Origin: an uncultured Spirochaetota bacterium
GTDB lineage: Bacteria > Spirochaetota > UBA4802 > UBA5550
Length of the DNA: 64,000 bases
Assembly: GCA_963827275.1 (NCBI GenBank)
Contig: CAWHAA010000006.1
Location: 192,001-256,000, forward strand
Direction of reading: 5' to 3'
A program made the translations under genes and the position numbers. Positions 1-64,000 of the stretch are shown one piece after another. Within the stretch, counting starts at the first letter, position 1. Every line of letters starts with the position of its first letter. The notes below the pieces were generated by a model. It searched no databases. It saw nothing but the letters and a program-made list of their open reading frames with translations, and was not told where the DNA came from.

Positions 1-510
1 CGTCCGGGGAAAAGCTGGCGCCGGAAAGCGAGAGCTCCATCGTGCGCGCCCTCCCGGCAAGGGAGAGCATTTTGCTGATGCCCCCGCACCCGGGCATGAG
101 CCCGAATGTCGATTCGGGAAGCCCCAGCACCGACCCTTCGCCGCACACGCGCGCGTGGCAGAAGAGCGCCAGCTCGAGCGCCGAGCCGAGGCAGACCCCG
201 CGTATGGCCGCGACAACCGGGATGGCGCATTCCTCGAAAAACCGGAATGACGAGAGGTTGTCATGCAAAAATGCGGGCATCGCGCAGCCGTGTTCCCTGA
301 TGGCGTTCTTCAAGTCCTCAAGATCGGCGCCGGAAGAAAAATGCCGTCCTGACCCGTATATAACAATGCCGCTGGCTCCGGAAGAGGGGATCACTTCCAC
401 GGTGAGGCGCTTCAATTCAGAAAAAAAAAGCGGGTCATCCTGTTCGACGGGGGCGCGTTCAGGACCAGGTGCCCGATGGAATCGTGAATTGTATACGCAG
501 GATTATTCAT
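1..510 (-). CDS. Enoyl-CoA hydratase/isomerase family protein; runs off the window start; frameshift at the A9 run 421-429
   Basis: Hand translation from ATG 510: MNNPAYTIHDSIGHLVLNAPPSNRMTRFF, then after a frame change SELKRL...GRHFSSGADL...PVVAAIRGVCLGSALELALFCHARV...LGLPESTFGLMPGCGG. Crotonase motifs. Start overlaps the stop of the upstream ECH gene. Not in the ORF track. Confidence 0.85.
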
Positions 511-1237
511 GCGATGCAACCGCCAGTCTGCAGAACATTCGTGTCTCCTCTTCCATGGCCGCGCGCGCTTCCATCGTGCGCGCGTTGTTTATGGCGCGTA
601 CGATGGATGTAACTGCGGCACGCGGCTTACCATCAACCATTTTTTTCATGAGGGCCATTGAAAAATCCAGGGCTCCGCGGGGAGGGGCCATGTGATCGAC
701 AAGCCCGATTTCGAGCGCCCTGGCGGCGTCGATGACATCCCCGGAGAGGAGCATCTGCACCGAAACGCTCCGGGTGACGGTCCGCGCGAGCCGGGAGGCG
801 CCGCCGAATCCCGGCACCAGACCATGGTTGATTTCCGGGAAGGCGAAGATGGCGCCCGGGGAGCAGACCCGGATGTGGCAGGCGAGGGCGATCTCGAGCC
901 CGGCCCCGAAGCAGGCCCCGCGTATGGCAGCGATGACAGGCACCTCCGCTGTTTCAATGTGGCGGAGAATATCCATGCCGTCGCTCATTGCCCTGAAAAG
1001 CTCTGATTCACGTGCCGCCAGCTCCCTGACGCGATCGAGGTCGCCGCCGGCGGAAAAATGCCGGCCTTCGCCGGTGATGATTATGCCGCGGATATCGCCG
1101 TCATTGGTCCATTCGCGGAGCCGCTCCAATTCAACAAAGGAAGGCTCCGAGAGGTAATTCTGCGGGGGATTGGCGATGGTCATGGTCCCGATCTGACCGG
1201 ACACCTCCCAGGTTGTCATGATTGAACGCTCCATCAC
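503..1237 (-). CDS. Enoyl-CoA hydratase/isomerase family protein
   Basis: FSAGGDL, AAIRGACFGAGLEIALACHIR, FAFPEINHGLVPGFGG motifs. Start is GTG 1237 or ATG 1219. Confidence 0.93.
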   Translation of the reverse strand: MMERSIMTTWEVSGQIGTMTIANPPQNYLSEPSFVELERLREWTNDGDIRGIIITGEGRHFSAGGDLDRVRELAARESELFRAMSDGMDILRHIETAEVPVIAAIRGACFGAGLEIALACHIRVCSPGAIFAFPEINHGLVPGFGGASRLARTVTRSVSVQMLLSGDVIDAARALEIGLVDHMAPPRGALDFSMALMKKMVDGKPRAAVTSIVRAINNARTMEARAAMEEETRMFCRLAVASHE

Positions 1238-1629
1238 GCCCCCGGGAAAAACTCAGGTATATCGAGAGGAACACGGTCGCGGTCCACAAGGATGGTTTTT
1301 ACCGATCCGCGCGCGATCAACCCGCCGTCCCGGACGTTTCTGATCGATTGTTTGAAGACAAGGTACGGGGCTTCACGGGCAATATCTGTTCCGCAAACCA
1401 GTTCGTCAAAGACTTTCGCTTCACGGGAATAGCGGATGGAAGCCTCAGCGACGACAAGGATATGTCCGCTGCCGGCAAAATAATCGAACAGGCCGAGCGA
1501 CCTGAGGGCCTCCCACCGGGCGTGCTCGAAGTAGTTCATGTACACGGCATTGTTCACGTGCCCGAAGGAATCGATTTCGTAGCCCCGCACGGAAAACCTG
1601 CATTCATGTTCCGACCGCTTTTCAGACAT
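1234..1629 (-). CDS. Acyl-CoA/acyl-ACP thioesterase, 4HBT/YbgC hot-dog family
   Basis: VRGYEIDSFGHVNNAVYMNYFEHAR signature. Confidence 0.92.
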   Translation of the reverse strand: MSEKRSEHECRFSVRGYEIDSFGHVNNAVYMNYFEHARWEALRSLGLFDYFAGSGHILVVAEASIRYSREAKVFDELVCGTDIAREAPYLVFKQSIRNVRDGGLIARGSVKTILVDRDRVPLDIPEFFPGA

Positions 1630-1735
1630 GCCCCGCATTTTGCCAGGAAGATTGCGATCCTGTCAATCACGATGTGCGGAGAGGTTTTTTTTATTGCAAT
1701 ATTTTCGAGATAAAAATGATACTGATACTGCACTT

Positions 1736-2872
1736 ATGACAGAACCATGCCAGTACAGTATCGGTGTTTTCGGAAGCGGCCGCATGGGCGCGGATATCGT
1801 CGATTACCTGTCTGATTTTCCGGTCCGGCTGACGTGGATATGCGTTTCTGAAGAGGAGCGGGAGAAGGCCCGGCGCGCATATCAGAAAAAGATCGGGCGC
1901 CGGCACCGCAATGGCCTGATGGACGACGCGCAGTTCGAGCTGCGGAAAAAGAGCAGCGCTATTTCCTCGTCACCCGCGGAGTGCGCAGACTGCGATATCA
2001 TCATTGAAGCGATAATCGAGGACGAAGACGCCAAGAGGAAGCTCTTTGCCGGGATCGAAGCTCACGCCCGCGGCGACACGGTGATTGTTTCAAATACGTC
2101 ATCCATCAACCTGTCGCGGCTCATCGAAAACGCCGTGCGCCGGGAGCGTTTTGCCGGCCTCCATTTTTTCTTTCCGGTGAGGTACAGGGACATCGCCGAA
2201 CTGGTACTAACCGACAAAACGGATGCAGCAGCGGCCGGAAGGCTCCGACAATTCCTCTCGTTCCTCGGCCGGTTTTACCTTGAGATGGGCGAACGGGACG
2301 CATTTATACTGAACAGGGTCGTCCTGGATTGCCAGGCACAGGCATGCCGCTTCTGCGAAGAAGGCGCGTTCATGCCGCGGGATATTGACGGTATCGTCAA
2401 ACAATCATTCTTCCCGTCGGGCATCTTCGAGTTGTTTGACAGCGTGGGAATTGATGTTGTATACCGTTCCGTGGTCAACTATACTGAAAGCCTTGCGGAC
2501 CGGGAATTTTACATGCCGATGCTGCGGGCGCTGCAGTCGCTGGTATCGTCCGGCAGGCTCGGCAGAAAAAACGGCGCGGGATTTTATGACTACAATGAAA
2601 CCGATGCGAGAGCGGAGGACAGGCCTGCCGTGGATGCAACCGACGCCGGATTGCTGTTACACGCCATCTATGTCAATTCGGCTTTCAGGGCCCTTGAACG
2701 CGGCACCTGGAGGCGTGAAGACCTTGAATATGCTCTGGCGGAGTACACGGGTGCCAGAGCGGGCCCCTTCGCGCATGCAGGGGAACCGGCAAAGCGCGAG
2801 ATGAGGGGCGTGCTGACGGAACATTATAAAAAGACCGGTTTTGAGGCGTACCGGCCTTCGATGCTGTTTTAA
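1736..2872 (+). CDS. 3-hydroxyacyl-CoA dehydrogenase family protein
   Basis: GSGRMG Rossmann motif, IIEAIIED, SNTSS, GLHFFFP, GRLGRKNGAGFYDY. Start ATG 1736 chosen within ORF 1628..2872. Confidence 0.92.
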   Translation: MTEPCQYSIGVFGSGRMGADIVDYLSDFPVRLTWICVSEEEREKARRAYQKKIGRRHRNGLMDDAQFELRKKSSAISSSPAECADCDIIIEAIIEDEDAKRKLFAGIEAHARGDTVIVSNTSSINLSRLIENAVRRERFAGLHFFFPVRYRDIAELVLTDKTDAAAAGRLRQFLSFLGRFYLEMGERDAFILNRVVLDCQAQACRFCEEGAFMPRDIDGIVKQSFFPSGIFELFDSVGIDVVYRSVVNYTESLADREFYMPMLRALQSLVSSGRLGRKNGAGFYDYNETDARAEDRPAVDATDAGLLLHAIYVNSAFRALERGTWRREDLEYALAEYTGARAGPFAHAGEPAKREMRGVLTEHYKKTGFEAYRPSMLF

Positions 2873-2934
2873 TGAAAAACAAACCGGCCAAAACTGCCTG
2901 AAGCGGGGGGTGATGCCGAAGGATGACGCACGTG

Positions 2935-4356
2935 ATGAAAAAGGTGCTTCTGGTCAACACCAACATGGAAACAAAACCGTACCCGGTGCCGCCGCTGGGG
3001 CTCTGCCTCGTCGCCTCGTCCCTGGCCGGAAGCTACGATGTCATGGTCTATGATCCCGCGACAGACCGGGGGGCCGCCCTGCCGAAGGTCGTGGAAGATT
3101 TCAGGCCGGATTATGTGGGCGTATCGATACGGAATATCGACGACATGAACGTCCTGAATCCAACGAGCTATGCCGAAACTGTCAGGGACACCTTCCTCAC
3201 GCCGCTCAGCGAATTGACGGGCGCACCCCTTATTCTCGGCGGGAGCGCCTTCAGCATCCTCCCGGAACACTTCATGTCATATTTTAATGCGGATTACGGC
3301 ATCTTCGGGGAGGGTGAATCAGCGTTTCCGATCCTCCTTGAATGCCTTGAACGGGGCGGCGATCCCGGAACGGTGCCAGGCGTGCGCGCCAGGGGCGCGG
3401 CCGGCGGCGCGGGTCAGGGGGGATATCTCGACCTTTCCGGATTGCCGTTTTCTGAGATTGACCGGAAGATCGATTATGCCCCCTACCGCGCCAGGGGCTC
3501 TTACCCGGTGCAGACAAAGCGCGGCTGCTCGCACCGGTGCCTCTACTGCACCTATAACTGCATCGAGGGATACCGGTACCGCGTCAGGCCCCCGGCCATG
3601 GTCGCGGACGAAATAGAGCAGGCGGCGGCACGGCTCGGCGAGGTGACCTTCGAGTTTGTCGATTCCACCTTCAACGATCCCGCGGGACACGCGGAAGGCA
3701 TATGCAGTGAGATCGTGCGGCGCAAGCTCGGGGTGCGGCTCAGGACCATGGGAATAAACCCGTGCCACGCGTCACGGGAGCTTTTCGATCTGATGGCCGC
3801 TGCCGGGTTCGCGCAGATCGACTGCACGCCGGACAGCGCGTCCCCCCGGATGCTGAAAAGCCTCGGAAAAAATTTCACACTGGGGGAGCTCGCCCGCGCC
3901 GCACGGATCGTGCGCGAGGCGGACATGCCCACCATGTGGTTTTTTATCTTCGGCGGGCCGGGGGAAAACGAGGATACGGTCCGCGAGACCTTCGACTTCA
4001 TCGACAGCTCGATCAGCGGCAGCGACATGGTGCACATGACCTGCGGGCTCCGCATATACCCCGGCACCGGCCTGTACCGGCGCGCCATAGAGGACGGGAC
4101 GATCGCACCGGACGATCCGGCGATTGATACGCGCTTTTACATCTCCCGGGAGCTTGGCAGGGACCGCCTGTTCGGACTCGTCGCGGATGCGGCGAAGCAG
4201 CGCCCCAACTGTGTGCCGGTCATGGAAACAGAGCCGCCCCCTGAAATGATGCAGGAGGCCATGGCGCTCCGGAAGCGCAGCAATCTTGATGAACCCATGT
4301 TCAGGACCCTGCTCCGCCTGAGGTACAGGAAGTTCGGAAGGGAGATGGAAGAATAG
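2935..4356 (+). CDS. B12-binding radical SAM protein (lipid-biosynthesis type)
   Basis: N-terminal PYPVPPLGL cobalamin-binding domain, GEGE, QTKRGCSHRCLYC (CX3CX2C), RIYPGT. Confidence 0.9.
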   Translation: MKKVLLVNTNMETKPYPVPPLGLCLVASSLAGSYDVMVYDPATDRGAALPKVVEDFRPDYVGVSIRNIDDMNVLNPTSYAETVRDTFLTPLSELTGAPLILGGSAFSILPEHFMSYFNADYGIFGEGESAFPILLECLERGGDPGTVPGVRARGAAGGAGQGGYLDLSGLPFSEIDRKIDYAPYRARGSYPVQTKRGCSHRCLYCTYNCIEGYRYRVRPPAMVADEIEQAAARLGEVTFEFVDSTFNDPAGHAEGICSEIVRRKLGVRLRTMGINPCHASRELFDLMAAAGFAQIDCTPDSASPRMLKSLGKNFTLGELARAARIVREADMPTMWFFIFGGPGENEDTVRETFDFIDSSISGSDMVHMTCGLRIYPGTGLYRRAIEDGTIAPDDPAIDTRFYISRELGRDRLFGLVADAAKQRPNCVPVMETEPPPEMMQEAMALRKRSNLDEPMFRTLLRLRYRKFGREMEE

Positions 4357-4438
4357 AGGGCCGGATAAAAAGATTTTGACAAAATCGCAGGTCTTTCGGT
4401 AATGTTTTACGATTATGCCTCGCAGGCAGGGATACGGT

Positions 4439-5908
4439 ATGAGGGGAACACGCTTACTTGTCGCAATCACCATCGCGCTGCTGGTCATGCTTCCCGCCGC
4501 GGGCAGGGAGTCACGGCTGGACGTGAGCCGCGCCACGGTGAAGATAATCCGCACCTCGGTGCGCCCGGATTACAACCAGCCGTGGAAGATGAAGGAGCCC
4601 GAGACATCGGTCGGATCAGGCGCGATTATCACCGGGAAAAAGATCCTCACCAACGCCCATGTCGTGTCCGACGCCACCTACATCCAGGTAAAGAAAGAGA
4701 GCGACCCGGAGCTCTACGACGCCCGGATTCTCTTTATCGCCCATGACTGCGACCTGGCGCTGCTCGAAGTGAACGATCCCGGATTTTACAATGGCACGGT
4801 CCAGCTCGGGCTGGGCGGCATCCCGGAGCTGCGTTCGAAAGTAACCACGTACGGATACCCGATGGGCGGCAGCCGCATCTCGATCACCGAGGGCATCACC
4901 TCGCGCATCGAGATCGGGGAGTACGCACACAGCGGCAGCATGTCGTTTCTTCTTATCCAGACTGACGCGGCAATAAATCCCGGCAACAGCGGCGGCCCTG
5001 TAATGCAGGGGAATCTCATCGCCGGGATTGCGTTCCAGGGGAACATGCAATCGGAGAATATCGGCTACCTGATACCGACCCCGATCATACGGCATTTCCT
5101 CGATGACATCCGCGACGGCAGGTACAACGGCTTCCCCATGCTCGGCGCCTTCACCGATCCGCTGGAGAACATCAGCTTCCGGCGTTACCTCGGCATGAAG
5201 GACGGGCAGAGCGGCATCATCGTCACGATGGTCCTCCCCGGCGGCGGGGCCGAGGGCCATCTCCAGCAGGGAGACGTGATTACGGCGATCGATTCGGTCC
5301 CCATCGCGAATGACGGCACGATTCGCTTCAGCCAGGGCAGGATCTATTACTCGTACGTCATCGATACCAGGCAGGTCGGGGAACCGATTACGCTGAATAT
5401 CATACGCAAGGGGAGGCCCGCAACCGCAACGTATCCGATGAAGGCGTTTCAACACAGGATTTCATGGTTCAACGAGTACGAAACGCTTCCGCGCTATTGC
5501 ATATTCGGCGGATTGATTTTTCAGCCCCTTTCGAAGGAATACCTCATGACCTGGGACAAGTGGTGGCATACCGCCGACCGGCGCCTCCTCTATTATTACC
5601 AGTACCATATAAGCGACAGGCTCTTTCCGGAGAGGAAGGAATTCATACTGCTGAACGGTGTCCTGCCCGACGAGGCCAACACCTACCTGTCCGATGTTCA
5701 CGACAAGGCGGTCGATTCTATTAATGGCGTAAAAATAACAAAACTCGGGGATGTGCCGGCGGCGTTCAACGCGCCCCGGGGCGGTTATCATGTCATACGG
5801 CTGGACGGTACGACGTTTCCCCTTGTGTTGAAGGCCTCTGAAATGGATGCAGCAAATATCAGAATTCAGAAAAAATACAATATCCCTTCGCTGGTGCGCC
5901 TGCAATAA
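4439..5908 (+). CDS. Deg/HtrA-family serine protease with two PDZ-like domains (Deg2-like), intact triad
   Basis: Signal peptide; TNAHVV (His), DCDLALL (Asp), QTDAAINPGNSGGP (Ser); C-terminal GGLIFQPL domain. Confidence 0.93.
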   Translation: MRGTRLLVAITIALLVMLPAAGRESRLDVSRATVKIIRTSVRPDYNQPWKMKEPETSVGSGAIITGKKILTNAHVVSDATYIQVKKESDPELYDARILFIAHDCDLALLEVNDPGFYNGTVQLGLGGIPELRSKVTTYGYPMGGSRISITEGITSRIEIGEYAHSGSMSFLLIQTDAAINPGNSGGPVMQGNLIAGIAFQGNMQSENIGYLIPTPIIRHFLDDIRDGRYNGFPMLGAFTDPLENISFRRYLGMKDGQSGIIVTMVLPGGGAEGHLQQGDVITAIDSVPIANDGTIRFSQGRIYYSYVIDTRQVGEPITLNIIRKGRPATATYPMKAFQHRISWFNEYETLPRYCIFGGLIFQPLSKEYLMTWDKWWHTADRRLLYYYQYHISDRLFPERKEFILLNGVLPDEANTYLSDVHDKAVDSINGVKITKLGDVPAAFNAPRGGYHVIRLDGTTFPLVLKASEMDAANIRIQKKYNIPSLVRLQ

Positions 5909-5941
5909 ACTAGTTCCCGGCCGCAGGCCGGGGATAACTGG

Positions 5942-7429
5942 ATGAAGATAATGAGGACAATGAAATACATAGCCGCTATAACTGCAATCTTGCTATGCAT
6001 GTGCGGCGCGCTGCCGATGGACGCCGGCGCCATGGACGACCGCGTGGTCTACCTTGTGGTCACTTCGCAGAAGCATGACAATGCGTCTCCCTGGCAGATG
6101 GGGGGCATAGCCCGATCCAACGCGACCGGCTGCGTGATCGAAGGCAACATGATACTGACCACGGCATATTCCCTGGCTGACCACGCGATAATAGAGGTGA
6201 TGAAAAAGGGAGAGAGCAGGAAATACGCGGCCGAGGTGTTCATCAAGGACTACCACGCCGGGCTTGCGCTCCTGCGGGTAAAGGACGCGGCGTTCTTTGA
6301 GGGCCTCCGGCCGGTCGAATTCGCCCCGACCGGCAAGATCACCGGCAGGAAGGCGGCGGTGTACCGGTGGGACTCGCTGAGCAGCCTCAAGGAATATTCA
6401 GCTGATCTCACCAAGTCCTCGATACGGTTCTATGACCCGGGCTGCGCTGCGCTCATGCACCAGTACTCGACCAGCATGAACGACGGCGGCAGCGGCGAGC
6501 CGGTTTTCGTCGACGGGAAGCTCGCGGGGATCGCGACCGCGCTCAGCAACGAGACGAAGACGCTCTACGTGCTCGGGACGGACGTCGTCAGGCGCATGCT
6601 TGACGACGCGGCCGACGGGGACTACCGGGGCGTCCCGTTCTTCTGGATCGACGTCATGGAGCTGCGGAGCGATGTCAACCTGCGTGAGTATTTCGGCGTG
6701 TCCCCGGGCGACGGGGGCGTGCTGGTGACCGCCGTCCCGCCGATAAGCAGCGGGGGCGACGCGCTCCGCATTAACGACATCATCCAGTCGATAGACGGGC
6801 AGCCCATTGACGACAGCGGCATGTACGATTCGCCCTACGGCAAGCTCTACTTCTACGGCATGATACAGCTCAAGCACCACGTCGGCGACACCGTGACCAT
6901 GGGGATACTGCGAGACAGGAAGAAGATGTCTGTGCGGTTCCAGCTCAGGCCGGTCCCGGAGGATTGCTGCGGTATCCCCCTCGTGTCCAGCGACAGGAAA
7001 CCTTCCTATTGCCTGTTCGGTGGCCTGGTCTTCCAGGAGCTGAGTATCGGGTATCTCGAGCTTTTCGGCAGGGACTGGAAACAGAAAGCCGACAAGCGGC
7101 TCCTCTATTATTATGATTCGGTAAAGACCATCGCGGGACAGGGACCCGATACGCGGGTGATCGTGCTCACCCGGGTCCTGCCCGATCCGGTAAACAAGGG
7201 ATACCAGCAGTACCGGGACATGGTGCTCGAAACAGTTAACGGCGTGAAAGTAAAAAACCTCGCCGCCATGAAAAAGCTGATCGACGGGTCATCCGGTGAC
7301 TTCATCGTGCTCGGGTTCGCGGGCGAATCCACCATCGTGATTGACCGGAAGATGGCGGCCGGCGGCGAAAAGGAGCTTCTTCGGAAATACAACGTAATTG
7401 CCCCGCATAATATTCCCGGTATTGACTGA
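5942..7429 (+). CDS. Deg/HtrA paralog with a degenerate catalytic triad
   Basis: Colinear with the upstream protease (GGLVFQELS, ADKRLLYYY), but TTAYSL and HAGLALL replace the His and Asp motifs. Confidence 0.85.
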   Translation: MKIMRTMKYIAAITAILLCMCGALPMDAGAMDDRVVYLVVTSQKHDNASPWQMGGIARSNATGCVIEGNMILTTAYSLADHAIIEVMKKGESRKYAAEVFIKDYHAGLALLRVKDAAFFEGLRPVEFAPTGKITGRKAAVYRWDSLSSLKEYSADLTKSSIRFYDPGCAALMHQYSTSMNDGGSGEPVFVDGKLAGIATALSNETKTLYVLGTDVVRRMLDDAADGDYRGVPFFWIDVMELRSDVNLREYFGVSPGDGGVLVTAVPPISSGGDALRINDIIQSIDGQPIDDSGMYDSPYGKLYFYGMIQLKHHVGDTVTMGILRDRKKMSVRFQLRPVPEDCCGIPLVSSDRKPSYCLFGGLVFQELSIGYLELFGRDWKQKADKRLLYYYDSVKTIAGQGPDTRVIVLTRVLPDPVNKGYQQYRDMVLETVNGVKVKNLAAMKKLIDGSSGDFIVLGFAGESTIVIDRKMAAGGEKELLRKYNVIAPHNIPGID

Positions 7430-7487
7430 GGCCGCCGACGCGCGGCGGTGTAACATGCCCCATGCCGGGATGAACAAGGTCAGGACG

Positions 7488-8501
7488 ATGATACCACGGA
7501 CAGCATTTATAGCTCTCATTATTATTTCACCGATCGCACTGGGTGCGAAGACGGCGGCGCCGGGGCCCGCAGGGGAACAGGCGCTTCAGGCGAAGGACGA
7601 AGCGGCACAGGGGAGCACGCTCCGAAAAGAAGCGCCGCCGCCGGCGGCGCAGGATGACGCGGCCAGGAAAAAGGAAGGGCAGGCGATCATGAAAAAATCG
7701 ATACGCTACTCCCTTATCGCGGCAGTCCCGATAAACACCTATGTCGTGTCCCTCCTGACCTGGGACTGGGGAAAAACGACAAAATTCAGGGTGGGCCATG
7801 AAGGCTGGTTCGGGCGCAACACCTATACCGGCGGGGCGGACAAGATGGCCCACATGTTTTCCTTTTACACGATGATGCGGGTCCTCTACAACGTGTATGA
7901 TTACACTGAAGACGGCGCGCCGTCCAAGTGGGCCTATTCCGTGGGCCTCACGACATTCCTGGCGCTCGGCATTGAGATAGGGGACGGGTTCTGCAAAAAC
8001 CAGAACGGGTTCGGGTATGCCGACCTCACCATGGGCCTGATCGGCATAGGGATCGCGTCGCTCCTGGAGGCATTCCCGGCGGTCGATTCCTTCGTAAGCT
8101 TGAGCGCCCAGTATATCCCGACAAAATATTTCAGGAAGCACCCGCAGCGGCTCAAATGGTTCATGGACGATTACAGCGGGTGGCGGTTCATGGCGAACAT
8201 AAAGCTCGCCGGGTTCCGGTACGTCGGCGTCAAGATACCGGAGTTCCTGAGGTACGTGCAGTTTGATATCGGGTATTATACCACCGGCTATACCAAATAC
8301 GATTACGCCTGGGGCGAGCTTGAGAAAACCTTCAACATCAGGGGGAAGGAGCGGAACGTGTATATCGGCATTTCGGTGAACCTGGCGGAATTCATCAAGG
8401 ACTTCTTCACCGACAAGGAAAGCCTTGCCTGCCGCGCCCTTCAGCAGCCGTTCAAGTATTACCATGTCCCGCTCGGCGTCGATCACCGGTTCAGACTATA
8501 G
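7488..8501 (+). CDS. DUF2279/YfiM-like exported or membrane protein
   Basis: Signal peptide; EGWFG..TYTGGADKMAH, EIGDGF, DDYSG motifs. Confidence 0.7.
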   Translation: MIPRTAFIALIIISPIALGAKTAAPGPAGEQALQAKDEAAQGSTLRKEAPPPAAQDDAARKKEGQAIMKKSIRYSLIAAVPINTYVVSLLTWDWGKTTKFRVGHEGWFGRNTYTGGADKMAHMFSFYTMMRVLYNVYDYTEDGAPSKWAYSVGLTTFLALGIEIGDGFCKNQNGFGYADLTMGLIGIGIASLLEAFPAVDSFVSLSAQYIPTKYFRKHPQRLKWFMDDYSGWRFMANIKLAGFRYVGVKIPEFLRYVQFDIGYYTTGYTKYDYAWGELEKTFNIRGKERNVYIGISVNLAEFIKDFFTDKESLACRALQQPFKYYHVPLGVDHRFRL

Positions 8502-8511
8502 GGGGTACTTC

Positions 8512-8979
8512 ATGAAAGAGAAAGACGTCAGGGTCGATTACCGCGAGCACCAGCTCATCCTCTACGCCGAAAAGAAGGACGGATCGTACGGGCCGGTGCG
8601 CACGGGCTCTTATATCACAAAAAACTACATCGATGACTTCTGGCTGAAGCGCCGCAATCTTGAGCGCGAATATCTTGAAAAGGTCCGCGCCGGGGAGATA
8701 AGCCCCATCGCCTGCTACATGGTACTTGAGGAACTGACCCCCACCGAGCTTGCGTCACGGGTGAAGATCCCGGCGCGAAAGGTCAAGCGGCACATGACGC
8801 CCGGGCATTTCGGCGAGGCAACGGTTGATGAGCTGCGGCGCTACTGCGAAGTGTTCAACGTGCCGCTGGTCTCCATGTTCCAGGCGATCGTCGCCGGTAA
8901 AAAAAGCTTGAAAATTCACGAGATCAAAACGGAAAATCCATACTTCAGCATACTCGGTATTGATACGGTGAAAAAATGA
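8512..8979 (+). CDS. Conserved hypothetical protein with an HTH-like C-terminus, of the kind seen in flexirubin/DAR-type clusters
   Basis: SD GGGGG before ATG 8512; LYA..DGSY..V.TG, GEISPI.CYM, LASRV...KVKRHM.P..F...L.RY.EVFNV pattern, recalled from such clusters. Confidence 0.65.
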   Translation: MKEKDVRVDYREHQLILYAEKKDGSYGPVRTGSYITKNYIDDFWLKRRNLEREYLEKVRAGEISPIACYMVLEELTPTELASRVKIPARKVKRHMTPGHFGEATVDELRRYCEVFNVPLVSMFQAIVAGKKSLKIHEIKTENPYFSILGIDTVKK

Positions 8980-9980
8980 CGTTCAAGCACACAATGGCCG
9001 CCCACTGCGAGTCGGGCACGGTTTCAGCGATCCTGCGGCACAGCGGCCTTGATATTTCCGAGCCGCTCGTGTTCGGCATGGCGGGCGGCATCTTCTTCGG
9101 CTATTTTGAATCGAGGAAATTTCCCTTTCCGACCTTTGTCGTAAGGAACCGGCCGGGGCAGATACGGACCGGCATCGCCCGGCGCATCGGCGTAACGTTC
9201 AGGGAACGGCGGTTTCGCGACCCGGCGGCGGGTGAGCGGGCGCTGGACGAGCTCCTGGCCCAGGAGATCCCCGTCGCATGCCAGACGGATTTTTTTTACA
9301 TGGACTACCTCCCGGGGCATGTGCGCGTCCATATCAACGTACACTTCATAATCGTCGTGGAGAAGAAGGACGGCCTCTACCGGGTGAGCGATTGCTATTC
9401 GCCCGTCGTTGCGGACCTCGGCCGGGATTCATTGATGAAGGCGCGCTTCGCGGGAGGAAGTTTTGCGCCGAAGGGATTTTTGTTTTACCCGGTCTCCGTA
9501 CCCGGCAGCATCGATTACCGGGGGGCCATCTGGAAGGGGATCAGAAGCGCGGCGTTCAACATGGTGAAGCTCCCCATGCCGTTCCTGGGCGTAAGGGGGA
9601 TACGCCTTTTCGCGAAAAAGGTCGTTGACTGGCCGGAGCTTGCGCGCGATACCGAGCACCTGTCCCACGAGATCATGAAGATAAACATTTTTCTCGAGGA
9701 CCAGGGCACGGGCGGGGCGGGGTTCAGGTTCATGTACGCCGCTTTTTTGCGGGAGGCGTCGGAGCTGCTTAACGACCCGGACCTCCTCGACATGTCCAGG
9801 CGCATCATGGAGATCGGCGACCGGTGGCGGGAGATTTCCCTCTTCGCGGCGCGCATCGGAAAGCGGCGCGACCTGGGGCGCGAGCGGCTCGAGGAATTGA
9901 GCTCGATGATATACGCCCGCGCTGACGCGGAGGAGCGTTTCTTCCGGGACCTCCTTGCGATGAGCAAGAAAAAGAAATAA
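8976..9980 (+). CDS. BtrH-like protein (BtrH N-terminal/DUF4872; putative ACP-dependent acyltransferase or peptidase)
   Basis: F.H..AAHCESG (Cys), SEPLVFG..GG.FFGY, H.NVHFI (His), E.QGTGGAGFRFMYAAFL.EA. ATGA overlap with the upstream gene. Confidence 0.82.
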   Translation: MTFKHTMAAHCESGTVSAILRHSGLDISEPLVFGMAGGIFFGYFESRKFPFPTFVVRNRPGQIRTGIARRIGVTFRERRFRDPAAGERALDELLAQEIPVACQTDFFYMDYLPGHVRVHINVHFIIVVEKKDGLYRVSDCYSPVVADLGRDSLMKARFAGGSFAPKGFLFYPVSVPGSIDYRGAIWKGIRSAAFNMVKLPMPFLGVRGIRLFAKKVVDWPELARDTEHLSHEIMKINIFLEDQGTGGAGFRFMYAAFLREASELLNDPDLLDMSRRIMEIGDRWREISLFAARIGKRRDLGRERLEELSSMIYARADAEERFFRDLLAMSKKKK

Positions 9981-9995
9981 TGCGGTGGTGGTAAA

Positions 9996-10275
9996 ATGAC
10001 GGCAAACATATCAGCTGATTTAAAGAAAGAGATCAAGTCCCTGATCATACAGGCGCTCAATATCGATGACGTGGGACCCGGAAGAGGTGGGCGACGATGA
10101 CCCGCTGTTCGGCGACGGGAACGTCCTCGGGCTTGATTCCATCGACGCCCTCGAGATCGTGATGGCGCTGCAGGAGAAATACGGGGTACGCATCGATGAT
10201 AAAAACCAGGCGCGGTTTATCCTGAAATCCATAGCCACCATCGCCGAGTATGTCGCCATGCATCGGACCAGGTAG
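9996..10275 (+). CDS. Acyl carrier protein (APE/flexirubin-type); one extra G at about 10072-10075
   Basis: Joined translation MTANISADLKKEIKSLIIQALNIDDV/DPEEVGDDDPLFGDGNVLGLDSIDALEIVMALQEKYGVRI; GLDSID phosphopantetheine site. Confidence 0.9.
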
Positions 10276-10292
10276 CGCGCCCGGCGCAGGTT

Positions 10293-11663
10293 TCACGCCC
10301 CGGTATAAAACTCATCTTTTGAGATATCAACGGCCCCCCGGAGCTTTGACTGGAGCACCATGGCGAAGATGGCCCTGTGTATGCGTTCGTCCGGGAATTT
10401 CGGCAGGTAAAACATTGTCCGCCTGATAATCTCCCGCGTGGAATATCCCCTGTCTCCCACTCTCTTCAGCGCGTCAAAGATATCGGCGTCACGGATCGTC
10501 GGGTGGATGAAATTTACCAGTTTGCTGTCATCGAGCTTTCCCTCTTTTATGAGCCGCTCATAGAGCCTGGTGCCCGGGAGCGCCTTGACGGGAAATATGG
10601 CCGGGATGATGTTTGTCTCGCGGCAGAACTCAAGGGTGCGGTAATAGGTGTCGATGTCATCATCTTCGTAGCCGATGACAAACCAGCCTGATACGATGAT
10701 ACCCTGGTCCTGGATAAACCGGATATTGTCGCGCATGGCTGCTATAACGTCTTTTCCGGGTTGTGCGCCCATTTTCTTAATAGCGCCAGACCCTGCCAGC
10801 GTTTTAGGGTTAATCGATTCCATGCCGATCGCAGCGTAGATGAGCCCCGCTTCCGCCGCCTTTTTTATAACGGTCCGTCCTTTCTCGTCGGCGGCCGCGT
10901 CAAGATTGGCCTGGCCGGTCCAGAATCGCCTTTTTTTCAACCGTGATACCGCGTCATACAGTTCGATATAATAATCGTAGGTTGGCGGCTTTCCGAACAC
11001 CGAGTCATCAAGCAGGTAGTAATAATTTCTGAACGAGTCAATCTCGGCCGTCACCTCACTGACGGGCCGTGTACGGAAGCGCGGGCCGAAGATTTCCGTC
11101 ACGGTGCAGAAGTCGCAGTTGACCGGGCACCCGCGCACGGCATAGACGGTATCGAAGACATATTTGTTCCGGTATAGCGATCTGTCCGGGCGGCCGGTAT
11201 GCTGCAGGCCGGGATAGGCGTCATTTTTATAGAGGGTGCGCCCGCGCGGATCAAACGGCTTCGGCGAGCAGACGTAGAAGCTTTTCAAGGCGCCCTGTTC
11301 CGCGTCGCGCACGATGACCGGCCACAGCTCCTCCGCCTCGCCGACCGCGACCGCGTCCGCATGCCGGATGGCGCGGAAGGGGACTACCGACGGCTGCGGG
11401 CCGCCCATCACGACCGGAACGCCGCGGCGGCGGAATTCATCGGCTATCTCGTAGGCGCGGTTTTCAGCGGTATAGCGCGCGCTGATGCCGACCAGGTCTG
11501 CCGGCTCATCGTAGCGCACGTCGTCCTCCCGGAGGAGGTCAATGAAGACATAGTCATGCCCGGGGGCGCAGCCGGCGAGTATGGGAAGCGACAGCGGCAT
11601 GAATGGATCATTGCGGCGGAGCGGGTCCGTCATTGAGGCGGCGAGTATGAGCTTTATTTTCAT
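10293..11663 (-). CDS. B12-binding radical SAM protein
   Basis: FMPLSLPILA, VVMGGPQPS, GEAE, RGCPVNCDFC, LPGT. Confidence 0.9.
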   Translation of the reverse strand: MKIKLILAASMTDPLRRNDPFMPLSLPILAGCAPGHDYVFIDLLREDDVRYDEPADLVGISARYTAENRAYEIADEFRRRGVPVVMGGPQPSVVPFRAIRHADAVAVGEAEELWPVIVRDAEQGALKSFYVCSPKPFDPRGRTLYKNDAYPGLQHTGRPDRSLYRNKYVFDTVYAVRGCPVNCDFCTVTEIFGPRFRTRPVSEVTAEIDSFRNYYYLLDDSVFGKPPTYDYYIELYDAVSRLKKRRFWTGQANLDAAADEKGRTVIKKAAEAGLIYAAIGMESINPKTLAGSGAIKKMGAQPGKDVIAAMRDNIRFIQDQGIIVSGWFVIGYEDDDIDTYYRTLEFCRETNIIPAIFPVKALPGTRLYERLIKEGKLDDSKLVNFIHPTIRDADIFDALKRVGDRGYSTREIIRRTMFYLPKFPDERIHRAIFAMVLQSKLRGAVDISKDEFYTGA

Positions 11664-11736
11664 CTGCACAGTATCGGCGGTATGCCGATTTTACGCAATT
11701 ACATTATTATGGACGCATGTGCCCGCGGCACGATAG

Positions 11737-12780
11737 TCACGGTCTGGTCGCGGCCATGAGCCCGAGCCCCGGCGAACGGCTGAGGTTGTATCCGTGCGGC
11801 CCGGAGAAGCCGGTTTCCCGGAGAAGGTCAGATACCTCGGCGGCGCTGTATATCCTCCCCTCCGTGGAATTAAAAATTTCGAGCAGGATCAGGAGGGCGT
11901 TCAGGCGCATGAACCGGGAAGCGGACCTCCTGCCGATATGGTCCATGATGATGATCATGCCGCCGCGCTTCAGCGAATCGCGCACTTTCATGAGGACTGA
12001 TCCCAGGACGCCGGGTTCGAAAATACGGATGATATTGAACATGAGTATGACGTCCTGTTCGGGCGGCAGGTCGTCTTTTAAAAAGTCCCCCGGTTGAAAC
12101 GAAATACGCTCCGCACAACCGGACGATGCGATGGTCTGCTTCGCGGTATCGGCTGCGGAGGGCCAGTCGTATATCACGCCGGTCAGGCCGGGGTAACGCT
12201 TGCAGAATTCAACGCAATACTGCCCGTGGCTTCCGCCGAGGTCCAGGATGCGCGTGGCCGATGGCGGGACCGCTATCTTTTTCAGGATGTATGGGGATAT
12301 CAGGACCGCGGTGCTTTTCAGCCCGGCATGATAAATCTCCCATCGCGTGCGGTCCCGGTCGAGCCATTCCCAGCCCATCATGGGCGGCCGGCCCTCCCTG
12401 ATTGATCGGTCAAGATATTCCCACCGGGACGCCATGTCGCTGAAGTGGTCAAACAGGGGGGAGATGCAGGACGCTGAATCGCGCAGGAGCCATTTTCTGG
12501 TCATCGCGGTATTGCGCACCGACCCGCGCCGTAAACGGAGATAGCCGAGGTCGTGAAGCGTTGCGGCAAGGAGCGACAAGCCGCCGCGGTCCGAACCGGT
12601 AGCGGCGGCAAGCTCATCAATGGATTTTGTGCCGCTGCCGATGGCGTCAAAAAGGCCAAGGCGCAGAGCGGCCATTACCGACCTGAATGAAAGGACGCCG
12701 AGCAGGTCTACCATGGGGCCCGGGCCCATGTTAAGCCGGAAGAGGCCGATACGTTCGAACAGGCTAAGCTGAGCAGGCAC
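11737..12780 (-). CDS. SAM-dependent O-methyltransferase (Methyltransf_2 with dimerisation domain)
   Basis: AALRLGLFDAI, ILDLGGSHG, GDFL, LKRGGMIIIMD. SD AGGAGG before GTG. Confidence 0.88.
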   Translation of the reverse strand: MPAQLSLFERIGLFRLNMGPGPMVDLLGVLSFRSVMAALRLGLFDAIGSGTKSIDELAAATGSDRGGLSLLAATLHDLGYLRLRRGSVRNTAMTRKWLLRDSASCISPLFDHFSDMASRWEYLDRSIREGRPPMMGWEWLDRDRTRWEIYHAGLKSTAVLISPYILKKIAVPPSATRILDLGGSHGQYCVEFCKRYPGLTGVIYDWPSAADTAKQTIASSGCAERISFQPGDFLKDDLPPEQDVILMFNIIRIFEPGVLGSVLMKVRDSLKRGGMIIIMDHIGRRSASRFMRLNALLILLEIFNSTEGRIYSAAEVSDLLRETGFSGPHGYNLSRSPGLGLMAATRP

Positions 12781-12853
12781 ACGATCCTCCTTGACGCGGG
12801 TCTGTCATGGCACGTCCGGGTGCTTCCATGTGCCCACGTGCCCCGCGGCGGGC

Positions 12854-13702
12854 TCAATCGAAGCTATAGTATACATGCTGCTGCGCGAGCCCCGCGAACC
12901 CGTACCCGATTGATTTTTTCTCAAACTGCTCCCAGTTGTCGCCGTAGTGGGTGAGGTAGATCCTTTTCTTGATGTCTGCCGGGAGCGCGTTCAGCTCATC
13001 TATGCCGGCATGCACGCCGCCGGTGAAGAACTGGCAGTCATGGAACAGCGCCTCGAATTTGAACTCTTTGTCATACACGGTGACGAGGTCCTCGTCGTAG
13101 CGAGTATCGCTGGTGAAGAGCACGCGGTCGTCAATGATGACCCCGCAGCTCCAGAAGGAGCTCTGCCAGTCGGGGGATGAGTCCGGGATATGCTTGGTCC
13201 GCAGCATTTTGATATCTATCGCGCCGAGTTTCGCATGGAGCGTTTCCCGCCTGTATTGGGGAAGCCGTTGCGGGCGCAGCGCCTCGAAATAATCTTCAAA
13301 GGTGAGAAGGGAATGGGCGGTTTTTTCGTTGTGGCCGCACCCGCCCCTGAGGGACATCTCCCACAGGAAATGCTGGTATGTCTCGTTGATGATCATGAGC
13401 GGCTTCCGCTTCGAGAAGTAACGCCCCATGATCGCGACCTCTTCAAGGCCGCCGACGTGGTCGGAGTGGGAATGGGTTATGAGGAGGTTGCGGATGTCCG
13501 TGACGCCGATGCCGAGCTCCGACAGGGCCTGCGGGCACCTGGTCCCGCAATCGATGAGAAGATGGTCATCCCCCTTGATGACCAGGAGGTTGGTCTGGTA
13601 GTGCTTCCTGGTAAAGGCGCTCCCGATGCCGATGAAAAAAAGCTCGAGCTTCCCGGTATTCGAAAGGGAGACTTTCTTTTTTTTCAGTGGTTTGATCTTC
13701 AT
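12854..13702 (-). CDS. MBL-fold metallo-hydrolase (RNase Z/cyclic-nucleotide phosphodiesterase-like)
   Basis: LLIDCG, THSHSDHVGG, FTSDT, FHDC, LTHY motifs. Confidence 0.85.
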   Translation of the reverse strand: MKIKPLKKKKVSLSNTGKLELFFIGIGSAFTRKHYQTNLLVIKGDDHLLIDCGTRCPQALSELGIGVTDIRNLLITHSHSDHVGGLEEVAIMGRYFSKRKPLMIINETYQHFLWEMSLRGGCGHNEKTAHSLLTFEDYFEALRPQRLPQYRRETLHAKLGAIDIKMLRTKHIPDSSPDWQSSFWSCGVIIDDRVLFTSDTRYDEDLVTVYDKEFKFEALFHDCQFFTGGVHAGIDELNALPADIKKRIYLTHYGDNWEQFEKKSIGYGFAGLAQQHVYYSFD

Positions 13703-13923
13703 GACTGGCTCCGGTGCATGGGTGTGGATAACGTGTTATGTGAACCTATCGCCATGAGTATAAAAAGTCAAGTTTAATAGTAAAATATTTCATAATCGCG
13801 GCTGGCAGATGGTTCTGTTCGTGCACGCCGCGTCCCCGAGCGGGAACCGCATGCGGCCTATTGTCATTGACAGCGGGAGGTAAATATAAAATAGTGCGCC
13901 ATCATGCGGACAGGATGGTGCTG

Positions 13924-14484
13924 ATGGCAGGTTACAGGTCGGGGAATATCTGGGATTCATTCAAGGCCGTGCTCTTTATCGTCATTATTCTCTGGATGAT
14001 ACTCGCCATAGGGTTCGTGTTTCCGCTCGATGAGTACGGCATCAAGCCGCGTGATATCAACGGCCTTGCCGGCATACTGTTCGCTCCGTTCATCCACGCA
14101 GGATACAATCACCTGATAACCAACTCGGTCAGCCTTCTCGTCCTGGGCTCGATATTCCTCGTCATGGAACGCAAGCTTTCACTGGCCATCGTTTGTTATA
14201 TCATACTGTTGTCGGGTCTCGGCACGTGGCTTATCGGGCGGCCGGAATATACCCATATCGGCGCAAGCGGGGTCGTGTACGGCATACTGGGATACCTTCT
14301 GACTACCGGAATCTTCAAAAGAAATATCAAGGCGATACTTGTTTCATTGATCGTGTTCTTCTTTTACGGCGGGGCAATCTGGGGCATCTTTCCGACCGAC
14401 AGCTTCGTATCGTGGGAAAGTCACCTGTGCGGGTTCCTGTCAGGCATCGCGGTCGCCAAAATGTACGCGGAGCGGTACCGGTAA
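13924..14484 (+). CDS. Rhomboid intramembrane serine protease
   Basis: PFIH...HLITN, HIGASG, SWESHLCG; multiple TM helices. Start is 13915 or 13924. Confidence 0.9.
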   Translation: MAGYRSGNIWDSFKAVLFIVIILWMILAIGFVFPLDEYGIKPRDINGLAGILFAPFIHAGYNHLITNSVSLLVLGSIFLVMERKLSLAIVCYIILLSGLGTWLIGRPEYTHIGASGVVYGILGYLLTTGIFKRNIKAILVSLIVFFFYGGAIWGIFPTDSFVSWESHLCGFLSGIAVAKMYAERYR

Positions 14485-14496
14485 CCGCTGTTCGCC

Positions 14497-15357
14497 TCAC
14501 TCGGGACCGGTCACGGGCCTCGCGGGGGAGAGGACCGTAACGTGGTAACACCGCTGGCGCGTTTCAAGAATCGCGTAGAGGACCCCTTCATCCTGGAGCT
14601 GCGCCAGGGTCTCGGTCAGCACCGAGCGCAACTGGCCCCTGAGTGAGTCGCCGAGCATGAATCCGATCCTCTTCCTGAGCTTTTCATTGATCACACGCGA
14701 GATCGGGTTCGATGACGCCGGAGCGGGAAGAACGACAAAATAATCATCATAGAAGATATCGAAGCTGACCCCGTAGCTGTGGGTGGTGACCGGCACGGCA
14801 TTATAGTTTGTTCCGCGCAGGCCGGTCTGGTACGATGCGGGTCTCAGCGCCGATGACACGGCGATTTTCACGCGGGGAAGCGCGGCACGCGCGGCAATGG
14901 TTGACTGCAGCCGCCGTGCGAGCGTCTCAAGCCCGCGGGCCGCGTCCGGAGTCAGGGCGCGGTACGGCTCCCTGACATTATAAAAGAAATACGGTGCGTC
15001 CTTGCCCGATGAGAGCCTGACAAGGCTCCCCTCGTCGATCCGCTGCGATATCTCCTCGTCGCGATCGACCGGCCTGGAACCGGAACCGAGCGCGGCCGCC
15101 ATATGCGCGGGGAAGAGCCTCGTCCTCAGCTTCATCTCGACCTGGGGCGTTGCGAAGTCCTCATAACGGGGGATATGCTCTATATACCCCCGTTCCACGC
15201 TGTTCGCCACATCGAGAAAGGCGGTGACATCGCGAACGGTAGCGTACAAGAGATAGCGGTAGGTCAGGTATATTGATGCAATAGATGAAACGGCAAGCAG
15301 GATGACCGCCGCTACTATAATTCCCCTTGCATTCAATGGCTGTGATGATTTCATCAT
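14497..15357 (-). CDS. Membrane-anchored DUF5715-like protein (LAS/peptidase M15-like fold)
   Basis: N-terminal TM; VSSALRP..YQ, THSYGVSFDI, E.RQRCYHVTV. SD GGAGG before ATG 15357. Confidence 0.7.
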   Translation of the reverse strand: MMKSSQPLNARGIIVAAVILLAVSSIASIYLTYRYLLYATVRDVTAFLDVANSVERGYIEHIPRYEDFATPQVEMKLRTRLFPAHMAAALGSGSRPVDRDEEISQRIDEGSLVRLSSGKDAPYFFYNVREPYRALTPDAARGLETLARRLQSTIAARAALPRVKIAVSSALRPASYQTGLRGTNYNAVPVTTHSYGVSFDIFYDDYFVVLPAPASSNPISRVINEKLRKRIGFMLGDSLRGQLRSVLTETLAQLQDEGVLYAILETRQRCYHVTVLSPARPVTGPE

Positions 15358-15521
15358 TATGCCTCCGGAGATTTGCGGATACCCCGGGCAGGGTCGTGAT
15401 GTCAATCGATAATTTTTTTCGATGCTTCATTGATGCCTTGAAATATTAATAAAATTTAAGTATATTAATATATTCTTAAAATTTTATTATATAAACAATA
15501 GTGATCATATACGGTAGTGCA

Positions 15522-15731
15522 ATGGCATTTATCACGATACAAGGCTTTGAAGCAAAAATTTTCATCCCGGACGAGAAGGCCGATGCAGTAAAAAAACATA
15601 ATTGCAAAGACTGCTTTTCATGCCAGATGTGCGACGACGAACGGTGCGCATTATGCCTGAAAAGATCCCGGTGCGTCGGCGGTGAAAGCTGCATTCAAAA
15701 AACCGTACCGGATAAGAATAAATCTTCATGA
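15522..15731 (+). CDS. Small cysteine-rich protein
   Basis: 69 aa with 8 Cys: CKDCFSCQMCDDERCALC...C...C. Confidence 0.6.
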   Translation: MAFITIQGFEAKIFIPDEKADAVKKHNCKDCFSCQMCDDERCALCLKRSRCVGGESCIQKTVPDKNKSS

Positions 15732-15808
15732 TATCGCGCGATGTATCGATATATTAGACGAGACGTACCGGTGTTTTATTGACGTAACACGATCCCGTTG
15801 GGGGCTAT

Positions 15809-16204
15809 ATGGCAAAGAGCATAGTGTATTTCCAGAATGGCGAGAAGATTATAGAAGCAGGAAAAGTTGAAACACGCATGTATATAATTCTTGAAGGAGA
15901 GGTGCAGATATCCCTGTCGGACAAGATTGATAAAATTATCGTTGCACAGCTGAAAAAGGGGGATTTTTTCGGCGAGATATCACTTTTCAACAAGATCCCG
16001 CGCAGCGCTACTGCCACGGCTGTCGGCAACGTCAAACTCGCGTTCATCGATAGCGTTGAGATGCTCCGGCTGTTTCTTATAAAAAACCCGGTATTTGCCG
16101 CAAAAATGGTCCATACCCTGGCCCAGAGACTCGCCAAGACGGATGAGATCCTGGTCGGCAAGATAAGCGAGCTGAACAGGATCAAGATAACCCGCGATAT
16201 TTGA
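15809..16204 (+). CDS. Stand-alone cyclic-nucleotide-binding domain protein
   Basis: MYIILEGEV, GDFFGEISL, PRSATATA; no HTH. Confidence 0.9.
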   Translation: MAKSIVYFQNGEKIIEAGKVETRMYIILEGEVQISLSDKIDKIIVAQLKKGDFFGEISLFNKIPRSATATAVGNVKLAFIDSVEMLRLFLIKNPVFAAKMVHTLAQRLAKTDEILVGKISELNRIKITRDI

Positions 16205-16323
16205 AAAATTGTATTATCAAGAAAACAATACATAATAAATAAAAAATTTGTAACCATGCAGGACGTGAGTACCCTCATCTATGAAGATCAGTAAAATTTC
16301 ATAAAACCCTCCACAAATTTTTT

Positions 16324-16363
16324 AAGACGAAAGGCCCTGTTTCTGGGGCCTTTCGTCTTTTTT
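16324..16363 (+). terminator. Rho-independent terminator
   Basis: 14-bp stem AAGACGAAAGGCCC / GGGCCTTTCGTCTT, 8-nt loop, T-tract. Confidence 0.85.
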
Positions 16364-16515
16364 ACGATGACTAATAGCACTGGCTTCCATCTCATGAGCC
16401 GGGGTTTTTCCATGGGAATCTGAAAAAATTCTTGATTTATTAACATGATCATATCAATTCTTTTTATATATGAACGCCGTACATAACTCTTGAATTACTA
16501 TCCAGCGAGGTTTTT

Positions 16516-16965
16516 ATGAGAATAGTATCAGCGGGAATAGTCATCATGCTGGCAGCGGTCTGCATGGTCGGGTGCAATAAAGGACTGAAGGACCTCAGGT
16601 ATTCAAATATAAGCACGTTCGACTGGCTCCAGGCAAATGTTACAAACAAAAACGGAGAGAACGTGCTCTGGTTCCAGGTATTTGACCAGGAAGGCGACGC
16701 TAAGACCATCGAAGGATATAAGAACGCAAAGGACCGGATCGCCGAGTATCCTGCAAAAATATATGATAATAAATGGATATGGATGATGGTGAACAACCGG
16801 ATCGAAATACGCCTTATTGCCGATGACAAGTCAAAGGAATTCCAGAGCAATGATAAGCTGAAAGAATTCATCCTCGCCTTTGACTGCGCCGGATTGGCGC
16901 GGGTAACGGGCCCGAAATTGAAGGGATCGGACCTTAAAAAATATATCCCGAAACTCGGGGAATGA
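16516..16965 (+). CDS. Hypothetical lipoprotein
   Basis: SD GAGG; signal peptide ending MVGC (lipobox-like). Confidence 0.75.
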   Translation: MRIVSAGIVIMLAAVCMVGCNKGLKDLRYSNISTFDWLQANVTNKNGENVLWFQVFDQEGDAKTIEGYKNAKDRIAEYPAKIYDNKWIWMMVNNRIEIRLIADDKSKEFQSNDKLKEFILAFDCAGLARVTGPKLKGSDLKKYIPKLGE

Positions 16966-17096
16966 CATCCTTGCTGAATAAATCGTTGGGTCCTGCATAA
17001 TAAACTTTCGGTCATGACCCGATAATAAATAAAAGCGGACGTGCGCTGCGTTCCCACTTGCATTCAGCTACGGTGGGGATAGTTTATTTCAGGGGA

Positions 17097-17807
17097 ATGA
17101 CCATGAAACCATACTTCATGCCGCTCCTGTTCACCCTTTCACTTGCCTGTGCCGCCTCACTGCTCAGCGCGACGCCGGAACATGCGAATATCCCCGGCGA
17201 AATGATCGTGTTCCCGGATGGATCGAACTACATCGGGCAGTTATTGAACGGGATGAAACACGGGCGCGGAAGGTTCATCAGTGCGGACGGATCCGAGTTC
17301 CAGGGTGAATTCATGAACGGCAAACCGCACGGAAACGGCGTCTTTACGCACGCAGATGGCAGGATGAAACGGGTCATTTTTTCAATGGGCAAGCTTATCG
17401 GCGCGGCACTGCTTCCGCACGAAGTGACCGGGGAAGGCTGCGCGTTCGGCGAGTTCGAAAATAACGGCAGCTATAAAGGGTGGTACAGAGGGAACCGGGT
17501 CAAGGGGTTCATCCCGCACGGCAGGGGGACCATGAGATATCTCAATGGCTCTGTATATACCGGCCAGTGGGAAAACGGCATCATGCATGGCAACGGGACC
17601 ATCGAGTGGAGCGAAGGATCGGTATATGTCGGCCAGTGGGTCATGGGGAAGAGGACCGGGTACGGGACCTATACATGGTCGAATGGCGACAGGTACGTGG
17701 GTCAGTGGAAAGAAAACCAGATATGCGGCAAAGGGACGTTGTATCACAGCGACGGCAGCATTGAAAAGGGTGAATGGAAGGAACGGACCATCAGGTTAGA
17801 GGAGTAG
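17097..17807 (+). CDS. Secreted MORN-repeat protein
   Basis: Signal peptide; repeated Y.G.W..G..HG.G motifs. Confidence 0.9.
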   Translation: MTMKPYFMPLLFTLSLACAASLLSATPEHANIPGEMIVFPDGSNYIGQLLNGMKHGRGRFISADGSEFQGEFMNGKPHGNGVFTHADGRMKRVIFSMGKLIGAALLPHEVTGEGCAFGEFENNGSYKGWYRGNRVKGFIPHGRGTMRYLNGSVYTGQWENGIMHGNGTIEWSEGSVYVGQWVMGKRTGYGTYTWSNGDRYVGQWKENQICGKGTLYHSDGSIEKGEWKERTIRLEE

Positions 17808-17847
17808 TCCTGCCGGCAATCGAACGATTACCGGCACGTTCGTATCC

Positions 17848-18024
17848 TTACCCGCAGGTTATAATAGTTTTTACCACTTTTTCTACACTGTTCCCGAAAT
17901 CATTCCCGTGATACTTCCTGGTCTCTGACATCAAATCATCAAGGCTGACGCCAAGCTGGACCGCGGAGCAGACCATCTCTGAATAGTGCATTACGCTCAT
18001 GCCTGAAAAACGTTTGGGACTCAT
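17848..18024 (-). CDS. Small hypothetical protein (58 aa; not in the ORF track)
   Basis: SD GAGGGGG, then MSPKRFSGMSVMHYSEMVCSAVQLGVSLDDLMSETRKYHGNDFGNSVEKVVKTIITCG*. Fills the intergenic gap. Confidence 0.5.
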   Translation of the reverse strand: MSPKRFSGMSVMHYSEMVCSAVQLGVSLDDLMSETRKYHGNDFGNSVEKVVKTIITCG

Positions 18025-18135
18025 GGATACCCCCTCTCTGTATATTTGTTTTTAATATCGGTACTATGCTCCGCCGGGATTGATTGAAATTCACCGAAAT
18101 TAAAAATAACCCGTTATAATATTAGCAAACATTTG

Positions 18136-18163
18136 TTGACATATAGTTTGTGTGGTATATACT
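18136..18163 (+). promoter_or_regulatory. Sigma70-type promoter for the helicase operon
   Basis: TTGACA-16 nt-TATACT. Confidence 0.65.
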
Positions 18164-18219
18164 GTGACCGTTATCAGGAAAATGGAATCAATAACATACT
18201 ACGTGCGGGGTCATTGTAT

Positions 18220-20661
18220 ATGGAGCGTATAAGGCGGTTTATTGAATCTTCTTTCAGCAAGGAGATCCGGGCGAAATTTACAATCGACGGCAACCCGGGT
18301 TTATTCGTTGATTGCCCGGAAAACCTGAACCCTGAAATCAGGAAGATTCTTTCCAACCAGGGTATAACAAAACTGTATGAGCACCAGGCAGAGGCGTTCC
18401 GCTCGATCGAGGGCAACCTCCATACGCTGGTCGTGTCACGGACCGCGAGCGGCAAAACGCTCTCTTTTTTCCTTCCGATCATCAATGAATATCTCCGCGC
18501 GGACCAGCCTTTCACGGTACTGCTTCTCTATCCGACCAAGGCGCTGTCACGTGACCAGGAAAAGACATTCGGAAAGCTTATGGAAGTGGTTGAACGGAGC
18601 GGGAAGCTGGGCACCTTTGACGGGGATACGCCGCGCGATGAGCGTGAGCGGATACAGCGCTCGGCCGATTTCATCGTGACAAATCCCGACATGCTCCACA
18701 GCGGCATTTTGCCCAACCACAATAAGAAATGGCGCGGTTTTCTCTCCAGGCTCCGGTACGTCGTGGTCGACGAAGTCCACATGTACCGCGGCGCGTTCGG
18801 GTCGCATGTGTCAAATGTGTTCAGGAGGCTTCAGCGCGTCTGCGCCATCCACGGCAGCGACCCGGTGTTCGTCTGCTCTTCCGCCACCATACGTAACCCG
18901 CAGGAGCACGCGCGCCTCCTGTTTCATCGTGACTTCAACGTGGTGGATTATGATTCATCCCCCCAGCCCGATAAATATTTTTACTTTATAAACCCCGCGC
19001 TCCAGGAAAGCCACGGGCATGACGTGTACCGCAAGGGGCCGGCGTCGGTGTCCATCCCCCTCATCAGGGAGGCTGCGCGGAGGAAGATACGCACCATCTG
19101 CTTCTGCAGGGCGCGCCAGGAGGTAGAGCGCCTCTACCGTGCGGTAACCGACGGCTGCCCGGAATTGCGGGAAACGGTGCAGCCGTACCGGGGCGGACTC
19201 CTCCCGAACGAACGCCGCCAGATCGAGCGCGACCTCGCCGAGGGCAAAATACTCGCCATCATCACCACCAACGCACTCGAGCTCGGTATCGATATCGGCG
19301 ACCTCGACCTCTGCATCCTTTCAGGACACCCCGGCACGATCGCCAGCTTCTGGCAGCAGGCGGGCAGGGTGGGACGAAAGGGCACGCCGCCGGTGATCGT
19401 CTACGCGGCGAAAGACCGCCCGATAGACCAGTACCTCGTCCATCACCCGGATTTCCTCACGACAACGCCGATCGAACAGGCGCTTCTCAACCCTGACAAT
19501 CCTTATATCATCCTCCAGCACCTTCCCTGCGCAGCGCAGGAACACCCGCTCCGCGAGGCGGAGGACGGCTTTGACGGCGCCATCTACTCTGAGTCGGTCA
19601 AAATATTAAGGGAAGACAAGGTAGTCGTTCCCTATCACGATGCCCTGCGCTACGCGTTACAGGACTACCCGGCGCGCGGCGTCAACATCCGCGGGATGAC
19701 CGATTACAATGTCGAAATATATTGCGGCACGCAGGTGATCGGCGAGCTTGACCCGATCGGCGCGCGGGGTACATTGTACAAGGACGCGATATACCAGCAC
19801 CTCGGGCGCAAATACATGTCGATGGACCTCGATCTCGACAAGAAGCTCTGCCGGGTGGAGCCGATCGATGTCGATTACTACACCGAGGCGGTCTGGGAAG
19901 GAAGGGTCGAGCTGGTCGAATCGGAAGAGCTGCATGTTTTCAACAACGCGCGCATTGAGTTCGGCGCCATCAGGGTGAACCGCCAGCCAAAGCTTTACAA
20001 GAAGATACGCGAACGGACGTACGAAAATATCGGGTACGGTCCCATTACCCTCCCGGCGTTTGAATATGACACGACCGGTTTCAGTATCGTTGCCCCCCCG
20101 GAGTGGACCGCGGCAATGGACGCGAAAAACAAGCTCTATGCCGGCGCCGCGTACTTCGGGCTCAGCTACGTCCTGCGGCACGCGTCAACGGTATTCTGCA
20201 TGTCGGACATCAAGGACATCAATACCGATATCTCCCTCTATGAGGCCCTGCCGGGCGTATGGCGGAGCGCGCTCTACCTCTATGATACCATCGAGGGGGG
20301 CGTCGGGTATGCGGAGCGGGTCTTCGAGCGGATCGAGGAAGCGCTGCGGTTCTGCCGGGACCTGATGGACAATTGCGAATGCGAATACGGGTGCCCCTCA
20401 TGCGTCCCGTCCCTGCCTCCCGGTGTTGACAGCAGGGAGCTCGAGGAATTTCTGGTGGAATCAAACGCCGCGATCAAATGCACCGCGAGCCTGCTCACGG
20501 CGCTACTTGAAAAAAGGACCGTTCTTCCGGACATCATGATCGGGAAAACCCCGATAGAAAAGAGGCCTGCGCCCCCGGAGGACATCGAGAAAAAGCGCGT
20601 GGTCCAGAAGCTTGGACGCGCCGCACGGATTCTCAAGGAAAAGAGGGAGCGGCTCCATTGA
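18220..20661 (+). CDS. mrfA: DEAD/DEAH helicase with C-terminal DUF1998 (MrfA/YprA/Hrq1 family)
   Basis: LYEHQ, TASGKT, YPTKAL, TNPDMLH, DEVH, SAT, QQAGRVGR; C-terminal YD..EGG.G and CECEYGCPSC. Confidence 0.92.
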   Translation: MERIRRFIESSFSKEIRAKFTIDGNPGLFVDCPENLNPEIRKILSNQGITKLYEHQAEAFRSIEGNLHTLVVSRTASGKTLSFFLPIINEYLRADQPFTVLLLYPTKALSRDQEKTFGKLMEVVERSGKLGTFDGDTPRDERERIQRSADFIVTNPDMLHSGILPNHNKKWRGFLSRLRYVVVDEVHMYRGAFGSHVSNVFRRLQRVCAIHGSDPVFVCSSATIRNPQEHARLLFHRDFNVVDYDSSPQPDKYFYFINPALQESHGHDVYRKGPASVSIPLIREAARRKIRTICFCRARQEVERLYRAVTDGCPELRETVQPYRGGLLPNERRQIERDLAEGKILAIITTNALELGIDIGDLDLCILSGHPGTIASFWQQAGRVGRKGTPPVIVYAAKDRPIDQYLVHHPDFLTTTPIEQALLNPDNPYIILQHLPCAAQEHPLREAEDGFDGAIYSESVKILREDKVVVPYHDALRYALQDYPARGVNIRGMTDYNVEIYCGTQVIGELDPIGARGTLYKDAIYQHLGRKYMSMDLDLDKKLCRVEPIDVDYYTEAVWEGRVELVESEELHVFNNARIEFGAIRVNRQPKLYKKIRERTYENIGYGPITLPAFEYDTTGFSIVAPPEWTAAMDAKNKLYAGAAYFGLSYVLRHASTVFCMSDIKDINTDISLYEALPGVWRSALYLYDTIEGGVGYAERVFERIEEALRFCRDLMDNCECEYGCPSCVPSLPPGVDSRELEEFLVESNAAIKCTASLLTALLEKRTVLPDIMIGKTPIEKRPAPPEDIEKKRVVQKLGRAARILKEKRERLH

Positions 20662-21437
20662 TACGCGGATGTTTCAGGCACCTGACGGGCATCGGCCCCA
20701 GGACTGCGGAGGCTCTCTCCGGGTGCGGGTTCGCCACCTGGGAGGACTGCATGGCGAATGAAAACACGCTGCCCTTCAACGGCAAGAGGCGGAAGCGGTT
20801 CCTGGCGGAGGTCAGGGAGAGCGCCAGTGCGCTCGGCGCGAACGATATCCGCTATTTCACGTCATCATTCCCTGCTGCGGAGCAATGGCGAATTCTGAAT
20901 GATTATTTCGGTGCGGCGGCATTTATTGATGTTGAAACCACCGGCCTGTCGCGTAATTCGTGTCACGCATCGGTCATAGCCGCATATTACCGGGGAGAAC
21001 TTCATTCGTTCGTGTACGGGGAAAACCTCGACGACTTCCTCTCCTTTGCTGACGGGGCAGACCTTATCGTCACGTTCAACGGGAGCTCTTTTGACATCCC
21101 GTTCATTGAAAAGACATTCAACATCCCGAGCCTTGACCGGCCCCACGTCGATCTCCGCTGGGTCGCGTGGCACCGCGGGTTCCGTGGAGGCCTGAAGTCG
21201 ATTGAACGCCAGATGGGAATACGCAGGCCATCACGCATCGAGGGGATAGACGGGTTCGAAGCGGTTGATCTTTTCTATAAGTGGCAGGCGGGCGACAGAG
21301 AAGCGCGGGAAAGCCTGATCACATACTGCGAAGCGGATGTCATCGCCACGTCGCTTGTCGCAGAGCGGCTGCTGGCGATGAATAATGCGGGCAGGGGCAT
21401 TTCTGACCCGGCAGAGGCATTTCAGAAGCTTGCATGA
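20658..21437 (+). CDS. mrfB: YprB/MrfB-like RNase H-fold DEDD exonuclease
   Basis: GIGP HhH-like N-terminus; IDVETTG, TFNGSSFDIP, HVDL, GGLKSIE, YCEADV. Coupled to the helicase by a 4-nt overlap. Confidence 0.85.
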   Translation: MIRGCFRHLTGIGPRTAEALSGCGFATWEDCMANENTLPFNGKRRKRFLAEVRESASALGANDIRYFTSSFPAAEQWRILNDYFGAAAFIDVETTGLSRNSCHASVIAAYYRGELHSFVYGENLDDFLSFADGADLIVTFNGSSFDIPFIEKTFNIPSLDRPHVDLRWVAWHRGFRGGLKSIERQMGIRRPSRIEGIDGFEAVDLFYKWQAGDREARESLITYCEADVIATSLVAERLLAMNNAGRGISDPAEAFQKLA

Positions 21438-21451
21438 AAGCCCCCTGCGGG

Positions 21452-21679
21452 TCACAGTTTCTCAATTCCGACAAAGCCTTCGATCCCGGATAGTTCCTGC
21501 CGAACCCTCTCAACGACAGGCTCTTCGATGCGTATGCAAACGCCGCAGTCGGAGCTGATAGAGCGCGGGACGGGGATCAATTTGTGGGGAATGTTCTTCT
21601 CCTTCAGCAATTTATCCGCCCACATCGTCTGGTTGACGGATTCGAATATCGCCACATGGTATTTCGGTGATTCTTTCAT
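21452..21679 (-). CDS. DUF3343 family protein (putative Se/S carrier)
   Basis: F.S......A.K.LK, LIPVPRSISSDCG. Confidence 0.85.
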   Translation of the reverse strand: MKESPKYHVAIFESVNQTMWADKLLKEKNIPHKLIPVPRSISSDCGVCIRIEEPVVERVRQELSGIEGFVGIEKL

Positions 21680-22281
21680 ATATTCACGGTAGATGACGCG
21701 GTCAGCATCAGCTCCTTTATCTCGTACATGTTCGATATAGCCCCGGCGGCAAGGCTGTTCTTCAGGTTAAAAAAGTCAAGGCAGGTCCCGCAGGCCAGTA
21801 TGCGCACGCCGTTTTTCTCAAGCGACCTGACATCCTCCAGGACAGGCGATCCTGACACAAGCAGCTTGACGCCGCTGTTGAAAAACACGATGACCTCCGG
21901 GGCCGGGCTGGTTTCAGCGAGGGTATGAAAAAAGCTTTTGATCAGTAGTTGCCCGAGCGCATCGTCTCCCCTGCCCATGACGTCCTGCGATAGAACGAGC
22001 ACTTTCGGGCCGGTCACTGGACATGACTGTTCAATTGCGGCACCCTGTGCGGGATCGGTTGACGCGGCCGTTCCGGTTTTTCTCAGCGTTATGTAAAATC
22101 CATCCGGTTTTTGTTCATAACTGACGGTACAACCGGAGTTTCGGGCCATCCGGGTGATATTTTCGAGGGCAGTTGTATTATCAACAATTGTCATTACCTC
22201 GTCGTGGGAACCGAGGGCTTTTTTTGTATTAATGACCGGCTGCGGGCAGGCGAGCCCGCGGGCGTCAACCGTATGTTTCAT
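21676..22281 (-). CDS. yedF: Selenium-metabolism protein YedF (TusA/SirA + DsrE-like fusion)
   Basis: DARGLACPQPV; MGRGDDALG; ACGTCLDFF; SNMYEI. SD AGGAG before ATG 22281. Confidence 0.88.
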   Translation of the reverse strand: MKHTVDARGLACPQPVINTKKALGSHDEVMTIVDNTTALENITRMARNSGCTVSYEQKPDGFYITLRKTGTAASTDPAQGAAIEQSCPVTGPKVLVLSQDVMGRGDDALGQLLIKSFFHTLAETSPAPEVIVFFNSGVKLLVSGSPVLEDVRSLEKNGVRILACGTCLDFFNLKNSLAAGAISNMYEIKELMLTASSTVNI

Positions 22282-22504
22282 AGTTGCGACTCCTGTTGCC
22301 ACATCATAAGGCAATTTTGATGTGTGATGATGACAATTTCGTACTGTCTCGCCTTTTGTGTCAATATAAATAATAGATGTGTACTATTCAGATTATTGAT
22401 ATTATTTGGAAATAATGATCAGTATTTTCGGAACGAAATACTAAATATATGTTGACTATATATATTAATATAGCATACGGTGGCAGTATCAGATCAGTTA
22501 AACA

Positions 22505-23680
22505 ATGGATTGCAAAAAGATACTACACGTTGACATGGACGCGTTTTTTGCGTCAGTCGAGCAGAGAAACAATCCCGCTCTCCGCGGCAAGCCGGTGATC
22601 GTTGGCGGCGATCCCGGGAAAAGGGGCGTGGTTGCCGCATGCTCCTACGAGGCGCGGAAATACGGCATTCACTCGGCCATGGCCTCAAGCATCGCGCGCC
22701 GCCTCTGTCCACATGCGGTCTTCATGCGCGGCAACTTCGACGAATACATCCGGGTCTCAGAGGAGATCAATCATATTTTCCATGAATATACCGACCTGGT
22801 TGAACCTCTCTCCCTTGACGAGGCATACCTCGATGTCACTGAAAACAGGGCGAACCTGCCATCCGCAACCCTGATTGCGGCAGAAATCCGCAAAAAGATT
22901 TTTGAACAGACCGGCCTGACCGCCTCTGCCGGGGTATCGTACTGCAAGTTTCTCGCCAAGGTGGCATCAGATTATCGAAAACCCGATGGATTGACCGTTA
23001 TAACTCCCGCGAAGGCCGGAGCATTCATAGCCAGCCTTCCCATCGGCAAATTTTACGGGATAGGCAAAGTAACCGAGAATAAAATGATAAAACTTGGCAT
23101 CAGAACGGGCGCCGATCTGAAGAAGGTCCCGCGTAATGACCTTGTCAGGCTCTTTGGCAGGGTAGGTGAATATTATTATGACATTGCGCGCGGGAGCGAC
23201 GACCGCCCGGTCGAGCCGGAGTCGATAAGAAAATCCATCGGGAAGGAAGTGACCCTCGAGAAAGACATCGATGATAGAGACCGCATGCATGAGATTCTTG
23301 GGACAATTGCGGGCAGGGTCGCCTCTTCCTTGGCCGACCACGAATCAAAGGGCAGGACGATCACTCTCAAGGTCAAATTTGCTGATTTTACATGCGTCAC
23401 CAGGAGCATCACCATCACCGAACCGTGCGATGATAGCGACATGCTGTTGATGCACGCGCGCAATCTTCTTGCAAAAACCGAAGCCGGATTGAAAAAGATC
23501 CGGCTCCTCGGGATATCCGTTTCAAATCTGGACACGGCGGTAGAAGCGCAGGAGGAGAGACAGCTGCTGCTTCCATTTGCCGGCGGAAAAGAACCAGTGC
23601 GGCCCTGGATGCACGGTGAGCTGATACGTTTCCGGGGCTTCTGCGGTCAGAATTCGAGCGTATTGACCGCACGGGGGTAG
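22505..23680 (+). CDS. dinB: DNA polymerase IV
   Basis: [33 protein letters not shown], little-finger domain, QLLLPF clamp-binding motif. Confidence 0.97.
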
Positions 23681-25032
23681 GGAATCACGTCCCTGATGTT
23701 CTGCATGCCGGTGACGAACTGGATAAGGCGCTCGAAACCCAGGCCGAAGCCCGAATGCGGGACAGAGCCGAATTTCCTGAGATCGAGATACCACCAGTAA
23801 TCGTCAGGGTTAAGGCCGCATTCCAGGATCCTGCCTTTCAGCCTCTCGAGGTCGGCTTCGCGTTCGCTCCCGCCGACGATTTCGCCCAGCCGTGGAACGA
23901 GGATGTCCATGGCCCGGACGGTCTTATTGTCATCGTTCACCTTCATGTAGAAGGCCTTGATCTCCTTCGGGTAGTCGGTGATGATCACCGGCAGGCGGTA
24001 CACCTGTTCCGTCAAAAATTTTTCATGTTCGCTCTGGAGGTCTATCCCCCAGGAAACGGGGAACTCGAATTTCATACCCGACGCAAGCAGTTTGTCAACC
24101 GCTTCAGTATAGGTGATCCTCTTGAATTCGCTGGTTATGATATGCTGGAGGTTCTCGATGATGCCCTTGCTGATTCTCGAATCGAAAAAATCCATGTCGT
24201 CCGGGCATTTTTCTATCACGTACCGGAATATGTACTTCAAAAATTCCTCGGCAATGTCCATGTTGCCCCTGATGTCGCAGAACGCCATCTCCGGCTCTAT
24301 CATCCAGAACTCGGCGAGATGGCGCGAGGTGTTGGAATTCTCGGCCCTGAAGGTGGGCCCGAAGGTGTATATTTTCTTCAGGGCGCAGGCGTAGGTCTCG
24401 CCTTCGAGCTGGCCGCTGACGGTGAGAGACGCCTTCTTGCCGAAAAAGTCCTGCGCGTAATCGACCGCGCCGTTGAGCAGGGGCGGCCTGTCGATGGGCA
24501 GCGTCGTCACCTGGAACATTTCGCCGGCCCCTTCGGCGTCGCTGCCGGTGATGATCGGGGTGTGCACGTACACAAAGCCGTGCTCCTGAAAAAATGTATG
24601 GATGGCGAAGCTCATGGCGCTCCGGATCCGCGCGACAGCACCGAAGGAATTGGTGCGCGCCCTGAGATGGGCGATTTCGCGAAGGAATTCGAAGGAGTGC
24701 TTCTTTTTTTGAAGCGCGTATTCTTCCACCGGGGCGGTGCCGATCACCTCGATGCTCCTCGCGCTGACTTCTACCGCCTGCCCCTGTCCCGGTGACGGTA
24801 TCAGGGTGCCCCTGACCACCACGCTGCTTCCGGTGGTCAGGTCACGGGGCACGGTCATGGCCCCGGGGCCGGTACTGTCTATGACAACCTGGATGTTCCT
24901 GATCGTGGAGCCGTCATTGACTTCGAGAAACGTGACGCCCTTCGATTCGCGTTTGGTGCGGACCCAGCCTTCAACGGTAATTGCGTCGCCGTTGCCGGGC
25001 ATCGAGAGAATGGTTTTTATCGCGATGTTCAT
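23647..25032 (-). CDS. asnS: Asparagine--tRNA ligase
   Basis: GWVRTKR OB-fold, [43 protein letters not shown]. Confidence 0.97.
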
Positions 25033-25040
25033 GATGCACC

Positions 25041-26276
25041 TTAATAGAGATATATCGGGTGGGAATCGGGGTTCTTGCCGAAAAATGTTATATCGTCGAT
25101 CTTCTTTACCTTTTCCCCACGCAGCAGAGAGTAGAGCGTTCTCTCCACACCAATCCCGCCGCCCATGGTATCCGGAAATACCGGCGTTCCGTCCGGGTTC
25201 TTCATCGACGTGAAGAAGAGGAACGGCCCGTAGCCGCCCAGCTCGTTGATGTTTTCAATATTGCCATCCCTGATTACCGGACGGACCGGGAGGACCTTAT
25301 TGTCGATTATGCGCTCTATGATCGGCTCGAACAGCCATTCACGAATGGCGCCGGAGAGTATCTCCATCGCGGGCGATTGTTTTCCGGTCCGCGCGTCAGT
25401 GCTTTTCGCGAGTATGTCATAATTGAAAATATTGGCCGATGATATATTCTGCATATCGACTTTTTTTTCATGCGGCAGCAGGTACGGATATACCAGGTCG
25501 TAGTTTTCGCGGAGCAGGCCGGTAATCCAGAAGAACGGTGAAGCGCATTCTTCCCCTGTTTTTTCCTCGTAATGACGCGCGCCGTGCTTTTTAACGCAAT
25601 CATCCTTGCGGAAGGAGGGGAACGGGGACTTCGGGACTTCCAGCACCACTCCGAGGCTTTTCAGGCTGTCCGCGTTCTTCCTGTTGATCTCCTCGCAGGC
25701 GGCAATGATCAATTTTTCGAAAAATCGCATCACGATCTTCATGTCCTCGTTGAGTATCTCGGTCACCTTCTCCTGATTGTAATAATAATCATCGAGGGTG
25801 AGACCGCGGTTGCGCCTCAATTCCACATCTATCTGGGAAAAGTCCGCGAGGTAGCGTCCGCGCTGGATGCCCATGGGGCTTTCTATCTCGAGGCGGATAT
25901 TCGGAGAATCAACGAATATCCCCCTCATTTTCGGGTTTGAGCAGGCAAGAAACTTGCTGTATATCATGCTGTGCGTCGTCAGGTAGGTATGCCCCTTGTA
26001 CTGGATAGAAGGGGTGTGCTCTATGTCGTGAGCCAGCGGGTCGGTGATGATGCTCAGCATGACCCGCTCGAGGTTGAGAAGGCCCTCGTGTATCATGAAT
26101 TGGGTGGCGGCGTTAACAAAGCTTGTCCGTATGGCGGAGACGTGGTACATGTCTTCGGAAACCCACTTGTCCAGGTAATTCTCCCGGATATAGTCTTCCA
26201 TCGAGGATCCGTTTTCGTTGATCGCCGACTGGAAACGGTAGAGGCTTTCACCGATCTTTTTTATATTGTCTTCCAT
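25041..26276 (-). CDS. Archaeal-type asparagine synthetase A (AsnRS catalytic-core paralog, AS-AR/AsnRS2)
   Basis: No OB-fold; [56 protein letters not shown]. Confidence 0.8.
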
Positions 26277-26566
26277 GTTGTTTAGTCCCGCTAAATTTAT
26301 TTAAACCACGGATCGGATTAATGCAGTGGCGGTTAATCCATTCACGAAGGTTTATACTCCGGCTAAGATCAACCTTCGAACATTTACGCACGTTGTCAAA
26401 TATAATTTTTTATCGGCGTTTACTATGTCGTTGCACGCCGATCCGCAACAATGGTATTAATTTACCGCCGTGTAACATGATAGGGGATATTAAGATTTAC
26501 ACAGCGAAAATTCATCTGTACATTGTAATTGTACGATGAAGTCAATGTTACCGACTGGAGATTGAC

Positions 26567-26836
26567 ATGGAAAGCAGCAGGCTGTTAGTTGAAAACCTTG
26601 ACAACCTGACCACCAAAGAGCACCTCGAGAGCATCTTCTCAACCTACGGAGATGTTGAACGGGTGATGGTGCGGAAGGACAGGGGGTTCGTGGAGATGAT
26701 GTCTGTTTCAGAGGCGAAACGCGCCAGGGAAATCCTCGACGGGGCGAACCTGTGGGGCAGGTCCATGAAAATCCACGCGATGAATGACACCTTCCGCAAC
26801 CGGGTGATATACCTGATAAGCAGGTTGTTCATGTAG
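26567..26836 (+). CDS. RRM RNA-binding protein
   Basis: LLVENL (RNP2), RGFVEM (RNP1), A...LDG..L.GR.MKI. SD GGAG. Confidence 0.85.
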   Translation: MESSRLLVENLDNLTTKEHLESIFSTYGDVERVMVRKDRGFVEMMSVSEAKRAREILDGANLWGRSMKIHAMNDTFRNRVIYLISRLFM

Positions 26837-26955
26837 GAAAGGGGCCCCCGCGGTCCGGCGTGGGGATAGTATCGTCCCGTTGATTATCTCATCCGGCAGC
26901 TTCCATTCGCCCATTGAACTCTACCAGTCCAGACTGACGCGCATCAGCAAAACAA

Positions 26956-28248
26956 TCATAATCCGATTTTATCATAGATTGCCGGGATGTTCTTCAAAAA
27001 CCTGTTTAAATCGAACACGGAATCTATCTCCGCGCGGGAAAGCTTTGTACTTACAACCGGGTCCTTGATGCAGAGCTCTTGAAGAGTGCCCTCGCGCGAC
27101 CATACGCGCATGGCCATCTCCTGCACGATACTGTATGAATCTTCGCGCGCGAGGCCCTTTTCCACAAGGGCGAGGAGGAGGGTCTGTGAAAAGAAGAGCC
27201 CCCCGGTCTTCTGGATGTTCTCCATCATTGATTCCGGGTAGACGTGGAGGTTCTCGATTATAAAGATCATCCGGTGGAGGAGGTAGTCGAGCGCGATGGT
27301 CGAGTCAGGGAAGATGATCCTCTCGGCCGATGAGTGGGAGATGTCGCGCTCATGCCAGAGGGTCATGTTGTCGAGGGCGACATTCATGTTCGCCTTGATC
27401 ACGCGCGAAATGCCGGTAACCCGCTCGCACAGGATCGGGTTGCGCTTGTGGGGCATGGCTGAAGAGCCCTTCTGCCCCTTCTGGAAGGGTTCTTCAGCTT
27501 CACGGACCTCGGTCCGCTGCAAGTGCCGTATCTCCGTGGCGAGCTGGTCAAGGCTCCCCGCGCAGATCGCAAGGGCGGACATGAATTCAGCGTGTCGGTC
27601 GCGCTGGATCACCTGGGTGGATATGGGGTCCGGCGCGAGACCGAGCCGGGCGCATACGCGCTTTTCAATGTCAGGCGAGATGTTGCTGAAGGTGCCCACC
27701 GCGCCGGAAAATTTTCCGAACGATACCCCCTGTATCGCCCTGACGAGGCGTTCACGGTCGCGCTTGAATTCCTCGTAATAGAGCGCCATCTTTACCCCGA
27801 ACGTGGTCGGCTCCGCGTGGACGCCGTGGGAACGGCCCATGCACGGGGTGAGCTTGTATTTCAGCGCCTTGTCTTTCAGGGCCAGGATGAGCTGGTCCAG
27901 GCCCTGCACGATTATTTCACCCGACTGGCGCAGCTGTATCGAAAGGGCGGTATCAACGATATCGCTCGAGGTGAGGCCATAATGAATATACCTGCTCGAA
28001 GGCCCTACGTGTTCCCCCACGGCGGTCAGGAAGGCGATAACGTCGTGGTGGACCTGGTTCTCGATCTCCAGGATGCGGTCAACCTCAAATGACGCTTTCT
28101 CCTTGATAATTTTCAGGTCGCCCGGGGGAATCACGCCGTCTTCTGCCTGTACCTCGCAGACGGCGATCTCGATATCGAGCCATATCCTGAATTTGTTCTC
28201 AAGCTCCCAGATACCGGATATCTCTTTCCTGGAATATCTGTCGATCAT
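26956..28248 (-). CDS. purB: Adenylosuccinate lyase
   Basis: MIDRY, HHDVIAF, GRSHGVHAEP, GSSAMPHKRNP, WHERDISHSS. Confidence 0.97.
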   Translation of the reverse strand: MIDRYSRKEISGIWELENKFRIWLDIEIAVCEVQAEDGVIPPGDLKIIKEKASFEVDRILEIENQVHHDVIAFLTAVGEHVGPSSRYIHYGLTSSDIVDTALSIQLRQSGEIIVQGLDQLILALKDKALKYKLTPCMGRSHGVHAEPTTFGVKMALYYEEFKRDRERLVRAIQGVSFGKFSGAVGTFSNISPDIEKRVCARLGLAPDPISTQVIQRDRHAEFMSALAICAGSLDQLATEIRHLQRTEVREAEEPFQKGQKGSSAMPHKRNPILCERVTGISRVIKANMNVALDNMTLWHERDISHSSAERIIFPDSTIALDYLLHRMIFIIENLHVYPESMMENIQKTGGLFFSQTLLLALVEKGLAREDSYSIVQEMAMRVWSREGTLQELCIKDPVVSTKLSRAEIDSVFDLNRFLKNIPAIYDKIGL

Positions 28249-28348
28249 AGCGCCTCTCAAAAGTGTTATTGGTTCGAGACATATACAAGAGTAGTTTTTA
28301 TACAAAGCGTCATTATTATGTCAATTCATAATGTTGCCCGGGGGCAAA

Positions 28349-29251
28349 TTATGGCTCTATCGCTTCGGGCGGCAGGTAAAGCCTGCGGCAGTTTACGCAG
28401 AGCCGGTTCGTGACCCTGTTCGCGGAAAATTCCCGGCGGAGATTTTTCATCGGCTCGCCGGTCCAGATATCCGAAAGCGATGAATCCTTCATGCTGCCCA
28501 GGATATATTTTTTATCATAGTCAAAGCAGCAGGGAACGACGTCCCCGTCCCAGGTAACGGTCATACGCTCAAACGGGAAGGTGCACCGGACGGCCGAACG
28601 GTCGAGGGGCTCCCGGGCGCGGCCATCCGCAAGCGCGTTCACGTCAGGGGCGCTCCCGTCCCATGTGGTAAAACTCTTCGGCAGGAAGAGGTCTATGCCC
28701 GGCAGGGATTCCCAGCGCTCTCTCGTCAGTTTTATGCTCAGCCTGTTCTGCCCGAAGTCTATCATCGACAGGATTACGGTGATTCTGCTGCCGGATTCGG
28801 TTTTCATGCGCAGAAAATCGATGAGGCGCTTGCGGGATGTTTCATACGCGTCCTCCATTCCGCGGATTTGCCGGAATGATTCGTCATCATGGCCGTCAAG
28901 GGAAATATACAGAATGTGCGGGCTGGACGCGATCAGCCTTTCGATGACCGGGCCGGTGAGCATGAACGGGTTAATCGACAGGCCGGTGCGGATGTTTTTG
29001 CCTGCCGCGTATTCGATGAAGCTGTCGAAGCCAGGGTGGAGGAGGCTCTCGCCGAAATGGTGGAGCCAGAGCACATTGCTGCTGCCGTATCCTGGATTTG
29101 CGGCCGCAAGCTCATCTATGGCCGAGCGGTACAGGCCAAATTCCATGTATCCGCGGGGGCGTGTCATGTTGCGCGTCCGCGGGCACATGACACAGCTCAT
29201 GACGCAATGATTGGTGAGCTCTATATTGAATAGGGAAAATGGCCGTTCCAT
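28349..29251 (-). CDS. Radical SAM protein with SPASM/twitch domain
   Basis: IELTNHCVMSCVMC; C.FPF....VTWDGDVVPCCFD...LC.NC. Confidence 0.9.
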   Translation of the reverse strand: MERPFSLFNIELTNHCVMSCVMCPRTRNMTRPRGYMEFGLYRSAIDELAAANPGYGSSNVLWLHHFGESLLHPGFDSFIEYAAGKNIRTGLSINPFMLTGPVIERLIASSPHILYISLDGHDDESFRQIRGMEDAYETSRKRLIDFLRMKTESGSRITVILSMIDFGQNRLSIKLTRERWESLPGIDLFLPKSFTTWDGSAPDVNALADGRAREPLDRSAVRCTFPFERMTVTWDGDVVPCCFDYDKKYILGSMKDSSLSDIWTGEPMKNLRREFSANRVTNRLCVNCRRLYLPPEAIEP

Positions 29252-29417
29252 GGAGACATCCTCGGACCGGCACAAGCTTGAAATCAAGATATTTTAGGGA
29301 CGGGCAATAAAAATATCAGTGTTGAACATAAAATAATTGCATAAATTGAGATGTGCGGAATTCTAGTATATACATGGCATTCGACTGATTTCACATTCAG
29401 AATAATTTCGATCAAAT

Positions 29418-31070
29418 ATGAACACAGCCCTAATCTCAACCATCATAGGCGGCGTCGGACTTTTCATTCTCGGCATGATTCTCATGACAGAGGGGCTCAA
29501 GTCCCTCGCCGGCGACACGCTGCGCGGTCTCCTCAGCCGTTTTACCGGCGGCACCATGTCGGCCATCCTTTCCGGCGCCGGCATCACCGCAATGGTACAG
29601 TCGTCCCACGCGACGATCATCACGACCATAGGCTTCGTCAGCGCGGGTCTCATAACCTTTCAGCAATCGCTCGGCATAATACTCGGCGCCCATCTGGGGA
29701 CGACCAGCACCGGGTGGCTTGTATCTCTCCTCGGGATGAAGCTGAAAATCGGCGCTGTGGCATTGCCCCTTGCGGGCCTCGGCGCGTTTCTGCGCCTTCT
29801 CGGCAAGGAGCGTGTGGCGAGTGCCGGCCTTGTCCTGGCGGGGTTCGGCCTTATTTTTTTCGGCATTGACGTGCTGCAGGTGGGCATGAAAGACCTGTCT
29901 TCCTACATAGACCTGTCCGATTTTGCAGGGATTGGCATCGTCAACAGGTTCATCCTCGTGGGAGTGGGCATTCTCATGACCGTGATCATGCAGGCATCGA
30001 GCGCCGCGGTTGCAGTTACCATGACGGCACTGAACACCGGCACCGTCGATCTGGCCCAGGCGTCAGCGCTTGTCATCGGGCAGAATATCGGCACCACGCT
30101 CACCGCCGGCATCGCCGCAATGGGCGCCACATCGTCAGCACGGAGGACCGCGGCTGCCCACATCATGTTCAATGTCATCACCGGGATCGTCGCGTTCTTG
30201 ATACTGCCCTACTTTATTTACCTGGTGGGTCTTATTGCGCACACCTTCGGCGTCGCCGACAACACGATCACGCTCGCCCTTTTTCACAGCTCGTTCAATA
30301 TTCTCGGTATAATCATAATACTGCCCTTCTTGAAGTTCTTTTCCGGGTTTTTGATGCGGATCATCCCGGAACGCGGACCGTATCTCACGAGGCACCTGGA
30401 CGTATCGCTCATCAATATACCTTCCGTTGCGATCGAGACGGTCAGACGCACCATCATCGATATAACAAAGGCGTCGATTGACATCGTGAGGGAGATGATC
30501 ACTTCAGGCACGGTCTCGGCATCAATGAAGGCGCGTCTCGATGCCGCGGGCCACGCGCTGAACGAGACCCGGCGGTTCCTCGGGAAGATACGCACGCTGA
30601 AAGGCTCTTCCCCGCATTTCGGCTCCCGGTTTATCTCGATCATGCATGCCGTCGATCATGTCGACCAGCTTATCATCGCCTGTTGGGAATTCCGAAAGCT
30701 GAACACCATGCGCAACGATACACGCCTCAATAATCTCGCACAGACGCTCGCGGAAAATGTCGGACCGGTCCTGGTGCGTCTCGAAGGCCTGAAAAAGATG
30801 GAGTCCCTTCAGGCGATGGAGAGCACGGCGCTGTACATGAAAGAGCTTCGTGAAAAGCAGCGCGAAGACATACTTGAGCGGACATCCCTGGGAGCCCTTG
30901 ACGCGGACACTGCCATGCGGCAGATAGAAGCCATCCGCTGGCTCGACAGGGTGACCTACCGTATCTTCCGGGCCTTTTATTACCTCGGGTATCATTCTGA
31001 AAACAATGACGATAACGGTCCGGAAAAAAAGGACCATGAACCTGTTGCGGAAGGGATGGTCGAACCGTGA
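29418..31070 (+). CDS. Na+/Pi cotransporter family protein with PhoU-like C-terminus
   Basis: GLFILGM, VQSSHA and MQASSA repeats, GAHLGTT and GQNIGTT. Confidence 0.9.
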   Translation: MNTALISTIIGGVGLFILGMILMTEGLKSLAGDTLRGLLSRFTGGTMSAILSGAGITAMVQSSHATIITTIGFVSAGLITFQQSLGIILGAHLGTTSTGWLVSLLGMKLKIGAVALPLAGLGAFLRLLGKERVASAGLVLAGFGLIFFGIDVLQVGMKDLSSYIDLSDFAGIGIVNRFILVGVGILMTVIMQASSAAVAVTMTALNTGTVDLAQASALVIGQNIGTTLTAGIAAMGATSSARRTAAAHIMFNVITGIVAFLILPYFIYLVGLIAHTFGVADNTITLALFHSSFNILGIIIILPFLKFFSGFLMRIIPERGPYLTRHLDVSLINIPSVAIETVRRTIIDITKASIDIVREMITSGTVSASMKARLDAAGHALNETRRFLGKIRTLKGSSPHFGSRFISIMHAVDHVDQLIIACWEFRKLNTMRNDTRLNNLAQTLAENVGPVLVRLEGLKKMESLQAMESTALYMKELREKQREDILERTSLGALDADTAMRQIEAIRWLDRVTYRIFRAFYYLGYHSENNDDNGPEKKDHEPVAEGMVEP

Positions 31071-31144
31071 CCGCCGTCTCTGATATATGCTGACCACGAC
31101 ATTTACCCGCTGACGGGCCTTAGTTGCACATTGAACGAACGGAG

Positions 31145-31990
31145 ATGAACATGAACCAGGACCAGGTAAAAGAGCTCCTGCTGAAGCTCGATTCTGACGC
31201 AGGGGACTTCTCGCTTATTTTTTCAGGTAAAACGAGCACCAGGGTGGACGGCCTCTATTACCCTGACCGAAGGGAGATCATCATACATAACAGGAACTTC
31301 AGCGATGATAACCAGCTTGTTTATACCGCACTGCATGAATTTGCGCACCATCTGCACCATACCAGGTCGAGCGTACCCGTTTCAAGCCGCGCGCATACAA
31401 TAGCCTTCTGGGACATTTTCCACAAGCTCCTGTTCCTCGCAGAGGAAAAGGGGATATACAATAATATTTTCAAGAAGGAAACGCGTTTTATAGATCTTAC
31501 TGAAAAAATTAAAAAAAATTATCTCGCGGCCAACGGCCAGCTCATGAAGGAACTGGGCGCACTCCTTGAACAGGCTGCCGCGCTCTGCGCCGAGTTGAAC
31601 GTGAGCTTCGACGACTACGTTGACCGCGAGCTGCTCCTGCACCGGGGCACGGCGAAAATGCTCGTAAAGATCAGAGCTATGGACATCAATCCCGCGATAG
31701 GATATGACAACATGAAGACTGTCGCGGGCATACGGGACGATACTGCCCGCGCCGGCGCCGAGGAGGCATTTGCGGAGGGAAAGACCCCGGACATGGTGCG
31801 GGCCGAGTTCGCCACGCGCGCAAAGAGCGGGGACTCTCTGGCGGTCCTGTTCGAGGAGCGGGACAAGATTGAGCGGTCAATAGACACCCTTACCAGGAAA
31901 CTCGCCAGGATCGAGCGCAGGATAAACGACCTCAAGTATGAAGAGCATCCGGGCAGAAAGAGCCGGGCCGGGACGCCGGACCCGGCCTAA
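31145..31990 (+). CDS. HEXXH zinc-metalloprotease-like protein (SprT-like N-terminus) with helical/coiled-coil C-terminus
   Basis: GLYY...EIIIH, ALHEFAHH, AHTIAFW; C-terminal heptad repeats. Confidence 0.7.
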   Translation: MNMNQDQVKELLLKLDSDAGDFSLIFSGKTSTRVDGLYYPDRREIIIHNRNFSDDNQLVYTALHEFAHHLHHTRSSVPVSSRAHTIAFWDIFHKLLFLAEEKGIYNNIFKKETRFIDLTEKIKKNYLAANGQLMKELGALLEQAAALCAELNVSFDDYVDRELLLHRGTAKMLVKIRAMDINPAIGYDNMKTVAGIRDDTARAGAEEAFAEGKTPDMVRAEFATRAKSGDSLAVLFEERDKIERSIDTLTRKLARIERRINDLKYEEHPGRKSRAGTPDPA

Positions 31991-32751
31991 CGGTACCGCT
32001 CAGAAAAGATGAATGATTTTGACTTCAATTCAGTGTGATAATAATTCTCTATATAAAGCGAGTAGCTGAACAGCAGGTCCAGCACCTCGTTCTCACGGTA
32101 TCCGGAATGAGCGATCGCGCTGAATTTCCTGATTGCGCACTCACGCATGAATTCGATCATATCGGGGGGAAGCAGGGTGCTGCCCTGTGTTGGCCCGCGG
32201 TCATCGCCAAGGCAGCTGCCGCATACGGGACGGAGATCGATGACATCAAGGGTAAATCGCGAAGAGAACCTCTTCCCGCAGATCTTGCATGAATCGAGGT
32301 CCGAAATAATTCCCTGGCCTTTCATGAGATGAAAGATGAAGAAGGCTGAAAGGTGTGCGGGATATTCGGTCCTGGAGAGCACTTCAATGGCGGCGAGAAG
32401 GAGCTTGAACAGCTGCTCGTCACGAACCCCGTAACCGCTGGTTTTCTCGACGGATTCAAGTATGAAATAGAGGTGGAAGATCTTCCTCAGGTCGGTGCTT
32501 ATGGAGGCATGGTACTTTTCAATGCTTACGTCGTTGACGATATACGAATCGCGGTCATCGCGGAAATAGTACACGATGTTTGCGACCGCGCCGGGTTCGG
32601 TGGCCGAGAGTGAGCGCTTTTTACTCTTACGGAGCCCCTTGAAGAGAAACTTGCGCTTGCCGGCGTCAATTGTAAAATAATTGCATATGATATCCGCCTC
32701 GCCGAAGACCTGCGAAGAAAGCGCTATCCCCGTTGTTTTGAGGATGTTCAT
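31987..32751 (-). CDS. recO: DNA repair protein RecO
   Basis: GIAL....FGEAD.I..FT..AGK; CKICG...VCGSC zinc finger. Confidence 0.9.
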   Translation of the reverse strand: MNILKTTGIALSSQVFGEADIICNYFTIDAGKRKFLFKGLRKSKKRSLSATEPGAVANIVYYFRDDRDSYIVNDVSIEKYHASISTDLRKIFHLYFILESVEKTSGYGVRDEQLFKLLLAAIEVLSRTEYPAHLSAFFIFHLMKGQGIISDLDSCKICGKRFSSRFTLDVIDLRPVCGSCLGDDRGPTQGSTLLPPDMIEFMRECAIRKFSAIAHSGYRENEVLDLLFSYSLYIENYYHTELKSKSFIFSERYR

Positions 32752-32757
32752 GACGCG

Positions 32758-33594
32758 TTATTTACTGCCGGCAAGAGTGACAGTTATGCGATTGATTATC
32801 GTCCCGCTGATGTCCTTGATGGCAAACTGGATCTTCCCATCGCGTATTGTCTCCCCTTTTTCGGGTATCTTGCCGAAAAGGTCAAGAACGTACCCGCCGA
32901 TGGTGTCGAACCCTTCCTGCGACAGATCGAGCCCCAGCTTCTCGTTGAAATCGGCAATTGTCATTCGGGAATCAACTTCGTAAACGTTTCTCGACAATTT
33001 TTCAATTTCAGGGAGGTCAACACTGTCGTATTCATCCTTGATGTCGCCGACGATCTCCTCGAGTATGTCTTCAAGGGTGACGAGGCCGCTGATGCCGCCG
33101 TATTCGTCGACAACGACGGCGATATGGAGGTTCCGGTTTTTGAATTCGAGGAGCAGCTCGTCCAGGTTCATCGTCTCGGGCACAAAGTAAGGTTCGTGCA
33201 ATATTTTCTTTAACTGGAATTTCTTTTTCGATGTTTCGATCAGCAGCTTGAGGAGGTCTTTGACGTAGAGAATCCCTATGATGTTATCAATCTTTTCCTG
33301 GTAAACAGGCACGCGGGAATGTCCCGCCTTGCACATGGTCTTTACGAGGGGTTTCAGCTCGGTTTCGGAATCCACGGCAAAGACGTCCACCCTCGGAATC
33401 ATGATATCGCGGGCATTGAGGTCCGGCAGCTTTATAATACCGCGTATCATGTCTTTCCGGTTGACGTCCAGCTTCTCGTAATCGCATGATTCAAGGACAT
33501 CCTTATTTGACCGGGTGATCAATTTTTTAAGACGGTTGATGATGCTATTTTTATTGTCAGGACTATTGCCCGAAGAGGAATTATCTGATACCAT
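32758..33594 (-). CDS. CBS/CorC_HlyC domain protein (CorC/TlyC family)
   Basis: DIMIPR, HSRVPVY, VVDEYGG.SGLVTLEDILEEIVGDI.DEYD, DTIGG. Confidence 0.9.
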   Translation of the reverse strand: MVSDNSSSGNSPDNKNSIINRLKKLITRSNKDVLESCDYEKLDVNRKDMIRGIIKLPDLNARDIMIPRVDVFAVDSETELKPLVKTMCKAGHSRVPVYQEKIDNIIGILYVKDLLKLLIETSKKKFQLKKILHEPYFVPETMNLDELLLEFKNRNLHIAVVVDEYGGISGLVTLEDILEEIVGDIKDEYDSVDLPEIEKLSRNVYEVDSRMTIADFNEKLGLDLSQEGFDTIGGYVLDLFGKIPEKGETIRDGKIQFAIKDISGTIINRITVTLAGSK

Positions 33595-33890
33595 TCTGAT
33601 GTAGATGTAACCTTCCTGTTGTTTATCCTTTTTTTAAAAAGCACCAGAGGTGGTAATTTGTCAACAGTATTTTTTAAGGGTAAAAGCAGAGTTTCATGGG
33701 GATGATATGATGGCAAATTTACGACCCGGGGCTGGCGATTTTTCATGAAAATAATACCATATGAATGTCGATTGGCAATAATTTGCCTTATCACGTAAAA
33801 AAAAGAAAAAAATATGGTTTACAGCGTATGGCACGTCTGTGAAAAGATTTTACCTGTTACTATAAAATACATTATTTACCGGTAGTTTGC

Positions 33891-34679
33891 ATGAAGAAAT
33901 TTTTTGAAACTGAGGCGGTCATTTTTTCAACCGGTGGCGGCGAAAAAGGCCGTTACCAGGACACTGTCCGCAATATTCGCCGTGCAATTGATCGTGGCGC
34001 TGACGTGGTCAGGTCAAACGTGTCGATGACGATGGATAATAAAATAGTGCTCTACTCTGACATCGCTTTCAAGAATAAACCCATGTTTGAGCAGGGGATA
34101 TCGGCGATGGAGCTCGGCAGGTTGAGGGAGATGCATGCCGGCTTTATTCGCGACGGCGTAGGGGATGATTCCCCCGATGATGCGGAAGGCCTCTTTCCGG
34201 AGCTCTCAGATGTGCTGGCGGAATTTCCATCGCAGCGCTTCAATCTGAATTTTCCCGATGCGTCAACAGAGACGGCTGAGTCGGCCGCCGGGGTCATCGC
34301 AGGAATGAAAGCAGATGACCGCGTACTCGCCTCTGCAGTGAACAGCGGCGTCATTAAAAGGATGCGGACATTATTGCCGGGCATGCCCACGTCCTTTTCT
34401 TTCTCGGCGATCGTGGGTTTTTACGCCCTGTACAGGTCCGGCTTCCTGTATTTCAAGAAAAAGTTTCTTCCCGATGCGCTCATCATGCATGAAATGATCG
34501 GCGGGTCGTATCTCGGCAGCCAGGGCATGATAGCCGAGGCAGTAAAGAGAGGCATTGCCGTGTTTTTCCTCAACGTCAGCACGGAGGACCAGGTGCGCCG
34601 CCTCCGCGAAGCCGGCGCGACCGGTTTCGTCACCGGTGATATCGAAATCGTCAAGGGCGCGTTGTCCGGCATGCAATAA
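33891..34679 (+). CDS. Glycerophosphodiester phosphodiesterase-fold protein, catalytic residues degenerate
   Basis: GDPD layout (AIDRGAD, T.D.K.VL..D, P.L.DVL, G..GFVT..I), but AHRG is STGG, ExD is RSN and HD is SD. Confidence 0.7.
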   Translation: MKKFFETEAVIFSTGGGEKGRYQDTVRNIRRAIDRGADVVRSNVSMTMDNKIVLYSDIAFKNKPMFEQGISAMELGRLREMHAGFIRDGVGDDSPDDAEGLFPELSDVLAEFPSQRFNLNFPDASTETAESAAGVIAGMKADDRVLASAVNSGVIKRMRTLLPGMPTSFSFSAIVGFYALYRSGFLYFKKKFLPDALIMHEMIGGSYLGSQGMIAEAVKRGIAVFFLNVSTEDQVRRLREAGATGFVTGDIEIVKGALSGMQ

Positions 34680-34732
34680 CACGCTGCCTTCGCGATCAAT
34701 CCGGAAAAGCCCTTCCAAGGAGAATGTCGTTA

Positions 34733-36287
34733 ATGAAAAAAATTCTTTTGATAAACCCCCCCTATCCGATGGAGGAATCTCCTTCACCGCCATTCGGGCT
34801 CATGTCTCTCGGTGCATACCTTGTCAAAAATGGTTTCGTGGTAAAGATCGAAGATTACATAGTGACGCCGTACTCGCCGGACAGGATCAGGAAGACATTG
34901 CGTGAATTCCGGCCCGAGGTCATAGGCGCTACCGGCGTCACCATGAATATAAACAGGGCGCTGGCCATCCTCAAGGAATGCCGCCGGGAATACCCTGGGG
35001 CTACCATCGTGATGGGCGGCCCGCACGTGACCTTCGACGCGATGAACATACTGTCACAAAACGAATATATCGATTTTATCGTCAGGGGGGAGGGCGAGCT
35101 TACCAGCGTTGAGCTCTTCTCAAATCTCGAACGGCCTGAAACTTTCAGCGGGATACGCGGTATCTCATACAGGGCGAACGGTACCGTTGTCCACAACGAG
35201 ATGAGGGAATTTATTCCCGATATCAACATACTCCCGTACCCGGCCCGCGACCTAGTGCAGATCGGCAAGTACCGCGCGCTCAACCTGCCGCTGAACATGG
35301 TGACTTCCCGCGGGTGCCCCTTTGAATGCATATTCTGCGTCGGCTCCAGGATGGTGGGGCGGAAGGTCCGCTATTTCGACACCATGCGTGTTGTCGATGA
35401 ATTTGAGATGCTGTCAAAAATGGGAACGCGGCAGATCAATATCGTTGACGACCTCTTTACGTCGAACAGGAAGCGCTGTACCGCCATCTGCGACGAGATC
35501 ATCAGGAGGGGCATTCGGCAGGACTGGACAGCGTTTGCCCGCGTTGACACTGTTTCTCCGGAGCTCCTTGCCGCCATGAAGGCCGCCGGCTGCACGATGC
35601 TCTGCTTCGGGATAGAGAGCGGCAACCAGGAGATTCTCGACCTCGTGAAAAAGAAGATCACCCTTGAAAAAATCGAAAAGGCGATCGCGATGTGCAGGGA
35701 GGCGGGGATTGTTCCCATGGCTTCCTATATCATGGGCCTGCCGGGTGAAACGCCCGAAACCGTGCGGCAGACAATGGAATTCGCGAAAAACCTGTGCAAC
35801 AGCTACGGCTATCACATTCTGGCGCCCTTCCCGGGGACCGAGGTGCGGGAAAAGGCCGAGCAGTACGGCATGCGCATCCTCACGAGCGACTGGGACCAAT
35901 ATGACGCCAACAGGTCTGTGTGTGAATCGATATCACCTTCCGCACCAGGAAGTCGACCGCATCGTGAACGAATTCAATGACGGGATCAACCGCATGATCA
36001 TAAGCGAGCTCAAAAAGCACGAGCGGGGTGAGAATATATCCGGGGAAAATCTTTCGATGGTACATAACATTATTTCTCTCGACTTTAACCTGAAGCTCAT
36101 CAATGATGATCTGGTTGAACGCTATGCCCAGAGCAATGGAGAACGGGGTGATATCGCCGGCTTTATCGGGTTCGTATCCGATAGTACCGGAATGGACAAA
36201 GAGATTGTCGCCGCTGAAATAACCCGGCTGGTTGACATGGGCTGCCTTTCAGATACAGGCGGGCAGCCGGGGGTTTCCTGGGCATGA
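34733..36287 (+). CDS. B12-binding radical SAM protein; +1 frameshift near 35933
   Basis: LLINPP, PPFGL, GGPHVT, GEGE, TSRGCPFECIFC, PFPGT. The C-terminus continues in ORF 35664..36287 (HLPHQEVDRIV...). Confidence 0.88.
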
Positions 36288-36320
36288 TATCATGCAAGCG
36301 TTAAGGAGGGCATGCGTCTC

Positions 36321-37244
36321 TCAGATCCGCACACCGAGCATGGCGTAGTAGCGCAGGCTCTGGAAAAACATGTCCTGGTAAAACACCACGTAATAATCTA
36401 CCCCGATATTGAGGCTCAGGGCGAAAAGGAAGTTCAGCTCTATGGCCGCGCCCGCTTTGAGGTACGGATCAAGGGAGATGATCTCACTGCTCACCAGCGG
36501 AATTCCCTGGTAGGTGCGCCTGATGTATTCCTGGACCGAATACGACGCGCCGCCGCCAAGACGAAGATAGAAGTTCAGCGGTATTTTCAACTGCGTTTTA
36601 ATGAACAGGGAAGGGCCGACGAGTACATTCATGAGGCTTGAAGTGAATTGTATTGAATTAATGCCGGCATACCTGCAGTAGCTGCCTTCGATCTCAATAC
36701 CCATGTATTTGAGAAAATTTTTAGGAGTAATGTATTTTGAATTTCCAAAGTGGAATCCGATTGACCCGATATAGTTCAGGTAGCGAAGGTCAAAAACGGT
36801 GTCTTTGTACCTGCTGTTCCAGGGAGGCAGCAGCATATTATAGGAAACGCCGGCGCTTATTTTCAGGCCTGCATTGGCGGCGTATTCGTTCGTAAAAAAT
36901 TTCGAACGGACGGACTTCCTGATCTCGATAACATCCCAGTCCGTCCAGAAGCTTATCTTTTCAAATTTATTTATCGCGCCGATGCGGATACTGTATTTTG
37001 CCGGCGGCAGCAGAAAGTCGATGTAGTTAGTGTCAACGGTCCGGTCAATAACCATCGCATCTGAGGCGTCCTTGATCTGCACGTTGAATTTTATGATGCC
37101 TTCGATGGCGGCCCATTTGATCCTGAGCGGTTTTTCGCTCTTTTCGTTATCGCGGGCATAGGCGGAGGCGCCCGACGCGATGAGAATCGAAATGAGAAGC
37201 ATGGCCCTGAGTATGTAGCTGTTACGATTTTTCATGCTGATCAC
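36321..37244 (-). CDS. Outer-membrane beta-barrel protein with N-terminal Fn3-like domain
   Basis: Signal peptide; IKW...F.VQI...Y.IRIGAINKF; alternating amphipathic strands ending YYAMLGVRI. Confidence 0.7.
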   Translation of the reverse strand: MISMKNRNSYILRAMLLISILIASGASAYARDNEKSEKPLRIKWAAIEGIIKFNVQIKDASDAMVIDRTVDTNYIDFLLPPAKYSIRIGAINKFEKISFWTDWDVIEIRKSVRSKFFTNEYAANAGLKISAGVSYNMLLPPWNSRYKDTVFDLRYLNYIGSIGFHFGNSKYITPKNFLKYMGIEIEGSYCRYAGINSIQFTSSLMNVLVGPSLFIKTQLKIPLNFYLRLGGGASYSVQEYIRRTYQGIPLVSSEIISLDPYLKAGAAIELNFLFALSLNIGVDYYVVFYQDMFFQSLRYYAMLGVRI

Positions 37245-39391
37245 TCTGTGTGAATAATGTTGGGGGTATCGAGCTTGAGATCGCCCTTGATTCCCAGCTT
37301 GATGTCAAAAACCATCTTCACTTCTTCGCTCTTTCTTTTAATGCGGTTCGCGGCGGGGTCGATGTCGATCGCCTGCAGCGTCCAGAGAAATTTACCTACA
37401 TCAAGCTTTTTCAAGTCTGAAAAGACATAGTAATTGTTCCTGGTTTCAAGCGTCGCGATCGAATAATTTATCAACCCCTTGACCTGGTAGAGGCCGATCC
37501 GGTAGTAGTTTGCGCCCTTTACAGGCTTCCAGTAGAAGTTGAGCGTATCTTTTTTCAGCATATCAATCGCAGACCCCCCGAGCGGGGAGATGGGTACCGG
37601 GTTGTCAAGAAGGGCCATGATCTCGAAAGAGCCGACCGGGCTGGTCATAACCGTTGTATTGCTGTCGTCAACAAGGGCAACGCGCCAGAAGTAACGGCCC
37701 TCATAGATATCAGGGATGTCCGCAGAGAGATCAGCGACGGAAATCTCCTTCATGACCTTGCTGAAATCACGGACCCTTGACACCTGGAGGCGGTATTTGC
37801 CTTCGAGCTCGGTCTTTGACCATGAAAAATCAACGCTCGAGCCCTTGCCGGGGGCTTTATTTATTATGAAGGCGCCGTTCTGCGGCTCAATGAGGGCGAT
37901 GGCGCCGGACTGTATCACCTTTAAGCGCCGCACGCTTGAAAAATCGGTCATCGAGCCGTCCTTCATGACGCCCCTGAGGCCCCAGAAATAATTACCGTCA
38001 GTTAGTTTGCCGGTGAATTTGATGTTGTTACCGCCGATGGTTTTCTTGAAGATCACTTTTTCCAGGTCGCGGTCCTCTGCGAGCAGCAGCAGGGTTTTAA
38101 TGATCGACGGGTCTTTTGTCCAGTTGAACGTAAGGCCCTTCTGTACGATGGAAAGCGGATGTACTGCCCTGTCATCTGTCGGGAAGACCGGCTGGGGCGG
38201 CTCGAGCTTTTCAGTTTTCGAAACGGTGAAGGCGAATACCGGCGACTCCGAAATGGCCTGTTCGCGATCGGCAACATTGACGTTGGCTACTTTCCAGAAA
38301 TAGGAACCCTGGCCGAGATCATTCATGGCAATCCTGTTGGTCTCGACCACGGAATTTATCACCGGGGACGACATGTCGGCTTTCTTTGATACGAGCAGAT
38401 TGTAGCGCGATACGGATTCATTTTTTGACCAGATGAAGGCGATCATCGGGTTTTCATCGCGGTATTTGATTGTCGAATTGTTCGCGGGCGCGATCAGGGT
38501 GACCGGCTTGTTGCTGAATACGCTCAATTTGCGGATTTCGCTCGATTCAACTTTGCCGCTTTCCCTGTTTACGGCGTTAACGCGCCAGAAATATACACCG
38601 TCCTGGAGGTCGATGGAGTGTGTCTTTCCGCGTACCTTCTTGTTAATAAGCGGGTCGGATACTCCCGGGTTGTTTGCAATCTCAAGCGACGTGTCGTATT
38701 CCCCGCGCGGGGTTTCCCAGGAAAACGCAACGGCCGTCTTCGCGCCGGTTGAATCAATACTTGCGTTCTGTACCGGTGCTAAAAGCTGTATTGTAAGATC
38801 ATACAGGCGCACGCCGTCTTTTTCAGCCACGATGTTCTGGTTCTCGTTTATGATCTTTTCGTCATTACCCGTTTTAAGAGTGGCGGTACCGCGGTTGACC
38901 GTCATCTGGAGACGGTCGCCGCTGTCCTGTGAAATGCTCACATCGCCGTTTTTCAGCGATACGCTTGATCCGCCTGAGTCTATGTTGATTTTTTTTGCCG
39001 CGCCGCTGACCGCGGCGGACTGTTTCGCATTTATAGTACCCTGGATAAACTTGATGTCAACTTCGCTTTCGGAAAGGGCGAGGAGTATCATGCTGTTCTC
39101 GCTGAGGGTGATTTCTGTGCCGTCATCAAGACGGATGGAAGTCTCGGACTGGTCGGCGGTGCGCACCGTGTCATAGTTGTAGAGCGGAGTATTTTTTGAA
39201 ACCCCTCCCCATACGACGCGGTTTGAAAATTTCCGCTCAGCTATGTTGCGCGAGGCGGTTATTTTTCCTATGCGCTTCGTGTTGCCCGGGCCCGATCCGG
39301 TGGTGATATCGGTATAGAGCAGATACCCGAGTCCGGCAATGATCGACAGTCCGAGGGCTGTTATAAAAAAATCACTTTTCGATAATCTCAT
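37241..39391 (-). CDS. FecR-domain protein with five Fn3/Ig-like repeats
   Basis: N-terminal TM; LY.YD.VRT..S..I.L.DGT.I.L.ENS FecR motif; five L..P...F.W...YFW.V-type repeats. Confidence 0.85.
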   Translation of the reverse strand: MRLSKSDFFITALGLSIIAGLGYLLYTDITTGSGPGNTKRIGKITASRNIAERKFSNRVVWGGVSKNTPLYNYDTVRTADQSETSIRLDDGTEITLSENSMILLALSESEVDIKFIQGTINAKQSAAVSGAAKKINIDSGGSSVSLKNGDVSISQDSGDRLQMTVNRGTATLKTGNDEKIINENQNIVAEKDGVRLYDLTIQLLAPVQNASIDSTGAKTAVAFSWETPRGEYDTSLEIANNPGVSDPLINKKVRGKTHSIDLQDGVYFWRVNAVNRESGKVESSEIRKLSVFSNKPVTLIAPANNSTIKYRDENPMIAFIWSKNESVSRYNLLVSKKADMSSPVINSVVETNRIAMNDLGQGSYFWKVANVNVADREQAISESPVFAFTVSKTEKLEPPQPVFPTDDRAVHPLSIVQKGLTFNWTKDPSIIKTLLLLAEDRDLEKVIFKKTIGGNNIKFTGKLTDGNYFWGLRGVMKDGSMTDFSSVRRLKVIQSGAIALIEPQNGAFIINKAPGKGSSVDFSWSKTELEGKYRLQVSRVRDFSKVMKEISVADLSADIPDIYEGRYFWRVALVDDSNTTVMTSPVGSFEIMALLDNPVPISPLGGSAIDMLKKDTLNFYWKPVKGANYYRIGLYQVKGLINYSIATLETRNNYYVFSDLKKLDVGKFLWTLQAIDIDPAANRIKRKSEEVKMVFDIKLGIKGDLKLDTPNIIHTE

Positions 39392-41972
39392 ACTTTTCTT
39401 CGCCGCGATTGATCATCTCGTCCATGGCGTCATCAGATAGTTCCTTCACCTCTATGCCGATGATGGACTGGAGCTCCTTCAATGATTTAGGACGGGTCTG
39501 ATCGTCCAGGCGGCCCAATACCGCATATATCTGCTGAGGTTCGATTTTACCCTTGACCCGGATCTGTTTCATCTTTTCAACGGCGAAAATATCCTGGACG
39601 AGGCGGTAGGTGTCTTCGCTGATGAGGATATCGGTCCCGAACGGCTTATTGAGGGCCTCAATGCGGGAGGCGAGGTTGACCGGGTCGCCAATAACGGTAT
39701 ACTCCATACGGTCATCGGAACCTATCTGGCCCGCGAGGACCTCGCCGGTGTTTATGCCGCAGCCGATCCTGATATAGGGCTTTTTGGGCCCGCCGCGGTC
39801 ACTGTTGAAATCAATGAGCTCCCTGCGCATCATGAGGGCGCCGTTGATCGCGTTCTCCGTGTCATTCCCGTGTGATATCGGGGTGCCCCAGACGGCCATG
39901 ATCGCGTCCCCGATGAACTTGTCAACGACGCCGCTGGACTTTTCCACGCACATGACCATCCTGGTCATGTACTTGTTGAGAAACTCGACCACCTCCTCGG
40001 GCTCAAGCTTTTCCGATATCGCGGTGAACGCGCGGATGTCCGAAAACAGTATGGTCACTGTCTTGCGCTCGCCGCCGAGACGAAGCTCGCCGTGCAGCGC
40101 CGCTTCGGCAATCTCCTTGTTGACGAACTTGCCGAACGCCGACTTTATCTTTTCTCGTTCTTCGAGGCCTTTCCCCATTTCGATGAAGGTGCTGGTCAGC
40201 TCGCCGATCTCGTCTTTTGAAGTGGGTGCGATGTCAACACTGTACTGTCCCTCTATGATCTTTTTCGTTGCGCCGACGAGGCTGATTATCGGGTTGGTGA
40301 TCGTCTTGCCGAAAAAGAATATAATCATTATCGCCGCGGTGAGGATCATAGCCGTGATCAGCATGTTGCGCCACTGTATGTCGTACACCGCCTGGAATGC
40401 CTTGTTCTCCTCGGCGGACGCGATGATGCCGAACCCGCCGGTGTCGATCTTTTTGAAAGAGCCAAGATGGTAAACGCCCTTTTCGTCGCGATACCGGGTC
40501 TGGCCGTTGTCAATCTTGCTCTTCATCATCATGCCGCATATCGGTACCGTCGAAAGGTTGACGGCAGACTTGACGGCATTATTATCAGGGTGGGCGATCA
40601 CGTCCCCCTTGTAATTGACCATGTAGATGCTGGTTATGCCGGAGGTTTTGAATGTCTTGATAATATTGTCGAGATTGATGTAGCTGACCATGACGGATTG
40701 AACAGTACCGTCCGCCCTGCGCTCGTGGGGGAAGGAAAGGAGAAACGCGGGATGGTTCAGCGACGGCGAAACGTTGTTTATTGATATTTCACCGGAGAAA
40801 GAAAGTCCGTAAACTTCCCTGTTCGCCGCGTTTGATGCCGCGATATCATTCTCGGAAATGATAAACTTGTTCATCAGCGGCCTGTTGTAATAGGTCTTCG
40901 CGAATTCGGCTTCGCCGCTTTTGGCGTTCCGCCGCAGTATGCCGGAAAAGAAAAATTCTTTCTGCCCGGACGCGATCAGGTTTTCATAACCGGTCATGCT
41001 CTCATTTTTTTCCTTGAGCATGACCGAGCCTATGAGCTGGTATTTTTCAATTTCGGATTTTACCTTGAGGGCGATGACCTCCGACAGCTGTAAATTGCTC
41101 TCCTGCACGCGGACCATGTTGTCGTTCTTGAAAAAATAACTCGCGAGGAAGATCATGCCGGTCAGGGAGGCCATGATTATGATGGAGATAATTGAAATTA
41201 ACTTGAACCGTATCGAACGGTAGAAGGGGCCCTTTCCCGATAAGGCCGAATCCATCGATGATGGCGCCGCCGGTGTCTTTTTCTCCCCGTTGACCGCTTT
41301 AGTAGCGGCGCTGCCGGCCGCGGGAGTTGACGTGCCGCCGGTCTTCTTTTTACCTGAGCCCTGCGTTACGGGACGTACCTGCACCGGCAAGGGGGCTGGC
41401 TCCGGTTCGGCCTTCCTGTGCACTACCGGTGCGGACGGCTTTGATATGTGAGCCGCAGCGGTCCGATCGATCTTTATGGCATCGCGTATTGTGCCGGACT
41501 TGTTGACGGGAATGGAAACGGTCTCACTGAAACGCTCAAGTACGTGGCGATACTCGGACAATTCAGGCGCGTCCCTCTTAATGCCTGACACCGACTCAAT
41601 GGCTTCCTGCACGGACCTGCCGGTATAAATGTAATAACCTGCCAGGAAGGGAAGGGCGAAACGTGTCCTGTATGATATGATAAGGCACGCGCCTGTCTCG
41701 AGTGAGCTTTTGAAATCGCCTACCGCATTACGAAGGGTTCCAACATCGGGGGCATCGAAGTATAAGCTGAGGACCTTTATACCCGTTTTGCTGAAACTGT
41801 TTATAAGCTCCAGGTATATTCTTGAATCGACCGGTTCAGAGGAGATAACGATAGTTGTCTTTATTTTATTCTGCTTGAGCTGCTTGATCTTGTCCCTGGT
41901 GAAATATTCTGATACTTGGTCCTGCGTGATGTTCTTTGACAGAAATTCAATGAAAATTTTGTTGGTTGCCAT
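39372..41972 (-). CDS. Membrane class III adenylate cyclase (N-terminal extra domain-linker-TM-Cache-TM-HAMP-cyclase)
   Basis: LFSDIRAFT, VDKFIGDAIM, YTVIGD.VNLASRIE (Lys/Thr specificity pair, consistent with ATP); HAMP TNPI...DEIGEL...F. Confidence 0.92.
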   Translation of the reverse strand: MATNKIFIEFLSKNITQDQVSEYFTRDKIKQLKQNKIKTTIVISSEPVDSRIYLELINSFSKTGIKVLSLYFDAPDVGTLRNAVGDFKSSLETGACLIISYRTRFALPFLAGYYIYTGRSVQEAIESVSGIKRDAPELSEYRHVLERFSETVSIPVNKSGTIRDAIKIDRTAAAHISKPSAPVVHRKAEPEPAPLPVQVRPVTQGSGKKKTGGTSTPAAGSAATKAVNGEKKTPAAPSSMDSALSGKGPFYRSIRFKLISIISIIIMASLTGMIFLASYFFKNDNMVRVQESNLQLSEVIALKVKSEIEKYQLIGSVMLKEKNESMTGYENLIASGQKEFFFSGILRRNAKSGEAEFAKTYYNRPLMNKFIISENDIAASNAANREVYGLSFSGEISINNVSPSLNHPAFLLSFPHERRADGTVQSVMVSYINLDNIIKTFKTSGITSIYMVNYKGDVIAHPDNNAVKSAVNLSTVPICGMMMKSKIDNGQTRYRDEKGVYHLGSFKKIDTGGFGIIASAEENKAFQAVYDIQWRNMLITAMILTAAIMIIFFFGKTITNPIISLVGATKKIIEGQYSVDIAPTSKDEIGELTSTFIEMGKGLEEREKIKSAFGKFVNKEIAEAALHGELRLGGERKTVTILFSDIRAFTAISEKLEPEEVVEFLNKYMTRMVMCVEKSSGVVDKFIGDAIMAVWGTPISHGNDTENAINGALMMRRELIDFNSDRGGPKKPYIRIGCGINTGEVLAGQIGSDDRMEYTVIGDPVNLASRIEALNKPFGTDILISEDTYRLVQDIFAVEKMKQIRVKGKIEPQQIYAVLGRLDDQTRPKSLKELQSIIGIEVKELSDDAMDEMINRGEEKYEIIEK

Positions 41973-42453
41973 AGATTATAATATACCAGTTAAATTAAAT
42001 GTAATAATTAGATTTAAATTTAAAGCACTTTTTATTATTATTTCATCAAAAAAACAGAATTTAATGGTTATCAACAGTATTTTGTACATTTTTTTATACA
42101 ATAATTTAGTAATTTATCTACCACTAAAAATCTTATGTCATCTATGATTATGATCGGCAATTCAGGCCCATTCCTTGTGTAGAATTACCCGTGTAATACC
42201 CGGATAAAAAATGATTATTTGGATAGATAGGGGATTTCAGGTCAAGCCCATAACCGGCAAAAGGACGGCGCGGCTTTGAGTCCCAGGGCGATCTTGCAAT
42301 ATCTGGAATTGTGTAATATTATTGACATCATCGACCTGTTACTGCTATACCGTATTCAAATTACAACTGTACTTTATGGGCCGTTCACTTGCTCCGATGG
42401 TCATATCTCTTCGGATAAAAACCAGGGGCAAAACGTGGCTGCGATAATCTGAT

Positions 42454-43104
42454 ATGACATTAGATGAAGCGATAGAACAAAAAAAGAGGATCAAGATTCT
42501 CGCCTATTCCGTCAGCGATTATGTGGAACATCGCATGAAGGAGGTACTGGAACTCATATTTAAAAAATATGACAGGCCGGACCTGGTGCCACCGGTATAT
42601 ACCTGTCTCAAGGAACTCCTCATTAATGCCGTAAAAGCCAACTTCAAAAACATATATTTCGAAGGATATACCCCGAAAAATGATTCTGAAAGCATTATAG
42701 ACTACGAACTTGCCCTTAAGCTGTTCAAACTTGAGCTCAGTCGTGAAAATGCACACCACCTCGAACGGCTTGCCAGAAAACTGGACATGAGGGCAGAAGT
42801 GACTATCCAGCATGAGGATAATTGCCTGAATATCACGGTAACGAACCCCGTCGGCATGACCGAGCGCGAAAAAAACAACGTTGAATACAAGCTCGCCTGC
42901 GCCAGCAGGTACAACGATATATCGGAATATTTCGCCGAAAACGAGGATGATGTCAACACCGATGTCGATGAGGGCGCGGGGCTTGGCATAATATTGATAT
43001 CAATGATGCTTAAAAATATGGGCGCATCCAGCCAGGATTTCAGGATAACATCCGAAGACCGCAGGACAACTGCCAGCCTGAAAGTGCCGATCATGCCCGG
43101 GTAA
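42454..43104 (+). CDS. Stand-alone HATPase_c/GHKL-like protein
   Basis: N-box LKELLINAVKAN; G-box EGAGLGIILI; no HisKA domain. Confidence 0.7.
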   Translation: MTLDEAIEQKKRIKILAYSVSDYVEHRMKEVLELIFKKYDRPDLVPPVYTCLKELLINAVKANFKNIYFEGYTPKNDSESIIDYELALKLFKLELSRENAHHLERLARKLDMRAEVTIQHEDNCLNITVTNPVGMTEREKNNVEYKLACASRYNDISEYFAENEDDVNTDVDEGAGLGIILISMMLKNMGASSQDFRITSEDRRTTASLKVPIMPG

Positions 43105-43204
43105 TCTATTACAAATATTTATGGATTTTTTTCAAAAAATCCTTGTCTTTTTTTAATCCAGGAAATTTATATTATCATTCTTATTCAATCAAAGAAGGAA
43201 TCGA

Positions 43205-43756
43205 ATGGTACCAAATAAACTTTTTCTAACCAAGGGTGTCGGCGTACACAAGAACAAGCTTTCCTCGTTTGAGCTTGCACTACGAAATGCCGGTATTGAA
43301 AAATGCAATCTCGTGTATGTTTCCAGCATCCTTCCGCCAAAATGCAAAATAGTGCCAAAAAAGGAAGGCGTTAAACTGCTCCGTCCGGGCCAGATCACCT
43401 ATTGCGTAATGGCCCGCAACGAAACATGCGAGCCCAACCGGCTCATTTCGGCGGCAATCGGCATTGCGATGCCGCGCGATCTGCAGAATTACGGGTACCT
43501 TTCAGAACACCACTCCTTCGGCGAGGTGGCGAAAATCTCGGGTGATTTCGCCGAGGACCTCGCAGCAACGATGCTCGCGTCAACACTCGGATTACCCTTT
43601 GATTCAGACCAGGCCTGGGACGAACGAAAACAGGTATACCGTGCAAGCGGGCACATTTTCAAGACCAGAAATATCTGCCAGTCATCTGAAGGTAATAAGA
43701 ACGGGCTCTGGACAACCGTGGTTGCTGCCGCAGTCCTTTTAATCGAAGAATGCTGA
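43205..43756 (+). CDS. pdaD: Pyruvoyl-dependent arginine decarboxylase
   Basis: SFELALR.AGI..NLV.VSSILPP (SS self-cleavage site), [17 protein letters not shown]. Confidence 0.92.
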
Positions 43757-43803
43757 ACATGGCCGGCATGATTGGCAGTGGACGATACAGTACCAGAAAC
43801 AGT

Positions 43804-44835
43804 CTAAAACATCGAACCCACAGCGTTCTTGCCTTTATCCTTAATGCTGAACATGGCCTTGTCGGCAGCTGAAAGCAGGCGTGTCAGGTTTGACGCGTCT
43901 TCCGGATACGCCGCAACCCCGAAGCTCGCGCTCAGGCTCGCATAAATCCCCTTGTTGCTGAGATATTTTGTCTTATTCATGAGCGAACGGATATCCTCTG
44001 CCTTCTGTATTCCCTGTTTTTTGTTACAGCCGGGAAGCACAATGACAAATTCATCGCCGCCGTAGCTTACCCCGAAGGCGGGACCCGAAAGCGAGTCTTT
44101 GATTGTCGTTGCCACCTCCTGTATTGCCTGGCTTCCATTGAGGTGCCCGTGGGTATCGACAATTTTTTTAAAGTTGTCAAGGTCCATGAAAATCAGCGCG
44201 AACGGCTTGCCGGACCCCTTGCTTGTCTCAAAAAGCTCCGCGAGGGCCTGGTAAAGGTAGCGCGTATTGAATAAACCGGTCAGATCATCCTTGTTCGCGA
44301 GCGCTTGAATATGCTGGTAGCGGCGGGTATTCTCAACAGCGATCGCGGCGTAATCGGCGAAAAACATCATGAGTGAAAGCGCCTTGTTGTTTGTCTTGTG
44401 CGGATTGATCGCTTCAATTACACCGATGGTCTGGCTCCCGAATATGAGGGGAACGCAGAGGACTGATTTTGTCAGCTTTCCTGAAATACGGTCTATCTGG
44501 TCATTGAAATAGGGGCACGTGCTGACGTCCGGAACCACCAGGGGTTGCTGGGAAACGGCCACCTGGCCGGCGATGCCCTGGCCGGACTTGATGCGGATGT
44601 CCTTCACCTCTTCCATGTTAAGGTCGATGCTCAGCTTGAACCGCAGTTCTTTAGTGTCGCTGTCATATAAAAGTATGGACCAGGTATCTGCCTGAATTAT
44701 TTCAGACAATTTCCTGAGGATCGAGCCATAGAGCCTGTTCGGATCGAGTTCCGATGTCAGGGCCTTGCCAAGGTCCATAAGGGAGCGCAGTTCACGGCGC
44801 GAAAGGTGCATTTCGCCATACATGGGTTGCTCCAT
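43804..44835 (-). CDS. GAF + GGDEF diguanylate cyclase (no RxxD I-site)
   Basis: GQGIAG.V GAF domain; DDLTGLFN, DLDNFK, GH..G, YGGDEF. Confidence 0.92.
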   Translation of the reverse strand: MEQPMYGEMHLSRRELRSLMDLGKALTSELDPNRLYGSILRKLSEIIQADTWSILLYDSDTKELRFKLSIDLNMEEVKDIRIKSGQGIAGQVAVSQQPLVVPDVSTCPYFNDQIDRISGKLTKSVLCVPLIFGSQTIGVIEAINPHKTNNKALSLMMFFADYAAIAVENTRRYQHIQALANKDDLTGLFNTRYLYQALAELFETSKGSGKPFALIFMDLDNFKKIVDTHGHLNGSQAIQEVATTIKDSLSGPAFGVSYGGDEFVIVLPGCNKKQGIQKAEDIRSLMNKTKYLSNKGIYASLSASFGVAAYPEDASNLTRLLSAADKAMFSIKDKGKNAVGSMF

Positions 44836-45017
44836 TGGGGCAATCGGGCCGGGAACGAGGCAGCGGGGCTTATTAGAGCGTCCGTCATGTGTCCCGATTC
44901 TCCCCTTATTTGATACTGTCGTTTCTATCAGTTCAAAAATCAGGAGAGATTTTTACAAGAACTTTTTCAGTATAATTGAGGAACTGGTGCAAATACGGCT
45001 TATTTTTCGCAGGCGGT

Positions 45018-45725
45018 CTACTCCGGGTTCCGCGCCGAAACAAAGGAGAGTGAAACTGCTCCGAGAAGGAGACCCGCCACGAAACCAAGCGCGTGAGCAA
45101 GATAGCTTACATGGGGGTCAAAGGCCGACGGGAACATCATGACGAGCGAAAACCCGAGCGCCCTGAATATGCGCACCGGCACTGAATGGTCGGTTTCATA
45201 TCTTATATAAAAAACGAGCCATAACGCCACCATGCCGTACGCCATACCGGAAGCGCCGATCAGCCTGACTTCCGGCCGATAGATCAACACCGTGGCAAGG
45301 TTGGCTATCATCCCGGCAGTGAAGGAGAGGAACGGGAACGCGATTGCGCCGAAATACGCCTTCAGCATCCACCCGAACACCAGGAATATGAGCGCGTTTG
45401 CCAGGAGGTGGCCCGGATCGGCGTGGGCGAAGAGCGAGGTGGCGATCCGCCAGAATTCGTGGCGGTTGATCAGCGCATCGCCGCTGAGCCAGAGGAGATC
45501 ACCTTCGGGAGAGCCCTGGAACACGACGGTTGCGATATAAAACATGATGAACGCCAGCACTGCCGGTATCGCGTGGCGCATTGAAGGGAAATGCGCCAGC
45601 GGCCCGGGCTGACGCGGCGGCTCCTCGCGAAAGTCTTCCGGGTCGGGGGCCCAGTCATTTTCATTTTCCCCCCGGAAAACGTCTTTTAAGCGGTTATCCT
45701 GTTCGTTGTCGGCGGTCACCGGCAT
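45018..45725 (-). CDS. Rhomboid intramembrane serine protease
   Basis: WR..TS.F.H...HL.AN, IGASG, SYLAHALG. Confidence 0.9.
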   Translation of the reverse strand: MPVTADNEQDNRLKDVFRGENENDWAPDPEDFREEPPRQPGPLAHFPSMRHAIPAVLAFIMFYIATVVFQGSPEGDLLWLSGDALINRHEFWRIATSLFAHADPGHLLANALIFLVFGWMLKAYFGAIAFPFLSFTAGMIANLATVLIYRPEVRLIGASGMAYGMVALWLVFYIRYETDHSVPVRIFRALGFSLVMMFPSAFDPHVSYLAHALGFVAGLLLGAVSLSFVSARNPE

Positions 45726-45740
45726 GCTCCTGCTCTGGTG

Positions 45741-46076
45741 TCAGGGCGCGACAACGTAATCATCGCGTATCGGGTGCCAGGCATCGACGGCGATCGTGAA
45801 GGCATCCATAACGCGGCCGCTGTGGAGAACGTTTGAGGGGACAATGGCGACGTCCCCCTTGTGCATGACCCTCGTTGAGCCGTTTACGGTCAGCTCAAGG
45901 GAGCCTTCCACGACAAGGCTTATCTGCTCGTGATCGTGCCGGTGCTCCGGCAGTATCGAACCCGGCTCCATCTCGACCCAGGTGATCATGACATTCGAAA
46001 GGTGCGCTTCTTTGAAGAGAAAGCCGGGCAGCCGGCTGACTCCCTTTTTTGTTTTAAATGAGTCGAAATAATCCAT
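45741..46076 (-). CDS. Cupin domain protein
   Basis: PEHRHDHEQ...V.EG; GD...VPSNVLH. Confidence 0.9.
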   Translation of the reverse strand: MDYFDSFKTKKGVSRLPGFLFKEAHLSNVMITWVEMEPGSILPEHRHDHEQISLVVEGSLELTVNGSTRVMHKGDVAIVPSNVLHSGRVMDAFTIAVDAWHPIRDDYVVAP

Positions 46077-46169
46077 ACGGGGGCTCCTTTCCGTTTAATA
46101 ATGGTTTTTTCATACTATTCGAAGCAGGATGATTTGACAAATACAAAATATAATTAAAATAATGTCCAC

Positions 46170-46793
46170 ATGGCATCAAGTGAGAATCAGCTCCGGCAAC
46201 TGCGCACAGAGGTTGAAACGTGCCGCAAGTGCAGGCTCTGCGAGACAAGGACCAGCGTGGTCTTCGGTGAAGGGGACCCGGACGCCGAAATCATGTTCAT
46301 AGGGGAGGGACCGGGCAGACAGGAGGACCTCACGGGAAGGCCCTTCGTTGGACGCGCCGGCGATCTGCTCACCAGGATAATCGAGCTGGGCATGGGAGTG
46401 CCCCGTGCGCGCGTGTATATCGCGAACCTCGTGAAGTGCAGGCCGACCGTGGACATGAAGATGGAACGCGACAGGCCGCCTGACCAGGACGAGCTTCTGT
46501 CATGTTCACCATACCTGGCCAGGCAGGTTGAACTGATCCGGCCCGCCGTCATCGTCGCGCTGGGAAGCCCGTCGGCAAAATTCCTGTTGGATACTGCTTC
46601 AGGCATCACCAAAATCCGGGGGAAATGGGGGGAGTACTGCGGCATCCCCGTGATGCCGACCTACCACCCGAGCTACCTGCTCAGGAACGGCGGCGAATCG
46701 AGCCCCCTCAGGCGTGATGTATGGCATGATATAAAAAAGGCAATGGACAGGCTCGGATGGCCGGTTCCGCCATCTAAAAGAGGAGGGAAATAA
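46170..46793 (+). CDS. Uracil-DNA glycosylase family 4 (Fe-S)
   Basis: CRKCRL, GEGPG..ED..GRPFVG.AG, N.VKCRP, TYHPSYLLR. Confidence 0.95.
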   Translation: MASSENQLRQLRTEVETCRKCRLCETRTSVVFGEGDPDAEIMFIGEGPGRQEDLTGRPFVGRAGDLLTRIIELGMGVPRARVYIANLVKCRPTVDMKMERDRPPDQDELLSCSPYLARQVELIRPAVIVALGSPSAKFLLDTASGITKIRGKWGEYCGIPVMPTYHPSYLLRNGGESSPLRRDVWHDIKKAMDRLGWPVPPSKRGGK

Positions 46794-47461
46794 TGAAAGT
46801 ATGCGACGGCGTGTACGCCTATGTCTGGAAGGGCCATTTTGTCAATAATGCGAACATGTTCTGCTTCGGGGAGCCGCTCAATATCTTGTTCGATCCGGGT
46901 TTGAAGGACTATCTTGATGTTCGTTTCGAGGAAATGAAGCGCGACGGTCTTGATCCGGCGTCTATCAAGTATGTGATCAACACGCACTCGCATCCCGATC
47001 ATTTTGAAGGTTCAATCAATTATGCCGGCACGAAAGTCCCGATCGGCATGCATGAAGAGGAAATCTCGTTCTACAACAAAATCGGCCCGGCCTTCTTCCA
47101 GATGTTCGGGATGCCGTTCCCGGAAATCGATTTTGAAATTTTCATGAAGGAGGGGGTCTGGGAAGTCGCCGGCACCGGACTCCAGGTCTTCCATACCCCG
47201 GGACACTCGCCGGGTTCGATCTGCATTTACTGGAAAGAGAAAAAAGCACTGGTATGCGGCGACCTTATTTTCGAGCAGAGCGTAGGGAGGGTGGATTTCC
47301 CCGGCGGAGACGGCAAAAAACTGATAGAGAGCATTAAGCGCATGTCGGAGCTGGACATCGAGTACCTGCTGCCGGGCCATATGAACATAATAACCGGCGC
47401 CCGTAATATTAAAAATAATTTTGAGATGATAGAAAAATATTATTTTTCAATGATGGAATGA
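46793..47461 (+). CDS. MBL-fold metallo-hydrolase (glyoxalase II-like)
   Basis: THSHPDH, TPGHSPGS, GDLIF..SVGR.D.PGG, LLPGH. Confidence 0.9.
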   Translation: MKVCDGVYAYVWKGHFVNNANMFCFGEPLNILFDPGLKDYLDVRFEEMKRDGLDPASIKYVINTHSHPDHFEGSINYAGTKVPIGMHEEEISFYNKIGPAFFQMFGMPFPEIDFEIFMKEGVWEVAGTGLQVFHTPGHSPGSICIYWKEKKALVCGDLIFEQSVGRVDFPGGDGKKLIESIKRMSELDIEYLLPGHMNIITGARNIKNNFEMIEKYYFSMME

Positions 47462-47649
47462 TGCAACCGCAGCAGGGAACGTCAACCGGCCATCAATTTT
47501 CCGGCAATCCCGGAAAATTGTCACATGGAAATAATAATAATTATTCTCAAAAGATATTTATTGGGAACCTGGACCGCGTTAGTCGGGTCTTATTCCTGAT
47601 AAAAGGACGGTTTCATGGTCGGTATTTTTTTGTAAAACAGCGCAAAAAA

Positions 47650-47678
47650 AAACTGACATGTCAGTTTAATACTTGACA
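47650..47678 (+). promoter_or_regulatory. Perfect 18-bp palindrome (candidate operator) next to a -35 box
   Basis: AAACTGACATGTCAGTTT at 47650-47667; TTGACA at 47673-47678. Confidence 0.6.
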
Positions 47679-47815
47679 GGTGAATTTACGTCGTTTTATC
47701 TACTTTTCTATTAAATTCAACCCGCGATAGACGCTATATGGCGGGTTGATACGATAATCAATCCGACAGTAAAATATTGATTATCAAAAAATAAATATCT
47801 TCCGGGGAGGTTTAT

Positions 47816-48526
47816 ATGTTTAAAAGGATTTCTGTTCTCATCGCGGCATTATTCGTATTCATCGCCGTTACCGGCAACAACGTTGAGGCCGCTAAACAGT
47901 ATCAATGGAAAGCCGAAGGATCAAATGAAGGGTGCCAGGTATTTACCAGTACGGTGCCGGGAAAACCGTATATTGCGGCCAAAGCAATACGCATCATTCC
48001 CGCAAAAATGGACGAGATCGGGATGGTTTTACGGGACATTGAAAATTACAAAAAGTGGATGAAGGACTGCACGAACACAAAAATTCTTAAAGTCGTCAGT
48101 GAACAGAATGATACGTTTATACTCTGGTTCCACCAGCATGTTCCGCTCTTGACGGACCGCGACATGGTGCTCAAATCAAATGTCACTCTTAACTACAGGA
48201 ATGGTAAGAGCCAGATATACGCCGAGTCCACGAAGGAAATGAATTACGATTCGGGCAAGAAGCTTGTCCGCATGCCTTCTTTCAGCTCCGATTTCCTGCT
48301 CGAGTGGGTGGACCGCGATCATACAAAGGTCACGTTTATCATTGACCCCGACCTCGACAAGGGCGTGCCGGTCGGGATAGCGAATGCGACGATCAAGGGG
48401 ATCCCGGCGAAGTCTCTGGCAGGCCTTGCCAAAATGGTCAAGGACAAGAAATATGTTGAAGGCGCTAAAACATCCAAGTACAACAAGATGATCAACGATT
48501 CGATCAGGCAGGGCTACCTGAAATAA
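47816..48526 (+). CDS. Secreted START-domain (lipid-binding) protein
   Basis: SD GGGAGG; signal peptide; D.ENY.KW, P.LTDRDMV, T.VT...DP...VP. Confidence 0.8.
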   Translation: MFKRISVLIAALFVFIAVTGNNVEAAKQYQWKAEGSNEGCQVFTSTVPGKPYIAAKAIRIIPAKMDEIGMVLRDIENYKKWMKDCTNTKILKVVSEQNDTFILWFHQHVPLLTDRDMVLKSNVTLNYRNGKSQIYAESTKEMNYDSGKKLVRMPSFSSDFLLEWVDRDHTKVTFIIDPDLDKGVPVGIANATIKGIPAKSLAGLAKMVKDKKYVEGAKTSKYNKMINDSIRQGYLK

Positions 48527-48546
48527 ACGACGGCACAGAGAAACTC

Positions 48547-48586
48547 AAACGCCCACGCTATACCGAAAAAAAGCGTGGGCGTTTTT
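48547..48586. terminator. Rho-independent terminator, possibly bidirectional, between convergent genes
   Basis: 13-bp stem AAACGCCCACGCT / AGCGTGGGCGTTT followed by Ts. Confidence 0.8.
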
Positions 48587-48640
48587 ATCTGTGCTGGTCC
48601 TGGCCGCAGCCGGCAATATGGCCGGCGGGGCGCCAATCGT

Positions 48641-49712
48641 TCAATAGGGTGTGACCATTTCCCTGATCGTCCCCGATTCAACCGCTTCAAAAAATTCTTC
48701 GCCGAGTATTTTCGCGCCGTCGACCGCCTTTTTCCAGTATGACAAACGCTCGTCATCATGCCCGTAAAATTTCATGAAATCGTTCCGGTCGGGTATTTTC
48801 CCGTAGGGGAGTGCATCAATAAAAGGGTGTGACGGGCACACAATGAGGACATTCCGCATATTGTATTTTCCCGCCCTGCGCCATCCGAGGTGCTTGTCCA
48901 GCCATCCGGGGATGACAGAACCGGTATAATGGGGATACAGCACGATGCGGTCGGGGTCAGGATCGAAAGGAACATCCATGTGGTAATCAATCATCCCCCC
49001 GTCACGGTACACGCCGCTGGGCGCTCCGGGGATATCCTCCACACCGTTCATTACGAGCGGAATCGAGCCTGAAGCCATGATGGCCGGCTTCAGGTTGTCA
49101 GGCCCGAGAGGCACGCGGTGCGACGTGAAGCGCTTCATGCCCATGAATGGCGGCAGCTCCCGGGGGTCATGAAAAAGCGTTCGTTCAAAAAAAAGGCCCA
49201 TGGCGCGTCGGGTAGCGAAATTGCCTATGGTCGCCAGGGCCATTCCTGCCGCGAGAGCCGGGCGCGTCCGTGACGTAAATAGGTTCCTGGATCTGACGGC
49301 GAGCATGCTTAGCCGGATAAAGGGATGGGTGAGTATCTGCGAGACTGGTGTCATCGTTGACGTACCCGTCAAGTATCTTCCAGCTGGCGGTTGAAACCTC
49401 GTCCGTTGTCGGAAACCTTGAATAGCGCTGGTCGAGATAGAGCGCCTCAAACGCATCGATGGCCAGTTCCGGGTCCGCCTGGGAAAGGGCGGCAAAACGC
49501 CATGAGCCTATCGAAGAGCCCAGCAAGAAAAGGGGCTGTTTCCTGTTTCTGAAATATTTCCCGAAGAGCACCCGGTCAATGCCGCCAAGCACAAGCCACT
49601 TGGGCCCGCCGGCAGCGCCGGGAATGACGCGTACCCGGTCAAGGTTCAGTCCTTCGTCCCGTATAATCTCAATTGCGCGGTCGCCTGCTATGAATGAAAT
49701 GTTTTTTAACAT
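48641..49712 (-). CDS. Patatin-like/alpha-beta hydrolase; +1 frameshift near 49346
   Basis: GAAGGPKW, GSSIG nucleophile elbow, ASGSIP, YRDGG. ORFs 49185..49712 and 48641..49495 join at YVNDDT/VSQILTHP. Confidence 0.85.
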
Positions 49713-49891
49713 GGGGCCTCCGTTGCTTATTCAGAAAATCAATTTTGTACGATTGTCAATGAATTAATTAACTCCGGGGAAACCGGGTGCAGACAGTTAG
49801 TTTATATTGACTTTTTTTCAACGATGGATAGTATTGCACTACCAGGGGCGTCATAGCCAATGGCCATGAATCCATGCAACGGGGACCCCGG

Positions 49892-51125
49892 ATGCTGCAG
49901 CTCTATAACACAATGACCCGCTCCAAGGAAGCTCTTCAGACCGCGGGACAAAAAACAGGTAACCATTTTTACCTGCGGGCCCTCGGTATACCGAAGGCCC
50001 CATATCGGCAATTACCGGACGTTCATTTATGAGGATATCCTCGTCAAATACCTTGAGTACAAGGGGTACCGCGTCAAACGCGCGCTGCCCCTGACCGACA
50101 TTGAGGACAAAACGATCCTTGAAGCGATAAAGAAAAATAAAAAAATCGATGAAATAACCGGAAGCGTTGAAAAAATATTTTTTTCCGAGGCCAGGTCACT
50201 CAATATTCGCCTCCCCGACAAAACAGATCGGGCCTCTGAATGCATTGAACCGGCAGCGCTTATCATACAGAAACTCATGGATGACGGTCACGCGTACCGA
50301 TATAAAGGGGACATTTTCTTCGATCCTCTCACATACGATGGTTTCGGTAAATTGTACCGTCTGGACACCAGGCGGTGGCCGAAAAAAAAGGTACGGTTCA
50401 AGCGGGACACCTACAACGGCAACCGCTGGAACCTGGGCGACTTCATCCTCTGGCATGGCTACCGCGATGGGGACATCTCGTGGTGGGACACCATCATAGG
50501 GAAGGGGCGCCCTTCGTGGAACATACAGGACCCCGCAGTGGCGGTCCGGCGCCTCGGCGGAGCGATCGACATTAATTGCGGCGGCATAGATAACATGTAC
50601 CGGCACCATGACTACAACATAGCGATCATCGAATCATACACCGGCAAAACCTACGCGAACTACTACCTGCACGGTGAGCACCTCGTTGTCGACGGCAAAC
50701 CGATGTCGAAGAGCAGGGGGAACATCCTGTACCCCGCCGATATTTACTGCGGCGGATGCACCGCGCGCGACCTGCGCTTTTTCCTTTTTTACGGACACTA
50801 CCGCGCCAGGCTCAATTTTACCAGGGACCGCTTTAAAAGAACGTGCGCCATGATTGGAGAGTTCCGGGCGCGCGCGCGGCAACTCGTCAGGCACCCGGGT
50901 TCAACGGGAAAACAGGACCGCCGGGTGATATCCCTCGTACGCCGGCTCGGGCGGGAATTTGAACGCTCGATGGATGACGACCTGAACACCGGGGCGGCGT
51001 TCGATGCAATGAGCGGCGTTTTAAAGGAACTGCAGACGCTGCGCAGTTTCATGACGCCGGGGGACGCTCGCGACCTTGCGTCAATGCTGAAGCGCATCGA
51101 TACGGTATTGGGAGCGATAGGATAA
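49892..51125 (+). CDS. Cysteinyl-tRNA-synthetase paralog, C-terminally truncated with altered Zn site; +1 frameshift near 49929
   Basis: Joined: MLQLYNTMTRSKE/LFRP...TCGPSVY..PHIGN...TDIEDK...GDFILW...GRPSWNIQD...GGIDNMYRHHDYN...PMSKSRGN...HYR...MDDDLNT, ending VLGAIG. Confidence 0.85.
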
Positions 51126-51130
51126 CGACT

Positions 51131-52018
51131 ATGGCCCCCATACTTGAAGTCAGGAATCTGAAAAAATATTACCCGGAAGTAAAGGCGGTAGACGGCGTGA
51201 GCTTCTCTCTCGAACAGGGCACCTGTTTCGGGCTCCTGGGCCCGAACGGCGCCGGGAAGACCACCGCTATCGAGGTCATAGAGGGCATACTCAAGCCGAC
51301 GTACGGCGAGGTTTTTTATAAAGGAAGGCCGCGCGGCGCCACGTTTAAAAACGAGGTGGGGATCCAGTTCCAGAACACCGAGCTGCCGCAGTACCTGACG
51401 GTCAGGGAAACGCTGGTGAACGTTCAGGAACCTCTATGACCGCATGGCGGACATGGCGTACCTTGTCGAGACATGCCGTCTCGGATGAGATCCTCGATCG
51501 CGACAACCGCAAGATATCCGGCGGCCAGCGGCAGCGGCTCCTCCTCGCCATGGCGCTCTCGAACGACCCGGAGCTCATATTCCTTGACGAGCCGACCACC
51601 GGCCTTGACCCGCAGGCGCGCCGCCACCTGTGGGACATCGTCCACGGCATAAAGAAAGCGGGGAAAACCCTCGTGCTGACCACCCATTACATGGAGGAAG
51701 CGGAAATCCTGTGCGACATCATCGGCATAATTGATAACGGAAAAATCATCGCCATGGGGACACCCGCCGGCCTCCTGAACGAGCATTGCGGCGGTTCCAC
51801 AATAAGCATACACCTTGATCTCGATGATGCAACACTCGGGAATTTCCCGTGCAGGTATTTCCGTAAAGTAGGACCGGGTTGAAATACAGACCGATTCGCC
51901 AAGCGAGTGCCTGTACCGGCTGGTCGAGCTCGGCGTCGACCTCTCCACCCTGAACGTGAGGAAGCAGAACCTGGAAGACCTGTTCCTGAAGCTTACCGGC
52001 CATGAACTCAGGGCATGA
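51131..52018 (+). CDS. ABC-2 type exporter ATP-binding subunit; three +1 frameshifts (about 51416, 51483, 51869)
   Basis: GPNGAGKT, ISGGQRQR, FLDEPTTGLDP, TTHYMEEA; restored C-terminus NLEDLFLKLTGHELRA*. Confidence 0.88.
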
Positions 52019-52062
52019 GGCCGTCCGGAAGGCCCGGCTATTGTCTGATACGGAGGGCAGCC

Positions 52063-53097
52063 ATGTTTAAAAGGATACTGTCGCTTTTCAAGGCGCGCAA
52101 CCTCGAGTTCTTCAGGGACCGTTCCGCGTTTGCGTGGAACATACTGTTCCCGCTGCTCGTGATAGTGGGCTTTAGCGTCGTTTTCGGCGATGACCGCCAG
52201 GTCCTTTACAAGGTGGGCCTGGTCAAGCAGGGCCCGGTTGCCAATGCCGCGCATGATCCGCAGTTGAATAATTTCATGAGGACGAAATACGTCGAGTTCG
52301 TTCCGTTCAGCTCGGAAGAGCAGGCCGTTGTCACACTGCTCCATCACCGTATCGATCTCGTCGTAAATCCTGACAAAAAGACATTCTGGACCAGCAAGAC
52401 CTCCCCGAAGGGATACATCGCGGAACGCCTCCTGATTTCAAGTGCCGAGACGCGGCACACCGGCTTCAGGAAGGAGACCGTCTCCGGCACGGAGATACCC
52501 TATATCGAATGGCTGTTCCCCGGCATCCTGGGAATGAACATGATGTTCAGCGCGCTGTTCGGCGTCGGGTATGTCGTGGTGACATACAGGAAGAACGGGG
52601 TGCTGAAGCGCATGAGCGTGACCCCCCTGCGGCCATGGGAGTTCATCACCTCCCAGATCCTTTCGCGCATGTACCTTATCATGATAACGACTGTCGTTGT
52701 TTTTATCGGCTGCAAGCTCCTCTACGGATTCAGCGTCCGGGGCTCCTACCTGTCGCTCCTGCTCGTGGTGTGTCTCGGCGGGTTCAGCATGATCTCGCTT
52801 GCGCTCGTGGTCGCTTCGCGGAGCAGCAGCGAGGAATTTGCCGGCGGCATCCTCAATCTCATCACATGGCCGATGATGTTCCTGTCGGAGGTTTGGTTTT
52901 CTCTTGAAGGGGCGGAGCCCTGGGTGCGGAGCGTCTCCCGTTTCTTTCCGCTCACACACCTCATAGAGGCATCGCGCAAAATCATGAACGACGGCGCGGG
53001 CCTCGGGGACGTGGGCATCAATATTGCCGTACTCACGGCAATGTCGCTGCTGTTCATTGTCTCGGGGTCGCTGCTGTTCACGTGGCAGAAAAAATAA
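52063..53097 (+). CDS. ABC-2 type exporter permease
   Basis: EFFRDR.A..W, YIEWLFPGILGMN.MFS, RKNGVLKR...TP, PLTH. Confidence 0.92.
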   Translation: MFKRILSLFKARNLEFFRDRSAFAWNILFPLLVIVGFSVVFGDDRQVLYKVGLVKQGPVANAAHDPQLNNFMRTKYVEFVPFSSEEQAVVTLLHHRIDLVVNPDKKTFWTSKTSPKGYIAERLLISSAETRHTGFRKETVSGTEIPYIEWLFPGILGMNMMFSALFGVGYVVVTYRKNGVLKRMSVTPLRPWEFITSQILSRMYLIMITTVVVFIGCKLLYGFSVRGSYLSLLLVVCLGGFSMISLALVVASRSSSEEFAGGILNLITWPMMFLSEVWFSLEGAEPWVRSVSRFFPLTHLIEASRKIMNDGAGLGDVGINIAVLTAMSLLFIVSGSLLFTWQKK

Positions 53098-53129
53098 CCG
53101 CCCGATGTGCGGTACCGATGGAGGGCACC

Positions 53130-53594
53130 ATGAAGCACGGAACATTTTTATTCATCGTCGCCGGCGTACTCTGTGCGGCACTCGGCGCACCCTTCGGCGG
53201 CACGGCCGCGGGAAGTTCCGATTCCTATGACGAATGCAGCGCCCGCTGCGCGCCGCTCCAGGGAGGGGAGGGCTGGGCCAAATGCATCACCACCTGCGTC
53301 AGGACAAAAAAAAAGAACGAGCCGGTGGGTGAGAGCGAAGTAAAGAAAAAAATGCGCGACTGCGAGGAACGGTGTTCCTCATACACCGGCGTGGACCGGG
53401 TCCGCTGCATCAGGATATGCCTTGACGCAAAAAAGGAACAGCGCCCGGCGAGGATCGTACGGCAACCGGCCGCGACGGTCCCCGATCCCTGCGAGACCAG
53501 GTGCGCGGTGCTTTCAGGGACACTGAAGGACAGGTGCACCGCCCGGTGCAGGAATGACACGAAATTCAACAGGAACGCGGACAGGTCCAGATAG
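53130..53594 (+). CDS. Secreted protein with three CX3C-X10/11-CX3C repeats
   Basis: SD GGAGG; signal peptide; 12 Cys in three modules. Confidence 0.75.
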   Translation: MKHGTFLFIVAGVLCAALGAPFGGTAAGSSDSYDECSARCAPLQGGEGWAKCITTCVRTKKKNEPVGESEVKKKMRDCEERCSSYTGVDRVRCIRICLDAKKEQRPARIVRQPAATVPDPCETRCAVLSGTLKDRCTARCRNDTKFNRNADRSR

Positions 53595-53677
53595 GCAAAA
53601 ATTCGCTCCGCTGTTCATTTTTGTATGGACGCGTAGCCGGGGGCGTACTATATTATAAAATGTCGTAAGGATATGCC

Positions 53678-54262
53678 ATGGCAAGAATTGTACTCGCGAT
53701 TAATCTCCTTGTCGCCACATTGGCGTTCATTACCTGTGAGCGGGAAAATGTTTACGATCTCGCAACGCTTGGATTCTCCCCGAAAACGGCAATCTATGTC
53801 TACCACATCGGCCAGGTTAACGGCGACCTCGATGGAAGGGACACGATCGATCGCATGTGCTTTAACCAGGGACTGCCCTATCACAAAACCCTTGATGCAA
53901 GCACCGTCAAGGCCCTTGTCAGCATGGACAGTTTCGATCAACTTCGTCTTGTCGTCCCTCCCGCATTCTGGGGCTACCCGGTCATCGGCATTTCAAACAC
54001 CCTGGCAACGACTCTCATCGCAACTTCCTGGTCAGGCATGGTCAGCGGATATTATGAAAACAGCATCGATGTCGCGCTCGGCATAGGGGGTATGAACTGG
54101 TGGTCCGGCAGCCTGGCGGACGGCAGCTTCGATACGACCTACAACTGCCTGAACTGGAGCACGTCTGATCCCCTGCAGTCCGGCCAGGTCGGCACAAATA
54201 CCTTGAGCACGACCCAGATCACCTGTGACATTCCGGCTTACCTTCTCTGTATCGCATATTGA
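53678..54262 (+). CDS. DUF1554/Len-like (endostatin-like) lipoprotein
   Basis: Lipobox-like FITC; NGDL.G...D.MC, WWSGS..DG, NC.NWS, C.....LLC. Confidence 0.7.
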   Translation: MARIVLAINLLVATLAFITCERENVYDLATLGFSPKTAIYVYHIGQVNGDLDGRDTIDRMCFNQGLPYHKTLDASTVKALVSMDSFDQLRLVVPPAFWGYPVIGISNTLATTLIATSWSGMVSGYYENSIDVALGIGGMNWWSGSLADGSFDTTYNCLNWSTSDPLQSGQVGTNTLSTTQITCDIPAYLLCIAY

Positions 54263-54406
54263 TACGTACTGAATCAGCCACACGCACCGCAGCGTCTCTC
54301 TGCCCTCATATCACGAATTATTCAAATTTTGCTTGATATAAATCGTATTGATCTGTTAAATAGCTGTTTTATATACACAGTTGAGAGGCTTTTCGCGCAA
54401 GGGTGA

Positions 54407-56132
<1,726 letters not shown>

Positions 56133-56186
56133 CCGATGCGATCTGCGCCGGAATAAAATACGATTATCCGTGATGGTTCAACCAGG

Positions 56187-56831
56187 ATGAAAACCGAGAT
56201 TTTTATAGTAAAAAAGCTGAAAAAAGACGGTACCATCGACGCCTCAGTAATACGGCGTCTTTCCGACGACCTCAAGGATGGTCGAATCGTCTTCATGCCC
56301 GTCGATATGATTTACGGGCTCGTTTCACTCGACAACCCGCAATGCCGTGAATCAGTCGGGAAGATGACCGGTGAAACCGAAGACACGCTCGTCCGCATGG
56401 TATCATCCTTCAAGATGCTTGATGAGGTGGCCACCATCGACAAGCTGGCCTTCGACTTTCTCCATCGGATCTGGCCCGGCGAATTGATCGTCTATGTGCA
56501 GAATCTCCGGAAAAAAGGGGGCTCGATATCAGCGAGGATGCCCAAGAGCAGGTACCAGCAGGATATCATTGAGCATGTAGGGAAACCCCTTGTCTATGGT
56601 TCATACCCGGCGACCGGGCAGCCCCCCATATTCGCAAAGAAGGACATCATAAAGGCCTTCGACGGGAAGGTCGGCAGCATCCTCATCATAGAAGAATTCT
56701 GCAAGGAACACACCCTCCCTTCCGTTGTTGACATCAGCACAGGCACGCTGAATATCATTCACGAAGGGAAAATATCAGCGGAAGAGATAAAGTCTTTGTA
56801 TTTTCTGGGTAAGGATGACCAGGGTCTTTGA
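56187..56831 (+). CDS. Sua5/YrdC (TsaC)-fold protein, degenerate
   Basis: G.IV.MP.D.IYGL, WPG.L, R.P, PSVVD, EG.I; KxR and SAN motifs absent. Confidence 0.7.
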   Translation: MKTEIFIVKKLKKDGTIDASVIRRLSDDLKDGRIVFMPVDMIYGLVSLDNPQCRESVGKMTGETEDTLVRMVSSFKMLDEVATIDKLAFDFLHRIWPGELIVYVQNLRKKGGSISARMPKSRYQQDIIEHVGKPLVYGSYPATGQPPIFAKKDIIKAFDGKVGSILIIEEFCKEHTLPSVVDISTGTLNIIHEGKISAEEIKSLYFLGKDDQGL

Positions 56832-59678
56832 GCTTTCGTCGAGCAATAACGGTGTTGTTCTTCCTTCTTCTGCCGTATTTTTCACCCCACCCGACGGCGC
56901 AGGGCGCCCTCCCGTTTGAATCGCCCCCCCGGGAAATCCTCTCAACCGTGCATTTTGATATTTACTTTCCCGACGGCATGGAAACACTCGCGATGCGTAC
57001 CGCGCAGATCGCGGAAAGCGCGTATATCCGGGTCTCAAGCTACCTGCAGCATGACATTGCGGGGGTGATCCCGATCTTCCTCGCGTCTCCCGGCGGCGGT
57101 GACCATGCCTGCCATTTTATACACCGGCTGCCGGCCGTCCGGGGAGCTGCCGGAGGCAGATATTCCGCTTATCCGATTCACGCCGAATTTGACGGTTCAT
57201 ACTCCGGCTACCGGCGCAGGTTGACCCATGCAATGGTCCACTCGTTTCAACTGGATATACTGGCTGACGGCGGTAAAACGGTCCCGCTGCTCTCGTCTCT
57301 CCGCCTGCCGCTCTGGATAGCGGAGGGTATGGCTGAATATATTGCCGGCGGGGGCGAACAACCCTGCAGCCAAGTCATCCAATACTGCATGAAAAAAAAC
57401 CAATATGCACGCCTGAAATATAGTGACGGCTCGTATTTCAACCATCCTCTTATATATCGTGCGGCAGGGTACTCTTTTTGTTCATTCATTGAACAACGTT
57501 ACGGTAAAGAACTGTTCAGCGGGATGATACGGGATTTTCGCGACCTGGGCTACATGGATGATGTCATACGCGCCGGTACCGGCAAGAGCATGGAAGAGGT
57601 CGATGAAGAATGGGTTGAATTCATGCGATCAGCCGTCCATGATCAGGGTAGTTCCCTGACCGGGTCCGGCGTTTCATATATAGCACGAGAAGAGTCGGCA
57701 ATGAAGCATCTGGTTGCAGCCGTGTCACCTGACGGGACCATGATCGCCTACATGTCTGAGAAGGACGGTTTACCCGTGTTAAAGGTCGCCAGGTATGGCC
57801 GGGGAGTAGCGGTCGGGGGGCGTAGTGCCGCTACTCTCATCGATACTGGCGGGTGTGTCCCGCCCGTTCCGATCCGGGCTTCCGGGAATTCCCCTGCATG
57901 GTCGAATGATGGGCGGACTATTATAATGCCTTCAGGCCGCGGAATAGAAAGCGGCCTGCTGTTTGCTGATGCGGGATCGGGTCGTATCACGTCAAGGATA
58001 CCGCTGCCGTTCGCTGCGGTGCTGAATCCGTCTGTTTCGCGCAACGGACGGTACATTGCCTTTTCCGGCGTTGCCGGCTCCGCCGAGGACCTCTATCTCT
58101 ATGACAGGTCTGACGGCACGCTCGTGCGCCTTTCCGACGACAGCTTCTCCGACCGGTGTCCCGTTTTCATGCCCGATGGGAAAAGCGTGGTGTTTGCCTC
58201 AAACTGGAACAGGGAAGGTGATATTTTCCGCGGCAACTATTCACTATACCTCATTGATATTGCGACCGGGACACGCACGAAACTCGCCGGCGGTGAGAGT
58301 ATGAGCGCAATACAGCCGGACATTTCCCCCGATGGCAAGAAAATGCTCTATGTCAGCGATGCAAGCGGAACAAACAATGTCTGGCTGTATGATTTCACCA
58401 CAAAAAGACACGCGCGATTAACCGACAGCGCCGGCGGTGCGTATTATCCCCGGTGGCTCCCCGACGGCAGGCGGTTCGTTGTTTCTGTCTACCGGGACCA
58501 CGGGTTTGAACTGCGCATGAATGAAATCGGCACTGCCGTGATCCCGGGCAATGACATGCCGTCCATCAGGTCGTAACGAACCGGCGTTTCCTGCCGCGTA
58601 CGTACCGCTCTCCGGGGACCTCTTCCGGCGGTACGGCGACGGCATCAGGCCGGAGCATCTCAGGATCAACGCCGAGGGCTCAACCGGCGGCTCCTCGGTG
58701 TACGCGCGCCTCGACCTGTCAGACATGCTTTCACGTCATCGCCTCAGGCTTGCATCGAACTACATGCGCGAGTCGAAACAGGATGACCTCAGCGCCGGCC
58801 TTTCGTATCGTTACGCGGCTGGCGCATGGGACCTCGGCTGCGGTATTTTCAGGCAGGCCGGGCCCCTTGACGCCATGTCGCTCGAGACGGGGAACGGCCC
58901 GGCCGAACAGCCCGGTGCCGGGCGTAACGCCGGTAGCGCCCCTTATTACGGCGGAGCCCTGGGTTTTTCTTATACCTTCTTTCGCCATGTCACCTTCGCA
59001 ATCAGGATTGAAGCGGGAGGACATCAACAACGGTTCAAAGAATATGAAATGCGGAAAGACCATGCTGCCGGCCTTGGCAAGCTGACCGCTTCGCTCGAAT
59101 ATGACTCCCTGCTCAGGGGCGCGATGGTCCCGGTCAGGGGACTCTGGTGCCGTATCAACGCCGAGCAGACCATCGGCCTGGACCGTGGAAACACCTTCAC
59201 CGGCCTCGCGGCCGACATCCGGTACTACGCGCATCCGGACAAGCACTGCATCGTGATGCTCCGCGGGGCAGGGGGCACCAGGATCGGAAGCGCAATGGGG
59301 GATATCACATACCATATAGGCGGCTATGCCAGCCTGAGGGGCTTCGATCTTCTCAGCCTGAGCGGCAACAACATGTTTTTCTTCAACGCGGAGCTGTGGC
59401 TGACCCCCGGGGACTGGAGATTATTCGGTATGCCGCTATCGGGTCCCTCCGGCTCTATCGGATTTGTCCTGTTCATCGACGCAGGCGCCGCCTGGACAGG
59501 CTCTTTTTCCCTGCTCGATAAGAGCGGGAGGTTTGATGACTTAAAAATTGATTTTGGATTCGGTATTCGTGCAGCAATATCACCTGTTTTATTTTTAAAA
59601 CTTGACTTTGCCTGCCCCTTTGATAAAAAGTCGTTCAAAGAAAATAAAATTCTGTTCAGCATGGGCTTCGATTACTAG
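56828..59678 (+). CDS. Peptidase-MA-like + PD40/TolB beta-propeller + Omp85/BamA-type barrel protein; apparent +1 frameshift near 58570
   Basis: T.HFDIYF, HAMVH...W..EGMAEY, multiple SPDG/P.W.PDG repeats; C-terminal ORF 58551..59678 has GG..SLRGF, F.DAG.AW, GFGIR and ends FSMGFDY. Confidence 0.75.
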
Positions 59679-59763
59679 GAATGATCCGATGCGGCATTGT
59701 ATCTAACGAACCGTGAAGCAGTATGCCGATAATAAAAAGAAAGCACAACCAGGCGGTTTGAGA

Positions 59764-60354
59764 ATGGAACGAAAAGGTACTGTCACCAGGAAGACCAAAG
59801 AGACTGACATAACAGCCGAAGTAATCCTCGACAGCATACAGAAATCCGAGATCGAGAGCGGCGTCCCCTTCTTTGACCACATGCTGGAAGCCATGTCGAA
59901 GCATGGCAGGATCCGTATGAAACTCCATTGCGCCGGCGACCGTGAAATTGACGACCACCATTCAGTTGAAGACATCGGTATCGTGCTGGGCCAGGCGGTA
60001 AAACAGGCACTTGGCGACAAGTCGGGCATCACCCGGTTCGGCGATGTAACAATTCCCATGGATGACGCTCTTACCATGGTGGCGGTGGACCTTTCCGGGC
60101 GCCCGTATTACAAATATACCGGGCCCCGTCTTGCGGGTGCGGTCGGCTCATACGACGAGGAACTTACCGATGAATTTTTACGGGCATTTGCGATGAACGC
60201 GGGGGTCAACCTGCACGTAACGGTGTTCTACGGCCAGAACAAGCACCATGTCCATGAAACCATATTCAAGGCGCTGGGCCTTGCGCTCTGCAGGGCCGCC
60301 TCAATTGATCCGGCCCTGAAAGGCGCGGTGCCGTCAACAAAAGGGACGATATGA
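59764..60354 (+). CDS. hisB: Imidazoleglycerol-phosphate dehydratase
   Basis: RKTKETDI, FFDHML, DDHHSVED, PMDD, N.HH..E..FKA, PSTKG. Confidence 0.97.
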   Translation: MERKGTVTRKTKETDITAEVILDSIQKSEIESGVPFFDHMLEAMSKHGRIRMKLHCAGDREIDDHHSVEDIGIVLGQAVKQALGDKSGITRFGDVTIPMDDALTMVAVDLSGRPYYKYTGPRLAGAVGSYDEELTDEFLRAFAMNAGVNLHVTVFYGQNKHHVHETIFKALGLALCRAASIDPALKGAVPSTKGTI

Positions 60355-60959
60355 TTACTGTCATTGATTACGGGATGGGCAACCTGCGGTCGGTCGCCAA
60401 GGCGGTCGAGAAGTATACCGATGAGGTGGCCATTTCTGACGATCCATCTTCAATTGATGGATCGGACGGGCTTATAATGCCCGGTGACGGCGCGTTCGGC
60501 ATGGCGATGCAAAACCTTACAGAACGCGGATGGATAGAACCGATACATGACTTTATCAGCAACGGCGGCCATTTTTTCGGCATCTGCCTCGGCTTCCAGC
60601 TCCTTTTTTCAGAAAGTGATGAATTCGGCTCGCACCGCGGCCTTGACATCATCCCGGGCTCAGTCGTCCGTTTTAAGCCGGGCAGCCTCAAGGTGCCGCA
60701 CATGGGCTGGAACACGGTCGAGTTGGAACATGAAGCGCCGTGCCTTGCCGGCGTCCCGTCGGGGAGCTATTTTTATTTCATTCACTCCTATTACCCGCAA
60801 GTGCGCGACCTGAGCTGGGTCATAGGTGAGGTTGAGTATGGCGATCGTTTTCCCTGCATCGTGGGAAAGGGCAACGTGATCGCGACACAGTTCCATCCCG
60901 AGAAGAGCCATACAACAGGCCTCAGGATCATTGAAAATTTCGTGAGAACGGTATGCTGA
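60351..60959 (+). CDS. hisH: Imidazole glycerol phosphate synthase, glutaminase subunit
   Basis: DYGMGNL.SV, GICLG.Q, PHMGWN, QFHPEKS. Confidence 0.97.
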   Translation: MITVIDYGMGNLRSVAKAVEKYTDEVAISDDPSSIDGSDGLIMPGDGAFGMAMQNLTERGWIEPIHDFISNGGHFFGICLGFQLLFSESDEFGSHRGLDIIPGSVVRFKPGSLKVPHMGWNTVELEHEAPCLAGVPSGSYFYFIHSYYPQVRDLSWVIGEVEYGDRFPCIVGKGNVIATQFHPEKSHTTGLRIIENFVRTVC

Positions 60960-61672
60960 TCATCCCTGCCATTGATATCCGCGGCGGCAACTGCGTGCGG
61001 CTCCTCCAGGGCGACCCTGACCGCCAGACCGTGTATTCAGCCGATCCGGTCGATATGGCAAAACGCTTTCAGGACGCGGGTGCGAAACTGATCCACGTGG
61101 TGGACCTTGACGGCGCGTTTTCAGGCGCACCGGTGAACCATGCCATCATAACCGCCATGGCGGGGTCCGTATCAGTTCCGATCGAGGTGGGCGGCGGCAT
61201 ACGGAGCGAGGAAAGCATACGCAGGTACGCGGACAGCGGCATCCGGCGTATCATCGCCGGCACCGTTCTGCTCGGCGATTCGTTCAGGGGCAGCATCGAG
61301 CGCTACAAGGACCTGATCATCGCAGGGATCGACGCGAAAAACTCGATGGTGGCCACGCATGGCTGGAAGAAGGTTTCGGATATGCGGGCGACGGACATGA
61401 TCCGGCATTACCATGGCATGGGGATACGCGAATTCATATACACGGATATCGCCACTGACGGCATGCTGACCGGCCCGAACCTGGCCGCAATCACGGACAT
61501 ATTGACCGAGGTCCCCGGCATCGACCTCATCGCCTCGGGTGGGATATCGTCACTGGACGACATCGACCGCCTCACGCGGATAGCGGTGAAAGGCGTAAAG
61601 GGGTGCATCACCGGCAAGGCCATCTACGACGGCAGAATTGAACTTAAGGAAGCAATTGCCCGTTTCGGGTAA
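60953..61672 (+). CDS. hisA: ProFAR isomerase
   Basis: IPAIDI..G.CVRL.QG, HVVDLDGA, GGGIR, TDI..DGML.GPN, ASGG. Confidence 0.97.
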   Translation: MLIIPAIDIRGGNCVRLLQGDPDRQTVYSADPVDMAKRFQDAGAKLIHVVDLDGAFSGAPVNHAIITAMAGSVSVPIEVGGGIRSEESIRRYADSGIRRIIAGTVLLGDSFRGSIERYKDLIIAGIDAKNSMVATHGWKKVSDMRATDMIRHYHGMGIREFIYTDIATDGMLTGPNLAAITDILTEVPGIDLIASGGISSLDDIDRLTRIAVKGVKGCITGKAIYDGRIELKEAIARFG

Positions 61673-61681
61673 GGTGTCAAC

Positions 61682-62740
61682 ATGAAGCGCAGACTCGACA
61701 ACGATTTAAACTTCTCCTTTCCCACGGAGATTGAGCAGTACGAGCGTAAGATTTACGACCTCCGGCAGCTCATAGAGATCAGCAAGGGACTCAATTCGAC
61801 GCTGGAATATAACATCCTCATCGATTCCATCCTGCTTACCTGCATGGGCCAGATGCAGCTTCTCATGGCCGGGATATTCCTGAAGAAGGGCATCGGAAAT
61901 GAAAACTACGCCCTGCATCGTAATTATAAAGGCTTCGACGTTGACCATTCGATCGATTATGAGCTTGACCCGGATTCAGAGCTCGTCAAGTTCATGGAAC
62001 GCGACTTCAAGTGCTATTCCCCGGAAGAGCTCGATGCCGGCGTCGGGAACGACCGCTCTTTAGGCATTCTGAAGATGCTCAAGCCGTCGCTGATTGTCCC
62101 GCTCATGAGCAAGGGCACGCTCAACGGCATCATCATACTGGGGGACCGCATCAATTCGAAGGACTTTTCAGAGAGCGAAAAAGAATACCTCATGGACATC
62201 GCCTCCCTTGCGGGCATCGCGATACACAATGCGTCCCTTTACGAGATGGCCACCACGGACATGATGACGCGCCTCAAAATACACCATTACTTTCACACGC
62301 TCCTCGTGGACGAGGTTGATCGCGCCCGGCGTCTCTCGAGGCCTCTCTGCGTCATAATGGCCGATATCGACCACTTCAAGATCGTCAATGATATGAACGG
62401 GCACCAGGCAGGCGACATGGTGCTTATAAACGTGGCGAAAATAATACGGGACAGCATCCGCCATATTGACGTGGCGTCCCGCTACGGCGGCGAGGAATTC
62501 GCCGTCATACTCCCCGGCACGGAGATCCATGAGGCCCTTGTCGTCGCGGAACGGATCCGTCAGAATATCGAAAAATCAATGGTCGTATACGACGGCAGGG
62601 AGATCGGGGCGACGATATCGATCGGGGTCACCCAGTATGACCCGGACCTCGATAAAACAAAAAACACCCTGATAGAGCGGGCCGACAAGGCCCTCTATAT
62701 ATCGAAGCGAAACGGCAGGAACCTCGTCTCGTTTATTTAA
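61682..62740 (+). CDS. dgcA: GAF + GGEEF diguanylate cyclase (spirochaete DgcA-like, RxxD I-site present)
   Basis: IYDL.QL.EISK.LNSTL N-terminus; DIDHFK, RHIDVASRYGGEEF. Confidence 0.85.
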   Translation: MKRRLDNDLNFSFPTEIEQYERKIYDLRQLIEISKGLNSTLEYNILIDSILLTCMGQMQLLMAGIFLKKGIGNENYALHRNYKGFDVDHSIDYELDPDSELVKFMERDFKCYSPEELDAGVGNDRSLGILKMLKPSLIVPLMSKGTLNGIIILGDRINSKDFSESEKEYLMDIASLAGIAIHNASLYEMATTDMMTRLKIHHYFHTLLVDEVDRARRLSRPLCVIMADIDHFKIVNDMNGHQAGDMVLINVAKIIRDSIRHIDVASRYGGEEFAVILPGTEIHEALVVAERIRQNIEKSMVVYDGREIGATISIGVTQYDPDLDKTKNTLIERADKALYISKRNGRNLVSFI

Positions 62741-62845
62741 CAGGCTCTACTCGCCCGTTCCCGCCCCGGTTCCTGAAGCGCCATGGACCGGCAAATAATT
62801 TCTTGACATAAATCGACTTGTTATATTAATTGACTTTCTAAACAA

Positions 62846-62919
62846 GGGCCCATAGCTCAGTAGGTTAGAGCATCTGACTCATAATCAGAGGGTGAAAGGT
62901 TCGAATCCTTTTGGGCCCA
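62846..62919 (+). tRNA. tRNA with CAT anticodon, most likely tRNA-Ile2 (lysidine); CCA not encoded
   Basis: Cloverleaf: acceptor GGGCCCA/TGGGCCC+A, D-arm GCTC/GAGC, anticodon stem TCTGA/TCAGA with loop CTCATAA, T-loop TTCGAAT. G1:C72 and no GGG:CCC anticodon stem, so not fMet. C4:G69 and C5:G68 are typical of Ile2. Confidence 0.92.
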
Positions 62920-62956
62920 TTTTATCGAAACAGAACGAATTAAGGATAATAACAGT

Positions 62957-63271
62957 ATGTACGCAATAGTGGAAATAGCAGGCAAGCAGTACCGGGTTGA
63001 AAAAGACACGACCATCAATGTTGATAAACTCGAAAAAAACGCGAATGACGATCTGGTCATCGATAAGATACTGATGGTGGCGAACGGCGACACGATCCTT
63101 GTCGGACAGCCGTACGTGAAAAACGCCAAAGTCACCGCGAAGGTGCTCGGCGACATCAAGGGCGAAAAGGTGCGGGGAATAAAGTTCCTCAAACGCAAGC
63201 GTCATGAGCGGACCATCGGCCACCGCCAGAATTATTCGCAGATCATTATCAGCGAATTGTCGGTCGGCTAA
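62957..63271 (+). CDS. rplU: 50S ribosomal protein L21
   Basis: MYAIVEIAGKQYRV, G.PYV, GHRQ. Confidence 0.97.
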   Translation: MYAIVEIAGKQYRVEKDTTINVDKLEKNANDDLVIDKILMVANGDTILVGQPYVKNAKVTAKVLGDIKGEKVRGIKFLKRKRHERTIGHRQNYSQIIISELSVG

Positions 63272-63279
63272 AAGCGGAG

Positions 63280-63684
63280 TTGATAACTGTAACGTTAACT
63301 AATATACAGTATGATGAAGAGCTGGTCCTGGTCGAATCGGACAGCGGATTTGTCGGTTTGACCGTTGAAGGTCATGCGTTGTTCGGAGGCGGCCCGGCCG
63401 GTATAGACGCCGCGGGAAGCCGGAAGGGTGAAAACATTGTCTGCTCTGCCGTTTCCTTTTCGGCGCTGACGATGCTGAAATCGATCACCTTGATTGCCGG
63501 CGTCAAACCGGAATATAACGTACGAGAAGGGTTCCTGGATTTCAGGATACGCATAAAGGAACTGAGCGCGGAAACGAAGAACATACTGCGGGTATTGCTT
63601 GAATCCTTCATGATAGGCATTCTCGACATGAAGCGTGCATATCCCGGATTATTCGCCGTGCGCGGTGTTACTCAAAACAAGTAA
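63280..63684 (+). CDS. prp: Ribosomal-processing cysteine protease Prp-like protein
   Basis: Lies between rplU and rpmA; GHA (His) and IVCSAVS (Cys); G..D....YP. Confidence 0.8.
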
Positions 63685-63704
63685 GATACACAGAGGAGAA
63701 TATC

Positions 63705-63962
63705 ATGGCACACAAAAAAGGCGGCGGGTCCACCAGAAACGGGCGCGATTCACAGCCCAAGATGCTCGGCGTCAAGAGATATGGCGGCCAGCTCATAAAA
63801 GGCGGGACAATCATCGTCCGTCAGCGCGGGACAAGGATACACCCGGGCAACAATGTCGGCTGCGGACGGGACTTTACCCTCTTCGCGCTGGTTGACGGCG
63901 TAGTTACTTTCGAGCGGTTCGGGAAAAAAAGGAAGAAGGTTTCCGTCTATCCACAGGCGTAG
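63705..63962 (+). CDS. rpmA: 50S ribosomal protein L27
   Basis: [32 protein letters not shown]. Confidence 0.99.
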
Positions 63963-64000
63963 CAACACTATCCCAGGCCTGAGAACATGAATCGCGTATT

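Follow-up and report, generated by a model that had tools for sequence, protein, structure and literature searches.

A widespread, apparently undescribed family of cysteinyl-tRNA synthetase paralogues lacking the anticodon domain, represented by an intact gene in a Spirochaetota genome

Does a cysteinyl-tRNA synthetase (CysRS)-like gene that lacks the anticodon domain and carries an altered amino-acid pocket still serve translation, or has it taken on another function? The question is raised by a gene in the window, a stretch of 64,000 nucleotides from an uncultured Spirochaetota bacterium (contig CAWHAA010000006.1), which a preliminary description had presented as a CysRS paralogue interrupted by one repairable frameshift and likely to be a non-translational ligase for a different substrate. 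The gene lies on the forward strand at positions 49892..51125 and encodes 410 amino acids in the organism, the assembly containing one extra base near 49931.

From the ATG start at 49892 (MLQLYNTMTRSKE), the reading frame changes once, near 49931; it is then open at 49932-51122 and closes with a TAA stop at 51123-51125. The spurious base (49931..49933, forward strand) is left out in all three independent runs that cover the site (X1 and X2 at 49931, X5 at 49933; run X9, without coverage there, is not counted), and an intact database homologue, P0001, is 98% identical and 410 residues long. The frameshift is therefore an assembly error, and the proposed repair to about 410 residues proved correct. 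The motifs cited earlier (TCGPSVY, HIGN, GRPSWNIQD, DINCGGIDNMYRHHDYN, PMSKS and the C-terminal VLGAIG) were all found as quoted. Single extra bases occur in the assembly at window positions 49346, 49931, 51130, 51417, 51485 and 51871; those in the genes adjoining the paralogue are absent in all four runs (X1, X2, X5 and X9), and the split patatin and split ABC ATPase genes of the window are assembly artefacts. Upstream of the gene, a sigma-70-like promoter consensus (TTGACT-16-TAGTAT, 49807..49834, forward strand) was found once against 0.5 expected occurrences, which is not significant.

The protein matches PF01406 (E 9e-69) together with DALR_2 (PF09190), and the class I HIGH/KMSKS-type motifs are present as HIGN and PMSKS. 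The AlphaFold model of P0001 (mean pLDDT 93) has its best fold match in CysRS 8QHP (TM 0.88), followed by the mycothiol-type ligase paralogue MshC (TM 0.80-0.82), and the structure clusters found in the ESM Atlas are of the CysRS/MshC type only. Both curated profile cut-offs were missed, in agreement with the earlier view that the protein fits neither canonical CysRS nor MshC: the 397-residue open piece scores 272.8 bits against TIGR00435 (canonical CysRS; cut-off 340), intact family members reach 270-327 bits, and the score against TIGR03447 (MshC) is 156.1 bits for a cut-off of 485.1, with a match covering positions 35-408 of 411. In direct sequence comparison the protein is nearer to CysRS than to MshC (180 vs 120 bits). 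The match to E. coli CysRS (1LI5) stops at residue 393 of 461 and confirms the claim that a C-terminal anticodon domain is missing; the protein ends after the DALR helical bundle (50955..51113, forward strand; PF09190). The median number of residues after column 405 is 5 in 82 family proteins and 64 in full-length CysRSs. No fused form was found among longer proteins at E<=1e-60, which is weak evidence; one fusion-like open reading frame of 1077 residues (L104:1614-4847) was discarded as a shadow frame opposite a 591-residue gene, which we take to resemble a rubredoxin-domain, thiamine-diphosphate enzyme.

Among the 120 best homologues, selected by E-value and not by motif, every one retains WN[IV]QD and HHDY, and none runs more than 12 residues beyond the end of the query; the conservation of H206N and C209D, two of the substitutions named in the preliminary description, and the absence of the anticodon domain thus extend to the entire set. 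A scan of GTDB genomes confirmed 561 relatives among 586 pattern matches, and the best 80 of the 561 are distributed among Spirochaetota, Desulfobacterota, ANME-1, ANME-2, Methanoperedenaceae, Methanomicrobiales and Thermoplasmata. A metagenome scan that started from a distant member added 80 loci, 71 with the motif and 9 unclassified by pattern. Prevalence is patchy: the paralogue occurs in 23 of 60 relatives, in 18 of 301 Spirochaetota (source genome included; genome G559 was dropped because its match is a full-length CysRS), in 7 of 301 Desulfobacterota and, for the class to which an ANME-2 genome belongs, in 8 of 151 genomes. One copy (L083) is carried by the cultured Desulfoferrobacter suflitae DRH4. 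A quick IQ-TREE analysis of 74 rows, 28 full-length CysRSs among them, united all 38 family rows in a single clade (SH-aLRT 100) whose stem branch is long, at 0.98 changes per site; within it, members from archaea and bacteria are intermingled. Database entries are labelled simply as CysRS or as "class I tRNA ligase family protein", and no description of the family was found in the literature searched, which lay mostly outside the subscription journals. The gene is therefore a real, intact member of a widespread and apparently undescribed CysRS-derived family of anaerobic bacteria and archaea.

The paralogue is not the working CysRS of the cell, since a canonical CysRS or SepRS stands beside it in every genome tested. 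In the source genome, the canonical cysS whose presence the preliminary description had asked to have confirmed was found on contig C1, at C1:142695-144106. It encodes WHIEC, HHENE and a C-terminal domain and is interrupted by several indels that are probably assembly artefacts too; a tRNA-Cys(GCA) gene is located on contig C10. A second, longer CysRS match is present in 23 of 23 carrier relatives (four confirmed by motif), and a canonical CysRS in all seven Desulfobacterota carriers. In four of these seven (G065:C53, G444:C52, G451:C14 and G509:C178; loci L160, L180, L181 and L191), a CysRS-like match falls within an open frame some 800 residues long. Nine archaeal genomes yielded no CysRS-like gene other than the paralogue, which counts against a simple rule that it is always a second copy; SepRS, however, scores above the cut-off in all nine, and G064, the one carrier among the archaea to lack SepRS, encodes a full-length CysRS. 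The fold, the conserved motifs, the loss of the domain and, in all carriers tested, an alternative route to Cys-tRNA are thus established. That the gene is nevertheless an ordinary CysRS, a decaying pseudogene or a sequence artefact is very improbable: the frameshift displayed by the assembly and the nine archaea with a sole copy speak for it, and the runs lacking the extra base and the changes shared by all 120 homologues refute decay and artefact, just as SepRS in the nine archaea and the additional CysRSs elsewhere oppose an ordinary role. It is a conserved paralogue that keeps its adenylation motifs.

Residue statistics were compiled from 82 non-redundant family proteins and 28 full-length CysRSs; the 82 were chosen by WN[IV]QD, so that these five columns are circular and their conservation rests on the 120 homologues chosen by E-value. 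Numbers refer to E. coli CysRS unless they are family-specific (family C229, for example, occupies the position of E. coli G225). Invariant in the family as in CysRS (82/82) are C28, G29, H37, T68, D69, K73, W205, D229, H234, H235, H256 and K269. The segment FTCGPSVY..HIGNYR (49968..50018, forward strand) contains Cys28, a zinc ligand in CysRS, Ser31 and the HIGH-type ATP motif, with C28, H37, G39, N40 and R42 conserved in all 82 proteins. TDIEDK (50094..50111, forward strand) retains T68, D69 and K73 (82/82 each), T68 of CysRS having an amino-group-binding role. In PMSKS (50700..50714, forward strand), K269 is kept (family K273, 82/82) and K266 is replaced by Pro, the corresponding family position 270 being Lys in 51 of 82.

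The pocket itself is heavily rebuilt. Relative to E. coli CysRS, the protein carries H206N, E208Q, C209D, H224N, G225C, L230N, P233R, E236D, N237Y and E238N; of the three replacements originally pointed out, all of which the alignment to 1LI5 confirms, H206N and C209D lie in GRPSWNIQDP (50505..50534, forward strand), where W205 is kept and E208Q is added. E238N is present in this protein and the loss of the glutamate is family-wide, but Asn is not the family signature: in 158 family proteins from the loci, the position is occupied by N (85), T (58), S (10), V (3) or I (2). The segment DINCGGIDNMYRHHDYN (50568..50618, forward strand) keeps D229 and H234/H235, bears L230N, P233R, E236D and N237Y, has lost E238, and contains a new cysteine, Cys229, at the G225 position. 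In family numbering, C229 and R237 are each found in 81 of 82 proteins and H238, H239, D240 and Y241 in all; C229, N234, R237, D240, Y241 and H188 are family-specific with respect to the 28 CysRSs. Two residues with tRNA-contact roles in CysRS, H224 and N351, are affected as well: the H224 position is variable and its His lost, and the N351 equivalent (N365) is retained in 16 of 82 family proteins vs 28 of 28 full-length CysRSs. The HYR motif and the helical bundle are kept (H302 67/82, R304 79/82). Binding of a substrate thiolate at a Cys/Asp/His zinc site is known elsewhere, e.g., in protein farnesyltransferase. Of the canonical zinc ligands C28, C209, H234 and E238 (PMC7563103), C28 and H234 are kept here, C209 is replaced by Asp and E238 is lost. 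Judged by Rossmann topology alone, C229 would sit on the strand next to C28, facing the H234/E238 helix, and may replace E238 as a metal ligand.

A different substrate had been deduced from C209D, E238N and H206N. C209D and E238N are insufficient by themselves, because MshC, a proven cysteine ligase, also lacks E238 and because full-length CysRSs with C209D occur naturally. Among the 30 best-scoring full-length CysRSs from a sample of 61 Thermoplasmatota genomes, seven carry WH[IV]ED; no other CysRS-like match was found in six of the seven genomes concerned, and SepRS was not found in any of the six tested, five of which are small MAGs (the Thermoplasmatota genomes are mostly small and incomplete, which limits how this absence may be read). 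These enzymes are apparently the housekeeping CysRSs of genomes in which no SepRS was found, and C209D alone therefore appears compatible with cysteine charging. In favour of the earlier deduction, the C209D exchange in E. coli CysRS greatly reduces translation activity and leaves persulfide synthesis intact (PMC10655014; PMC7563103), and H206N, E208Q, P233R and E236D are invariant in the family and absent from MshC, from full-length CysRSs and from the natural C209D enzymes, a pattern that fits a changed side chain.

A sister clade of short proteins, labelled Ca. Methanoperedens (L119-L122, L141-L144; P0121-P0240), bears on the order of these changes. Like the family, its members are about 405 residues long, with GPS at 29-31 (and hence S31), GGVDN, N234 and a basic CP1 loop, and they lack E238 and the anticodon domain; unlike the family, they keep WHIEC, H224 and P233, and they are annotated as cysteine--tRNA ligase. 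No characterisation of this protein was found in the literature. The clade was found in 4 of 151 archaeal genomes, in each of which it is the only CysRS-like gene and is accompanied by SepRS. The quick tree joins it to the family, apart from all 28 full-length CysRSs (SH-aLRT 97), a placement in which long-branch attraction is possible. That a WHIEC-keeping short clade groups with the family suggests an initial change of acceptor at a stage when cysteine was still the substrate, and the simplest order would be loss of the anticodon domain and acquisition of a new acceptor loop, followed by rewiring of the pocket. Second copies in Thermoplasmatota (L302, L304, L306 and L313) are also short (about 405-425 residues) and HIGH-type, with WH[IL]EC kept, so that archaea have lost the anticodon domain more than once.

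The CP1 acceptor loop (WP..K.RF.RDTY.G.RWN.GDF.LWHG; 50358..50459, forward strand) is rebuilt and basic. Residues 156-182 have a mean net charge of +5.7 in the family vs -1.5 in the 28 full-length CysRSs, and W162, P163, T173, G176, W179, N180 and H188 are family-specific. In the search for a cognate, odd tRNA near the gene, ARAGORN found no tRNA in 102 of 104 loci, tRNAs of the 8/4 or 9/3 type being liable to escape it; the other two are ordinary Gly and Leu tRNAs, and no Rfam match was obtained in 9 loci. Four related archaeal loci have a tRNA-Arg gene at a distance of one gene, and a fifth has a more distant tRNA-Pro; both are taken as lineage synteny. An ordinary tRNA-Cys and a tRNA-Sec (UCA; C8:213595-213686) are each encoded once in the source genome (G000), the latter unlinked to the paralogue; four further long, low-scoring ARAGORN calls have broken stems and look like noise. 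No selB-like gene occurs among the annotated neighbours.

Neighbourhoods, whose inspection had been recommended, were examined for 165 loci in 59 groups, and yielded neither a universal partner nor pathway genes that recur across lineages; no msh genes were seen among the annotated neighbours. Lineage-specific neighbours include DHODH with an AMP-binding enzyme, MATE, phosphoglucomutase, glmS/rpe, patatin with ABC-2, and rubrerythrin. In the window, the neighbours are patatin and an ABC-2 exporter, not redox genes, the exporter ATPase and permease lying directly downstream (51131..53097, forward strand), adjacent in this genus but with a putative functional link only. Such adjacency occurs in three lineages, namely this genus, ANME archaea and the Methanoperedens sister clade (window 51131-53097; L090, L095, L102, L145, L150; L142-L144), in differing orientations; in three of the four sister-clade loci, the CysRS-like gene is directly behind the exporter pair. 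The ATPases are 35-40% identical across lineages and mostly closer to other ATPases of the source genome, and the only source-genome match of the Methanoperedens permease is the permease beside the paralogue (E 8e-14). Because the ATPases of these lineages are not mutual closest relatives, the exporter was not counted as a functional link. In 7 of the 54 groups (out of 59) that have neighbours, rubrerythrin, AhpC, WrbA-type flavodoxin, OsmC or CMD lies no more than two genes away, vs about 0.7 expected from the 16 genes of these five families in the source genome, an estimated 3,800 genes and 155 neighbour slots. This is a weak trend: the category was picked after the data had been seen, the neighbours are partly annotated, two groups are possibly related, and the background is a single indel-rich genome.

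Comparison with known systems places the family between several precedents. With canonical CysRS (TIGR00435, PF01406; 1LI5/1U0B, 8QHP) it shares the fold, about 35% identity, HIGN, MSKS, C28, W205, H234, H235, H256 and the DALR bundle, whereas the canonical enzyme has the anticodon domain, C209 and E238 and a CP1 loop of a different, non-basic build. MshC (TIGR03447; 3C8Z, 8HFM) resembles the family in length, end point, combination of catalytic domain and helical bundle, absence of the anticodon domain, loss of H224 and E238, and Tyr at 237 (HHEYS and DIQGG vs HHDYN and DINCGG in the family); it differs in keeping the Cys/Cys/His zinc site in WHVEC...FPHH, here WNIQD...YRHH, and the carriers seen here are Spirochaetota, Desulfobacterota and archaea. 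The CysRS* of Desulfobacterales described by Mukai et al. is likewise a second cysS copy with no anticodon domain and an altered CP1, but is linked to selB* and a selC* tRNA-Cys(UCA) and has a PTVS motif in CP1 (PMC5389517); that motif was not found in the CP1 segments of the family, nor was the linkage seen in its loci. A CysRS* mimic without the anticodon domain charges the selC* tRNA (PMC5389517), so that a non-translational role, as proposed at the outset, does not follow from the missing domain. Other repurposed synthetase paralogues include YadB and amino acid:carrier ligases besides MshC, with MshC and CysRS* listed for CysRS (PMC9437257).

The explanation that we tentatively prefer, at somewhat short of an even chance, is that of a CysRS-derived, MshC-like enzyme that would activate cysteine or a close sulfur analogue as an adenylate and transfer it to an acceptor other than tRNA. 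It is suggested by the invariance of the adenylation and backbone residues in 82 members, by the length and end point shared with MshC, by the MshC-like loss of H224 and E238 with Tyr at 237, by the natural C209D CysRSs, by the WHIEC-keeping sister clade, by the loss of the N351 equivalent, by the lack of tRNA genes in 102 of 104 loci, and by the redox genes in 7 of 54 groups. It is weakened by H206N, E208Q, P233R and E236D, by the poor translation activity of E. coli C209D (PMC10655014), by a basic CP1 loop that would suit an RNA acceptor equally well, and by the lack of recurring pathway genes, the window's own neighbours not being redox genes. In such an enzyme, Cys28, Asp213 and His238 would form the metal site, with the newly gained Cys229 possibly in place of the lost Glu238; the amino acid would be adenylated through HIGN/MSKS and passed to an anionic acceptor, which R237 and the basic CP1 loop would hold in place. 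The product might be a low-molecular-weight thiol for redox defence, which is the most speculative step. A more specific version is considerably more doubtful: the enzyme would catalyse the committed ligation of a low-molecular-weight thiol pathway, as yet undescribed, that operates in methane-cycling archaea and in anaerobic bacteria of sediments. It would have a Cys2/Asp/His site and would have evolved separately from MshC, by way of an intermediate that lacked the anticodon domain, was specific for cysteine and survives in Ca. Methanoperedens.

The same pocket could instead belong to a tRNA-independent ligase for an amino acid other than cysteine, e.g., one with a hydroxyl or anionic side chain bound at a harder, Asp-containing metal site and R237. 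Ten positions differ from CysRS, most of them invariantly (H206, E208, C209, H224, G225, L230, P233, E236, N237 and E238), three of the five WHIEC residues are changed where MshC keeps WHVEC, the stem branch is long, and E. coli C209D is poorly active (PMC10655014); we nonetheless regard this as rather unlikely in view of the complete retention of C28, W205, H234 and H235, the gain of a cysteine, the natural housekeeping-type C209D CysRSs and the cysteine motif of the sister clade. Action on RNA, either by charging a special tRNA independently of its anticodon, as proposed for CysRS* (PMC5389517), or by modifying a tRNA in the manner of Glu-Q-RS (YadB; PMC9437257), would account for the strongly basic CP1 loop and the retained HYR motif and helical bundle, but is unlikely to a slightly greater degree, given the loss of H224 and N351, the absence of Rfam matches and selB-like neighbours, the ordinary tRNA-Cys and single tRNA-Sec of the source genome, and the scarcity of nearby tRNA genes, even with the ARAGORN caveat. 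A dedicated cysteine-persulfide synthase, derived from the reported PLP-dependent side activity of CysRS, or an enzyme that hydrolyses the adenylate without transfer, is improbable. Persulfide synthesis survives C209D in E. coli, whereas translation activity is largely lost (PMC10655014), K73 and K269 are invariant (82/82 each) and some lineages have redox neighbours; of the other lysines linked to persulfide formation, K76 is retained in 11 of 82 (and in 3 of 28 full-length controls) and K266 in 51 of 82, both are missing from the window's protein, and HIGN, TD, W205 and GxD are invariant although said to be unneeded for that activity.

Repurposed synthetase paralogues are a known kind, to which this family, apparently undescribed, would belong. 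New chemistry has come to light time and again in paralogues that abandoned translation (PMC9437257), and the family is a further, sharply defined CysRS-derived lineage spread across bacteria and archaea; a review of archaeal thiols expects novel ones still to be discovered (PMC7278568). Natural variants with C209D and without E238 also provide a measure of how far the textbook zinc site of CysRS can vary. Full-length examples of the former, with the motif WH[IV]EDTAI, are found at L161/L272-L277 and L279 in Thermoplasmatota and at L174 in genome G091.
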